64,000 nucleotides of DNA from Thraustochytrium aureum (GCA_012862495.1 BLSG01000298.1:1-64000), one strand, 5' to 3'. Shown: positions 1 through 64,000, counted from the stretch's first letter. The notes: generated by a model from the letters alone, not told the origin. Numbers and translations are program-made.

Positions 1-3000
1 ACCAGAGGAACCTGCACGCAAAACAGGTTTGCGGATTTCGATCGGCGGAACCCGCGCACCTTCCGAGTTCAAGAGAACGGGCGCGCAAAACAACCCACCT
101 TCGCGCGCAGAGGCGTTTCGCGTGTGCAGAGCAAAAGATATGGTTGTTTTGTGAGGGGCGTGCCGCGCCCTCTCAACAACTCATCGAAGGATACCCTCTG
201 TCGAGTTGCACAACCAACTTAGTACCACCAACTGTGACGACCAGAAGCGGCCTTCGCGTGCAACAGAACATCAGAAGATGGACTCGGGAGCGATGCCAGT
301 GGGAGCCTGACGACGGAAAGGTGCGCCGGCCACTGGCAGGGCGTGGGGAAAGTAGAGTGAGTACTCCTCTACTCTACCAGTCTGCTCTACCTACCGCTCC
401 ACTAAAGCTCTTCAACTCGTCGTGCTGGCCTGCGAGGAGCGACGAAGGAACGAACGCTTCAGCGCGGCCAAACGATGACGCAAGTCCGCTCCAGCTACCG
501 ACGCTCGTGGCGCGAGATTTTCCAGTGCGCCCCCGCACGTACCGTCGATTCTCCGTGAGAACAGCGCCGCGCCCGCCAAGCCATCGCCATATGCCGGATG
601 CGCCGTGGAATCGGCAGGAAGTGCAGGGCCCCAAGAGTGCCGGACGGACAAGGGCAGCTCCAGAGGAGAGGCCCGTGCACGCGGCAGGGCCAAGGCGCAG
701 TGCCGAGCAAAGGTCGCAGAAAAGCCCGGCAGAGTTGGACAGGGAGCCGCGAAGAGACGGACGGTTCGTGCGCCAAGCTGCTCGAGGAGCTCTGCGGTGG
801 CTGCACAGGGACGCGGAGTCGCGCCAGCAGGCCAGAGAGAGACCGGCCGAGCGCGCGAGCGACCGAGCGCGCAAGCGAGCTGAGCTCGCCTCGTCCGCCG
901 CAGTGCACGACAGGCGGGAGCGCGCGTTCGGGGATTCATCCAGGTGAGTGGCGGATGCTAGTAGGCGCGGAACTGGCCGAGGGTGTTGGTTGGGATGTGG
1001 GGTCGGTGCGGTGGATTGAGTGGGGCGGTGGTTCGGCTGGCAGGTTGGGCGAGGTCGGCCGTGAACGGGCAAGTTGCGAGCGCACGGCGGGCTGGTTGGT
1101 CTTCCAGTGGAGCTGTACGAGGCCGGGCCCAAGGCGCCTCACGAAAGAGGCCGCACGAAAGTGGCGCGACATAAATCACCGCTTCAAGCAAGCCGGGCTG
1201 CGCGACGTCGCTGAAGCGCATTGCGAGAGCGCAAATCGGCCTCACGACTCGGACTGCAGCGCGTTGTCGTGGCTTAGCGTCACGCCGGGGGAGCGCCGGG
1301 GGAGGGGCTGCGCAAGTCGCCAGCGGTCCCTTCCTTGGCGTCCGCCTGAGCGGTTTCTGCGAGATCCTGGCCTGGAGCAACGGTTCCAGGACTCGCAGAG
1401 CTTTGCAGCGCTCTGGGCGCCCAACGCCACGTGGCGGGTCTCTGTACCCACGCTTGGGCCGGCCCGAACTGCTGTNNNNNNNNNNNNNNNNNNNNNNNNN
1501 NNNNNNNNNNNNNNNNNNNNNNNNNNNNNNNNNNNNNNNNNNNNNNNNNNNNNNNNNNNNNNNNNNNNNNNNNNNNNNNNNNNNNNNNNNNNNNNNNNNN
1601 NNNNNNNNNNNNNNNNNNNNNNNNNNNNNNNNNNNNNNNNNNNNNNNNNNNNNNNNNNNNNNNNNNNNNNNNNNNNNNNNNNNNNNNNNNNNNNNNNNNN
1701 NNNNNNNNNNNNNNNNNNNNNNNNNNNNNNNNNNNNNNNNNNNNNNNNNNNNNNNNNNNNNNNNNNNNNNNNNNNNNNNNNNNNNNNNNNNNNNNNNNNN
1801 NNNNNNNNNNNNNNNNNNNNNNNNNNNNNNNNNNNNNNNNNNNNNNNNNNNNNNNNNNNNNNNNNNNNNNNNNNNNNNNNNNNNNNNNNNNNNNNNNNNN
1901 NNNNNNNNNNNNNNNNNNNNNNNNNNNNNNNNNNNNNNNNNNNNNNNNNNNNNNNNNNNNNNNNNNNNNNNNNNNNNNNNNNNNNNNNNNNNNNNNNNNN
2001 NNNNNNNNNNNNNNNNNNNNNNNNNNNNNNNNNNGGGAGAGACACGGATCAACGAAAGAGCGCCTGGACGGGAGAGGGGAGGGAGAGCGAGGGGGGGGGT
2101 GGATGTGGTTGGTTCTGGTGGGCTGGTGGATGGATTGCCTGATCGCTTTTGATCGCCTGATCGCTTTGTTGGTTGATTGCCTGGGTTGTACCTACCGCCT
2201 CAATCAGCCTCTGTTGGCAAACTAACCCCCAATGAGAGCAGCAAACGGTCTGGTTTTCTCCTCAGAGTCGAGAGGAACGCGGGTGCGTACCCGAGCTCCG
2301 CTCCTGCGGCGTCCTGCAGAGTTGCGCTCAAGAGTGCCGTGAGGGCGGCGGCGTTTGTGTGGCGAAAGGTGAGTTTTGCTTTCTGGGGCGGAGAAGCGAT
2401 CAAATCCACACCGTTCAACGGGACCAAGTGGCCGCCGCCACGCCGCATCCATCCGACTCAGCGACGGCGTTTGTAAGGCGCTGCGACGACGTCAGAGGCG
2501 GCCCAGGATCGCGTGGCGCTTTGCTGCCTACGCGCGTCTCGAGGCGCGCCTGCGACGGCATCGATCGAACTTGCGGTGCGGGTACCAAAGTCCCTGGTGA
2601 CGGCGGCCGACGGCAGCCTTCTGGCTTTGAGTGGGAAGAGGGACTCGGAACTGGGAAAAAAACACCAACTCGCAGGCTGGGCAACTGACAGACTTGACGA
2701 ACGCACTGACAACAACCAGGCGAGTGCGTTTTTGGCGCGACAGGTGGCAATCCGGCTCAAGCGCAGGCAGGCATCTAGGACAAGCGAGCTGGCGCACATC
2801 GCCTGATCGTCAATCCAAACCCAGCGTTGGACCGAGGGGCTGCTCCGAGCAGATCTGAGATCGTGACGCCGACGACGCATCCGCGCTGATTGTTGGATTT
2901 GCCCGCAAGTGCCAATCATTAGGTGCGAGCAGGCGCAGCAGTCCCGAATCGAGCGCCTGCCGACGACGTGAGCGCCCGAGAGCGACGACCGCGCTCGAGC

Positions 3001-3459
3001 CAAAGCGCGAGCCAAGAAACGCCAACAAGCCCGGCAGCAGGCCGCTGCCCGGAAGCCAAGCCAGACAGAGAGACCGGTCCATCGATTCATCGACTCGGAG
3101 ACGCGCGCTTGGGGCCGCGATACAGAACCCGCCGAGCAATTTGCGAGCCCTGCTTGCCCAACGAATCGCCGCCTTCCTGCCGATCGAGCAATCTGCAGCG
3201 CCGGGCAGGCGCCGCGCCAGCAGTCCCCAAAACCCAAACGCACCTCCTGAGCAGCCTGCGTCGTCGGTGGTTGCCGCAGACGCGGGTGGGACACGGAAAG
3301 TGCACCCTCTTGGTGACGCGCGCCCCGACCACGTGAGCCGCCGCAAGCGCCTCTGCCAACCTGTTCGCTGACGGCGCGCGCAACGCACTGGCAGCGCGCA
3401 ACAGAAACGACACACCGCAACTGCGCGCACCCCGCAGCACGCACTGTGCGGGAACAAAC

Positions 3460-5042
3460 ATGAATCACGAGTCGGCGCTCAACTTTGTCGCAGGCGTTCC
3501 TCATTCTGGCGCGCACGACATCCCCGCAGCCGACAGCGACCTCACGAGCTGGCTCGTCATGAGCGGCGACCTCCTCGGCTCGAGCCGCGGCGGCAACATG
3601 TTTGACATGGACGACCCTTTCATGGGCGAAGAATCGTTCATCCCACCGCCGCCGAGCTCGGCGCTCCACCATGGCCNNNNNNNNNNNNNNNNNNNNNNNN
3701 NNNNNNNNNNNNNNNNNNNNNNNNNNNNNNNNNNNNNNNNNNNNNNNNNNNNNNNNNNNNNNNNNNNNNNNNNNNNNNNNNNNNNNNNNNNNNNNNNNNN
3801 NNNNNNNNNNNNNNNNNNNNNNNNNNNNNNNNNNNNNNNNNNNNNNNNNNNNNNNNNNNNNNNNNNNNNNNNNNNNNNNNNNNNNNNNNNNNNNNNNNNN
3901 NNNNNNNNNNNNNNNNNNNNNNNNNNNNNNNNNNNNNNNNNNNNNNNNNNNNNNNNNNNNNNNNNNNNNNNNNNNNNNNNNNNNNNNNNNNNNNNNNNNN
4001 NNNNNNNNNNNNNNNNNNNNNNNNNNNNNNNNNNNNNNNNNNNNNNNNNNNNNNNNNNNNNNNNNNNNNNNNNNNNNNNNNNNNNNNNNNCGAGTCCAGC
4101 TCCGCGTCGGTTGTCTCGCAAGGCTCGCAGGACATGGACGGCACGGGCGACCCGACGGCCAAGCGCCAGCGCAGGCTGGAGCGCAACCGCGAGATCGCCA
4201 AGGCCTGCCGCCGCCGCAAACGCGAGCGCGTCTCCAAGCTCGAGGAAGAGGTCATCAAGCTCCGCCAGTACAACCAGCAGCTCGAGAAGCAGGTCAACAA
4301 GGGCCGCGACGGCCGCGACCGCGAGGTCGCGCGCAAGGCCGAGCTCATGGGCATGAAGAAGATGCTCGACTCAAAGTGCTCCGAGGTGGACATGAAGCTG
4401 CCGCTCGCGCAGTACAAGGAAATGTACAGCGACTTTGGCCGCGAGCGCAACCTAGCCATCCAGTTCCACATGAGCCAGCTCAAGGGGCTTATCATCCCCA
4501 ACACGGTCAGCAAGATGACCCTCTGGAGCCTGCAGCAGGACGACGAGTTCTACGACGAGAAGAAAAACCAAAAGACCTTTGGCGGAGGCATCTGGAACAT
4601 GCTCTCCAGCGAGCTCCAGTTCACGGACGAGCAGAAAAAGACGCTGCTCGGCATGCGCCACGGCATCCGCGCACAGCGCCGCAACGTCGCCGAGTGCCTG
4701 CGCATTCTCAAGGAGCTCGAGACCCGGGTCAGTGCCAACTTTGAGTCGATGCAAAAGCAGATGGAGATGGTCATGTCCACCATCACGCCAACGCAGCAGG
4801 CGCGCTTTCTTCTGTGGATCGAGAGGAACAAGGCCTGCACCTTTATGATCAACAACCTCTGGCAAGCGAACGAGGCGGACGGCGGCGCCAAGGGAAGCGC
4901 AGCTCAGCCCGCGGACGAGGAGTTTGACGACTCTGCCTCTTCGATGGGCATGTCGACGGCTTCTGGCTCCAGCAAGGCCAGCGCGCAGTACCATGGCAGC
5001 AACGTCTCGGTCAACTCGACCGTCTCCTCGCACAAGCCCTAG
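3460..5042 (+). CDS. bZIP transcription factor (interrupted by assembly gap 3677-4090)
   Basis: Basic region KRQRRLERNREIAKACRRRKRER (N-x7-R) is followed by heptad zipper VSKLEEEVIKLRQYNQQLE. There is a helical C-terminal domain. The N-terminal part starts at ATG 3460, before the gap. Confidence 0.9.
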
Positions 5043-5201
5043 GTGGACCTCGCGTGCCGCGGGCCTCGCGTTGCGCGGCTTCCTGTGTTGGCGCCTTGCA
5101 TGACTGCTCGTAGAGCTGCTAGCTCTAGCTAGAGTGATTCTTTTCCCCTTGTTTGCTTTTTCTTCGTCCCTGGCCCGCCGTGACCACCGGGTGAATCAGG
5201 A

Positions 5202-5443
5202 AAACGTGGGCCTCGTTGCCCCGCGTTCGGCGATAAGGACGAACTCGCTATCTTCACGACCTGCAGCCGGCGAGTCGCCTGCCAAACGTGGGCCTCGTTG
5301 CCCCGCGTTCGGCGATAAGGACGAACTCGCTATCTTCAAGACCTGCAGCCGGCGAGTCGCCTGCCAAACGTGGGCCTCGTTGCCCCGCGTTCGGCGATAA
5401 GGACGAACTCGCTATCTTCAAGCCCTGCAGCCGGCGAGTCGCC
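5202..5443. repeat. 82-bp tandem repeat, about 3 near-identical copies
   Basis: The unit beginning aaacgtgggcctcgttgccccgcgttcggcgataaggacg starts at 5202, 5284 and 5366, with only a few substitutions between copies. Confidence 0.95.
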
Positions 5444-5896
5444 GGGCTCACCGAGCCCGGGCTCGCGCGTCGGTTCGCCAAAACCGGGCCAAGAAACGCG
5501 TGCAGAACCTACTCACCGTACTAACTCTGGTGTACTCGCGTGAACTTGTACCAACGCCTCTCTGTAGGAAGTTCACGTTGGAGAAGGAAAGAAAAAAACT
5601 CCACTGTACGGAGGGACCGCTCCGCACAACGTCTGGCGAACAGCCTCCTCGAAGCCAGTGCGAGTTCGCCGTGAGTCTTGAGTGCGCCGGTTCGCCACAA
5701 CGTCGTGGTCACTGGTGACCTTCGTTGCTGCAATAACGCGCATCGGGATTGTTGCTGATGGCAGCAGACCCCGAACGCCAAGCAGCTCGCCAGACCAGAC
5801 ACAGGAGCGCAAGTAGAACAGCAGGACGCCGCTGATCACGCCAGACAACAAGGAGCAAGCCTGCAACCGTTCGTGATTTGCTGTACGACGCCAACC

Positions 5897-6108
5897 ATGG
5901 AGGACCACATCACGATGCAGGACCTCGAGGACCTCGCCGAGGCGTGCTCGGCTCGGCTCGTTGCGGCAGAAGAAGCGCTGTGGCGCGCAAACGAGCAGGT
6001 GGCGGTTGCGCAACAGCTGCTCAACGGCGCTATCTCGAGCAAGGCCGCTGCGGTCGGACAAGCAGTCCAGGCCGCTCACGAGAAGGCGCTGCTCCAAAGA
6101 GCTTTGAC
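5897..6108 (+). CDS. hypothetical coiled-coil protein, 5' fragment running into gap
   Basis: MEDHITMQDLEDLAEACSARLVAAEEALWRANEQ... is an Ala/Glu/Gln-rich helical ORF with coding-like codon usage. I recognised no family. Confidence 0.45.
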
Positions 6109-6966
6109 NNNNNNNNNNNNNNNNNNNNNNNNNNNNNNNNNNNNNNNNNNNNNNNNNNNNNNNNNNNNNNNNNNNNNNNNNNNNNNNNNNNNNNNNNNNN
6201 NNNNNNNNNNNNNNNNNNNNNNNNNNNNNNNNNNNNNNNNNNNNNNNNNNNNNNNNNNNNNNNNNNNNNNNNNNNNNNNNNNNNNNNNNNNNNNNNNNNN
6301 NNNNNNNNNNNNNNNNNNNNNNNNNNNNNNNNNNNNNNNNNNNNNNNNNNNNNNNNNNNNNNNNNNNNNNNNNNNNNNNNNNNNNNNNNNNNNNNNNNNN
6401 NNNNNNNNNNNNNNNNNNNNNNNNNNNNNNNNNNNNNNNNNNNNNNNNNNNNNNNNNNNNNNNNNNNNNNNNNNNNNNNNNNNNNNNNNNNNNNNNNNNN
6501 NNNNNNNNNNNNNNNNNNNNNNNNNNNNNNNNNNNNNNNNNNNNNNNNNNNNNNNNNNNNNNNNNNNNNNNNNNNNNNNNNNNNNNNNNNNNNNNNNNNN
6601 NNNNNNNNNNNNNNNNNNNNNNNNNNNNNNNNNNNNNNNNNNNNNNNNNNNNNNNNNNNNNNNNNNNNNNNNNNNNNNNNNNNNNNNNNNNNNNNNNNNN
6701 NNNNNNNNNNNNNNNNNNNNNNNNNNNNNNNNNNNNNNNNNNNNNNNNNNNNNNNNNNNNNNNNNNNNNNNNNNNNNNNNNNNNNNNNNNNNNNNNNNNN
6801 NNNNNNNNNNNNNNNNNNNNNNNNNNNNNNNNNNNNNNNNNNNNNNNNNNNNNNNNNNNNNNNNNNNNNNNNNNNNNNNNNNNNNNNNNNNNNNNNNNNN
6901 NNNNNNNNNNNNNNNNNNNNNNNNNNNNNNNNNNNNNNNNNNNNNNNNNNNNNNNNNNNNNNNNNN

Positions 6967-7280
6967 GACACCCCGCTCCTTGCCTTGCGCGCCGCTGGCA
7001 GCCCCAAACCTCGTCCACGACTTGCGGCTGTCCATCATCTCAATGGCCTCCGTGCTGCGCCTGAACAGCTTGACGCGCTCCACCTGCGCAGCGCCGTCCT
7101 CGGTCAGACTCGCGCCCTCCAGCACCTCGAGGCGTCGAGGCCTTCCTCGGCCACCCAGCAACTCACCGCGCGGAGGAACCCAGGCTCGCCCGGCTCCGCC
7201 TCGTACACCACCTGCGTGAGGATGTCGTTCTCGTCCGGCGGGCCGCGCCGCACGACGCGCTCGCCGCCAGCCTCCTCCAT
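6967..7280 (-). CDS. eIF3g: eIF3 subunit G-like N-terminal fragment; intron 7084-7166; 3' end lies in gap
   Basis: The spliced product MEEAGGERVVRRGPPDENDILTQVVYE...FLRA|VERVKLFRRSTEAIEMMDSRKSWTRFGAA resembles the eIF3g motifs PDENGIKTVIEY...RKxWxKFG. A GTGAGT donor, CTGAC branch site and CAG acceptor join the two frames in phase. Confidence 0.65.
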
Positions 7281-7819
7281 GGCGCCCGCGCTGCCGTTGC
7301 CGCACTGACGCCGTCCAGCGAGGACCTGCGCAGCGCACAGACTGTCCGGTCGGACGACGGTCGTGCAGGACTTGGCCAAGCCGACTCGAGCGTGGTCCAG
7401 AATCGTGACGGCTCGGCGAGGTCCAAAGCACAGCGCAGCCCCAGCCCCTCGCAACACGCGACTCGACAAGGAGGCTGGCCCGGTGCGACGCAACGAGGTT
7501 GGCTACAAGGAGATTGGCCCGGCGCGACGCAACGAGGATGGCTTGGCAAGGTCGAAAGCACAGCGCAGCGCGAGCTCGCGCAACAGAACGAGAATAGACT
7601 GGTGTGCAAGGCAAGGAAATGAGGGCAACACGAGCAGGGGAGCAAATATGTGCGTGTTGGTTGGGTTGGGCGGCACTGCCCAAGAGGCTTGCAAGGGCTA
7701 CGTTTTCGTTTGAACGGCCTCTGCGCTGATCTTCTTTCGACTGAGGCTCGCGCGAGGGCTGCGTCTAAACGAGGTTGATCACACGCGTCGGTGACGCTAC
7801 AAGTCCGAGCCTACTCTGA

Positions 7820-10316
7820 TCAGTCGGCGAGCTCCTCGATCGTGACGCCAGACCCCGCGCCGGCGGAGGCAATGGACTGCACGCTCGCGATTCCTGTAGC
7901 TTCGCCAAGAACATCTGCGAAGGAGCGGGCCGCCTCTTGCCCGGACGCGCCATCGAACGAGCCGGACTGCCCTTCGTCGCTACCGCCACCAAACAGCGAC
8001 GCATGGTACGTGGCCTCGTCCTCGCCTTCACCGACCGCGCTACTCTGGCTATCTCCAGCGTCGTCCGTCTCCCACGGTTTACGAGGCGGCGCCAGCGTCG
8101 GTTTCGACGGGTTGTTGGCGTCAACGCTCAAAGAGTTGGGGATTTTCTTGATACCCGGCGGCTCCTTGCCCTCGCTGACCATCTTGAAAACCTCCGCGTA
8201 CGAGAGAGGGTACTCGGGCTTGCTGCCGTCTTTTACCGCGTCCCCGATCGGCGCCCCCTCAGCCGCTTCCTCCTTCACGCCAGGCGCAATCGGCGCGACG
8301 CCAGCCGGTGCTGCCCCGGCTTGTGGCTGCGGGGCAGGGGCTTGGGCAGCGGCTTGGGCAGGGGCTTGGGCAGGAACTGGAGCTGACGCGGTTGGTGCTG
8401 CGGGGGCCCCGGCACTGCTCAGAGAAAACGGGGGTGCAACAAAGGCCTCCTTCTTCTTTGGTGGCGCGGCAGGCGAGTCTGCACTCTGCGGCGCGCTCAC
8501 GGACGAGGCAGTCGCTGCATCGTCCTGACCTGGCAGAGGCTGCGCCTTGGAGACAGTTTCGAGATTGGCAATAGTATCGCGGAGGACCTCGAGACCCCAC
8601 TTGTCCTTGTTGTCGCGCCACTCGGCGCTCCACTCGAGTGTGGGGCTTCGCGAGCCCATCCCAAGACCCTGGCCGCGCTCTTCAAACCCGTTCGCGCGCA
8701 GTAGGTCCAAATGGAACTCTACGTCGCCCAAGCACTTGATGTAGCTCTGGTTGGAGCGCGCAATGCGCCCGTATCGCGGGGCGTCGGGCTCTTTGGCCAG
8801 ATTTCGCAAGTACATGAGAATGAGGTTCACGGCTGCCCTGATCTTGTCCTTGGGGCAGGCCTCGACCATTTTGGCAAGCGCGGTGCGTGAAGCGTGCATC
8901 TTCTGCTGTGCAACTTCTTCATCCGACGGCACGTCCTCCGCCTCGGCAGCGGCGGCGGTGGCCGCAGCCGCGCTCTCTGCGGCAGCAACAGCAACCTCCT
9001 CGGCTGCGGCGCTGTCGATCGGGCTCGAGGCCGCCTTGATCAGGTCGTCGAGCGGATTCGACTTGGCCACTTGCTTGACCGCCGCGGCACCGCCCACCTT
9101 TGAGTCCCCGTTGCCGTCCGAGGCAGACGCTGCCACGTCGATTGCCTTGAGCTTGGCTGCCACCTCGTCAGGGGATCCGCCAGCCAGCAAAAGCGTCTTG
9201 ATTGAGCCCAGCTCGGCCTTCAGGTCGCTCGTAGCCTGCGTGAGGCTGGCAACCCAGGCTGCCTGACTTGGCTCACTGCTGGAGTTTCGTTTCCGCCTTT
9301 CTTGAGCTCCCCGATCTGAAGAGCGAGGCACTGCAGGGACGACCCGACCTCCTTGAGCAGCTCCGTTTGTTGCTTGACCACCTCAGCGAGGGCCTCGGTG
9401 CCCGCGCTGCTCATGCCAAGCATGTTGCCGTCGTTGAATCCAACAAGACCACCGCTGGCGTAAGGCGCGCTGCCAAACATTGCGTTGGCGTCCATGGGAA
9501 TAATGGCTTGGCCGAAGCGCTCTGCCTCGAACGCGGCTGCGCTCGGCACTGGCTTGCCNNNNNNNNNNNNNNNNNNNNNNNNNNNNNNNNNNNNNNNNNN
9601 NNNNNNNNNNNNNNNNNNNNNNNNNNNNNNNNNNNNNNNNNNNNNNNNNNNNNNNNNNNNNNNNNNNNNNNNNNNNNNNNNNNNNNNNNNNNNNNNNNNN
9701 NNNNNNNNNNNNNNNNNNNNNNNNNNNNNNNNNNNNNNNNNNNNNNNNNNNNNNNNNNNNNNNNNNNNNNNNNNNNNNNNNNNNNNNNNNNNNNNNNNNN
9801 NNNNNNNNNNNNNNNNNNNNNNNNNNNNNNNNNNNNNNNNNNNNNNNNNNNNNNGGGGGAACCTGCGCTCCTGGAGGTGCAAACGGCCCCAACCACTGCG
9901 GCGGGGCGCCTTGTTTAAGCACCATGGTCTTGTACAGGAACGCCATGCCGGCGCCTGCAGACAAGGCCAGAGTGCCAGGGACGAGAATGCGGTTTACCCA
10001 TGACTGCTGCTGCTGCGACGGCGCCGGTGGCGGAGGCTGCTGCTGAGCGGGAATCGGTGGGCCACCAAAGTTGACAGGTCCACGCCCCCGATCACCGCTT
10101 GCTGCTGCTGGTTGCGGGGCTGCCCTCGGCCTGCCCTGCGTCGCCTTGCCCGACTTTGCCCGACGTTTTCGCATCGGCCCGCTTGACGGCCTCGTTGATC
10201 TCCTCTTCAGTCAGGCCTTTGTTTCGCAGAAACCCGACGCGCTCCTCGAGAGGGGCTTGCTGCACCTTCGGGTGCGTCAGGAACGTGACGCCATTCGCGA
10301 CCTGGTCCTCGCGCAT
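7820..10316 (-). CDS. PEX14: peroxisomal membrane protein PEX14 with internal PUB domain and C-terminal KPWE domain (2 frameshifts, 1 gap)
   Basis: Pex14_N MREDQVANGVTFLTHPKVQQAPLEERVGFLRNKGLTEEEINEA; hydrophobic segment WVNRILVPGTLALSAGAGMAFLY; coiled coil; PUB-like LILMYLRNLAKEPDAPRYGRIARSN...LLRANGF; PLSYAEVFKMVSEGKEPPGIKKIP...PRKPWE. Frameshifts lie near 10130 and 9285. Confidence 0.88.
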
Positions 10317-10481
10317 CCTGCTCGCCTCCACCGACGCGCCCGCAGCGTCCTCGTTCCGCGCACTTTCGACGGCGTCGGCCGGTCTCGCTCACCGCGCAAG
10401 ACTTCGTTTCGCTCCGCGTTGGCTGCCCGGCCAGCCTGACGGCCTGACGGCCTGGCCAGCCTGAAACTATACCAAACAACC

Positions 10482-10482
10482 G

Positions 10483-10518
<36 letters not shown>
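10482..10518. repeat. (CCTG)n microsatellite, about 9 units
   Basis: Read directly from the sequence; lies upstream of PEX14. Confidence 0.95.
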
Positions 10519-10521
<3 letters not shown>

Positions 10522-11037
10522 GCCAGCCTGCCACTGCTCGGTCCGCGCGGCTTCAGGTGTCTGTCGCGCTCGACTCCAGTCCGCTCCGCTGAGATGGTTT
10601 TGGATTTCCCAAGTCGTCCCTGCACCTGCTCTCCGTCCCTTCTCCTCAGTCCCGCGTCACTTTGTTTACCATAGTGACGAAGATCTGACGTGGTTGTTTT
10701 TCCCAAGGCGTCAGTTTAGGGCCTTTGTGACTGGTGCGCGCCAGAGAGCAAGGGCGCCGTCACGCTAGGGGCACGGTGTCGTGAATATTCGGCGCGATGT
10801 GACGGGCGCGGGTCTGGAGTGACGGGGACGTGGTTGTGTCGCGGAGGTGACGCGAGAGGGGGGTGGAGAGACGAGACGACGGTTTGCGCCAGGTGGAACG
10901 TGGGCAGAGCTGCGTGGCGGCCTGCAGCGGAGTGGGGATACCGACGAACGGGACGCGCGGCAGGCTGTCACCGTACGGCCGAGAAGGACCGCGACGCCCT
11001 CAGAGCCGAACGCGAGAGCACACCAGCAGTTACCGCG

Positions 11038-12699
11038 ATGGACGCGGCACGCAAGCCGAACGTGGCAAATGCCACCACCAAGGCGCCCGAAAGCGAGGAG
11101 CTCACCGACAAGGAGAGGCTCAAAAAGGTACTGGAGGAGAGGCCGGTGCGGCCCGCGGGTCTGCGCAAGCAGCTCTTGCAACTCTATGTGTTGCTGGTTG
11201 CGTTCAACCTGGGGTTTGTCCTGCTGGCGTTCTCCATGTCGCACCCAGTCCCCGAGGGCAAGTTCGAGCTTGAAGACGGGACGTTGATCGACGTGAACGC
11301 GTTCGACCCCGTCGCGCTGGGGCCGTACCCAAAGTGCCACCCACACCATGGCGAGCACATGGCCGCGGACGGGACTACCTGGGTCAAGAACGACGCGGTG
11401 GATGTGCNNNNNNNNNNNNNNNNNNNNNNNNNNNNNNNNNNNNNNNNNNNNNNNNNNNNNNNNNNNNNNNNNNNNNNNNNNNNNNNNNNNNNNNNNNNNN
11501 NNNNNNNNNNNNNNNNNNNNNNNNNNNNNNNNNNNNNNNNNNNNNNNNNNNNNNNNNNNNNNNNNNNNNNNNNNNNNNNNNNNNNNNNNNNNNNNNNNNN
11601 NNNNNNNNNNNNNNNNNNNNNNNNNNNNNNNNNNNNNNNNNNNNNNNNNNNNNNNNNNNNNNNNNNNNNNNNNNNNNNNNNNNNNNNNNNNNNNNNNNNC
11701 GGCTGCAAACACGCGGTATGGATGCACGCGAAACCGGATTCGCAGCGAGACGGCGCCGACGACGTGGAGCGCGACGAGGACGTCGGGCAGAGCGCGCTGC
11801 AAGACGGAGACGCGTACATGTTTCCCGTGATGGGCTCGGCAGTGCTCCTGGGCCTCTTTGTGGTGTACAAGTACCTGAACGCAGACTGGATCAAGCTTCT
11901 CTTCAGCCTGTACGTCGTTGTCATGTGCACCAATGGACTTGGCATCAACCTTGGCCAAGTCGTGGCGCTCTGGTTCAACAGCCGCGGCCTGGGCCGCTTC
12001 CGCACGCTTTTCACCGTGCCTTACTTTGATGTGCGCGTGACCGCGATCGACATCGCGGCATATGCGGTTTCTTGCGCGCTTGGCGTGTACTACATCCAAA
12101 CGAAGAACTGGGTCATCAACAACGTAATGGGGCTCTCGTTCTGCTTGCTCGGGATCAAGTACATCGGCATATCCTCGTACAAGACGGGCCTCATCATGCT
12201 CGCGGGGCTGATGGCGTACGACTTGTTTTTCGTTTTTGGATCCAAGTCCGTGTTCGGGTCCAACGTTATGGTGACGGTGGCCACGGGTGTAGAGGCTCCC
12301 ATCAAGCTCGTGTTCCCGCGCGGACAGGACGGGTGCGGCAACATGATGTTCTCCATGCTGGGCCTTGGCGACATTGTGGTGCCGGGGCTCTTTATCGCTT
12401 TTCTGGCCAAGTACGACCTGCACCGTCCCGCGTTTGGCAGGACGGCTTCGTACACATTCCTCAACGCGGTGGTGGCGAGCTACGCGCTCAGCCTGGTCAC
12501 CACGGTGGCGGTCATGCTCGTCTTTAACCACGCCCAGCCGGCGCTCATCTACATTGTGCCGTTCATCTCGGCCACGTCGTTTGGGTTGGCGCTCGGCAAG
12601 GGCGAGCTGTCGCTACTGAACGCCTTTGTGGTGGAGGACACCATGATCGAGCTGAGCGGCGAATCGGCCCCCGGCAGTGAGGGCAAGAAGGACAAGTAG
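11038..12699 (+). CDS. SPP: signal peptide peptidase (GxGD intramembrane aspartyl protease, A22B), gap 11408-11699
   Basis: Catalytic YD (AYDLFFVFG), GLGDIVVPG and QPALIY motifs; multiple TM helices; C-terminal KKDK dilysine ER-retrieval motif. Confidence 0.95.
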   Translation: MDAARKPNVANATTKAPESEELTDKERLKKVLEERPVRPAGLRKQLLQLYVLLVAFNLGFVLLAFSMSHPVPEGKFELEDGTLIDVNAFDPVALGPYPKCHPHHGEHMAADGTTWVKNDAVDVXXXXXXXXXXXXXXXXXXXXXXXXXXXXXXXXXXXXXXXXXXXXXXXXXXXXXXXXXXXXXXXXXXXXXXXXXXXXXXXXXXXXXXXXXXXXXXXXXXGCKHAVWMHAKPDSQRDGADDVERDEDVGQSALQDGDAYMFPVMGSAVLLGLFVVYKYLNADWIKLLFSLYVVVMCTNGLGINLGQVVALWFNSRGLGRFRTLFTVPYFDVRVTAIDIAAYAVSCALGVYYIQTKNWVINNVMGLSFCLLGIKYIGISSYKTGLIMLAGLMAYDLFFVFGSKSVFGSNVMVTVATGVEAPIKLVFPRGQDGCGNMMFSMLGLGDIVVPGLFIAFLAKYDLHRPAFGRTASYTFLNAVVASYALSLVTTVAVMLVFNHAQPALIYIVPFISATSFGLALGKGELSLLNAFVVEDTMIELSGESAPGSEGKKDK

Positions 12700-12917
12700 G
12701 TACGCTAGCCTGGCACGCGTAGTAGTGAATCACGACAAAGGGACGAGATGAGATTGGTTCGCTTCTAACTGATTCGCATCGCCGCCACGACCCCACGCCT
12801 GGGCCGCCTCCCCCGGCTGCCGACCTTGCGAACCCTCTTGACAACATGCGGCGTATTTTCACAACTAGACAATTGAGGCCTCGGCCGGCGGACGGCCTGC
12901 CTCACGAGCGAGTTGAC

Positions 12918-14810
12918 TCAGAGACGAAAGTCCGCGCCTACCTCGACTTCGACGGCGCTCTCGGCCCCAAGCCCCGGCGACTCGAACATTCTTGGCGACA
13001 TCTCAACAACCTGGGGCGAGCCGGGCCTGGGCTTGGCATCTGCACCTGGGATTGGCTCCGATACTGGGTCAAGCACATCCGCGCCTCGCCGCAGAACACG
13101 CCCCAAGCTCTCGCGCCAGCTCTTGCGCTGCGTGCTCTTGCGTGTTGACGGCGGCATGGTCGTCTTGGCAACCTCGATCGAGCCGGCCTCCTGCCCGTCT
13201 GCGCTTGCAAACCCTCCTCGGCGGGCTGTTGCGATACTTCTTGCGAGGCAGCCGTCTTTTTCGANNNNNNNNNNNNNNNNNNNNNNNNNNNNNNNNNNNN
13301 NNNNNNNNNNNNNNNNNNNNNNNNNNNNNNNNNNNNNNNNNNNNNNNNNNNNNNNNNNNNNNNNNNNNNNNNNNNNNNNNNNNNNNNNNNNNNNNNNNNN
13401 NNNNNNNNNNNNNNNNNNNNNNNNNNNNNNNNNNNNNNNNNNNNNNNNNNNNNNNNNNNNNNNNNNNNNNNNNNNNNNNNNNNNNNNNNNNNNNNNNNNN
13501 NNNNNNNNNNNNNNNGATACTTCTTGCGAGGCAGCCGTCTTTTTCGACGTCGTCCGCGCCCCGGGGTGCCTGTCCTCGCCAAAAACGTGCTTATCGAACG
13601 GATCCAAGAACTGGAGCAGCGCGTACCGGTGGCCAGACCCGATGCCGTGGCCAAAGCCGGCGTTGTAGCCCGTTATGTCGTTTGCCGCGACCGTGTCGCG
13701 ACGAAACCCGCTCGTTTCAGGGTCCGCCACCAAGGCCTCCACCCTGTCCTGCACGTCGGCCCGCGTCGCGACATCATGCCAGATCCTCTCTGGCAAGACC
13801 GCAAGCGTGGCGACCTCTTCCTTTTGCAAGGAGACGTCATCCCAGCTGAACTCGCCGTTGGCGTTGTGCTCGCTGAGCACGTCTCCAGAGTACACGAGCA
13901 TGAGGAACTGGAGCTGCTTTGGCGGCAGGACCTCTTGCCAACAGCAGCGCAGCCGCATGGTCCCCGGCGAGATCTTAAGGCCCGTCTCTTCGTAGCACTC
14001 GCGGAGAGCGCCCTCCTCCAAGGTCTCCCCCGCCTCGACGTGCCCGCCTGGGAAGCAGTACATGTTGTTGTAGGTGCCGTGGTGCTTGGTGACGCGCTGG
14101 GTGATCACGAGGTGCTGCTCGCCCTTGTACACAACGCGCGGGATCACCACGCACGCCACGCGCACCGGCGGGTACTGCTTTTGGCAGACCAGCTTGGCGG
14201 GGTTGGCAAAGGTGTGGAGCTGCATCAGCAGGCGCACGGTCGCGCCCATAATTGAACGGCGGTACGAAAAGGATCCTGCAGGGACAATCTGCAGCGACTC
14301 GCCGTTTTGGCTGCTGTCTTCGCCCAACGCGCCGAGCCAGTCCAAGGCCTGGATCGCCGAGATGACCACGTCTTTGGACTGTTCTTGCCGGACCACCAGC
14401 AAGGGCTGCTCCAGGTGGACCCTGGCGCGCATGAACATGTCCTCGCCGTACCGAGCTATCTTGCGGCGACCGTTCGGCCGCTTGATGAACACACGCGGCC
14501 GCCGCGAGGGGCCTTGTTCCGGCTGGTGCACGTCGTCCAGCGTGAAGGGCTGCACCGGGTATGACAGGACGTCCTGCAACGCGTGGTGAGGCGTCTTGAG
14601 AGCATTCTTTCCGCCCTTTCGCGCACCGAGCTGCTCTGGGCTCGGTGCTGGCTTTGCGTTTTGAGCGAGCTTTTGGATCTCCCCTTTCGGCACCAGCCTG
14701 GACTTGCTGCCTCCGCCCACGAGAAACGAGTCCTTCTTAGTCAGTCGCGGCGCCAGTGCCATCGAGGGCTGGGCGGCCACCATGCCTTGGCCGTCCCCGC
14801 CTTGCCCCAT
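12918..14810 (-). CDS. Nudix hydrolase (possibly NUDT17-like) with long N- and C-terminal extensions
   Basis: Nudix box FPGGHVEAGETLEEGALRECYEETGL (GX5EX7REUXEEXGU). The start and the C-terminal frame beyond the gap are uncertain. Confidence 0.85.
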   Translation of the reverse strand: MGQGGDGQGMVAAQPSMALAPRLTKKDSFLVGGGSKSRLVPKGEIQKLAQNAKPAPSPEQLGARKGGKNALKTPHHALQDVLSYPVQPFTLDDVHQPEQGPSRRPRVFIKRPNGRRKIARYGEDMFMRARVHLEQPLLVVRQEQSKDVVISAIQALDWLGALGEDSSQNGESLQIVPAGSFSYRRSIMGATVRLLMQLHTFANPAKLVCQKQYPPVRVACVVIPRVVYKGEQHLVITQRVTKHHGTYNNMYCFPGGHVEAGETLEEGALRECYEETGLKISPGTMRLRCCWQEVLPPKQLQFLMLVYSGDVLSEHNANGEFSWDDVSLQKEEVATLAVLPERIWHDVATRADVQDRVEALVADPETSGFRRDTVAANDITGYNAGFGHGIGSGHRYALLQFLDPFDKHVFGEDRHPGARTTSKKTAASQEVXXXXXXXXXXXXXXXXXXXXXXXXXXXXXXXXXXXXXXXXXXXXXXXXXXXXXXXXXXXXXXXXXXXXXXXXXXXXXXXXXXXXXEKDGCLARSIATARRGGFASADGQEAGSIEVAKTTMPPSTRKSTQRKSWRESLGRVLRRGADVLDPVSEPIPGADAKPRPGSPQVVEMSPRMFESPGLGAESAVEVEVGADFRL

Positions 14811-15983
14811 TCTCCTCTGCTCCTGTTGCTCCTGCTGCTCTTGTCGCGCCGGGCTGGGCCAACGCGCCAACCCTCCAGCTCGTTCGAGCGACCTGGTCGA
14901 GGGCGCTGCCTTCGGTGGGCGGCCTGGTGCGCTGTCGTGGGCTCCAGCTCGTTGCAGGTATGCTGGCTGGGTTGGCCTGCAACGGTCGTCTGTCTGCTGG
15001 AGCGCGCGGCTGGCCCCGTCAGCTTCGATCGCGTCTGTCTGGCGGTCTGGCAGTCTGGCTGGGGCCTTTCAAAGTCGGTTTGCCGCTGGCTCGTCGATTG
15101 CAATTTCGATTTCGATTTCGTCGCGGGTGTCCAGTGCGCGGCGTGGTGTGCCTCCTCCCTCCCTCCGTTCCTCCCTCCGTTCCTCCCTTTCTGCCTCTTG
15201 CTTCCCTCTTTCTTTTCATCCACGGGCGCGATTCGTTTTGGTTTTGTGGGCCTTGTGCTCGCTCAGCTGCGCGCTGGTTCAAGCTTGTCCTGCTCTTGGA
15301 CACGGCAGGTGAGTAGGTAAAGGGTATTGTGGCTGGAAAGCCATTGGAAGCGTGAAATCACACATCACGAACGGGCCCATTTTCACCTTTTTGCTAGGCG
15401 CCTGCGCGTGCGTGCGGTCCACACCAGGTGGTGGGTGGGCAGGCGGCCAACGACGCAGGAGCCGCACGCCGCGCGAGTCCCGCAAGAGCCCCGCTGTCGC
15501 CGGAGCCGCTCGCTGCCTATGCGTCGGAACGAGAACGAATAAGGCGTTAGTTTTGTTTTTTTTCTGGCTCGGGTCGATCCCGGCGTGCATCTGCGGCTGC
15601 ACCGACACACTGCGAGGCAGATTCGTTCCTGATGCCTGACGCAGGGATGCGGGACCGCGTATGTCTTTCGCGCAGCAGCCGAGGCGATTGCCTGGCTGCT
15701 GCCAAGCAAGTCAGAATCGGGCTTCCATGGTCGTCAATTCATTTCTCGCCTTGGCCAGCCCGGAGCTGGCGCGATCGCCGCCTGGGCGCCCTCTGCGCGC
15801 TGTGCACTGTGCGGTGTCAATGATGAGAGTTGGGAGCATGGGCGGTCAACTTTTTCCGCGCCGCGTTGCCCAAGTTGCCGTGCTCTCCCACTGGCCGGCG
15901 GGAGTCGCTCTGCAGCGGCCTGCTTGACGCGAATCTCGCACCGCGCCGCTGCATGGGCCCCGTCCTGCCGGCCTGGACACCAA

Positions 15984-16034
15984 GTGCGGCTCCTTGCGCG
16001 GTGTGGCTCCTTGCGCGGTGTGGCTCCTTGCGCG
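15984..16034. repeat. 17-bp tandem repeat x3 (gtgtggctccttgcgcg)
   Basis: Read directly from the sequence; intergenic between the divergent Nudix and ABCC genes. Confidence 0.9.
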
Positions 16035-17103
16035 GGTGCAATGGCTTACAGCCCTGTTAGGTACTACTCGCTGAACGTGGCCTGCGAGGGGCCGAGCCGC
16101 TCGCGGAAAGCGGGGCCGCGAGCAGCGCATGGTGGAGATGCTGCGAGCGAGCGGTGTGCGTTCCCAAGCGGAGCTGTGCCGCTCCGGCCGGACCCAGATG
16201 TCTCGGCCATCCGTGCTTGCTCTGGGCTTGAGCACGATGGGCTGGAGCCCTCGCATCGCGGCGGGCTAGGTGCCTTGGCGGGGCGTGGGAGGAAGAAGGG
16301 ACCAAGCTGAAGTCATTCATCCCTTGGCGGAGGAAACCTTGCAGCAACTCGTTGAAAGGCCGCAATGCAAGCAGCTTGCTTTAGCAACGGCGCTGAAAGC
16401 GCATGCGCAAGCATTTCAAATTACCACCACGGCCTGCCGCCACCAGACGCGCCGCGCACTTCTCCCGCTCCCACAACACGCGGTACGGTCCGACGCGTCA
16501 CAGCGTCAAGCGGCGCGTCACCTCTACCGTTGCATCGCGCCGTGCAGCCTCCAAGTCCCCGCCAGCGCCAGGTTCGTCCGCGTTCAATTGATGAAAGTCG
16601 AGCGAGTGGCCTCCCCAAGTTGCACGTCGACGAAGCCGCGCACCAACCGAACGGACCCGACGGCCCAGCTCGCCGGTCCAGGAACAGCGCGCGAGCAACG
16701 AACGACGCGCAGCCGCCGACGCAAGTTTGCGTACAACGCAGAACAACGCGTGCAAGGCGCACCTGGAGGTCGGAATAGGCCTGCGGGAGCAGGGGCTTTG
16801 GGCGGTCCTCGATGGGCCTCCGGAGCCACTTCGGCCGCGTTTGCTTCGGTCGAATGACGTTGGAGTACCCGGAGGAAGGGCAGGAACTGGACATTGGAGC
16901 GAGGGCGCACGCAGACCAGCCCGCAGACCCAAACAAACGGCAGGCAGCGCTCGATCGAACGGTCGATCGATCAGGCGGTCGCGCGGGCAGGCGGGCGGCC
17001 GGGCCGGCCCCATTTGCGGAGGACTCTCGTTGGCGGCGGAAGGGCAAAAGCGCGGCTGCAGAGTACTCGTGCGGCGCTCGAAAGGTGGTCCCGGGTGGGC
17101 GAG

Positions 17104-20100
17104 ATGGGGTCCGGGCGAGAGGAGCAGGTGAAGCTGAGGACCGGCGACGCCGACGTTGTTCATGAGCTGAGGAACGCGAAAGGGAGGCCTGTGCGGGCCA
17201 GCAAAGGCGTGGACCTGTTTCTGGTGAATTGGCTGCCGTACATCATCCGCGGGTACAGCACGCCAATGGAGGAGACTGGCGTGCCGCTCAACCCGACAAC
17301 GGACAGCACAGAGTACCTGGCCAAACTAGGCGCCGCCCGCTGGGCCGAANNNNNNNNNNNNNNNNNNNNNNNNNNNNNNNNNNNNNNNNNNNNNNNNNNN
17401 NNNNNNNNNNNNNNNNNNNNNNNNCTTTGAGCTCTACGTCGGGTTTTTCCTCTCCGTCGTTCAGGGGCTCCTCTTCTCCGTCGCGCGGCCCTTGCTGCTC
17501 GGCAAGATCATCCGCATCGTTCAAGACGCGAATTCGACCAACTCGGAGGGGGCGGCCTTCGCGGTGCTGTTTGCGGCAGTCATCCTCTTGGAGGGCGTGA
17601 TGCAAGCCCAAGTCAAACAGCTCCTCTCCTGCCGGGTCGGCTCGCGATTCATTTGCTGGATGTCGAGCCTCGTGCAGAAGAAGGCCACCACCGTCTCTGA
17701 AATTGCGGTGGGGGCGGCGGGCCTGCAAGAGTCGGGCCTGATCGGCGCCGACGTGACGCGCATGGTCGAGGACTGGCGTTGGATGTCGCTCCTGCCCTAC
17801 GTGCTCACGGCGCTTGTCGGCGGGGTCTCGGTGCTGTCGGTCACGCTCGGCTTGAGCAGCTTGGTGGGCTTCGCGATCATGTTCTCCATCGCGTTCCTCA
17901 ACTACAAGATCACGCGCGTAGTCCAGGTCATCGAGGAGCGCGACTTTGCCGAGGGGGACAAGCGCATCGGCATCCTCCGCGAGGTGCTCTCTGGGATCAA
18001 GGCCATCAAAATGATGGCATGGGAAGTTCCCTTTCAGCGCCTCCTCGTCGCCGCGCGCCACAAGGAGGCCGACCTCATCCGCCAGTTCCGCGCCCTCACT
18101 GTCTCCTCGATCAACATGGGCCGCGCCTCGCCCGTCCTGGCGGCGGCCTTCTCTATTCTCACCCTCGCGTTCGTGAGCCCGGACAAGCTCAACGCAGAGA
18201 CGATCTTTGTCGCCATTTCTTCGTACCAGGGCCTCCGTCTCCCTTTGATCAGCATTCCGATGCAAGCCACCATGCTGGCCAACACGTTTGTTTCCTTTGC
18301 GCGCCTGCGTCGCTATTTGCTGCTCGACGACGCGCCGCCCGCAGAGCCGCTCGGCCCAGAGAGCCCTGACGCCGTTCTCATTCAGCGCGCCACGTTCTCA
18401 TGGAGCGCGTCGCCGGCGCCGCCAAGTGGGCAGGGCCGGGCTGCCGGGGTTTCGCAGGGCTTGGCCGACGAGCCAGCCGCCCCAGTCTCCATGGCGAGGC
18501 TCTCTAGCGGCGGAGCGGCGGAGGCGGAGGCGGACTCGCCGTCAGATGGGCCCAAAACCGGCCGCGCACCCACGTTCCGCCTCAAAGACATCTCGCTGCG
18601 CGTGCGCCGCGACAACCACCTGGTCGCCGTTGTCGGCAAGGTTGGCAGCGGCAAGTCGTCGCTGCTCAGTAGCATCCTCGGGTCTATGTACATTCAGGGC
18701 GGCGCGGTCAAGATCATCGACAAGGTGGCCTTCATCCCGCAAAAGCCGTTTGTCATGAGCGGCACCGTGGTCGACAACGTCGTCATGGGACATGCAAACG
18801 ACCCCGCGCTCTTCAAGCGCGTGCTCCGGGCGTCCGCCCTCGACGTCGACCTGCCCGCCCTCCCCGACGGCATGAACACCGAAATCGGCGAACGCGGGCA
18901 AACACTTAGCGGCGGCCAAGCTGCTCGTGTTTCCATCGCCAGGGCGCTTTACCACAAGCCCGAGCTCTTGCTCCTTGACGACCCTCTCAGCGCGGTGGAC
19001 CCAGAGGTGGCCAACAACTTGTTTCGTCGCTCCGTGCTCGGCTTTCTGGGCCGCTTCGGGGACCTCTACAAGGATGGCGAACCGCCGCAGCAGGGCGACC
19101 CCGCGTTTAGCGCGGGGGCGAGCCAGCCAGCCCTTCCGCGCAGAGCCGTGCTCATGGCGCTCAACCAGCTGCACCTTTTGCCGCATTTCGACCACGTTGT
19201 GGTCCTCAAGGACGGCGTCATCGCCGAGCAGGGCGCATTCGCAGAGCTTACCGCCGACAAGTCCAGCTTGCTCTCGGAAATGATGCAGGGCCTCGAAGCC
19301 GTGCAGGACGCCAACTTGGAGGACCTCCTCGCCCAGGACAACGAAGAGCTCGAGGAGCGCGACCGCGCCGAACAAGCCGAACGAGCCGCGGAACGTGAAG
19401 AGGCCTGCCATGAAGCGGAGATCACGGTCGGCGTTGAAGCGGCTGGCGGCGACGAGTTGCCCGAGAACACGCTTGGATCCTCCGAGGAGGCCGACACAAA
19501 GCAGAAAGCGCCCCCGCGCAAGCGGCACACGTTAGTGTCACGGGAGACGGGCGAGAAAGGCGCAGTATCAAAGTCTATCGTGTTTGACTATCTGAGGATG
19601 CAGGGCTGGATGCGCGTCCCCTTTTCGTTCATCTTTGCCATCGCTGCGTACTCTTTCATGGCCGCGAGCGATCTGTACCTTGCCAACTGGATCAAGATCA
19701 GCGGCTCGATCACCGACACCAGCGAGCACCTCACCAACGCGGGTGTTTACATCGCGCTTGCGATGTGCAACGTGATCGGAATCGAGATCCTCTCGCTTCA
19801 CAACACGCGGTCGTCGGTGCGCGCCTCGACAAACGTGCACGACGTGTGCATCGACCACATCCTCCACGCCCCCATCACCTGGTACGAGGAGACGCCCTCT
19901 GGCCGAATCATTAGCAGGTTCAGCGGCGACATGTCTATGATCGACAGGCAGCTCGCGTTCATCTTCGACGACACCTTCCAGTTTGTCTTCCTGCTCTGCG
20001 CCCTCATATTTGTCGTGTGCTACATCGTCCCCGAGCTCATCGCGGTCGTCGCGGTCGGCGTCGGGCTCTTCATCTGGCAAGTGATCGCGGTGGACAGGAC

Positions 20101-21401
20101 CAACCGCGAGGTCAAGCGCTACGCCAACCAGGCGCTGGCTCCCATCCTTACCAACGTTGCCGAGACCGTCGGGGCGCGCGACCTCATCCGCTGCATGCAG
20201 CTCGAGAGCTACTTTTGCGACCGCCACTACGCGCACGTGGACCGCTACACCTCCAACGTGTACATGAGCCACTCGCTCGTCAACTTTTCCACCCTCGTCA
20301 GCGGCTTTGTCAGCTTCCTGCTCTCGTCCGGCGCGGCGCTCGTGGTTGTGTTTCGCCGCAACGAGTACGAGCCAGCACTCGTAGGCCTGGCGCTTACCTA
20401 CAGCTTCCTCGTGCCGTACTTTCTCAGCCTCCTGTCCATCATCCTCCCCATCGGGTTTGCGGCGCTCACTTCGCTCGAGCGCGTCATCGAGTACAAGTCG
20501 GCGCGGGTGCCGCAGGAGCCCGATTGGTACACTCCCGTGGACGAGTCGCTCAAGGTCGCGGGTGCCGCTCCATCTGCAATCGTAGCGCACGACTCAACTG
20601 CGCCTCGCTCGTTCGTCCACGCAGAGCCGAGTGCGACAACCGACACGCAGGCCGAGCCGCCTGCCTCCGGCCACGCCTGGCCGTCCTCGGGCACAGTCGT
20701 GCTCGAGAATGTTACTCTCATTTACCGCGCTGGCCTCGCGCCCGCTCTGCGCGGCCTTTCGGTCGTCTTCGAGGGCGGTAAGCAGCACGGTATTTGCGGC
20801 CGCACCGGCGCTGGCAAGTCGAGCATCACGATGCTGTTGTTTCGCGTTCACGAGTGCGCCAAGGGGCGCATACTGATCGACGGCCAAGACATCGCAGAGG
20901 TCGGCTTGCAGCTCTTGCGGTCGAGCCTCACCATCATCCCGCAGACCCCGCTGCTTCTCCGCGGTAGCTTGCGCAAGAACCTCGACCCGTTTGACACGTA
21001 CTCGGACGCCGATCTGCTCGCCGCCATGGCCAAGGTCGGGCTGAGCGCCGACCTCTTGCGCGCCCGCCCGACAGCGCCCGACAGCGGCAAGAAGAAGGCC
21101 AAGGACGGCCCCAAGGCGAGCGAAGCCCAGGACTACCTCTCGCTCAGCGTCGGCGAAAAACAGCTGCTCAGCCTCGCGCGGGCCATTTTGCGCGACGAGG
21201 CGAGCCGGCGAATCGTCGTCTTGGACGAGCCCACCTCGTCGCTCGACGTGGGCACGGACGACCACATCCAAGCTATCGTTCGCCGCGAGTTCCGAAACGC
21301 AACCACGCTCACCATCGCGCACCGTCTCGGCTCAATCATCGACTCGGACAACATCCTCGTCATGGACAAGGGCCAGGTGGCCGAGTTCGGCCCTCCTGCC
21401 G
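17104..21401 (+). CDS. ABCC (MRP-type) full ABC transporter, TMD-NBD-TMD-NBD; 3' end in gap
   Basis: Lasso-like NWLPYIIRGYSTPME. NBD1 has GKVGSGKS, LSGGQ and LLLDDPLSAVD. NBD2 has GRTGAGKS, LSVGE, VLDEPTSSLD and IAHRL. TMD2 contains the TPSGRIISRFSGD motif. Confidence 0.95.
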
Positions 21402-21769
21402 NNNNNNNNNNNNNNNNNNNNNNNNNNNNNNNNNNNNNNNNNNNNNNNNNNNNNNNNNNNNNNNNNNNNNNNNNNNNNNNNNNNNNNNNNNNNNNNNNNN
21501 NNNNNNNNNNNNNNNNNNNNNNNNNNNNNNNNNNNNNNNNNNNNNNNNNNNNNNNNNNNNNNNNNNNNNNNNNNNNNNNNNNNNNNNNNNNNNNNNNNNN
21601 NNNNNNNNNNNNNNNNNNNNNNNNNAACATGCCAGCAGCGCCGGTGCTGGCCGCTTGGCCGCCGCGCAGGCGCTGGCGTGTGTTGCGACGTTGGCCTTGG
21701 ATCTGCCCCATGTGGTGAGGGATTCCGCGCGCGATCCGTCCCGCCCGCGATCCATCCATCCCGCACGCG

Positions 21770-24231
21770 ATGCAGCCGTCCATCGCGTCTTTCTTCGCGC
21801 CCAAGCGCAGCCGAGCGGAGGGCGGCGAGCTGGAGGAGGCTGCAGAGGAGGTCGATGGACCCCGCAAGTCGGACGCTGGCGAGGAGGGCGCCCGCAAGAA
21901 AGCCCGGGATGGGCGCGCTGGACGGGCCTGGGATGGACGCGCCGGAGGGGCACGTGGCGACGACGTGCCTGGGGGCGAGCTGGAGCCGCAGACCAAGTGG
22001 GGGGCGCTCGTGGACAGCGCGTTCCTGCGCGAGTGGCAGGCTTGCTCGAGGCCGCAGCGCGCCGTGACGCTCGCGCTCCGATACTCGCGGTTCCGCAAAA
22101 GGCGTATCTACGCCCCATCGTTCTCCCGCGCCGGCTCGAGCGCCTTTGACGCCGCGTTTCGCCCGCCGGGGTCTGGCGTTTTCGACTTTGACCAGCTTCG
22201 CCCAAACAGGTTCGCAGAGAATGGCTCCCGTGGCGGCCACCACCTGCCCCTCACCGAGGCGAGTCGCGCGAACCTCTGGGCAGTGCTCAACTTGTACATT
22301 CGTTTTCAAAACGCCACGCTCGGACAGCTTCACAGCCTGGACGACGCCTATTCGACTGCCAGCGCAGTCCTAGCCCTCGGTCGGGACTCGGTCGCCTTTC
22401 AAGTCGTTGCGGCAGTCTTGTACGCGGGGTCATGGTGGCTTCGTGAGCATACCCTCCGCGAGCGCTGGGGCGTGGCCACTCTTGATGAGCAGGTTGTCGG
22501 GCGCTTGCGCGCTCTCGGCCTGCTCGACGACTCGCCCAGCACGCTCGAGGACGCGATCGAGCGGCTCGACACCTTGCCGCGCGAGACGCTGGCGCGCCTC
22601 CCCTGCCTTGCAGTCAAACGATCGATGGACAAGCGCGCCATACTCGCCAAGGCGTACAGCTTTGGGCTCCAGTTTGCGCTGAATGCCTGGGATGCCGCGC
22701 AGGAACGCGCAGTTCGCGCATCCTCAGAGCTGTTCGAGGCGTGCTGGGAGTGCCACGCCTGGCTTTTCGGCCTGGCGAGATACGGGCCGGAGGAGACTCG
22801 CAACATTCTCACTCGGACGCGGCTCGAGTCAGCAGAGTTCGCTGGAGCGGCTAGGAGCAATCCGGGGCGGGCGCATGAACCGCAAGTGCGCAACCTGCAA
22901 GGCGCGCAGGAATCTGCGGGGGACGAGGCTCGCACCGTGGAAAAGCTAGAGCTTCTCGAGCACCGAACGCGGTTTCTCGAGACCATCCGACGCTGCAGCG
23001 ACTTGGACATGTTCATTTCGCACGGTGACCGGGACAATGCCTTCTTGGCACTGCACAAGGCCTCGACACGCCTCATGCAGTTGGACACCGTCTCGCATGC
23101 GGTTCCGCTGGCCGAGATGGCACTGCTCATTCGCACGTGCCTTTTGGGCTGCAACCTCCTGCAGCGCGAGCGGCGGTACGAAGACTCGGTCCACTACCTG
23201 AGAGTTGTTCAGCAGGTTCTGCAGTCCAAGCCCGACCTTGCCTTCGAGCACTGCGAAGTCGTGCTCAGAATCGTGGCCGACCTGGAGCACCTCAAGCGGC
23301 GCGACAAGGCCCTTGAGGACATCGAGAGCACCCTCCAAGAAACAGGGCGGCCGTTCTTGAAGCGAGCCTGTCCCCTGCCAGTGTGACGGCCAACCGGCTG
23401 GGTGAGATGGGCCTGGGGCTGGTACGCGCCTGCCTTCGCCTCAGCGTCCCGCCGAGACGCTGGCGCGTCGCCGTGCAAGGGATACAAGAGGTCAGCGAGC
23501 CGCCGGCCAGAACCATTTGCGTTGCCAAAGTTCCTGTCGTGGGCCCACCCGGCCAAGCACAGCCCTTCACGGAGCAGTTTCAATGGCCGGGCGGCGTCTC
23601 GGTCGAGCAGGTCGTGCTGGACTACTACGCAGATGCAGCTCACGGGGCTTGGTCGGGATTTCACTGTGAGAACGGGTTTGCGCAGACCCTGTTTGTTCTT
23701 GTTATGTGGGACGTTGTTTTCGACGCAGAGCGCGAGCGAGGGCCGCCCCATTGCCAAGATTTCGACAACCCGTTCTGCGAGCTCCCTGCGGACGTTCGAA
23801 GTGGCGCCTGGCTTTTGGTCCCGGGAACACGCTCCAGAGTACAGGAACGCCTGGATCGCATTGCAGGCTCGAGCGCCTCGCTTCAGCAGATCTTGAGCGA
23901 GACATGGTCGTCGCATAGAGGAGTGCACGCGCGAGGCGTGAACTGGGATCGCTGCACTCTAGCGGAGACGACCCGAATCGCAACTTGGATGGGCGGGAAG
24001 GTCGTCGCTATGATTTGCGCATTGCTGTCTGAGCACTATGACGCCTGGAGTGGCGGGTTGCCCGACTTGATGCTGTGGAGGGACGGGGTTTGCCCGGCGG
24101 TTCGCTTCGTCGAGGTCAAAGGACCAGGTGACTCGCTGTCTAACAGGCAGCGCGCGTGGCTCGACAAACTTGCAGCCTGCGGGGCGAGCGTCGAGGTTTG
24201 CCACGTCTCCGACGGGCCAAGCGCAAAGTGA
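21770..24231 (+). CDS. FAN1: Fanconi-associated nuclease 1 (VRR-NUC), frameshift near 23365
   Basis: C-terminal SGGLPDLMLW...FVEVKGPGDSLSNRQRAWL (PD-(D/E)xK VRR-NUC), GFHCENG and SVEQVVLDYY motifs, a TPR-like middle region and an N-terminal PIP box. Confidence 0.9.
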
Positions 24232-24554
24232 CCTGCTGCACGTCTTTGATGGACTTTGAACTACGCGACGCGACGAGGAACGGCAGCTGAGCTTCGAGAC
24301 GAGAGTCTGGAGGCGGGGGGCAATGGCAAAGCGGGAAGGCACGGCCTTCGACAGGAGGACGATGTGGCCCCCTCAAAAACTTTCGGCAACGCCGCGCGGG
24401 GTACCACCACCACTGAGGCTGCGTGCTGTTATTGTTCAGGTTTTTTTTAGATGTGCTTTTCTCGCTCTCTCTCGAGGCAGCTCGCGCGTTTCTCGGCTGG
24501 CCTTGACAAGCTCACGCTTTGTCGCTCTCGGCTTGCTTGAGCTCTGCGACAAGC

Positions 24555-27500
24555 TCACGCTTTGCCGCTCTCGGCTTGCTTGAGCTCTGCTTCATGTTTT
24601 TTGGGGCTCTCGATGAGCTTGAGCACTTCCGGGACGTGCTGGAAGACGTCGAGGGGAAGCATTAGCAGGAGCGAGTTGACCTTGTTAAGGTCCTTGTTCA
24701 TCCTGTTGAAACTCCCCATCGACAACAGCTGCCCGAGCACGATGAGCGCAATCAGGATAACGCAAGTCGATCCCTTGTCCCTTACAATCCCCCCCACGCC
24801 AGCTGAAAACGTTTCAATGTAGTTCTCCATGCTCTTCTCAAGCTGGCGGGTGAGAATGAGCGACGGCTCCAGCTCGACAATACCGGACTTGGCCGCCTCC
24901 AGCGCCTTGAGTGTCTCCGCGGTCCCCAGCTCCGTGAAAGCCAAGCTCGCGGTGTGGACCTCCGCGAGCTTGGTCATGTGCTGCTCGAGCGCGAGCCAGA
25001 GCCCATGGCGGAGGGCTTGTGTCCCAGCCGTTGCGTTTGGTGGCGCAACTCTCAGGAAGGCTTCGCAGTCGGCGGCGCACGCGTTCTCAAAGTACAGGTC
25101 GTATTGAGTCCCAGATGTCTTCGTAAACGGCGGGATGTTCAAGGTCACGTTGCCAAACTTTAGTGCGTCGTCAGCGTCTCGCAAGCTTTGCAGCGAAGAT
25201 CCAAGCTCGCTCGAAGAGGAGGCAAGGTCTTCGCGCCGCTCCCACTCTGCACGCTCGATGGGCAACATAGCCCAGAAGAGTGACGCGTCTGCGAAAACGA
25301 GCCGCGTGCCGGCTGCCGAAGAGGTGGCGGTCATGTGCAGCACATACTCTTGGTAGCCCTCGTCGAGCCATGTGGTAACGATGAAAAAACCAAGGCAGAA
25401 CCAGAATGTAATTCCGGCCTGCGCGACTTGGCGACCAAGCCGCCAAAAATGTGGTACTGAGGCTCTCCTTCACGATTCGTCGACGGCGCCCGCCGCTTCG
25501 CTCCGGCACAACGCGGGAGGACGACTTGCCCAACTTGCCCATTGTCGAAACGCCTGGGCTCGAAGAAAACGATACCAGGGTCTTGCGGCTCGCGGCCGCG
25601 TCCGCAGCGGTGTTGGACTGCACAAGCGCCAAGAGCCGGTCGTCTTTTGACATGCCATTTTCGGCCTCAAAGACGAGCGCGTCCTCGTCCTCGTCCTCCT
25701 CTGCGAGCCCGGTCCCCGCTGGGAGGCTAAGCATCGAAAGCCTGCGCTCGGTCTTGCGCTGGAGGTGTCGGCACGCTCGCTCGGGAATCGCGATGAAGGC
25801 CTCTCCGACATGCTTCTTGCGGCGCTCATTCCCAACAAACACTGGCACATAGCCATAGACAAAGGAGACTGCGAGCATGAAAGTTACCAAGCTCAGCGCG
25901 ACTCGGTCGAAAACCTGCAAGCCCTCCATCATGCCATGAGCAGAGTCCTCGTAAAATCTCGCGATCGTGCGCGCGTGAGCCCGGATTTCATACACGACGT
26001 TGTTGATGACGAACCGACAGCTTTCGTCGCACGAGTGCTCTGCGGCGTCGAGGACCCGCTCGGACTGGCTCACAAACTCTAGCACCGCCAGGTTGAAGCT
26101 TGTTTTGCGGAAGCGCACGCCGTCGGTGGTGACCGACAGCACCGGTTTGTGCAGCAAGGCCGCTACGCCATCGGTTGCGTGGTCTGTCATCTCGCCATCT
26201 GCCGCTAAGTCTGCGTACATTTCCCGCACGCGCTGCAGAGATTGCTCAAACGTCGCTTCCATAGTTGCCTCGTCGTGAGGCAAGCGCCATGGAGCTGCCC
26301 CATGCAGGGTCGAGGGCGGGTCCCAATAGGAGCGCAAGAGCACCAGGGTGGCAATGCTGATTTCGTGCACGATGAGATTGACGAGCTGGACGCGCTTCGA
26401 CCCTCCTTCAACGCTGTGAAACATTGCCGCCGCGATCCACGTCTCGATGATCGTGAGCAGCGTGAAGAGCACGATGAAGCGCTTCGCAAACTTTGTAAAT
26501 CGTTCCAGGCGCGGGTCCCGACGTTCCAGGTTCTTGTTGATCTTGGCATGAATGCTGGCGATTCGGAGCGCCGAGTCCTCATCGCCCATAACAGAGGCGG
26601 AAGCGTGCGAGCCCGAGTCGCCTATCGTTCCGGGGCGACGGCGCGACCGATTTGACGCTACGGAGCCCGGCCCCTGAGCGCCTCGTTTTGAGCTTGCTGC
26701 CGAGCTCTGTCGACCACGAAAGGGAATCCGACCTGAAGGGCTGGAAGATTTCATCGCCCCACTGGCCGCGCTCGCCATGGTGAACGTTCGATTTTTGCGA
26801 AAGCTGGTAGTGAGTGCCCCTGCACCGGGCGAAAGCTGAACGACTTCGCTCGAGTCCTTGAACTCGCTTCGGGTCCGTGCGAAACCCGCTTGAGCTGGAG
26901 TGTAGCGCTCCCCGAGGGACTCCGCGTCGCTGCCACGTGACGGTGCAAACTTTGGCGCAGAGTGCTCGCTCAGCTTGCGCGGCGAGCCGCATCCGTCGCC
27001 CTCTCCGTCGAAGGAGTGGTGCTCTGCAGAGCCGAAACTCGCGTTGTCGTCTTCTTCCTCGTCGCGCTCGGCCATGACCGAGCTCGCTGGGCTGATATCG
27101 TTGAGATTGTCGAGGCGTGGCGAGAAGAACTCCCCCGCGTCCTCTGACAGCGTCAGGAACAGCACAACCACGCTAAAGTCAAAGCTAACTTCGGACCCCG
27201 GCTTGGACTTGTACTCAAAGTTGCGCGACTCGCAAGTAAAAGCTGCCCCATTGGTCTTGCACTGCACCGCCCCCCCGCCCTGGCTGCCTTCGTTTGGAGG
27301 GAATACGATGCCTTCCTTGTCGACGATCTGGCAGTCGAAGAGGTCGGTGATGCGCATGTTGAGAGCGAAAACGTCGTGCTCGTCGATGTCAAGCACCTCG
27401 GCAGCGTTTTCGCTGGTGGCCGTGACGAACCCCGTCTTCGACTCGATCAGGAGCATGTGCGAAATGCTGAGCCCCTTTTGCGAGCGCACCTCGCGAAAGC

Positions 27501-29471
27501 GAGCCGCAAGTACCAAGTCGCTGTCGGCGTTGATGCTTGGCGTGATTTCCAGGTCGAGGCGAATGATGTATCCCCTTGCATGGAGTCCGAAAACGCGGCG
27601 CTTGACCGTCTCAAAGTCCGAGTCTGTGGAGACAAACTGGCGCAAAAACATGTCGTGGACTCGATCGAACGGAGGTGGGCAAAGCATGCTGACGTTGCGC
27701 CCGAGCAGATCCGCCTTCTGGTACCCCGAAGAGGGAGAGCATGCCTTCGCTAACCTTGAGGACCTCGCCTAGGTTGCTTCGGTCTCCAGAGATCATGCAT
27801 ACGGCGTTCCGGGAGGCGCCTTCCTCGCCAGATGCGGACGAGCTCATTTTGGACAGGATTCGCTGAGCGCCGCGCCTGTCGTTCATGACGTACTGGGCAT
27901 ACATGGCGTGGAGCTGAATCACCTCGCGGTTGCTCCGCGCCGCCTTGTGCAGTTTCGCAAGGTGTTGCTTGCAGCTCGCCACGTGCTCGTGCACGATCGC
28001 GCCGTGGCGCATGAGCTCGGAAAGCGAAAATCCTCCATGCGCAAGCATCCTCCAAAATGACGCCGTCTCCTTGAGCGTCCTGGCCATGGCCGAGCGCGCG
28101 TCTGCCATGCGCTGGTCCATTTCAAGGAACGAGATTTCCCCGTTCGACTCGTTGCCTTGGGCCTCATTCGCTTTGTGCTGGTTGAACAGGTGGAACTCGA
28201 GGTCAAGAGGGAGCGGAGACTGGCGGGCGCGGCGAATGAGGTTGAGCGAAAAGATGATGCGGTTCGAGCAAGCCGTGACGAGCGACGCCAAATAGAGGTT
28301 GAGAAACGGCGAGGTGGCGAAGCTCTCTACCGCCGACCTGTACGCCTCCTCGGCCTCCCCTGTGAACTCGAAAGGCTTGTTGTGGCGCACAACACTTTGG
28401 TACTTGAGGCGCAAGTGGACCTCAACGAGGTACGGGCTGAGGAGCTGAAGGTTCTCCGTGTCTCGCAGCGCCGCGATTCGCGCGTGGCAAGCAGCAGAGG
28501 CGGTGCCGACAACAAACGGGGTCGCTCCAGCCAGAAGCATCACGCCACTCAGATCGTGCCGCTCGGCTGCCAGTACGCCGGTCAGCATGGAGACGCCTGC
28601 CAGGGCCAGAATGGCGTACAAGTTGCCGATGAAGCGGTTCCAGCGCCAGTTAAAGTATGGCAGATAGAAAATGTAACGCCGTGGAGAGGAGCAGTCCCGA
28701 CGCCAGGATGGCCGCAACAAGCACATAGTGAAGAAGCGTTGGCCCTCCTGTCCCGTCAAGGTCTACAACGCCTGCGAAGAGCACAACGAGGGCAGAGCGA
28801 GTCAGGACCGCGAAGCTCTCGACGCGCCCGTGCGCCGCGCTGATTAGCGATCTGTCCATGCCGCCTGGGCCGTACGGCAAGTTGTGAAACACGAGGAGAG
28901 AGAATAGCGCCGTGTGGGCAACCAGGACGCCGAGCGCCACGCCGGCGGTGACGGAAAGTGCAAGGTGTGTCGTCGACCCGTTCAAGAGTAGACCGGATTC
29001 AGTGCCCTTGATTACGCGAATAAAGCAGCTCGCAGCCGGCTGCAACAAAACCGTGGCCAAAACGCGCGACGCGAACTCGATCCAAGAAGCTAGCTTGGAA
29101 AACTTGGTTGTTGACCCGAGCTCGTCCCATACGAGGCACATCATCCCTCCAGCCACGAGCGCAACCATCGATAGACACACCGCGAAAAACACAAGGAAGC
29201 GCAGCTCGTCGCTGAATTCCCAAAACCCAGGCGAAAGCACGCCAAGGGCGCCTTGAGCACCCAACAGCACAGACTCTGGCCAAAACGCGCTCATTGGCGC
29301 TGAGACGGGCAGGTACATCAGTTGCAGCCATGCGATTGTGTTCGCGCACAGAAAGAAGCGCGCGCGCTCGCCGATGTTGTTCTTCAGCCGAAAGTACGCT
29401 CCAAACATGCCTTTCTTCGCTTGTGCGGACAGGCTCTCCAGCGCCTTGTCCGGTTTGCCGGTGTGATCCAT
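24555..29471 (-). CDS. TmcB/FixL-like PAS-domain multi-pass membrane protein (3 homopolymer frameshifts)
   Basis: N-terminal multi-TM region, TPR-like helical region (ASFWRML, HAMYAQYVMND), PAS GEVLKVSEGMLSLFGYQKADLLGRNVSMLCPPPFDRVHDMFLRQF, and two C-terminal TM-helical bundle-TM modules. Frames rejoin at about 28670, 27725 and 25447. Confidence 0.8.
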
Positions 29472-31436
29472 CTTTGTCGAGCCTGCTTAGCCTAGGCGAG
29501 CCGTGCCTCCCGCGGCAACAGCGGCCGCAGGGCCCCGGCTCGCTGCCGGCGCTCCGCCCAGTGACGCGGCAGCCCCTGCGCCCTCGTCCTACGCCTCCAG
29601 TGCGTCGGTAAGCACGCAGAGACCTATGTATGACCTCGTGAGCTTGCGCTTTGCTTCGGTTGATGCAGGTGCTGCTGCACGGGCGGAACACCACTGGCAG
29701 GCACTTCAGAGCTCCTGTGCCAACGAACCTGTTGGGAGGTCTCACTGACCGCGTGAGTGGGCAGACCGCAACAGCTACAGAGTCAACGTGCAACTTTTTG
29801 CGAAAGCGAGCTGCTGACACGCCAGGCCGTCCGTCCGTCAGTCCTGCCGCAACCGATTCAACAGCAATCTGTCGTCAAATTCGGGGAGCTCAGCACAGTG
29901 GAGAAGAAATAATGTGGCTGGCCGCTCGCCAGCCCTCCAACTTGGCTTCGTCAGCCCCGGCGGCGGCGCAATGCTCACTCCTTGCGCAGGCAGAAATGAT
30001 CAAGCACTTGCCGCTGTTTTCTGAAGGCGACAAGCTCCGGCAGCAGCGCCAAGAATATGTCCGGTAGATTCGTTTCGCGGCGGGGGAAAAGCGAGGCGAT
30101 CAGCCCACTTGAAGTGCTGATGATGGGCCGCCGCTGCGCGGGAGCCGCCGCCGGACGGCGATCGCGGGCTGGGCTGCAAATGCGTCGGGGCGGCTCGGCT
30201 TGGCGGCGATTGGGCGCTTGCTCTACTAGTTGAGAGAACGAGGAGGCCATTGCAAACTGCCGTTCCGCTTTTTCCACTCTAAAAACAAATTGCCGTTTCA
30301 AGTGCGGCAGTGTCGAGCCGTCGTCATCAGCAGGACGCGGCGGGCCCGAGCGAGCAAGGTGGGCATGCAGAAACAGGGTCGTCGCTGTGTTAGGCGTGTG
30401 CTGTTCTCTTGCAACGAGGTCGGGATACCAAGTCGGACGAACGCCGGTGGAGAGCCTACAAACCGTCGCCAGGTGCGATGGCTGGTCGGCCAACACTGAG
30501 GCAACAAATAGCTGTGCTGCTTGAGGATGCCTCGATCCCCGACGAGAGCCCGCCCTGACGGCCCGCCTTTGGGAGGGCCAGCGAGCGGAAGGACGAAAGA
30601 GCACTTTACACAGTCCCGCACAGCCTCGCAGGGCGCTTCCCACTCGCTCAACCGCCTCTTGATCAAGATTGATCAGTCCTTCGCCCAGTCCACTAGTAGG
30701 CCCCGATTCGTTCGATGGCCCTTTCACCAAAAACAAATTCGAGCAAAACCGCGTGGGGGAGCGAGCAGAAAGCCGTTGAAAATGCCCACCAAACCGCCGT
30801 GATCCCCGCGGGGGANNNNNNNNNNNNNNNNNNNNNNNNNNNNNNNNNNNNNNNNNNNNNNNNNNNNNNNNNNNNNNNNNNNNNNNNNNNNNNNNNNNNN
30901 NNNNNNNNNNNNNNNNNNNNNNNNNNNNNNNNNNNNNNNNNNNNNNNNNNNNNNNNNNNNNNNNNNNNNNNNNNNNNNNNNNNNNNNNNNNNNNNNNNNN
31001 NNNNNNNNNNNNNNNNNNNNNNNNNNNNNNNNNNNNNNNNNNNNNNNNNNNNNNNNNNNNNNNNNNNNNNNNNNNNNNNNNNNNNNNNNNNNNNNNNNNN
31101 NNNNNNNNNNNNNNNNNNNNNNNNNNNNNNNNNNNNNNNNNNNNNNNNNNNNNNCCCTGGCGCTGCGCGCGGTGCTGGCACGGGCGGGGATCCAGGCATG
31201 CCTTGCCAACAGCAGTTGGCAACTCGGTCGCAGTTTGAAATTAGCGCGAGGAAGCGCCTCGGCAGACCCCGTTCGGGCAGCGCTGCGCCGCGTGCGAACA
31301 GGCGAGCAGCGCAGGTTGCGGCGGGCGGCAGGCGGGCAGGCGGGCAGGCGGGCAGACGGACCATCGGGGCCTACTGCTGGTGGTTTTGGCGGTTTTCGGC
31401 CCCTCGGATCTGCGATTTGGACAACGTTTGACGCCG

Positions 31437-34400
31437 ATGGCGCCCGCCGAGCTCCAAGAGCTCGTGAAGGCGCTCGCGAGCAATCAAGGCGACGGCGACA
31501 GGGCCGTTGAGACGGCCCTGCTTATACCGCAGCTAGTGTGAGTGCGTGGGGCCTGGATTTGCTGCGGAGGTTGGCACACGCGCAGGCGCTGACTTGCACG
31601 CCGCGGCGCGCTGGACGTTGCAGAGCGCGTGCTGGAACGAGCAAGAAGGTAAAGGGCATCGCCGCAGCCGGCAATGCGCTCCTTGCGCTGGCCAAGCAGG
31701 CCACAGAGCAGGTCAGCCAGGCTGCGGCGAAAGGCGGGCCGGAGAAGGACGCGCTCGCCGCGAGCAGGGCGCTGGCGGCTGCGTTCGGCGCGCTTTGGGC
31801 GCTCAAGCCGCAACTTTCGTTCAAGTCGCAACTCCCGATCGAGCAGCTCGCCAAGCGAGGGGCGCAGGCTCTTATTGCGGCCAAGCAGTTCGCGGGCGGC
31901 CTTGCTCTGTTGGACGGGGTTTTGGGCGAACTCTTGCCTGCCGATGCTCGCAAAGGCACAAAGGACAAGCCTTCCGACACGCGCGCTTCCTGCCCTGATC
32001 GAGAGAGAGGCGCGAAAGGGTATCTGCTTGACGACGCTCTCGACGACGCTCTCGCAGTTGATATTGTTGTGTTTTGCGCCTACAACAAGGCTCGCTGCCT
32101 CGTCGAACTGGGGAGATTCAGCGACGCGATGAACGTCTCTCGCGAGCTTCTTGGTCCGTGGCTCTCGGTGCTGGCGGCGAAAGACGCGCCTCGTGCTGCA
32201 GTCTACGCAAAAAGTGCGGTCGCTCTTCTGTTTGTCCACGGACCAGCACAGCTGGAAGGGCGCGGCAAACCCGACCAAGCGTTCGAAATGCGAACTTGGG
32301 CCCTGTTAGCCGCAGGGCCTTTGGGAGGGTTCTCCAAGTCTTCTACGGCCGAGGACAAGGAGAATGGCGCGCAAGCAGCGGTGCCCCCAATCGAGTTGGC
32401 GCTTAGCAAGAGCTTGGCTGCTGCAAACGAGCTTCTGAACGCGCCTGATGAGTGCGGGCGGAACTGCGAGTCAGCAGCCGCCAAAGCCCCCCGCCAGCAC
32501 GCCGTTGTGGAGTGCTACCAGAGTCTCCTAACTCTCGCGAAAGGCTGCAAGCAGCAGCCCCGAGCTGAGGCAGTCTTGGGAGTGCTCGACCACCTGAGCG
32601 CTGTGCTTAGCGACCTGGGCAGGTTTGGTGATGGGATCGACCAGCTCCTGAACTCGCCAGCAGCGCAATCAGCATCAGAAGACCGCGCCGCGCGAACAGC
32701 GCTTGAAATTAGCGCCGTAGGCATTGCTCTCAAGTGGTCCACGACCAAGTCGCTCGCGGAAGAGTCGAATGTGGTCGTCGGAGACAGCGCCGTGCTTGAG
32801 GCGCTCGAGCGCGGTCTAGGCGGTGGCAAAACTGCACTGGACGTCCTGCGCGCCGCGGAGCAGTCCTCAGACGGCGAACAGCGAATTGCGGGCCCGCTGG
32901 AACGCCGCGCTACCCGGTCACTGGAACGAATCTGCTCTTTCCTCGCCCCGCACCTGGCCAAGGGGCGCGTACAGGATGCAGAGTTTGCGACAAGGTGTCT
33001 TTCGACTGCTGGTCGAGCGTTGGCGAGTCGGAGCGCGCCGAACGTGCCGAGTCCGGTCGCTGCAACGGCACTGCGCGTAGCCGGTCTCACAATTGCCAAC
33101 GTTCCCATCGAAGCTGGAGCAAGCGCGACGAGTGCATGTCGCGCCGCGGCGGAGGCGGCTGAGCTGATGCGCCTTGCCGTTGCTGTGAGTGAGGGGAGCG
33201 ACCGGCTGGTCGAAGCGGCCTCCGCCGCAAGCTACAACGCTGGTGCGCGCTTTTTCAACAAAGGCCGCCTGGGAGAGGCCGTAGCGCTTTTGCAGGTCGC
33301 TGCAGCGAGCGCAAGGGGCGGCCCGCGCGCCGCTGAGCGGGCTAGGGTGCTTGGGATCTGTCTGCGCAAACTCGGCCGCCTCGACGACGCCGTCACGGCG
33401 CTCGTGNNNNNNNNNNNNNNNNNNNNNNNNNNNNNNNNNNNNNNNNNNNNNNNNNNNNNNNNNNNNNNNNNNNNNNNNNNNNNNNNNNNNNNNNNNNNNN
33501 NNNNNNNNNNNNNNNNNNNNNNNNNNNNNNNNNNNNNNNNNNNNNNNNNNNNNNNNNNNNNNNNNNNNNNNNNNNNNNNNNNNNNNNNNNNNNNNNNNNN
33601 NNNNNNNNNNNNNNNNNNNNNNNNNNNNNNNNNNNNNNNNNNNNNNNNNNNNNNNNNNNNNNNNNNNNNNNNNNNNNNNNNNNNNNNNNNNNNNNNNNNN
33701 NNNNNNNNNNNNNNNNNNNNNNNNTACAGCTATCAATATGGAGCGGCTGCGTTCAGCGCGTCGCGCGCTTGTGACGCTCCAAGACGAGATGGACGCGCTC
33801 GGGCTATCTGACAACGCGAGGAGCGCCCTGGACATGCGCTTGTTGCGTCTCGAGATTGACTGCTACGTTCGCCTCGCCTGCAAAAACGCAGACGCGCGCG
33901 AGCTGTTGCGCAATCTGCAGGACAGCGCGCTTGCTCGCGCGACCGAGCTTGCAGAAGCCTCGCCTGAGCATCGAGAGGCGCAGGCGGTCGTCGACATCGA
34001 GACAAGTCGAGCGCTCTGGTTTCGCTACTTTCATGAAGCGCATTGCCCACGGTGTTGTCAAGTGGGTCTCGCCGAGGACAGCGATGAAGACGAGGACGAG
34101 CCGAAAGCGGCTGCCACGCTCCGCCGCGCGCTCGCACGCGTAGAAAAGGCTGTCGCCGTTCTCGAGCGTAGTGCGGAGCCGCACTGCAGGCTTGCGACCC
34201 GGTCAGAGTTCGACCTCGCTAGCCCGGTCGCTCGACTCGCACTCGGGAGATTCTGGCTCGGGGCCGTCTGGACCGCCACGTTGCGGGATGGCGAGTGCGC
34301 ATTGCTCGACCAGGCCGAGGAGAGCCTCGAGCCTGCAATCAACGTCCTAGCCCTGGCGCTTGACGACTGGGAGTTGTGCGTGCGCGACCACTCGCAGCAG

Positions 34401-37400
34401 GCCAGAGACGAAGCCCCAGCATGCATTTCCACAATTGGCCTTGACGTCGCTTTCGCCGCCGAGTTCTGCGAGTACATGGGGTTACACGAGCTGAGTAGCC
34501 GTGCGGCGGGTATTCTAGCATCTGGTGTGTGCGGCACGGATCGCACCGATGCGCTTGTTCGTCTCGCGGCGCAGCGCGAGGCACGGCTTGGGAGCTCGTT
34601 GCTCGCTCGGGTCTTGTATCGGCAGGCCGACAAGCTTGAAGAGCGCGCGGCAACCCTCGTGGCAGCAAAGTTCTACAAGTACGAGTTCCTTTCTAGCCGC
34701 ACGGACGAGGACGGGCAGGTCGCGCCCGCTCCGACTGCGCGCTCGACGGGCGGAGTGGAGCGAAAAGGCGAGGACATTCTTGGCAGTTTGCTTGGCGCGC
34801 TCAATGCGCGTGTCTGCCAGGCGATTGGCGCAGCACGCGAAGCGGGCGACGAGGAGCTCGAAGCAGATAATCTTCTCCTACTCGCGTCCCTGCAACTCGC
34901 GCGCGGCAATGACTCGGGCGGCGCACTTGAAAGCGCGACGCAAGCGCTGCAGCTTCGCAGTTCGTTGGCGCCGTCCTGGAGCGGGCCCTTTTCACAAACC
35001 GGCGTCGAGTGGCGTCATGCCTGCGAGTTGGGAGACTGCATCGCCCTCGTTGGCCAGATTCGCGAGCAGCGCGGGGACCCGCGTGGGGCAAAGTACTACT
35101 ACGAGCAAGGCCGGCTTCTAGCGGACCGCATCGGGTCCGTTGTGCTGCGCAACCGGTTTGCGTTGCTGAGGTCTGCCATGGCCATGAAAACAAGCAAACT
35201 TTGCGACGCAGAAGCGATCTTGGGCACGTTGGCAGCGGAGACCGGCCCGCGGCATGAGATGGAAGCGCGGGTTTCCCAAGCTGAGTTTGCATTGCGCCAA
35301 GGCAACCTGAGCGTTGCTCGCGACGCGGCCAAGGCCGCTGAGGCGCTTTGGAAGCGCTTGGTCCAGCACCGAAGCGCGGACAACTCCGATCTTGGCGCCG
35401 GGAGAACCGGGGTCGCAGAGGTTGAGCTCGAGGACGTGGAGGGGCTGCGGTTTGTTTTGGGCGGCACAGCCCCTGATTGGGACGCCTCCCCGTCGGCCTT
35501 CTTGGTTGAGGCACAGGTCCAGCTCCTGCTGCTCGGCGCTCGAGCAGACGTTGCCGCTGGTGGCCAGGCTCGCGAGCGAGCCGCGCGCTCACTGGAGAAC
35601 CTTGTCGCGCAGTGCCGCGCGACCCCCCTGCTGGAATACCAGCTCAGTAGTGCCCTGGTCGAGCTCGGATGGGCTGGCCACGAGTTAGGCCGGCCTGCAG
35701 CCAACGCTCGCGTGCTGCTGCAAGAGGCCTTTGTTGTTGGGCGCAAGTTTGCCAACCCAGAGCTGAACAGGCGTGTGTTCAGGTCGTTGAGCTGCTTTGC
35801 GCTTCAATCCCAGAATGGGACGCCCGAGGCGGTGGCTTATCTAGCGCACGCTTCCTTTGCGATGTCGCTTTCTCTTGAGCGTCTTAGCCTTGAGCAAGGC
35901 GGGGGGGCAGCAAGATCGCTCCACGAAACGACCAAGCTGAGCCTCGAAGAGGGCGCGGCGCTGCAGCGTGCAAGTGTCGCGGACGTCTTGCCCGGAAGCT
36001 GGGCTATTGTGAGTTTGTCGCTACTCGATGACGACCGGCACGCCCTGCTCGTGTCGCGGGAAACCACGAACGGGTCCGCAACTGTGCTGGTCCGTTTGAC
36101 CGCAGATGCGCACGATCGCGCCGCACAATTCGCAGCGCTCATCGAGGAGGCAGAGCGCACAACGCGGGGCGTAACAGCCGACGCTGCAGCAGAATGGGAT
36201 CGCTCCAAGAAGCGGGCGTGGTGGGCGCAGCGCAAGGATATTGACGCCCAAGTGAAGGACTTTCTCGAGGAACTGGACAGAGAGTGGCTCGCACCGCTAC
36301 TCTTCATGCTCGCACCACCTGCTGGATCTGAGACGCGCTCGAGAGCAGGCCACGGGCGGTTACTTGCTGACCGCTTGATGTGCGCCGGAGCGAATTGCAA
36401 CGCCGTCCCAAGTGTGCTCGACACTTTAGTCGAGTACCTCATCGGCCGGCCTGCCGGTAGCGACGTAGATTTGGTCGCGATTCTGCGCGTCGTGTTCGCG
36501 GTCGACGCGGAGGCTGGCGATTCTGAAGCAGTCCTTGCCATCCTCCAGGACTTGCAGGCTCTCGTAGGCGGTTGTTTGCGTGAGGACGGCGCAGGGTGTG
36601 GTGTCTCTCGGCAAGTCTCTGTCGCTGGGTCTGACTCGGAGAGCGAGGAGGACGAAGAGGGGGCTCTGGACGCCAAGGCTATTGGAAAGCTCAAGGTCGT
36701 CGAGCTGAAGGCGCACCTTGCCGAGGCCGGGCTTTCGACAAGCGGACTCAAGAAGGCGCTCACGGAGCGCCTCGTAGCTCATTGCCACGCCCTCGACGCC
36801 GCCCGAAGGGCTCGGCGAGAAGCGGTTGCCCGACGCCGCGGCGTGGGTGCGTCCATAGGACCTGCAGGGCGGGTTCCAGGCCACCTCGTTGTGATACTCT
36901 CTGAGCAGCTGCAAGGTATCCCGCTCGAGTGCGTTCCTTCGCTGTCGTCTATGTCGATATCGCGAATGCCCTCTCTGCCGTTCGTTTTGGAGCGCCTCCG
37001 TGACTGGAACTCGGCCAGCCCAGTGGAAACGGGCCGATTCGTGGTCGATCCTCGCGGCGACCTCGAGGCGACCCAAGCAGCGCTCGAGCCCGTTTTCGAG
37101 AGGGTTGCCGCAGTGATGGACTTGGAAGGCGTGGCAGGTGCGCGCCCCGCGGAGGACCACGCCAAGTTTTTCCGCGAAGGATTGGAGGAAAAGGACCTCG
37201 TCGTCTTTTGCGGCCACGGCAGTGGCGAGGACATTCTAAGCCGCGAGCAGATCGCCCGGCTCAGCAAGTGCGCGTGCACGCTGCTAATGGGGTGCAGCAG
37301 CGGTAGGCTCCACCCGCAGGGGCTCTTCGAGCCTGCCGGGGTTGTACTCGGGTATATTTTGGCTGGTGCACCTGCGGTGGTAGGCAATTTGTGGGACGTC

Positions 37401-37595
37401 ACTGACAAAGACATCGACCGCTTTACCACGTCTCTCCTAGAGACATGGGTGGTGGGCAGCCCCGGGCCTGCGCTGACGCTCTGCGAGGCCGTGGCTCGAT
37501 CGCGATCCGTGTGCAAACTCAAGTACCTCGTAGGCGCTGCCCCGGTCTGCTATGGTCTCCCGCTTCCTGGCAGGACATGCACCAAGCCAGGGTGA
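31437..37595 (+). CDS. ESP1: separase (peptidase C50) with inserted SAP domain; intron 31538-31623; gap 33407-33724
   Basis: Catalytic FCGHGSG (His) and LMGCSSG (Cys), plus GNLWDVTDKDID, WWAQRKDID and GAAPVCYGLP. There is a long TPR-like N-terminus. The GTGAGT...CTGAC...CAG intron joins ATG 31437 in frame. Confidence 0.95.
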
Positions 37596-37845
37596 TCTTT
37601 TTCGACCCCGTTGGCGCCCGGCAACGTTAGATTGCGTGGTAGATTGAGTAATTTTTTTTAAAAACATCATTGCATCTGACTCAATTCCGAGGCCTTGCTA
37701 GCTAGCTAGTCGAGGTATTCCTCTCCGTGCCGGCGCGTCTTGAAACGCGTTTCGGGGCCCGACAGGGAGGCAGAGGCGCGCTCTGCTGGCTTGCTGCTGG
37801 GCCGTCAATCAGGGCTGCTGTGCTTGCCCTTCCTCATGGCTCCCT

Positions 37846-39472
37846 TCAAGCGCTGGCTACAGCGCCACTCCCGCCAGTTGAGGCAGCGCCCGCGACGCTG
37901 CTGCCGCCGTTGCTCTGCTCGGCTTCTCCTTCTTGCTCCCTCGCTGAAGCCTCTGCCAGCCGGATCGGCGAGCGCGGCGCGACCTTTGTCGGCGAGCCCC
38001 GCTTCTTTGAATCGGGCGACGCTACCCGGCTCTGAGGCGCTCGCTTTCTTACATCGGGCGAGTGCCTCGCTACGGCGGCTGCTGCTTGCCCTGATGGCTT
38101 TGCCCCCACGCGGCTAGCTTCCTCTGTGCGAGTGCCGTCGCCAGGGCGCGGCACCTCCGGCTTGGCCGCGCCATCAAGCCCATCGTCGTTGTCCTCCTCC
38201 TCCTCCTCCTCCTCTTCCGCCTCGTCCTCTGTGGGAACGTCGACCTTCGTGTTGATCAGCTTGACCGCCTGGCTGAATGTCGTGGCGCGCTGCATGGCAT
38301 GCAGAAAGTCTTCTGCGAGCCCGAAGCGCTTGGAGCGCGGCGAGGTGAAGGGCCGGCGCGGCGAAAAACGTGTAGTTGTCCATCTCGCGAAACACCTTTG
38401 GGCTCAGGCTGTCGGCCGCCTCGCGCACAATGTTGCGGTAGGCTTGGGATTCCTGGTAGAGGTCTGCGTCAGAGGCCGGAAACTTGTTTTTCGCGAACGT
38501 CCAGTTGAGCACGTATTTTGGAAAAGCGCGCTCAAAGGATGCTGCGGGCCCTTCGCCGAAGGCGAGGATCGTGGCGTCAGCAACCTTGGTGGCAAATGCG
38601 CAGAGCACCTTGACTGCAGCTTCGGCCCCACGAGGGAAACGGCCCTGCGGCGGCAAGTCCAGGGTTTCAAGCGGCGGGTAGATCGCGCGCTCGTTCACGC
38701 CGCGCTCAGCCAGGTACTTTGTTGCAACGTCGCGCGCGACCATTTGCCGGAAGTACGCGTCGGCGACGAGCATCTTAGTGGTCTCGGTGAGGCGCTTGCT
38801 GCGTTTGCTGGAGGCAGTGTCTGTCGGCGAATCGGGCGGCGGGCTCGGGGCTTGGCGCCGCTTCGGGCCCGAGCTGCCTGTGGAGGGCATCGTGGCCTTT
38901 GCGCGCCGGAGTTGCTTGCTCAGGGTCGGCGTGGCCGTCCCAAGCGAGGAAGCCGAGGGCGACCGCATCGTCGTTCCTCGCGTGGCAGCGTTCCGTGTAT
39001 CTACCGACTCGCGTCGCCGTTGAACAGGACCCCCCGCCCCTCCTGCTGCCGCTGATTTGCCCTTTGCTTTGTTGAGCAAGAGCTGGAGCAGCTTTTCGTG
39101 CGATTCGGCGCTCAGGAGATCGAGAACCGTGCCAGATTCGATAGCTTCTTTCACATGCGCCGAGACCTGCCGGCTCATGTACTTTTCCTGCAAGGCCTCG
39201 ATTTCTTCAGCGGGGTCCTTGAGGCCCTGCAGCTGCTCTACGACATCATGCAGCTGCTGGAAATCATCGCGCACGAGCACACCTTCCAGGGCCCTTTTCG
39301 CCAGCGACACCGCTTCCTCGTTGGGCAGCGCTTGCACCAGAGCATCAAACCGCTTGAGCGCATCCTTGTTCGCCTCGGCGCACCTTCCGCAGGCCAGCCT
39401 CGCGGCCTCGCGTGCCTTCTTCAGCCTCCGCAGCCCGTCCACGAGGTCGTCGACCTTGCCCGTCCACTTCAT
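37846..39472 (-). CDS. hypothetical protein (helical N-terminus, acidic/low-complexity C-terminus), frameshift near 38367
   Basis: A long ORF with coding-like codon bias. The two frames join at a T5 run (A5 on the + strand). I recognised no family. Confidence 0.65.
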
Positions 39473-40279
39473 CCTCCCGGCCGATCGTTCACCGCCGCTT
39501 CTACAGGCCCAACTGCAAGGCGCTCAAGTACACAATCCACCTGCTCCAGTGCCTGCTTGCTCGCCTGCTTGCCTGCCTGCACTCTGTGCTCGCCTGCCTG
39601 CTCTCCTGCCACAGCGGCGTCTGCTCGTCGCACAATCATAGATTCCGCCTTAAACGCACGTTTTTCCCCCGCTTTGTTCGCAGTACCTTAAATTAATGTA
39701 CCCGCTCCACCGAAAGTCCAAGTAGTACTCTACTTTGCAAGGACTTGCGCTTGCGAAGGACCGAACAGGGCGCCGCTCTGGCCTTCTCGCCTGCCGGCGG
39801 TGGCACGCAGGCCTCGTCTGGGCTACTTTGCGGGCTTGCTCTTCTCTCGAAGAGGTTGCTGCTTGGAGCAACGACTGGGGCCGCGGGTGGTGGTCGGAAG
39901 CGAGTCGTTTTCATCCGCCCGTGATATTGCCAGCATTGCCCCTACTTGCTCTAGAGCTAGTCGCGGTCGGTCGCGCGCTTCGTGACAACGATCGGGTCGG
40001 AAGCCCATCATTCCCCGTCTTCAGAGTTTTGGTTGCGCCTCGGAGGTTGCGGTTCCTGTGTGGCCGGTCTTGGCGGTCCCCTCAGCTTTGCGGGGCAGGA
40101 TGCCCCGTTCAGGGCTGGCCAAGGAGGCAGCGTTTTCTTCGAGCTGCGAGAGCATGTGTAGCCGTGCAACGGTTCTCCGCTTGAGGATTTTGTAGAACAG
40201 CGTCGCGGGGTTAGTTGACGCAAACCGTTTTTATCCGGAAGTAGCTTCTTACCCAGTAGTCCAGGTCGAGACTTCCGCC

Positions 40280-40321
40280 ACGCGACGAACCGCCGCGCGA
40301 CGAACCGCCGCGCGACGAACC
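40280..40321. repeat. 15-bp tandem repeat, about 3 copies (gcgcgacgaaccgcc)
   Basis: Read directly from the sequence. Confidence 0.85.
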
Positions 40322-41230
40322 TTTGTGGTCCTCAGCTGGTGAACTGCGGGCGATCCTCCCGCTGTCGCTGCCGGGATTGGTTGCAAAGGTGATACGGCGA
40401 ACGTAGCGTCCTTGCCGAGGACACCGAAGACCACATCGTGCGAGCCCAGCATCGCATGCATCGTTTCCTCGGCCTCGGCGGCCAGCTCATCCGGCGCCCA
40501 AACGCCAAACCTCGAGTTGATATTGCCGTCGAGGTCGAGCTTCCTGCGTGTCGCCTTCGTCAACAAGTTGGGGCACGAAGGTGTGCCGAGTCGCAAGAGC
40601 TGGCCCGGCGAAGAGCAACCTCCGCGACGCGCTCCGGCCGCGATCCGGACGGGGCATTTACAGAGTGCCCCGGTCCGAAGCAGACCGCCGCGGCCACGGC
40701 CGAGTCCGGTCGCTACCTCTAGCTAGAGGAAATACCCTAAACGACAAGCGTGGAGAAGCTCAGTTGGCCCGCCACGCACGCGCCGAATCTGGCAAAAGGG
40801 CGAGCGACCGCGGCCGTGCAATTGCCATGAGTCACTTCCAACGCCGTTTTGCAGCCCGCGCCCTTGGGCTGACGGCGTCGTTGCTGCTGCTCGGACGCGT
40901 CGCCCAAACATCACACAGGGATGCGGCCTCGCAGATGTGGCGCGCACTCGTGATTTCCCCGCGACTCCACCATGGGCGCACGATGGCATGTTCCCGAAGT
41001 CAGTCCCCGTCACGGTATTTCCCCGTCTGCCAGTGTCTCTCCTCCTTCTCCTGGGCGCGCTTGGGCTGCAGTGCGCCAAGGGACGGACTCGTCCTTGCTG
41101 GTGGTGTTGTTCATGATTTCAATTGACCAGAGCCCAAATCGATCAGCCGAGCGAGCGGCGGATTGGCGCTGACGAGACCGCAGGCATTGGAAGCGTTTGG
41201 CCGAGCGAGCGAGCGAGCGAGCGGGCCAGG

Positions 41231-42206
41231 ATGGTGCTTAAGAGCCGCGTTTGCGATATGCTGGGCATCCAGTACCCCGTTGTGTGCGGTGGGATGCACT
41301 ATGTTGGGTATGCCGAACTCGCGGCTGCAGTGAGCGAGGCTGGCGGACTGGGCATGATCACCGCGCTGACGCAGACCTCGCCTGAAGAGCTGCGCTCGGA
41401 GATTCGCAAATGCAGGAGCCTGACGAAGAAGCCCTTTGGGGTGAACGTGACCCTGCTGCCTGCTCTGCAGCCGCCCGACTACGGCGCGTACGCCCAGGTG
41501 ATCATCGACGAAGGCGTCAAGGTGGTGGAGACGGCCGGCCGCAGCCCAGACAAGTTTANCAAGCTGTTCAAGCAGCACGGCATCATTTGCATCCACAAGT
41601 GCGTCCAAGTCAAGCACGCCCTGACCGCGGAGAAGCTCGGCGCCGACATCGTGAGCATCGACGGGTTCGAGTGCGCCGGCCACCCCGGCGAGGCGCAGAT
41701 CGGCAACTTTGTACTTGGCCCCATTGCCAAAGAGAAGCTCAAGATCCCCTTTATCATCTCGGGCGGCGTTGGCAACGGTGTCCAGCTCGCTGCCGCCATG
41801 GCCATGGGTGCGGGAGGGCGTCAACATGGGGACGCGCTTCATGGCGACCAAGGAAGCCAACATCCACGACAATATCAAGAAGGCTCTCGTTGATGGTGAC
41901 GAGCTCTCGACGACGCTGATTTTCACCACACTCAACAACACTGAGCGCGTTTACAAGAACGAGACGTCGGTCAAGGTTGCGGCCATCGAGAAGGAAAACC
42001 CTGGCGACTTTTCCAAGATCGCGCCGTACGTCAAGGGCGACCTGTACCGCAAGAGCTTCCAGGAGACGGGCGACACGCAGTCGAGCTGCTGGAGCGCGGG
42101 CACCGTCATGGGCCTCATCCACGACGTGCCCAGTTGCAAGGAGCTCATCGAGCGCATGGTTGGCGAGGCTGAGGCCACCATTCGCGGGCTCAACGCGCGC
42201 CTTTAG
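41231..42206 (+). CDS. nitronate monooxygenase / FabK-like FMN-dependent TIM-barrel oxidoreductase, PTS1 (-ARL); frameshift near 41813
   Basis: LGIQYPVVCGGM, ELAAAVSEAGGLG, KPFGVN, DGFECAGHPG, SGGVGNG, GAEGVNMGTRF and WSAGTVMGLI are family motifs. Confidence 0.92.
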
Positions 42207-42526
42207 GCCGCGCCTTGGATGCCGCCGCAACCACCAATACCACCAACAGGAAACCGCAAATCATGATAGAGTACTCTCTGCCATCAGCCAGAAATCACGA
42301 TCAAATCCTCCGCCAACTCGCGCGCAGCGGCGCCCGTTGTGTCGTCTCGCAGTCCCGCCCGCACAGCAAGCAGCCCACAGCTCGAAACCTCGTCACAGGG
42401 GCCTCTACGTCACTCTCTATATTCGACACGACGGGCCCTCTGTGACGTGCTCAATCGTGCGGTCTCGACCCGTAAAAGATGCAGCAGCAACAGCAGCAGC
42501 TGCAGCAGAGCCGCATCGCGCTGGCG

Positions 42527-42528
42527 GG

Positions 42529-42568
<40 letters not shown>

Positions 42569-42570
42569 CA
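42527..42570. repeat. (GGCA)11 microsatellite
   Basis: Read directly from the sequence; lies upstream of the lectin gene. Confidence 0.95.
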
Positions 42571-42723
42571 AGGGTGAGCTTTGGGAGGGATAGCCTGAAC
42601 GGCGAAAAGGCCGCGGCGGGTTTGGGCTGTGGGTCGCGCGTTCGAGTTGGCTCGGGAAGATCCCTGAACCGACCGCGACGAACGCCAACTTGCGCGCCAG
42701 GGTTCGGCCGCTTGGAGGGAGCG

Positions 42724-44364
42724 ATGGGGCTGCGGCGCGTGGTTTGTGCCGCTGCTGCGGTTGCGGCTGCTGTTGTTGGGGGGGCTGCGGCTTCTGCTGT
42801 TGGGGGGGTTGATGGGGATCTGCTCGGTAAGGACGAGTGGGTCTACAGGGAGTTGCTGCCAGGCTGGTCGCTCGGGCCTGCCCCGTTTCCGCATCCGGTG
42901 CACTCGTCGTACGAGCTGTTTGGAGACGCGTTCGCGCAGGACGACTGCATCAAGGTGACGGATGCCGCGCAGCACCAAAAGGGAGCGCTGTGGTCAAAGC
43001 TCGCGATGGAAAGGACCGACATGTGGCAAGCCGACTTGACGTTCCGCGTGGGCGGCCAGCCTGGCGACTTTTTCGGTGACGGCTTTGCGTTCTGGTTCGC
43101 GAGGGACCGCGGCGTGGGTGGAAACGCCCTTGGAGGGCCCGACCGCTGGGTGGGCTACGCCGTGTTTTTCGACACGTACAAGAACAGGGAGTTCAAGGGC
43201 AAGCGCCACCCGTATGTCTACGCGGTGGTAAACGACGGCAAGACGGACTACAACAAGATCAGGTCTACCGATTTAGAAAGCGGGTGCCACGTGCCCTTCC
43301 GCAACAAGTTGGCCGACCAGCTGGACGAAACGATTGCACGCATCACATACCGCGACAGAGTCCTGAGCGTCATTTTGAAGCCAGTCGGCGCTGTCGACTG
43401 GGTGCGCTGTTTCGAGATCCGCGACGTGGACCCGCCCAACGCCCGCCCATATGTCGGCGTGACGGCGATGACCGGCGAGCTCGTGGACAAGCACCACATG
43501 ATCGAGCTGAAAATGTACACCGACATCGAGCTAAACCCGTGGGATTACGCACACGAGAATGACATTTCCCAAATGCCCGAGATGTGGGAGGCCATGCGGC
43601 ACAGCGGCGATGTGGCGCGGGAGTTTGAGGAGTGGGAGCAAGAGATATTGGAGGAGACCGAATTCGATCCCATCGAAGAAGACTACGACTACGCGGACGA
43701 TGACTACGGCGAGGGAGGGAACAAGGCGGACGCCTACGACGCGGAAGAGGAGGAAGAGGACGAGACGGACTCGTACAAACCCGCCATAAACTCCAACAAG
43801 TTCAACAAGATCCGCGAGCGTCGGGCTCGCTACGAAGCGATCAAAAGGCAGGGCGGCGACAGCCAAGCAGACCAAGCCGACGACCAAGCCGACGACCAAG
43901 CCGACGACCAAGTGGAGGCGGAGGGCGCGGAGCGGGACGGGCCACGGCGCACGGGCAAGTCGTCCAAGCGGCACTTTGGAAGCAAGTTCTCCCGTGCCGA
44001 GTTGCAAAGCATCTCAGAGATTATCGAAGGGACTGAAATCGGCGCCAAGTTTAAGAAAATGCAGGCCGACCAGAAGGAAAAGGTGCAGAAGATGCGCAGG
44101 CACATGGAAGCGGAAATCACCGAGACGGTGAGCAAACTCACAAGAATGGTTCGCGATATCCGGTCAAAGGAGATGCAGCTCAACGCTCGAATGAATACGG
44201 TGGCAACGAGTTTGCACATGAAAATCACTTCTGTCGCATTGATCAACAACGCGCGAAGCCGCTCGTGGGTCTGGCCCTCGGTCTTCATTGTTGCGCTCGT
44301 TGTCGTGGTTGGCACTGTCGGCTACATGAAGTACCGTTCGTTCATGAAAACGCACTTGTTGTAG
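42724..44364 (+). CDS. L-type lectin cargo receptor (ERGIC-53/VIP36/Emp47-like), type I membrane protein
   Basis: Signal peptide; GDGFAFWF and FFDTYKN lectin motifs; GVTAMTGELVDKH; acidic and coiled-coil stalk; C-terminal TM with tail KYRSFMKTHLL. Confidence 0.9.
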   Translation: MGLRRVVCAAAAVAAAVVGGAAASAVGGVDGDLLGKDEWVYRELLPGWSLGPAPFPHPVHSSYELFGDAFAQDDCIKVTDAAQHQKGALWSKLAMERTDMWQADLTFRVGGQPGDFFGDGFAFWFARDRGVGGNALGGPDRWVGYAVFFDTYKNREFKGKRHPYVYAVVNDGKTDYNKIRSTDLESGCHVPFRNKLADQLDETIARITYRDRVLSVILKPVGAVDWVRCFEIRDVDPPNARPYVGVTAMTGELVDKHHMIELKMYTDIELNPWDYAHENDISQMPEMWEAMRHSGDVAREFEEWEQEILEETEFDPIEEDYDYADDDYGEGGNKADAYDAEEEEEDETDSYKPAINSNKFNKIRERRARYEAIKRQGGDSQADQADDQADDQADDQVEAEGAERDGPRRTGKSSKRHFGSKFSRAELQSISEIIEGTEIGAKFKKMQADQKEKVQKMRRHMEAEITETVSKLTRMVRDIRSKEMQLNARMNTVATSLHMKITSVALINNARSRSWVWPSVFIVALVVVVGTVGYMKYRSFMKTHLL

Positions 44365-44710
44365 TAAACGCCAACGAAAGGGAGACCACGCCGACGAGGC
44401 TTTTGTTGACAACCAGCAAGGCTCTAGCTCTTGTGCTTGCGCCGCCTCGGGGTGGCGCGGCCAAGGCTGCAGAGGGAGGAGCAAGCGGCTGCGAGCTTGC
44501 CGCAGAAGCAGCATGGCGGCGAAGGTCTCAAACCCAGGCCTATAGGCCCTGGGATCCATATCATTGTTTGTTCTTCTCTTCATTGTCTGGTCAATCCCCG
44601 GAGCCAGCCCTGGGTCAGCGAGAGTGCTACCGCGAGAGACCCAAAGCAGCTTCAGAGCCTTGGCAGGTCCTCTACCAATCCCAATCAGCAACTCCTCGCC
44701 TTGCTCTTGA

Positions 44711-47282
44711 TCAAACGGACAGCCACAGCACCAGGAGGACAAACACGAACAGAAAGATGAGCGCCTGCGCGTTGGACGGCTCTTTGCTGTCACGACTCTT
44801 CTTCTTCTTCTTCGACTTGGACTTGGAGTGCTTGCGTCCAGAGCGCTTGCTCGCGGCGCCATCACTCGAGCCGTCCGAATCGGACTCACTCGAAGACCCC
44901 GAATCAGACTCGCTTTGGTCAGCCGATTTGGAACGGCCGCCGCGCCCTTTAGAATTCTGCGAGTTGTTCCGTTGGCGCAGAGCCGAACCTGCCACGGGGC
45001 CCTTGTCGGCGCCAGGCTCGGCTCGCTCTTTCACAGTCGCTGCCGCCTCTACCTCAACTGGGCTTTCCGCCGCTTCATCCTCCACTTGCGCCGTAGGTAG
45101 AGCAGCAGGTTGCGCAGCTGGGACAGCCACTCGGGGCTTGGCCTGCGCGCGTGCCTTTTGAGGGGGCCGTTGTCCAAGTCGAGCGTCATCTTCGTCGCTC
45201 TCCTCCTCTTCCTCGTCTTCGCTGGGCTCCTCCTCCTCCTCCTCCTCCTCCTCCTCTTCNNNNNNNNNNNNNNNNNNNNNNNNNNNNNNNNNNNNNNNNN
45301 NNNNNNNNNNNNNNNNNNNNNNNNNNNNNNNNNNNNNNNNNNNNNNNNNNNNNNNNNNNNNNNNNNNNNNNNNNNNNNNNNNNNNNNNNNNNNNNNNNNN
45401 NNNNNNNNNNNNNNNNNNNNNNNNNNNNNNNNNNNNNNNNNNNNNNNNNNNNNNNNNNNNNNNNNNCCTCTTCTTCTTGTTCCTCGTCTTCCTCAACTTG
45501 GTCGTCCTCCAGCTGCGAGCTTGCACCGGATTCCACAGATTCGATCGAGGGCGCCCTCGACTTTGGCCTGGGCCTCGCTGCGGACGTCCCGCTTGATGTA
45601 GACTGCCGGCGCTGAACCCGAAGCAGGTCGTTCTCGTCCATCAGGATCTCCTTTTCGGTTTGGAGCGTCTCGAGCTTCTCGGACAAGTCCTCGATCGACT
45701 CGTTGAAGGACGAGACCTGCGCCTTCTGCGTGGCAACGGTTCGTTCTAAAGACTCGATGAGGCGTTGGAGATCTTCGCGCTCGCGCTCTGCTTCCTCTTT
45801 TTCAGTTCGGATCTCGTCGAGGCGGCGAGTATACTCGCTTTTCTCGCGCTTGATGCTGCTGGCTTGCCGATCGTACTTGTCCTGTAGCTGCTCAAACTCC
45901 TCCTCGAACTTGAGGACCTCTTCCTTGGTGTTTTCGTAGCCTCGCACCGCCTCCGAGTACTTGGCCTTGAGCTCGAGGTTTTCGTCTTCTTTGGACGCCA
46001 GGAGGCCGCGCAGCTTGCTCAGCTCGCGGCGCAGCGCGGCGGCCTCGTCCGCGCCGTCGTGCGCGCCGTTGGCGACCTCGGTCCGGGCCCCCTTTGACGC
46101 GCCTTGCGCGCGACGGACCCGACGCGGGGCAATGCGAACTTCCTCCTCCTCCTCCTCCTCTTCGCTACTTTCCGCATCGTCGCCCTCTTGGGAGCGCTCG
46201 TCACTCAATTCTTGTATCCCGTCCGCATCCTCGTCTTCAGCTACGTCGTAAACAGCCACTGGCTTGGATCGCCGCGAGCCTGTGGAGACCTTGGATTTGC
46301 GCCTGGATCTCGCCGATTGCGCCTCTTCAAGGGCAGATTTGCGCTCTTCCTCTTCTTGTTTGCGCTTGGCCTCGACGAGCTTTTGCAGGCGGCGCTCTTG
46401 CCGCTGCCGTGCATGAGCCTCGGCGGCCTCGGCTTCCTCGGCGGCTGCGGCTGCGGCTGCGGCGGCTTCCTTTTCTGCCTTTGCCTTTGCGAGTTTCGAT
46501 TTCGCTGGGGTTTTGGCGGAGTCAGGTTTCGCGGACGTGGCTCGAGCGACCTTGGCCTCCTTCGGGGCCTTAGTCGCCTTGCTAGGCTCCTCCACTTTAA
46601 CCTGAACGTAGTCGTCCGAGTCGACGTCTGGATCAGCGGCTGTCGCCTTCTTGGCAGAGGTCTTGGTTTTGGCCAAAGACTTGGAGGCGTTCGACGCCTT
46701 CGACTTGGTCGACGCCTTCGACTTGGTCGACACCTTGGACTTGGTCGACACCTTGGACTTGACGGAGGCCTTCGACTTGGCAGACGCTTTCGACTTGGCA
46801 GAGGCCTTCGATTTGGCAGATCCAACGGACCGCCCGGACGCCGACTTGCGCCCGGTGGACCTTGCATCGTCCTCAGCGTCGTCGGCGGCTCCGTTCGCGT
46901 TGTCCTCGTCGTCCATGCCCTTGCTCGATTGCTGGCGCTGGTACAGCGCGAGGCGCTCCTTCAGGGAGCCGCCTGGCAGGTTTGCGTTGCTCGCGGCCTT
47001 TGCGCTCGCGGACTGGTCGGACCGCGCGCTGGCCGGGCGGCGGACTGGGGACGGCGAGCGGCTCGCAGAGGGGCGGATGTTGGCCTCCTCCTTTGCGTGC
47101 TTGCCGCAGAATACGTGGTCGTTGATCAGCCCAAAGTCGTTCAGGTGCAGCTTGCGATCGCAGGTGAAGCACCTGAAGCACTCCTTATGCAGCGCGTCCT
47201 CCCCGATCAGCATTTGCTCGAGGTGGTACACGGTCTTGCTGCACACCTTGCACTTCGTCGTGGTCCCGTTGAACTTGGGCAT
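44711..47282 (-). CDS. LIM-domain, coiled-coil, tail-anchored protein (gap 45260-45466)
   Basis: N-terminal LIM domain CKVC...HKECFRCFTC...CGKH, KSKAS repeats, long coiled coil, Glu-rich tract and terminal TM ALIFLFVFVLLVLWLSV*. Confidence 0.8.
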
Positions 47283-47813
47283 CGTGCCCGCCGCCTCCTT
47301 GCCGCGTCTCCCGCCGTCCACGCCGCTCGCGCGCGCGTGGTCGCGCTTTTCCGCCTTTTCGAGGGTTGCAGGCGAACGAACGGACCGCACTGCGCGCGCC
47401 TTGGCACCGCTGGCCCGCTNNNNNNNNNNNNNNNNNNNNNNNNNNNNNNNNNNNNNNNNNNNNNNNNNNNNNNNNNNNNNNNNNNNNNNNNNNNNNNNNN
47501 NNNNNNNNNNNNNNNNNNNNNNNNNNNNNNNNNNNNNNNNNNNNNNNNNNNNNNNNNNNNNNNNNNNNNNNNNNNNNNNNNNNNNNNNNNNNNNNNNNNN
47601 NNNNNNNNNNNNNNNNNNNNNNNNNNNNNNNNNNNNNNNNNNNNNNNNNNNNNNNNNNNNNNNNNNNNNNNNNNNNNNNNNNNNNNNNNNNNNNNNNNNN
47701 NNNNNNNNNNNNNNNCTGCGTGTCTGCGTGCACGAGAGACTGCTCGAGGTGATGGACGGGCGGGCCTGTCTCGTCTGTCTCCAGGCAGCTTTTTGTTGTG
47801 TAGTGTTTGTCTC

Positions 47814-47814
47814 G

Positions 47815-47846
<32 letters not shown>
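47814..47846. repeat. (TTG)n microsatellite, about 11 units
   Basis: Read directly from the sequence. Confidence 0.95.
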
Positions 47847-47847
<1 letters not shown>

Positions 47848-48259
47848 GTGAACACTCATCAGAAGTGAATGTGGTGTGCAAGCCTCCCTCTCGCGCCGTT
47901 GTGCAAGTTGGCAGTGTGATGAGCCAGACAGGCAAGGCAGCCAGCCACTCTGCCGAGCGCGGCTGGCTGGCTGATGCAGCTGTAGACAAACGAACGTTCA
48001 GTCGGCCTCTACTTGGTGCACAAGCGATTTTGCTGCGCTCGAGCTGCGTTTGGCGACGAGTCGAGGCGCTCGCGGGTCGTTGCTGACGAAGGTGGACGAA
48101 TCACCAGGCGGAAGGCAGCTACGTTCTCTACGTATTCTATGTATAGCGGACAAAGGTGGAGATCACGAGCCGGGCGGTCCACAAGCGGGAGGGCTCCAGC
48201 ATGAGCTCGCGGCGTCACTAGCCCGCAGTGTCATAGAAGCTCGCGGTGTCATTAGTTCG

Positions 48260-51200
48260 CTAATCATGCTTGAAGCCGTGAAAGTCGCGGGCGCCCTGGC
48301 GCGTGTCTGGGCGCGGCACCGTGAGGATGTCCACCTCTTCCTCGCCCACGCTTTTGATCTTTTCTTGCAGACTGGCAACCCAGGGAAAATACTGCTCCTG
48401 GATGATCGTCATTATGAGCAGGGCGACGACATGACAGGAGAGGACCTTGAAAATAAACATGGCGAAGAGCGGCGTGTCATGCACCGAGTGAAAGTCGTTC
48501 GAGTTGCGCGCCCCGAAAATGAGGAAGCGGATCGCCTGCGCAAAGGTCCATAGCGAGAACAGGCTTGTGGCACAGTACGTCTTGTTCGAGTCCACGTAGC
48601 CAAAGTAGCGCAGCACGTAGTTGCGGCCGTTCTTGTCCACCGGGGACGGGTCCCACAAGAATATCGCCTCGAGAAAGTACCGCACGTACGACAGCGAGCA
48701 GACGACCTCGACAGCCGGCCCGATGTCGATCGAGCCAAAGATGGTGGCCTCGCGCTTGATCTGGTGCTGGTTGGGCGTGAAAAAGGCAAACACGTGGCAG
48801 CTTATGAGCAGCGCCACGGCCGCCACGTAGGCCACCGAGTCGTCGTGGTTGGCAAACACGCAGATCGCGTTGCCCAGCGCCCCGGAGGCCAGGTAGTTGA
48901 GGTGCAGCATGTGCGCGAACTCGTAGTACTTTTGCAGCCGCACCCAGTACGTGAGGTCAAAAAACCCAATCTCCTTGCCCTTGTTGTCTGGCACGTCGAT
49001 GATCCACACGCCCGAGCGCACCCAGAGCCCGATAAAGTAGCACAGCGCGTAGATATGGCAAACGCACCACCCCCACACGATCGACTCGGCGAGGACCGCA
49101 AACTCGTGCGCACCGAGCAGCATGCCCGCAGAGGCGGCGCGCTGCACTGGAGCGATGTCGTCGTGGAAGACGGCGCCAACCATGCCAAGCAGCCCGATAG
49201 AGATGCTCAGGAAAAGGTTGCTCACCGCGCGCCTGTTCCACGTGTTGTTGAAAGATCGCACGAACGACACCACGTTGGCCAGCGAGGCGATGACGAATAC
49301 CTCGGCGGCCAAGCCCCGACGCCACTTGAGCCCCATGATCTGCCAAAACCACAGGTGCACTTGCCGCTTCAGCCCCGGTTTGGGCAGTTGTTGGTACGAG
49401 GGAAAGGCATGCCGCGTGTCCACAAGCGTGCACCACATCCGAGGGTCCCCCTCCTTGCACCGCTCGACCCCGAGCCAGCCGAGCAGCGAGCCAAGCAAGC
49501 TGGTGTTCTCCACCCATGCGTCCCCGCGCTTCGCCAGCTCGGACCGCGCGTCGACGCCACCAGCCGCGCCGCCATCCTCGCCGTTGCGAGGCGTGGTGCG
49601 TGGCTCGCAAGGTGCGCCTTGCACTCCTCGCGCCAGACCAAAACATGCTCGTTGAGCGCCGTGCGGTTGTCGAGGAGCGGCTTGATCTGCGCATACTCGC
49701 TCTCCGCACGGTTCGTTACGCACCGTAGGACGTCTTCCTCAAAGCGCTCGGCCTCCATTTTTCGCTCGATGCGGTCCCAGGTCCCCTCCAGCGCCGACTG
49801 CTCGCGAAACAGCAGCGGAAGCACGGGGTGCGACAAGTTGTCCGCGCGCGACACGCACCGACCCTCGGCAAGAGGCGGCCAGGGGGTCGTTTCGCTCGTG
49901 CACAGCCCCTTGAGCGTTGCGTTCAAGGGCTCGCGCACGGGCCCTTCGAGTCGCGCAAGCACGTCCAAAATAAACTCGGCAGAGGGGGTCGAACAGACCG
50001 AGGAGGCGTCGTCGTCGTCGACCTCCTCCCCGCCGCCGCCGCCATGCCCGCGCGAGCTCGTGCCGAGTTGGGGGACTGAAAACCCTGCACTCGCAAGGAA
50101 TGGCAGCACGCCGGTTCGCGGCCCTACGTACGCTGCCTCGCCGTCCTGCATCAGAATAAGGTCGTCAAGCAAGTTAAAGACGCGCGCGGACGGCTGGTGG
50201 ATCACCGTCACGACCGAGACCCCGCGACTTGCGACACTGCGAAGCATCGACATGAGCCGAAACGTGCCGGCGCTGTCGAGCCCAGAGGTGGGCTCGTCCA
50301 TGACCAGGACAGCAGGCAACGAGACAAGCTCCATGCCGATGCTCGTGCGCTTGCGCTCGCCGCCGCTGATGCTGCGCTGCTTTACGTCGCCGATTCGCCG
50401 GTCCTTGACTTTGGTCAGGTCGAGCGTTTCGAGCGTGTCCGCGACGACGCGCTGCTTTTCCTCTGGCGTCATGTCTCGGGGCAGCCGCCAGCTCGCGCTG
50501 AACGTCAGAGCCTCTTCAACAGTGAGATCCGGGTAGAGAACATCGTCTTGCGGAACAAAGCCGACACGGTCGAGAAAGGCCTCCAGGTCGCGCGGGCGCC
50601 CGTTCAGGTACACTGTTCCGTGGGCCCCGTTGGAGCAGTACCTCTTCCCCCGGCCAAGGAGAGAGTAGGCAAAGGTCGTCTTTCCGGAGCCGCTTTGCCC
50701 CTGCAGTGTCAGAGCAAAAGGCGCGTGTCGTCGTGACAGTGGTCAGCACGCCGACTTGGCGGTCGAGCAAGGCCGGCGGGCTCCTGCGACGAGGAGGGGC
50801 GGCAAGAAAAAAAACCTACCATGATGCCGGTGAGCTTTCCAGGGCGGATTTCGCCTGTTATATTGGACAGGATCGGCTCGCCCATTCCAGCGATCGAGCA
50901 GCCGACGTTGTTAAAGGCGATGTGGACGGGAAACCCCGTTTTGTTCTCCCGGTGGTACTGGATAAACGTCTGCTGGGGGCCCTCGTAGTACTCGTCTGCG
51001 GACAGCTGCACGCCCACCGTGCTAAGGCAGCTCCCAAGGAAGAGAAACATCACGATCCGCCTGGTCGGGTACACCGCGCTCGGGTTGTCCGGCCGCAAAA
51101 ACCTCCTGAACGGCCCATGCCCGTCCTCATCATAGTACTTCCATGCCGTGCGCCTCCGCGCGTCCTTCCCGCGCTGTGCCTCCCCATTCGGCTCTCGCTC

Positions 51201-51263
51201 GCCGTCCTGGCTCGGCCGTCGCCTGGCCAGCCTTTCGCGGGGCGTGAAGGGCACGGTGCGCAT
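48260..51263 (-). CDS. ABCG (White-like) half transporter with extra N-terminal TM; intron 50701-50819; frameshifts near 50648 and 49560-49600
   Basis: The spliced Walker A is GIM|GQSGSGKT. Also present are VGFVPQDD, ISGGERKR, VMDEPTSGLD and VIHQPS. The C-terminal TMD has SLSYVRYFLEAI. The start is uncertain. Confidence 0.88.
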
Positions 51264-52194
51264 CCTGTCGCCTCCGCCACCCTGCCCCTCAGCCCTCAAG
51301 CCGCGCGCAGACCTCCCGCGCCCCCGGACAAACGGCGCTGCGCGCCGCCCTGCGCTGCCCCCGAGGCGCAGCTCGCCTTGCCGCCCTGCGCGCCCGCCCC
51401 GCGCGCCGACTCGAGTCCGCTCTCGCGCTCCTTCTCGTACTCGAACTCGATCAATCAAAACCGAGCAGGCCTTTAACCTTTGGAGAGCTAGGGTGCGCTC
51501 TACCCTCCGCGTTCCCGCTTGGGAACGTCCTCCGCTGATTCNNNNNNNNNNNNNNNNNNNNNNNNNNNNNNNNNNNNNNNNNNNNNNNNNNNNNNNNNNN
51601 NNNNNNNNNNNNNNNNNNNNNNNNNNNNNNNNNNNNNNNNNNNNNNNNNNNNNNNNNNNNNNNNNNNNNNNNNNNNNNNNNNNNNNNNNNNNNNNNNNNN
51701 NNNNNNNNNNNNNNNNNNNNNNNNNNNNNNNNNNNNNNNNNNNNNNNNNNNNNNNNNNNNNNNNNNNNNNNNNNNNNNNNNNNNNNNNNNNNNNNNNNNN
51801 NNNNNNNNNNNNNNNNNNNNNNNNNNNNNNNNNNNNNNNNNNNNNNNNNNNNNNNNNNNNNNNNNNNNNNNNNNNNNNNNNNNNNNNNNNNNNNNNNNNN
51901 NNNNNNNNNNNNNNNNNNNNNNNNNNNNNNNNNNNNNNNNNNNNNNNNNNNNNNNNNNNNNNNNNNNNNNNNNNNNNNNNNNNNNNNNNNNNNNNNNNNN
52001 NNNNNNNNNNNAGCTCTGCTGGGGGCGAGTCGGCCTCGGCCGACGCGCTTCAAGTGCACAGCACCGCTCCCAAGAGTCTCCTCGCGTCGTGAGCGCGCCA
52101 AGCTAGGACATCGCCAAGGCGGGCGGCTACAACAGTTTTCAATTGAGAAAAACGCAAATTTCACTTGCCAGCCAGCAGGAGAGCAACCGTAGAG

Positions 52195-53235
52195 CTAGAT
52201 CGCGCCAAGAAGGGCCGCGAGGCCGCCAACCACAGCAAAGACCGCCGCTGGGGCGGCGCGCGCAGACGCAGCACCAGTTCCGTCTCCGAAATCGATCGGG
52301 TTTTCCGTGCCGCCCCACCACACGTCGTCCTGGAACGTGGTCCCGTTGAACTCAACAGTCGCGCCGTTGATGGAAAACGCTTTGCTAACCTGAGGCGACT
52401 CAAAGTCAATGTCGTACCCGAGGTCCTTGAGGCTGAGTGCGGTCATGAGACTGAGCGGCTGCTCGCGCCCGCTCAGAAAGCCTGTCATAAGCTCGTTTCC
52501 AAATACGCTGCTGCGCCAGTGCGCGTCGCGCGTGCCGCCACCGCCGACGTCCTCCACCGGCACAGCATCGGCTGTGCCCCCGATGGAGCGAAAGCCCTGC
52601 ACGCCGTTGGGGCCTGTGTATGTTGGATCGCCGGACCCGCGGCCCTGCACGAGGTCCTGCGGCCGCAACTGCTCCGGCCGCCACAGAGGTCCGACGCCAA
52701 GAACGTGCAGCATCTCGTGTTTGATCGTACTCACGAAGGTGCCCGCGCGGACGAGGTCGCGGACATCTGCAGAGTCGAACTGCATCCTCCCGAATCGGGG
52801 CACGCGGAGCCCGTTCAGGTCGGAGCGCTGCCTGCAAGGCCCAGCGGATCCGAGAACGCTCCCGCGGCCGTCAATCGCAACGACCTGCGCGACGATCAGG
52901 AGGTTCTGGATCACCCTGCCTGCGTTGAGCACGGTTTGAATACCACAGAACGAGTTCAAGTTGAGTGGCTGCTGTAGCGTGATCGGCTGGAGCTCGGAGC
53001 GAATAATGTCGTTGAGCTGGTCCGCAGCCTGCTGAAACTGTCTGCGCACCTCGGCGTCATCCGCCGCGCTCAAGTCGGTCGGCAGCAGCTCGACCTCGAT
53101 GTACGGGGTGCTGCCGCCTTGCAGTGTCCGCGACTGCGCCTCGCTGCGCAGGCTCGTCGCCGCCGCAAAATCAGCGGCGAGCAGGGGCCCAGCGGCTGCC
53201 AGCGCCGCCAGCTTCGACAGCGCCTTGACCATCAT
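52195..53235 (-). CDS. leishmanolysin/GP63-like (M8-type) zinc metalloprotease, secreted, probable GPI anchor
   Basis: Signal peptide, VLGSAGP, HEMLHVLG (HExxH), GGGTRDAHW (third His), NELMTG (Met-turn), SLKDLGY and a hydrophobic C-terminus. Confidence 0.88.
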   Translation of the reverse strand: MMVKALSKLAALAAAGPLLAADFAAATSLRSEAQSRTLQGGSTPYIEVELLPTDLSAADDAEVRRQFQQAADQLNDIIRSELQPITLQQPLNLNSFCGIQTVLNAGRVIQNLLIVAQVVAIDGRGSVLGSAGPCRQRSDLNGLRVPRFGRMQFDSADVRDLVRAGTFVSTIKHEMLHVLGVGPLWRPEQLRPQDLVQGRGSGDPTYTGPNGVQGFRSIGGTADAVPVEDVGGGGTRDAHWRSSVFGNELMTGFLSGREQPLSLMTALSLKDLGYDIDFESPQVSKAFSINGATVEFNGTTFQDDVWWGGTENPIDFGDGTGAASARAAPAAVFAVVGGLAALLGAI

Positions 53236-53924
53236 CGCTCCTCCAAGCTACGCGCGCGTCCAAAACGCAGTACAGGTTGCTGGTGTCTGCCTCGTCACCG
53301 CAGAAGAAGATCTGCAGGCTGTGCCTTGCTGTGTCTCTTCGATTTCGTTTTGCCACCCCATCGACAGGCGAGCACGCCAGCTCGAAGGAGCAACCACTTG
53401 CCCATCAAGTAAGTTACGTAGTGAGTTGGTGCTGTCAAGGAGCATCCTCCTTGCCACCGAAGGTGAGTACCGTAGTAGGTACGTAGGCTATGCAGTCAGC
53501 ACAGCCGCTGCGGCCCTCGCCGGCTGCTTGATCGGCTGCCGCAGAGCCCCTGATTTCGGCCAATTCCCAGTACCTCCTGATTCTGCTGCGCTGACTCGGA
53601 CACACATGAACAGTCAGTCGCATAGCGCTTGAAGCGCTCGGCCGATCGGACCTGAGGCGTGCATCGTGCATGCGCCGGCAACGCGCGTGCCAGCCAGCCG
53701 CGAAGATCCGCCCTCCTCACCGAGAGCTCCACGAGCCTGAGGAGTCGAGCAGGGAGGACGCTCGGTTAGGTCGCTCTCGCGGCGGTTAGGTTGGCCATCT
53801 GCGTCTGCGACATCTTGCGAGTGAACTCGACATCGTGGCGACGCAGATCCTGCTTCTCTGACACCTGCGAGAAGCTGGGACGGAGTAGGACTGGCGGAAA
53901 CGGCAGCACAGGATGCAAGGCGCG

Positions 53925-54579
53925 ATGAAGACGCTGGCGGTGCTCGCCGCTGTGGTGGCGCTTGGCGCGCGCGAATGCGTCGGGTCAATCGCGGTGAGCC
54001 GGTCGATCTCGCACCTTGACATGGCGGACCTCAAAGTGGATATCAACGGGTGCTCCAAGAACGACAAGTACGGGTGCAGCGAGTTCTCCACGGACTGGGG
54101 CAAGAACATCTCGGGCAAGGTGCACGCTGTGCTGAAGAGCGACCTGGAGAAGGGCTCGCACTTTATCGCCAGCTTGCACGTCAAGGTAAGTCGACCCTTC
54201 TGCTGGCTCGCACAACCCCCGCACTTGAGGCGCGCTCGTCGCTGACGCCGCCCCTTGCACACAGACAGGAATCCTCCCGGTCAAGGTCGACATCAAGTGC
54301 GATCTGTGCGGCAAGCCGTGCGAGTTTCACATCCCGGTCCTTGACAAGCCGATGTCGATCCAGCTGCCACCGTGCCCGCTCAAGGCCTCTGGGGCGGACA
54401 AGTCGTTCAACGTCATGATCCCTTCCGACGACCCCGTACCGCTAAAGCTCGCGGTGGACGCAATCATCAACGTGTACGATCACAAGGGCGACGAGGTGGC
54501 AGCAGTGCATGCGAGCGCACGCGTCTCCAAGTCCGGCCTGCTCTTCGCCAGCGCGGCCTCGCTCGAGCCCGCTCGCTGA
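53925..54579 (+). CDS. secreted Cys-rich beta-sandwich protein, possibly ML (NPC2/MD-2) lipid-binding domain; intron 54186-54264
   Basis: Signal peptide MKTLAVLAAVVALG and an in-phase GTAAGT...CTGAC...CAG intron. The Cys pattern CDLC...C...PPCPL and alternating beta strands resemble ML domains. Confidence 0.6.
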
Positions 54580-54728
54580 TTGCCGTCTCTACTGCGCCGC
54601 GCCACTCCTCTGCGAGCGGCTGGCGGGCCGCGAGGCCAGCTGGCGTTGCCGTGCGAAAACAAGCCAAAACGAAAAGGGAAAGGAAACACGATCATTATTT
54701 TTTCCCGCGCCAATCCGCCACAGAAAAG

Positions 54729-55541
54729 TTAGAGCATGAAGGCGATGTCGCGGTTCTTGGACCCGTCGCCGACATAGGCGCCCCCGAAGCGGCCCGTGCC
54801 CACCTCGTGGTAAAACGTGTACCCCGGGTACAACAAGCTGCGGAGCACGGCCGTGCTATCGCTCGCGTCGATCTGGCAGCTCCAGGCGCCCTCCGGGTGC
54901 GTTGAGCTGATCTTGTCCAGGAACGCGTCGGGCCGAATGAGCCCGTCCGCGCCGCGCGTGGCCGTCGGGTCAACAGGCTTGCGGAAGTGAAAGTAGGAGG
55001 CCACGTCGGTGGCCTCTGCCGCATCGAGCCCGCCAAACCCCTTGTTTCGCGCGACCTTGTGGCAGGGATCGGCGACGAACGCGCCGCGTGGCACCACGGC
55101 GGTATGGTGGTGGATTTCTGCAACCACGCTCGCCAGGTGGTTGGCCTCCGTGTAGGCGGGCGTGCTGTTGTCCTTCGTTTCCTCCTCCCCCTCCTCGCCC
55201 TCGCCCTCGACGGCGGGCACCAGCTCGGTGTCGGGATTCCCCGTGAACGGGGTTGTCCGAGCAACCTGTGCATGCGCCGTGGCCGGAACGAGGGGCTTGA
55301 GCTTGAACGACTTGTTGGTGCAGAAGAAGAAAGACTGGTTCGGGTAGTCTTGCTCTTCCTCCAGCTTGTTCTGCGCCACGAGAATCAGGTAGTCGGCCTC
55401 CGCGCCGAGCACCTTGCCCCAAAACTGCAGGTTGTCCAGGCCGCGCGACTCGATGGCCAGCGCGGCATTCTCCAGCAGCGTCTGCTCCTCCACCGAAACC
55501 CACCGCCCGCTCGCACTCGCGAGCCGCGCATCTACCTTCAT
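54729..55541 (-). CDS. RSPH9: radial spoke head protein 9 (flagellar axoneme)
   Basis: FWGKVLGAEADYLI, FTGNP, EANHLASVVAEI, VVPRGAF, YFHFR, LRSLLYPGYTFYH and YVGDGSKNRDIAFML match the RSPH9 pattern. Confidence 0.92.
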   Translation of the reverse strand: MKVDARLASASGRWVSVEEQTLLENAALAIESRGLDNLQFWGKVLGAEADYLILVAQNKLEEEQDYPNQSFFFCTNKSFKLKPLVPATAHAQVARTTPFTGNPDTELVPAVEGEGEEGEEETKDNSTPAYTEANHLASVVAEIHHHTAVVPRGAFVADPCHKVARNKGFGGLDAAEATDVASYFHFRKPVDPTATRGADGLIRPDAFLDKISSTHPEGAWSCQIDASDSTAVLRSLLYPGYTFYHEVGTGRFGGAYVGDGSKNRDIAFML

Positions 55542-56424
55542 TTTCTCCCCTCGCGGTCGGTCGGCCTGGTCGGTCGCCTGCACTGGCGTCAGCCACTCCA
55601 GCGCCAAAAACCACGCCAAAAAAATCGCCCAAACCAAACTGAGCCGCGCGCGGGGGCTCGACAAGCAGCCAGCCAGTCCCCTTCAGCGCCTGCCTGCCCG
55701 CCTGCTTGCCGTGTGCCTGCTTGCTTGCCTGCTTGCTCGGCTGCGAGTGCGTGCTCGTTGCGCGCCTGCGTGCCGCCGTATTGGCGCGCGTAAAGCCGCT
55801 CGCAGCTGCTGCGAAGCAACCAGTCCTTTACCGTTGAGCCGGATGACGGTTGTGCGAACAGAGCGTGCTCGCCGCGGCCGCGAACAGGCCAGTGCGCGTG
55901 AACAACGGCTTGCTCGCACCAGAACACCGTGCGCCCGGCTGCCCTGCGACCGGCCCAGTCCGTGGCGATGATAGGACATGCCGATGCCGGCAGGTGGAGC
56001 ATCCCTCCCTGCCTCCCTGCCTCAGGGAGCCTGCTTCGCCCTCCGCGCGATGGACGCGCCGCGCAGGCGGTCGGGACAGCCGGAGAGAGCTGAAGAGCTC
56101 GCTCTTGTCGCCCTCGCACTCCGCAGTGTCCGCACCCGCACGCCGTTGCGATGAAACGAACGCAGGCCTCGCGGCCATGGGCGGACGGATGAGCTGTTTT
56201 GTTCGAGCTGGCCTTCTTCCAAGGCGTCGCTGATGTGACTCATGTGAGTGCAGGCAATTGTCCGCTCCGGCGTGATGGGCCTGGAAACTGTGCTCTGCGG
56301 CATCGGCAGACCGCATTGGAAGGAAGCGAACGCCACGCAAGCCTCGGCAGCGCTGCAGCGGGACGCGGAAAGTCGCGCGACGAGTTGGGCGAGCGGACAG
56401 AGGAGGAAGGCGACGCCTGTGGAC

Positions 56425-59400
56425 ATGGACAAACTGCTTGCGTCTGCGCTGCAGCTCGCGCTCGGCGCGAGGGACGTCGCGTCGCGCGCGCAAGGCATCA
56501 GCGCGAATACGGTGAATGCCACGATGTCGACCGCTGTTGTCAAGCAGGGCGTAGTGCCGCCCGCGGTCCGCAAGGCAGTTGAGGCGGTGAGCCGCGCCTT
56601 TGGCGCTGGCGTGGCCGCTCTGTTCGCCTGGTACCTGGCCTTCATGCTGCGCTACAAGATGCAGCAGGCGCGCAGCACGCTCCCGCTTGCCCCAGGCCCG
56701 ACGCCGCTCCCAGTGCTGGGCGACCTCAACCTCGTGCTTGCCGAGAAGTCGGACGGGAACGGCANNNNNNNNNNNNNNNNNNNNNNNNNNNNNNNNNNNN
56801 NNNNNNNNNNNNNNNNNNNNNNNNNNNNNNNNNNNNNNNNNNNNNNNNNNNNNNNNNNNNNNNNNNNNNNNNNNNNNNNNNNNNNNNNNNNNNNNNNNNN
56901 NNNNNNNNNNNNNNNNNNNNNNNNNNNNNNNNNNNNNNNNNNNNNNNNNNNNNNNNNNNNNNNNNNNNNNNNNNNNNNNNNNNNNNNNNNNNNNNNNNNN
57001 NNNNNNNNNNNNNNNNNNNNNNNNNNNNNNNNNNNNNNNNNNNNNNNNNNNNNNNNNNNNNNNNNNNNNNNNNNNNNNNNNNNNNNNNNNNNNNNNNNNN
57101 NNNNNNNNNNNNNNNNNNNNNNNNNNNNNNNNNNNNNNNNNNNNNNNNNNNNNNNNNNNNNNNNNNNNNNNNNNNNNNNNNNNNNNNNNNNNNNNNNNNN
57201 NNNNNNNNNNNNNNNNNNNNNNNNNNNNNNNNNNNNNNNNNNNNNNNNNNNNNNNNNNNNNNNNNNNNNNNNNNNNNNNNNNNNNNNNNNNNNNNNNNNN
57301 NNNNNNNNNNNNNNNNNNNNNNNNNNNNNNNNNNNNNNNNNNNNNNNNNNNNNNNNNNNNNNNNNNNNNNNNNNNNNNNNNNNNNNNNNNNNNNNNNNNN
57401 NNNNNNNNNNNNNNNNNNNNNNNNNNNNNNNNNNNNNNNNNNNNNNNNNNNNNNNNNNNNNNNNNNNNNNNNNNNNNNNNNNNNNNNNNNNNNNNNNNNN
57501 NNNNNNNNNNNNNNNNNNNNNNNNNGGGGCGAGAAGATCGACAATCTGACCGCTCAGCTCAAGCGCGAGTCGATGAACATGGCCATGCGTGTTCTCTTCG
57601 GGAAGCGGTTCGGCGCGAACGAGACGCAAGACTTCAAGGACCTCAAGCATTGCGTCGAGTGGTTCTTTTGCAACCTGAGCTCGGGCAACCCCTCGGACAT
57701 GCTGCCCTGGCTCAGGGCTTTGCCCAACCCCTTCCTGCGCAAGGCTCAGGAGACGGCGGACTTGCGCGACCGGGTCCTTGGCAATCTCATCGCAGAGCAC
57801 CGCGCAGAGTGGGACGACTTGCGAAACCGCGGGCTGATGACCTCGCGCACCGAGGGGCGCGGCATGCTCGACCAGTTCTTTTTCGACCAGGTGGAAGGCT
57901 TCGAAGCCAAAGACGAAGCGACAGGGACCATGAAGCGCATGTTCCTCACCGAGGACGAGACGCACGTTTGCGTGTGGGATATCATCTTCGCGATGACCGA
58001 CACGACAGCGACCACGAACGAATGGCTCATTTACCACATGATCAACCACCCCGAGGTCCAGGCCAAGGTTCACGAGGAGCTGGACCGTGTTGTGGGCCGC
58101 GACCGCTTGCCCACGCTGGACGACAGGGAAAACCTGCCCTACCTCTGGGCCGTGCTCAAGGAGGTGATGCGCTTTCGCATTGTGTCGCCGATCATGGCTC
58201 CCCACTACGCCGTCTCGGACGTTACGCTCCACGACACAACGGGCAAGGAGTTCCTCGTGCCTCAGGGCACAACAATCTACATGCACGGCTACAGCATGGG
58301 GCTCGACCCCGAGCTTTGGGACAACCCCCTCGAGTTCAACCCTGACCGCTGGTTCACCAAGCGCAACCAGGGCCTCGACCTGTACGGCCAAGTCAAGCGC
58401 CAGAACGTCGAGCACTACAAGTTCATCCCGTTCTCGCTGGGGCCGCGCATGTGCCCGGGCTACTCGTTCGCCAAGGTGGCCCAGTTCATCCAGTCGGCCG
58501 TCATCATGGGTTCCTTCAGCTGGCGCCTCACCAAGGACGCTCGCAAGATCGCCCCGCAGTTCACCGTTGACGGCCAGCTCGACATGACCGAGGACTGGGG
58601 CCTCACCATCATGCCCCGTCGATACGGCGAGATGGGCCTCATCGACGCTGTGAGTCGCCCTTGGGCCTCCCTTTGCCGCGCACAAGACGGCGATGTGGAC
58701 TTTTCGAACCGGTTCCTCCGCCGGGATGTGCGGCAACAGGTGCACCTCGTCTCCAAGGAGCCGCTCTCAGCCGACACCGCTCTTCTTCGCTTTGCTCTCC
58801 CAGACAGGACGCAGGTGCTGGGGCTTCCGGTTGGCAAGCACTTTAAGATTTACATGCCCAACCTCGCCGGGATCGAGTCGGGCCAGTGGAACGGCCGAGA
58901 CGACCCAGAGGCGCACAAGAACGAGATTGAGCGAGCGTACACGCCCACCTCCGCAGACGAAGATGTCGGTTTTGTCGACCTCGTTGTGAAGTTCTACCGC
59001 CCTGCGGAGAAGATCCGATTCCCGGACGGCGGCAAGGTCAGCCAGCAGCTCGACCGGCTGATCCTCGGCGACTCCATCGAGATCGCGGGACCCTTTGGCC
59101 TCATCGAGTACCAGGGCAGTTCGACCTTCAAAGTGGGGTCGAGCCGAACGATCACCAAGAAGATGGTCGGGATGATGGCTGGCGGGTCGGGCATAACCCC
59201 GATGCTGCAGATCCTCAACGCTGCGCTCAGCGACCCGGCGGACGAGACGCTTTTTTCTCTTCTCTACGCCAACCAGACCGAGGAGGACATCCTTGTGCGC
59301 GACCGCTTGGAGGCGCTCTTGGCAGCGCATCCCGAGCGATTCCGCCTGCACTACACGGTCGACCGCGCCACGGAGGGCTGGGCCTACTCCACGGGCTTTA

Positions 59401-59549
59401 TCGACGCGGACATGATCCGCGCCTACATGCCGCCGGTCTCTGACGAGACGGCCATCCTCCTCTGCGGCCCGCCGCCGATGGTCGAGTTCGCGTGCAAGGC
59501 CAACCTCGCCAAGCTCGGCTACGCCAAGGACTCCATCCTCACCTTCTAA
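56425..59549 (+). CDS. cytochrome P450 - NADH:cytochrome b5 reductase (FNR-like) fusion protein; gap 56765-57525
   Basis: P450 part: TM anchor plus PGPTPLPVLG hinge, I-helix FAMTDTT, EVMR (ExxR), FNPDRW and FSLGPRMCPG (heme Cys). It continues in frame into the reductase part: LGLPVGKH, RAYTPTS, GGKVS, AGGSGITPM, LYANQTEEDIL, YTVDR and CGPPPM. The start codon is uncertain. Confidence 0.93.
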
Positions 59550-59634
59550 ATCGAACCCATCTCCTTCCCAGCAGCCCCAGCGCCATTCGCCCGGCGCCGC
59601 ACTGCGTCGTTCAACGCGGGTCTGGCATGCAACT

Positions 59635-59660
59635 CATCCATCCATCCATCCATCCATCCA
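59635..59660. repeat. (CATC)n microsatellite, about 6 units
   Basis: Read directly from the sequence; lies 3' of the P450 fusion gene. Confidence 0.9.
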
Positions 59661-60167
59661 GCCCCTTTGGCTTGACGCTTGGGCGATGCCGGCGAACTTG
59701 TTCTTTCTGTTCGTTTCGAGATGGGCGTTGGGCGCGTTGCGGTGAGGGACGAGCGAGCAGGACCGCTTCGCCAGCGAGGGCTCGGCTCCGACGGGGAGCG
59801 CCGCGCAGCGCATCGCTTTTGACGCTGCTAGTCCCCTGTACGCGGCCGCCGGCTGGCGCATCGGGCGGCACCGCTGTGGGGCCCTTTTGTTTTGGTTTTT
59901 TGACGTGCTTTTNNNNNNNNNNNNNNNNNNNNNNNNNNNNNNNNNNNNNNNNNNNNNNNNNNNNNNNNNNNNNNNNNNNNNNNNNNNNNNNNNNNNNNNN
60001 NNNNNNNNNNNNNNNNNNNNNNNNNNNNNNNNNNNNNNNNNNNNNNNNNNNNNNNNNNNNNNNNNNNNNNNNNNNNNNNNNNNNNNNNNNNNNNNNNNNN
60101 NNNNNNNNNNNNNNNNNNNNNNNCTGGTCCGGTGCTGTGGGCGCGCGCTTAGCGCTTGGAGAAGGCG

Positions 60168-63100
60168 ATGGGCAACGCCAATGTCTCGAGCGGCGGGTGC
60201 AAGTGCCTCTGGGGGTATGACAGAGATGAGCTGAGACAGGCCGCCGAGGCGTTTGTCGCGAGGGCGCAGGGTAGCGCCAAGGAGGCTGCCGGAGCGTCGT
60301 TTGGTGTGCCACGGGCGCACGTCAAGAGCATTGCTGTGCGCGGCTCGAGGATCGATGGGCCAAATGCCGCGAAAACCACTTCCAGCAAACACTCGGCTCG
60401 CTCTGGTAGCACCAAGGCCAAGGACATCGAAAGTAAAGCCGAAGCCGATGCATTTGGCGAGCACGAAGGCAAAGGGGAGAGCAGCGAGGAGGAAAGCGAA
60501 GAACATGCGCATGGGTGCGGCTGGTTTGCCTGCCCGTTCAACGTTGCGGACTCCACAGCCGTTGACGGGTTCCAACTCCTCAGCACCCTGTGCCTCTTTT
60601 CCTGCTTGAGCGACCACGACAAGCTCGCTTTCCTCTTCCGGCTCTTCGACTTTGAGAAGCGCGGAAGCCTCACTTACGACGAGCTGTTTCTTGTGCTTGA
60701 CAGCTGCGCTGCGGGGGCAGAACGATTTGGTGGCTTTGACTCGCCAAACACGACCGAGCTGGAAAGCGTTCTGGAATGCCTTTTAGAAGCGGCGCCCAAA
60801 GGCTCGAGAGACGCAGGCCGTCTCAGTCGGTTTGCGTTCGTCAATAACACGTCGGTTAGGCTCCACCGTTGGCTGCTGGTCTTTGTAGCAGCCTTGGAGC
60901 GTTTCAGTGCCTCGCGCCCGGGCTTGCGGGACGAAGGCCGCCTGCTCCACACCGTGCCTCTCGCGCCAGCGGGTTGCTCTGGCGCCCTCCCCGACGACCT
61001 CGTCCTCGTTGGAAAGCCCCACGAGGCGCCTTCTCAAGCAAGGAACCTCGGCGTCGCAACGACGGCAAACGGGGCCCGCGCGGCGGTCTATCTCCGGTCG
61101 GGCGCTCTTGCTCAAATCGTCGCCGGCATGATCTGCTTTTACAGCAAGGGGGGCGAGGATGGCGCTGCTCCAAGGCACTATTGGCATCACACAGAGCCCA
61201 TTGAAAAGACCGAGTACTGTTGGGACGCCGACGTCCTCCTCACGGCGTCCTCGACCCGCCTGGCCGTGTGGATCGAGGCCGACGGCGGCCTGCGGCTTGT
61301 CACCTCGCTAGCGATAGCGCAACCCGGCTGTGCGGCGCTCGCGTGGGCCGCGCCGGACCGACTTGCCGTCGTTTACAACTGGGGCGCCTTGGTCGTTCTC
61401 CGCGTCGATGTGGAATCTGGCACCGCCACAGAGCTGCTGGCCATGCCGGTACCGCGAAGCTGCGTCCGCGGCGTGGCCTTTCTTGCCACACCAGACGACG
61501 TCGTCGTTTGCGGAACAGGTGGATACGTTGAGTTTTTCTCCGTCGTCAACTTGTCGCGCAGGGTGGGGCACGCCAGCACAGCGCTCGTATGCCCGGACGC
61601 ATACGCAGCGCTCTCGTTCGAGTCGGCAGCCTTCCAGCCCAACGGCGGCGCTCTCGTTCTTGGCGGCAGCGACGGGCGCCTGTACATCTGGACGGGCACC
61701 CAGCTAACCCGACGGGAGGAGGCGCATCGCGGCCAAGCTATCATCGCCCTGCAGAGTTGCTCTCGCGGGTTTTGCTCAGCTGGGTCCAAAGACGGGGTCA
61801 TCCGCCTCTGGAGCATTAATGCAAGCCTCGTTGCCTCATTTGAGACAATGGGGGATGTCAACACGCTCGAGCCCGGCGTGAAGATGGTGTGCTGGTCCAA
61901 GGACGGGACCCGCATCGCAGTCACGACAGCAGCAAACGAACTCTTCCTGCTCAACGGGATCAACGGCGCCAACGTGTCCTCCAAGACTGACGACACAACC
62001 GCGTTCTCCGTGGGCCACGCTGGGATGACGGCCAGCTTTGCAGATGCCAAGCGCGACGTCCTCTTGACGACTGGCGCGGACTGCACGCTCAAGCTCTGGG
62101 ACCTGAGCTCGGGGACAATTGTGTCAACGTGCATGCTTGAGAGCCCTGGTTGCTGTCTTGCAACTGCCCCGCTCGTCGACCCCACTTCCTCCGCCCGTCA
62201 CTGGATACCCCAGTCTCGCCCAGACACCGTACTGTGCTGCGCAGTGGGCTTGCAAGCGAGCTGCGTCGTCATCGAGCGCGACGCGGAGGCCGCTGTCTGG
62301 ACACAAATATTTTCCACCCCATGCTCGACGCCACCCAAGTGCGTGGCGCTCTCGCCGTGCGCACGTTTCCTCGCCGTTGATGACCGCATCTTTGACCTCA
62401 AGTCTGGCACGCTCCACGGGACCTGCCCCGCGCTCTCTGAAGCGCGGGACAATTTTTTCTTCACCACTGCTCCACGACGGGGACACTGGAGGCTCCACGT
62501 CGAGGACGAGGTCTTCGACCTCGTCATGAAGGGCTGGTTTCGCGACAAGGGCATCAAGCCTGTGAAACCCTCGACGCTGTCCCGCGAGCGCGCCAGAGCC
62601 GCAAAAGCAAGCGCCAAGGCGAAGCCGGCTGTAGTTGCCGCCGATCAGGCAGGGATGCCTATCAAAGAGGAACGGGGGGACGGCGAACCCGTCGAGGAGG
62701 AGCAGGTTCGCATCGACTCGGTCAATGCAAGCGCAAGCGCTCGATTCCTCGCCCCGGGCGAAGGCGGCGCTGTCGAGCGCACCATATTGTTCTCGCCAAG
62801 CGACGGTGCCGTGATCCACTTTGCAAACCACTGCCAGCTTTCCAGCGCCGCGCTAGGCCAGGAGTCTCCTCGCAACCGAGGGCACTTGCGCTTCACAGCG
62901 TGGGAGGACTCGGCTTTGGCCAGCGTGCAAGGAGCAAAAGCCCCAGTTGGTGACGGCATTGCTTCTGATGCAGAGTCTGGTTTGATCGCCTACGCTGCTG
63001 GCACGAGCATCGTTGTATCAAGCCCGGGAGACCGCGGCCCTGCGGAGTCTGGGGCGCCTCGAGCGGCAAAGTACCTCACGCTGCCCACCGACTTGACTTC

Positions 63101-64000
63101 AATCTCGAGCGCGCGGAGTGCCGACAAACCTGTTTGGCGCCTTGCGGCTGCTTGCCGGGGCAATGTTGTTTGCTGGGACGTTGGCCTTCCTGAGACTGGC
63201 GCTCCTGTAGCGCCTGCCTGCCACCTGGTGTCTCGCACCGAGATCCCCCGCGCGTTCGTGGAGCAAGTTGTCCTCACTAGAAATGGGCGCGCCATGGCTC
63301 TGATCGGGAGCGACGCAAACCTGCATATCGCGTTCTGCGAGACGGGGCAAGTCTTTGCGTCTGCGCCGCTATTGCTCAGCCCTGCGATGCTGTCGAGGAC
63401 GCAAACGACCGCCCAGACCGCGCGCCGGCGCAACGTCAGCTTTCCGATGCTGACGCGGTCGGGGCTCCCTCGGCGACGCTGTCTGCATTGTTGAGGTTCT
63501 CACAGGCCTCTCAAAGTGGGTCATTCACCGTTTGTCGGGGCGTTCGGTGTCGGCGTGGATCGGCGACCACTCGTGCCCGCTAACTTGCGTCGACGGAGAC
63601 TGGGTGGGAGATGAGCGCGGCTCCTTGTGGCAGGTCACTTGTTCAAGAAGCGGCCGGGGCGCTCTGCGTCTGGTTGCTCGTGAAGCACACGACAGCGGGC
63701 CTGTTGTCGCGCTCCGCGGGCGGACGACCGCGAGCCGAGACGGAGTGCTCCGCATTTGGAGCGAAGACGGAATCGTGTTGAGCACGGTGCCATGCCAGAA
63801 AGGCCTCGGACGCTTACTGGCGACAGGCGATGAGGAAGAAGAGCGGTCGAATGTCCATGCAGTCAGTGCCATTGCAGCGATTCTAGACGGGCACAAGGTG
63901 GTCGACGTGCGGACGAGTCCTCCCACCGTGGTCACGAGCAGCCACAGCAAGATCAAAGGCGTGGCTTTTGCAGAAGACGCACCCGAGTCGCGGGCACGGG
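60168..64000 (+). CDS. large EF-hand + WD40-repeat protein (EML/CFAP-like), frameshifted near 63400-63540, truncated by window end
   Basis: N-terminal MGNANVS; calcineurin-B-like DKLAFLFRLFDFEKRGSLTYDEL; WD repeats GGSDGRLYIW, GSKDGVIRLW and TTGADCTLKLWD. A downstream frame has TASRDGVLRIWS and stays open to 64000. Confidence 0.75.

Follow-up and report, generated by a model that had tools for sequence, protein, structure and literature searches.

Reading frame and continuity of the gene

The locus raises the question of whether a cytochrome P450 and an NADH-cytochrome b5 reductase are truly encoded as one protein and, if they are, by which route electrons would pass from NADH to the haem. 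The window (the whole 64,000-nucleotide stretch of DNA that was analysed) is eukaryotic, rich in GC and poor in introns, and contains 17 runs of N. Frame +3 is free of stop codons from 57528, at the edge of one such run, to a TAA at 59547–59549, and encodes 673 amino acids. The earlier note placed a stop-free frame at 57573–59549; its end and its openness stand but its start does not, 57573 being the first ATG in a frame that is already open from 57528. On the other side of the N run (Table 1), the N-terminal piece holds the start ATG, a hydrophobic anchor, a basic stretch, a Pro hinge and the start of the P450 fold, in a frame that differs from that of the P450 core within the window.

Table 1. 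Features of the fusion gene, in coordinates of the window
Feature	Position	Strand	Basis or remark
First 113 codons of the fusion gene	56425..56764	+	alignment to full-length relatives at their N-termini
Predicted single membrane anchor, residues 58-76	56596..56652	+	hydrophobicity
Pro-rich hinge (PGP motif), microsomal P450 type	56683..56712	+	sequence, alignment
Assembly gap, 761 N	56765..57525	.	splits N-terminal piece from remainder
P450 core with the C-terminal extension typical of the family, up to GD	57528..58694	+	residues 1-389 of P0001
I-helix FAMTDTT	57987..58007	+	acid-alcohol pair retained, usual Gly replaced by Met
ExxR motif	58161-58172	+	translation
Haem-binding motif, axial Cys 58452-58454	58431..58460	+	kept in 21/21 fused members
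Six-residue junction, P450 GD to reductase FL	58695..58712	+	alignment; bridged by X1, X5
Complete cytochrome b5 reductase module and stop	58713..59549	+	Pfam, PDB matches
His before FAD strand	58839	+	conserved in 21/21 fused members
RAYTP (RxYTP)	58932-58946	+	translation
YTVDR NADH-type Asp	59361	+	aligned with Asp of vertebrate b5R P0050

Five of the ten sequencing runs listed were compared with the locus, three of which (X1–X3, from a single study) were guessed to be RNA, while X4 and X5 are DNA runs. All of X1–X3 splice the GT..AG intron of a neighbouring gene, whereas the DNA run X4 retains it, and for this reason X1–X3 behave as transcripts. One X1 contig of 2879 nt covers both sides of the gap: its letters 1–434 correspond to 56331–56764 and its letters 831–2879 to 57526–59574, the latter interval showing six differing letters and no gaps. 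The gap itself is spanned by 396 nt, and the ATG at 56425 is in frame with the core (738 nt, or 246 codons). The anchor-bearing N-terminus is thus part of the fusion protein, in agreement with the earlier placement of the P450 and the anchor on the same chain, and the complete protein, taken from the X1 contig plus the 673-residue frame, has 919 amino acids. A 2778-nt contig of X3 that begins at 56432 has the length predicted from X1, as compared over its 5' part. With 396 nt in the contig against 761 N in the window, either the gap is over-sized or an intron of ~365 nt lies inside it; a metagenomic relative (L001) carries no intron at this position. The X1 contig and a DNA piece from X5 (58654–58801, no differences) also cross the junction between the two halves with neither a stop nor an indel. 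Runs X1–X3 lack cover over ~55780–56274, where X4 has it, and X2 lacks cover over 58556–58713; neither absence was counted as evidence. The fusion is real and constitutes one gene, with transcription-like continuity.

The P450 and reductase halves

The P450 half is recognised by the Pfam p450 model at residues 8–339 of the 673-residue translation (E 1.5e-71), and its closest solved relatives are of the CYP17A and CYP1 types (E 3e-40). It has a P450 fold in which the ExxR, PERF-type and FxxGxRxCxG motifs are found, and the core motifs named earlier (ExxR, PxRW and FxxGxRxCxG) can all be read in the translation. The I helix carries the Asp-Thr pair in 21/21 fused rows, preceded by Met, Ser, Leu or Phe in place of the usual Gly. 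As judged from this pair, the protein should activate O2 in the ordinary manner of P450s. The microsomal anchor and Pro hinge of the earlier reading are likewise present, as a predicted hydrophobic segment followed by PGP. The hydrophobicity of this segment is modest (Kyte-Doolittle mean 1.54 over 19 residues), and an anchor at the same position scores 1.48–2.44 in the 15 full-length fused relatives that were scored.

The reductase half is matched by FAD_binding_6 (residues 405–528, E 9e-23) and NAD_binding_1 (residues 549–657, E 5e-29), and among solved structures it is closest to mammalian NADH-cytochrome b5 reductases (E 1e-74). A Pfam scan of the 673 residues gave no match to flavodoxin, Fer2 or Cyt-b5. 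GGK, GGSGITPM, CGPPPM and the terminal Phe are all present, and the complete set of module motifs listed in the earlier note (RxYTPxS, GGKVS, GGSGITPM, CGPPPM) was recovered from the translation. All 21 fused members share RxY, the His that precedes the FAD strand, GGK, GxGxxP and the acidic residue of NADH type. The last of these, which is the YTVDR Asp, is Asp in 20 members and Glu in one. This fits its earlier assignment as an NADH-type residue; we take the position to be one that favours NADH over NADPH, and use of NADH is predicted. The His-Tyr-Thr set is similarly well conserved (His 21/21, Tyr 21/21, Thr 20/21). The middle residue of RxY is Lys in 30/32 free relatives and Ala or Ser in 21/21 fused members; this switch was considered as a sign of b5 loss and discarded, as vertebrate b5 reductase carries Pro there.

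The junction and a structural model

The GD at the end of the P450 extension closes at residue 389, and the conserved reductase start, FL, occupies residues 396–397. The linker of ~25 residues proposed earlier is not upheld: the stretch up to GD is kept in unfused sister P450s, which end directly after it, and six residues remain. The spacer between the Asp of GD and FL is exactly six residues long in 20/21 fused members.

An AlphaFold2 model was made for P0003, the closest full-length relative, from a 32-row alignment. It has a pLDDT of 84.8 and a pTM of 0.82, with a pLDDT of ~90 at residues 600–640, which include the junction. In a rough calculation with assumed weights, freely moving domains would give a pTM of ~0.63, and the inter-domain error comes to ~5–6 Å. 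On this rough calculation the pTM and junction pLDDT of the model would imply a defined arrangement of the domains. In Foldseek searches the two halves of the model match b5 reductases and CYP17/CYP1 separately, and the reductase half reaches a TM-score of 0.92 (on the target) with rat and human b5 reductases.

The fused family and its origin

A search with the 673-residue sequence gave 294 matches from 7998 candidates scored. Among the 120 matches listed, 19 carry all three Pfam domains at 54–73% identity, and seven are the same P450 alone. The named members among the matches listed are Mucochytrium quahogii, a thraustochytrid whose record is a complete transcript containing the fusion, and a record under the label Batrachochytrium salamandrivorans. 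Of the named free reductases listed, the nearest is from Hondaea. These names suggest a labyrinthulomycete-like host. Among the best 150 matches in a 50%-identity library, only one cluster is a P450-b5 reductase fusion. Both halves were matched by 28 of the 279 proteins collected, all 28 of which belong to this family, and a Pfam scan of 32 selected matches, mostly long ones, yielded no further P450-reductase fusion. Ten loci were recovered in a metagenome scan: three reductase-fused, one b5-fused, five unfused and one weak. One of them, L001, is an intronless fusion gene of 879 amino acids with the same downstream neighbour as in the window. A census of records with both the haem motif and the C-terminal motif, near-duplicates counted, comprises 18 unfused, two b5-fused and 29 reductase-fused forms; of the last group, 28 were recognised by pattern, and P0021, which escaped it, was added.

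The tree of P450 domains was built from 34 rows with near-duplicates omitted (21 fused, eight unfused, one b5-fused and four distant outgroups). The 21 fused domains form one clade with support of 96/94, the root being unsure owing to long outgroup branches. In a quick reductase tree of 58 rows, the same 21 members and one fragment, which starts at the junction, form a clade with an SH-aLRT of 97. The two trees agree in their basal split and in a subclade of 12 members, a congruence that fits a single old fusion followed by vertical inheritance. An origin of the fusion as an artefact, in which misassembly or an overlooked stop had merged two adjacent genes, might be suspected from the 17 N gaps of the window and from the X2 contigs, which are interrupted near the junction (between 58555 and 58714). 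It is nevertheless highly improbable, since X1 and X5 traverse the junction intact, and it is refuted by the family, with its 19 independent clusters, intronless genomic relative and congruent trees.

Two fused members are unusual. P0017 (BASA81_000402), the record labelled B. salamandrivorans, falls among protist-type members, where it pairs with a Logan record at a support of 100/99. It is missing 23 residues of the junction, and may reflect contamination, transfer or an error in the gene model. P0021 has a degenerate reductase, with a long branch and altered GxGxxP and NQT, and an intact P450.

The free and otherwise fused relatives of the reductase are also varied. The closest free reductases are P0028 and P0031 from Hondaea, which bear the name NADH-cytochrome b5 reductase 2. 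At their N-terminus lies a b5-like haem/steroid-binding domain, and its motif is presumably of the PGRMC1/Dap1 type rather than that of a bis-His b5. Proteins of the PGRMC1/Dap1 type are known P450 partners. In P0041, P0042, P0140 and P0166, which represent four separate clusters, the same b5 reductase module is joined to an MFS transporter. P0043, P0047, P0172 and P0243 are triple fusions of cytochrome b561, b5 and b5 reductase, and are close reductase relatives.

Unfused and b5-fused sister P450s

The P450 of P0133 is 55% identical to that of the window and carries, at the same point, a C-terminal bis-His cytochrome b5 (Pfam Cyt-b5, E 1.5e-24), which follows ~30 loose, low-complexity residues after GD. 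This form occurs in two records (P0133 / P0277; L003:291–2252), and since 706 of 731 residues are identical between them (96.6%), P0133 is not a one-off chimera. The sister gene has its stop, with 290 nt of sequence beyond it. Wider searches found no further b5-fused clusters, so that the form consists of one cluster and two records; a P450-cytochrome b5 fusion such as that of P0133 is itself an unusual P450 architecture. Because sisters are either unfused or fused to b5 at the same point, the family is tied to the NADH-b5 reductase-b5 chain.

Intron read-through was considered as the source of the unfused sisters and rejected, as all five unfused loci stop 30–35 codons after the same motif. 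No match to a reductase or b5 was found in the 22–1322 nt available behind these five stops. A second P450 family of Mucochytrium type (P0268 / P0279 / P0287), ~30% identical, has a similar C-terminal extension and no reductase.

All classes, whether fused, unfused or b5-fused, retain the basic WxxxR motif of the C-helix. A motif in the B-C loop is present in 23/23 long fused, 8/10 unfused and 2/2 b5-fused records. Its conservation suggests that all forms may share one common substrate, and the conserved substrate-recognition loops suggest that this would be endogenous and probably lipid-like. Assignment of a substrate by similarity was attempted and fails: CYP17A and CYP1 are only ~20–24% identical in a fold alignment, and named matches from outside the family 24–35%.

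Comparison with known P450 systems

The earlier note placed the protein outside the fusion classes known to it, and this agrees with two published accounts. The eukaryotic P450 classes described in the available part of PMC11610987 are I, II A–C, VIII, IX and X, and the self-sufficient fusions in that of PMC12462446 (2025) are BM3, P450foxy and RhF; the P450-b5 reductase layout is absent from these portions of both. A search of the open literature, by title and the opening of the abstract, found no description of a P450-b5 reductase fusion. The family thus has a conserved P450 fusion architecture that is apparently undescribed, and it adds to the P450 redox classes, as these are given in the accessible sections of PMC11610987 and PMC12462446, an architecture that they lack.

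The nearest functional parallel is the microsomal class II C (PMC11610987, available part), with the same reductase family, a microsomal-type P450 and a likely identical electron path. That system consists of three separate proteins, whereas here reductase and P450 form one chain. CBBR and CYP540A2 of Aspergillus nidulans, as described in the text available from PMC12462446, likewise constitute a dedicated NADH/b5-reductase supply in which two of three parts are fused. In CBBR, however, it is b5 that is joined to the reductase, and the P450 is a separate soluble protein, while the protein of the window joins the P450 to the reductase, lacks b5 and has a predicted anchor. BM3 (CYP102A1) and CYP505, of class VIII, also have an N-terminal P450 and a C-terminal flavoprotein reductase, but theirs comprises an FMN flavodoxin and an NADPH-type diflavin reductase, both of which are absent here and for which there is no room. 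CYP116B (the P450 RhF type, class VII) similarly pairs a P450 with a reductase of the FNR fold; it is bacterial and soluble, with an FMN reductase and a C-terminal 2Fe-2S domain, whereas the chain of the window ends at the reductase Phe. Superposition of the P0003 model by Foldseek gave an rmsd of 24 Å with full-length BM3 and 23 Å with full-length CYP116B46. The nearest architectures in the ESM Atlas are CYP116B and class VIII, all under 0.85, and no cluster with a P450-b5 reductase architecture is listed there among clusters of 50 or more. Flavohaemoglobin (PMC9687028, in the part available) resembles the fusion in that its N-terminal haem domain is reduced, with no carrier in between, by a fused FNR-like FAD module; its haem is that of a globin, His-ligated, near −120 mV and with an exposed edge, while a P450 haem is thiolate-ligated and buried.

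The route of electrons to the haem

The chances seem evenly balanced that electrons pass from NADH through FAD and a free cytochrome b5 to the haem. The fusion protein, predicted to reside in the ER membrane, would likely accept hydride from NADH, its probable preferred donor, onto the reductase FAD, and single electrons would then likely reach the P450 haem via a separate cytochrome b5. The fixed junction would hold the flavin and haem domains together, with b5 shuttling on one scaffold, and the fusion would represent two-thirds of the known NADH - b5 reductase - b5 - P450 chain. This route is preferred mainly because the family has separately captured b5 reductase and b5. Reductases with FAD only (FMN-less CPR, adrenodoxin and putidaredoxin reductases) are not known to drive a P450 without a small carrier. 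A chain of NADH, CBR, b5 and P450 is an established class (PMC11610987, available part), and for the fungal CYP540A2 the accessible text of PMC12462446 describes more reduction with b5 present than by the reductase domain alone. The His-Tyr-Thr path, which in mammalian b5 reductase runs from FAD to the b5 site (according to the available part of PMC9687028), is conserved in the fused members; it also serves FAD binding, however, and so is no proof of b5 use. The 29 window ORFs that were scanned include no b5 gene. Position 402, which we take to be a b5-contact Lys, is basic in 29/29 free relatives against 7/19 fused members, and its loss in most of the latter speaks against the b5 route, although the window's protein keeps a basic residue. 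The b5-fused sister leans towards b5 in trans, while the invariant junction length and the confident two-domain model lean the opposite way and would suit direct transfer at least equally well.

A tentative alternative, to which we give somewhat less than an even chance, is that the protein is self-sufficient, with the reductase in a rigid docking position at the proximal P450 face and its flavin, the one FAD, reducing the haem directly. FADH− and then the anionic semiquinone would give one electron each, with no involvement of FMN, Fe-S or b5. Consistent with this are the fixed six-residue junction, as against the ~30-residue low-complexity linker of the b5-fused sister, the confident domain arrangement predicted for P0003, and the matches themselves, among which no triple P450-b5-reductase fusion occurs, though its length lies within the length ranges of both searches. 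Moreover, b5 reductase natively delivers two one-electron steps and flavohaemoglobin offers a precedent for an FNR-like module that reduces a fused haem (both from the part of PMC9687028 available), and some transfer to CYP540A2 by the reductase alone is mentioned in the available text of PMC12462446. The C-helix and C-D loop, the usual partner-docking surface of P450s, differ between the main fused clade and the unfused sisters (P0003 positions 195–216), but the two basal fused members hold most of the unfused-type C-helix letters, and the difference may be drift within the clade. On the reductase surface of the fused members, basic columns are eroded no more (3/18) than acidic ones (5/22), and net charge is similar; surface charge thus does not distinguish direct transfer from the b5 route. 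The b5 fusion of the sister also counts against direct transfer, as it indicates that the family uses b5. Should the flavin nevertheless reduce the haem directly, which we regard as possible without favouring it, the protein would be the first self-sufficient P450 to work with one FAD alone, free of any one-electron carrier, and would represent a new P450 redox class from labyrinthulomycete-like protists. It is unlikely, by comparison, that the reductase is a passenger on a P450 driven by NADPH-P450 reductase. The fusion would in that case serve to anchor or co-express b5 reductase, which would supply b5-dependent enzymes of the same pathway, or it would give the second electron only. Such an arrangement would accommodate the fusion of the closest free reductases to b5-like haem/steroid-binding domains, MFS transporters and cytochrome b561, partners whose variety indicates a readily fused module, the pairing of a degenerate reductase with an intact P450 in P0021, the 18 unfused sister records and the retention of the basic WxxxR motif in all classes. 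The catalytic residues of the reductase and the length of the junction are held across the whole clade, however, and the partner in the second, independent fusion of the family is b5, which is no random choice.

The three versions of one P450 family (unfused, b5-fused and b5-reductase-fused) amount to a natural experiment. They bear on an old question: whether a P450 can receive both its electrons by the NADH/b5 route, and whether the flavin of b5 reductase is able to reduce the haem of a P450 with nothing in between. Were direct transfer to hold, no natural P450 reductase would be smaller than the 280-residue NADH module, which would offer biocatalyst design a compact part driven by NADH.

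Neighbouring genes

No pathway cluster around the P450 was found among the window neighbours scanned with Pfam (4092–54732). These are ordinary eukaryotic genes and include a bZIP factor, a signal peptide peptidase, a NUDIX protein, two ABC transporters and a VRR-NUC nuclease, together with a separase, an L-type lectin, a LIM protein, a leishmanolysin-like protease and a radial spoke protein. A nitronate monooxygenase (41117–42203) lies in two frames flanking a single N at 41559, probably an assembly break. Downstream of the fusion is an EF-hand-like/WD40 gene (60168–63494), whose counterpart in L001 is found at 8462–10708 with three ORFs intervening. Upstream of the radial-spoke gene, a small gene with no Pfam match (53877–54584) contains a 79-nt GT..AG intron (54184–54262) that is spliced in X1–X3 and present in X4.
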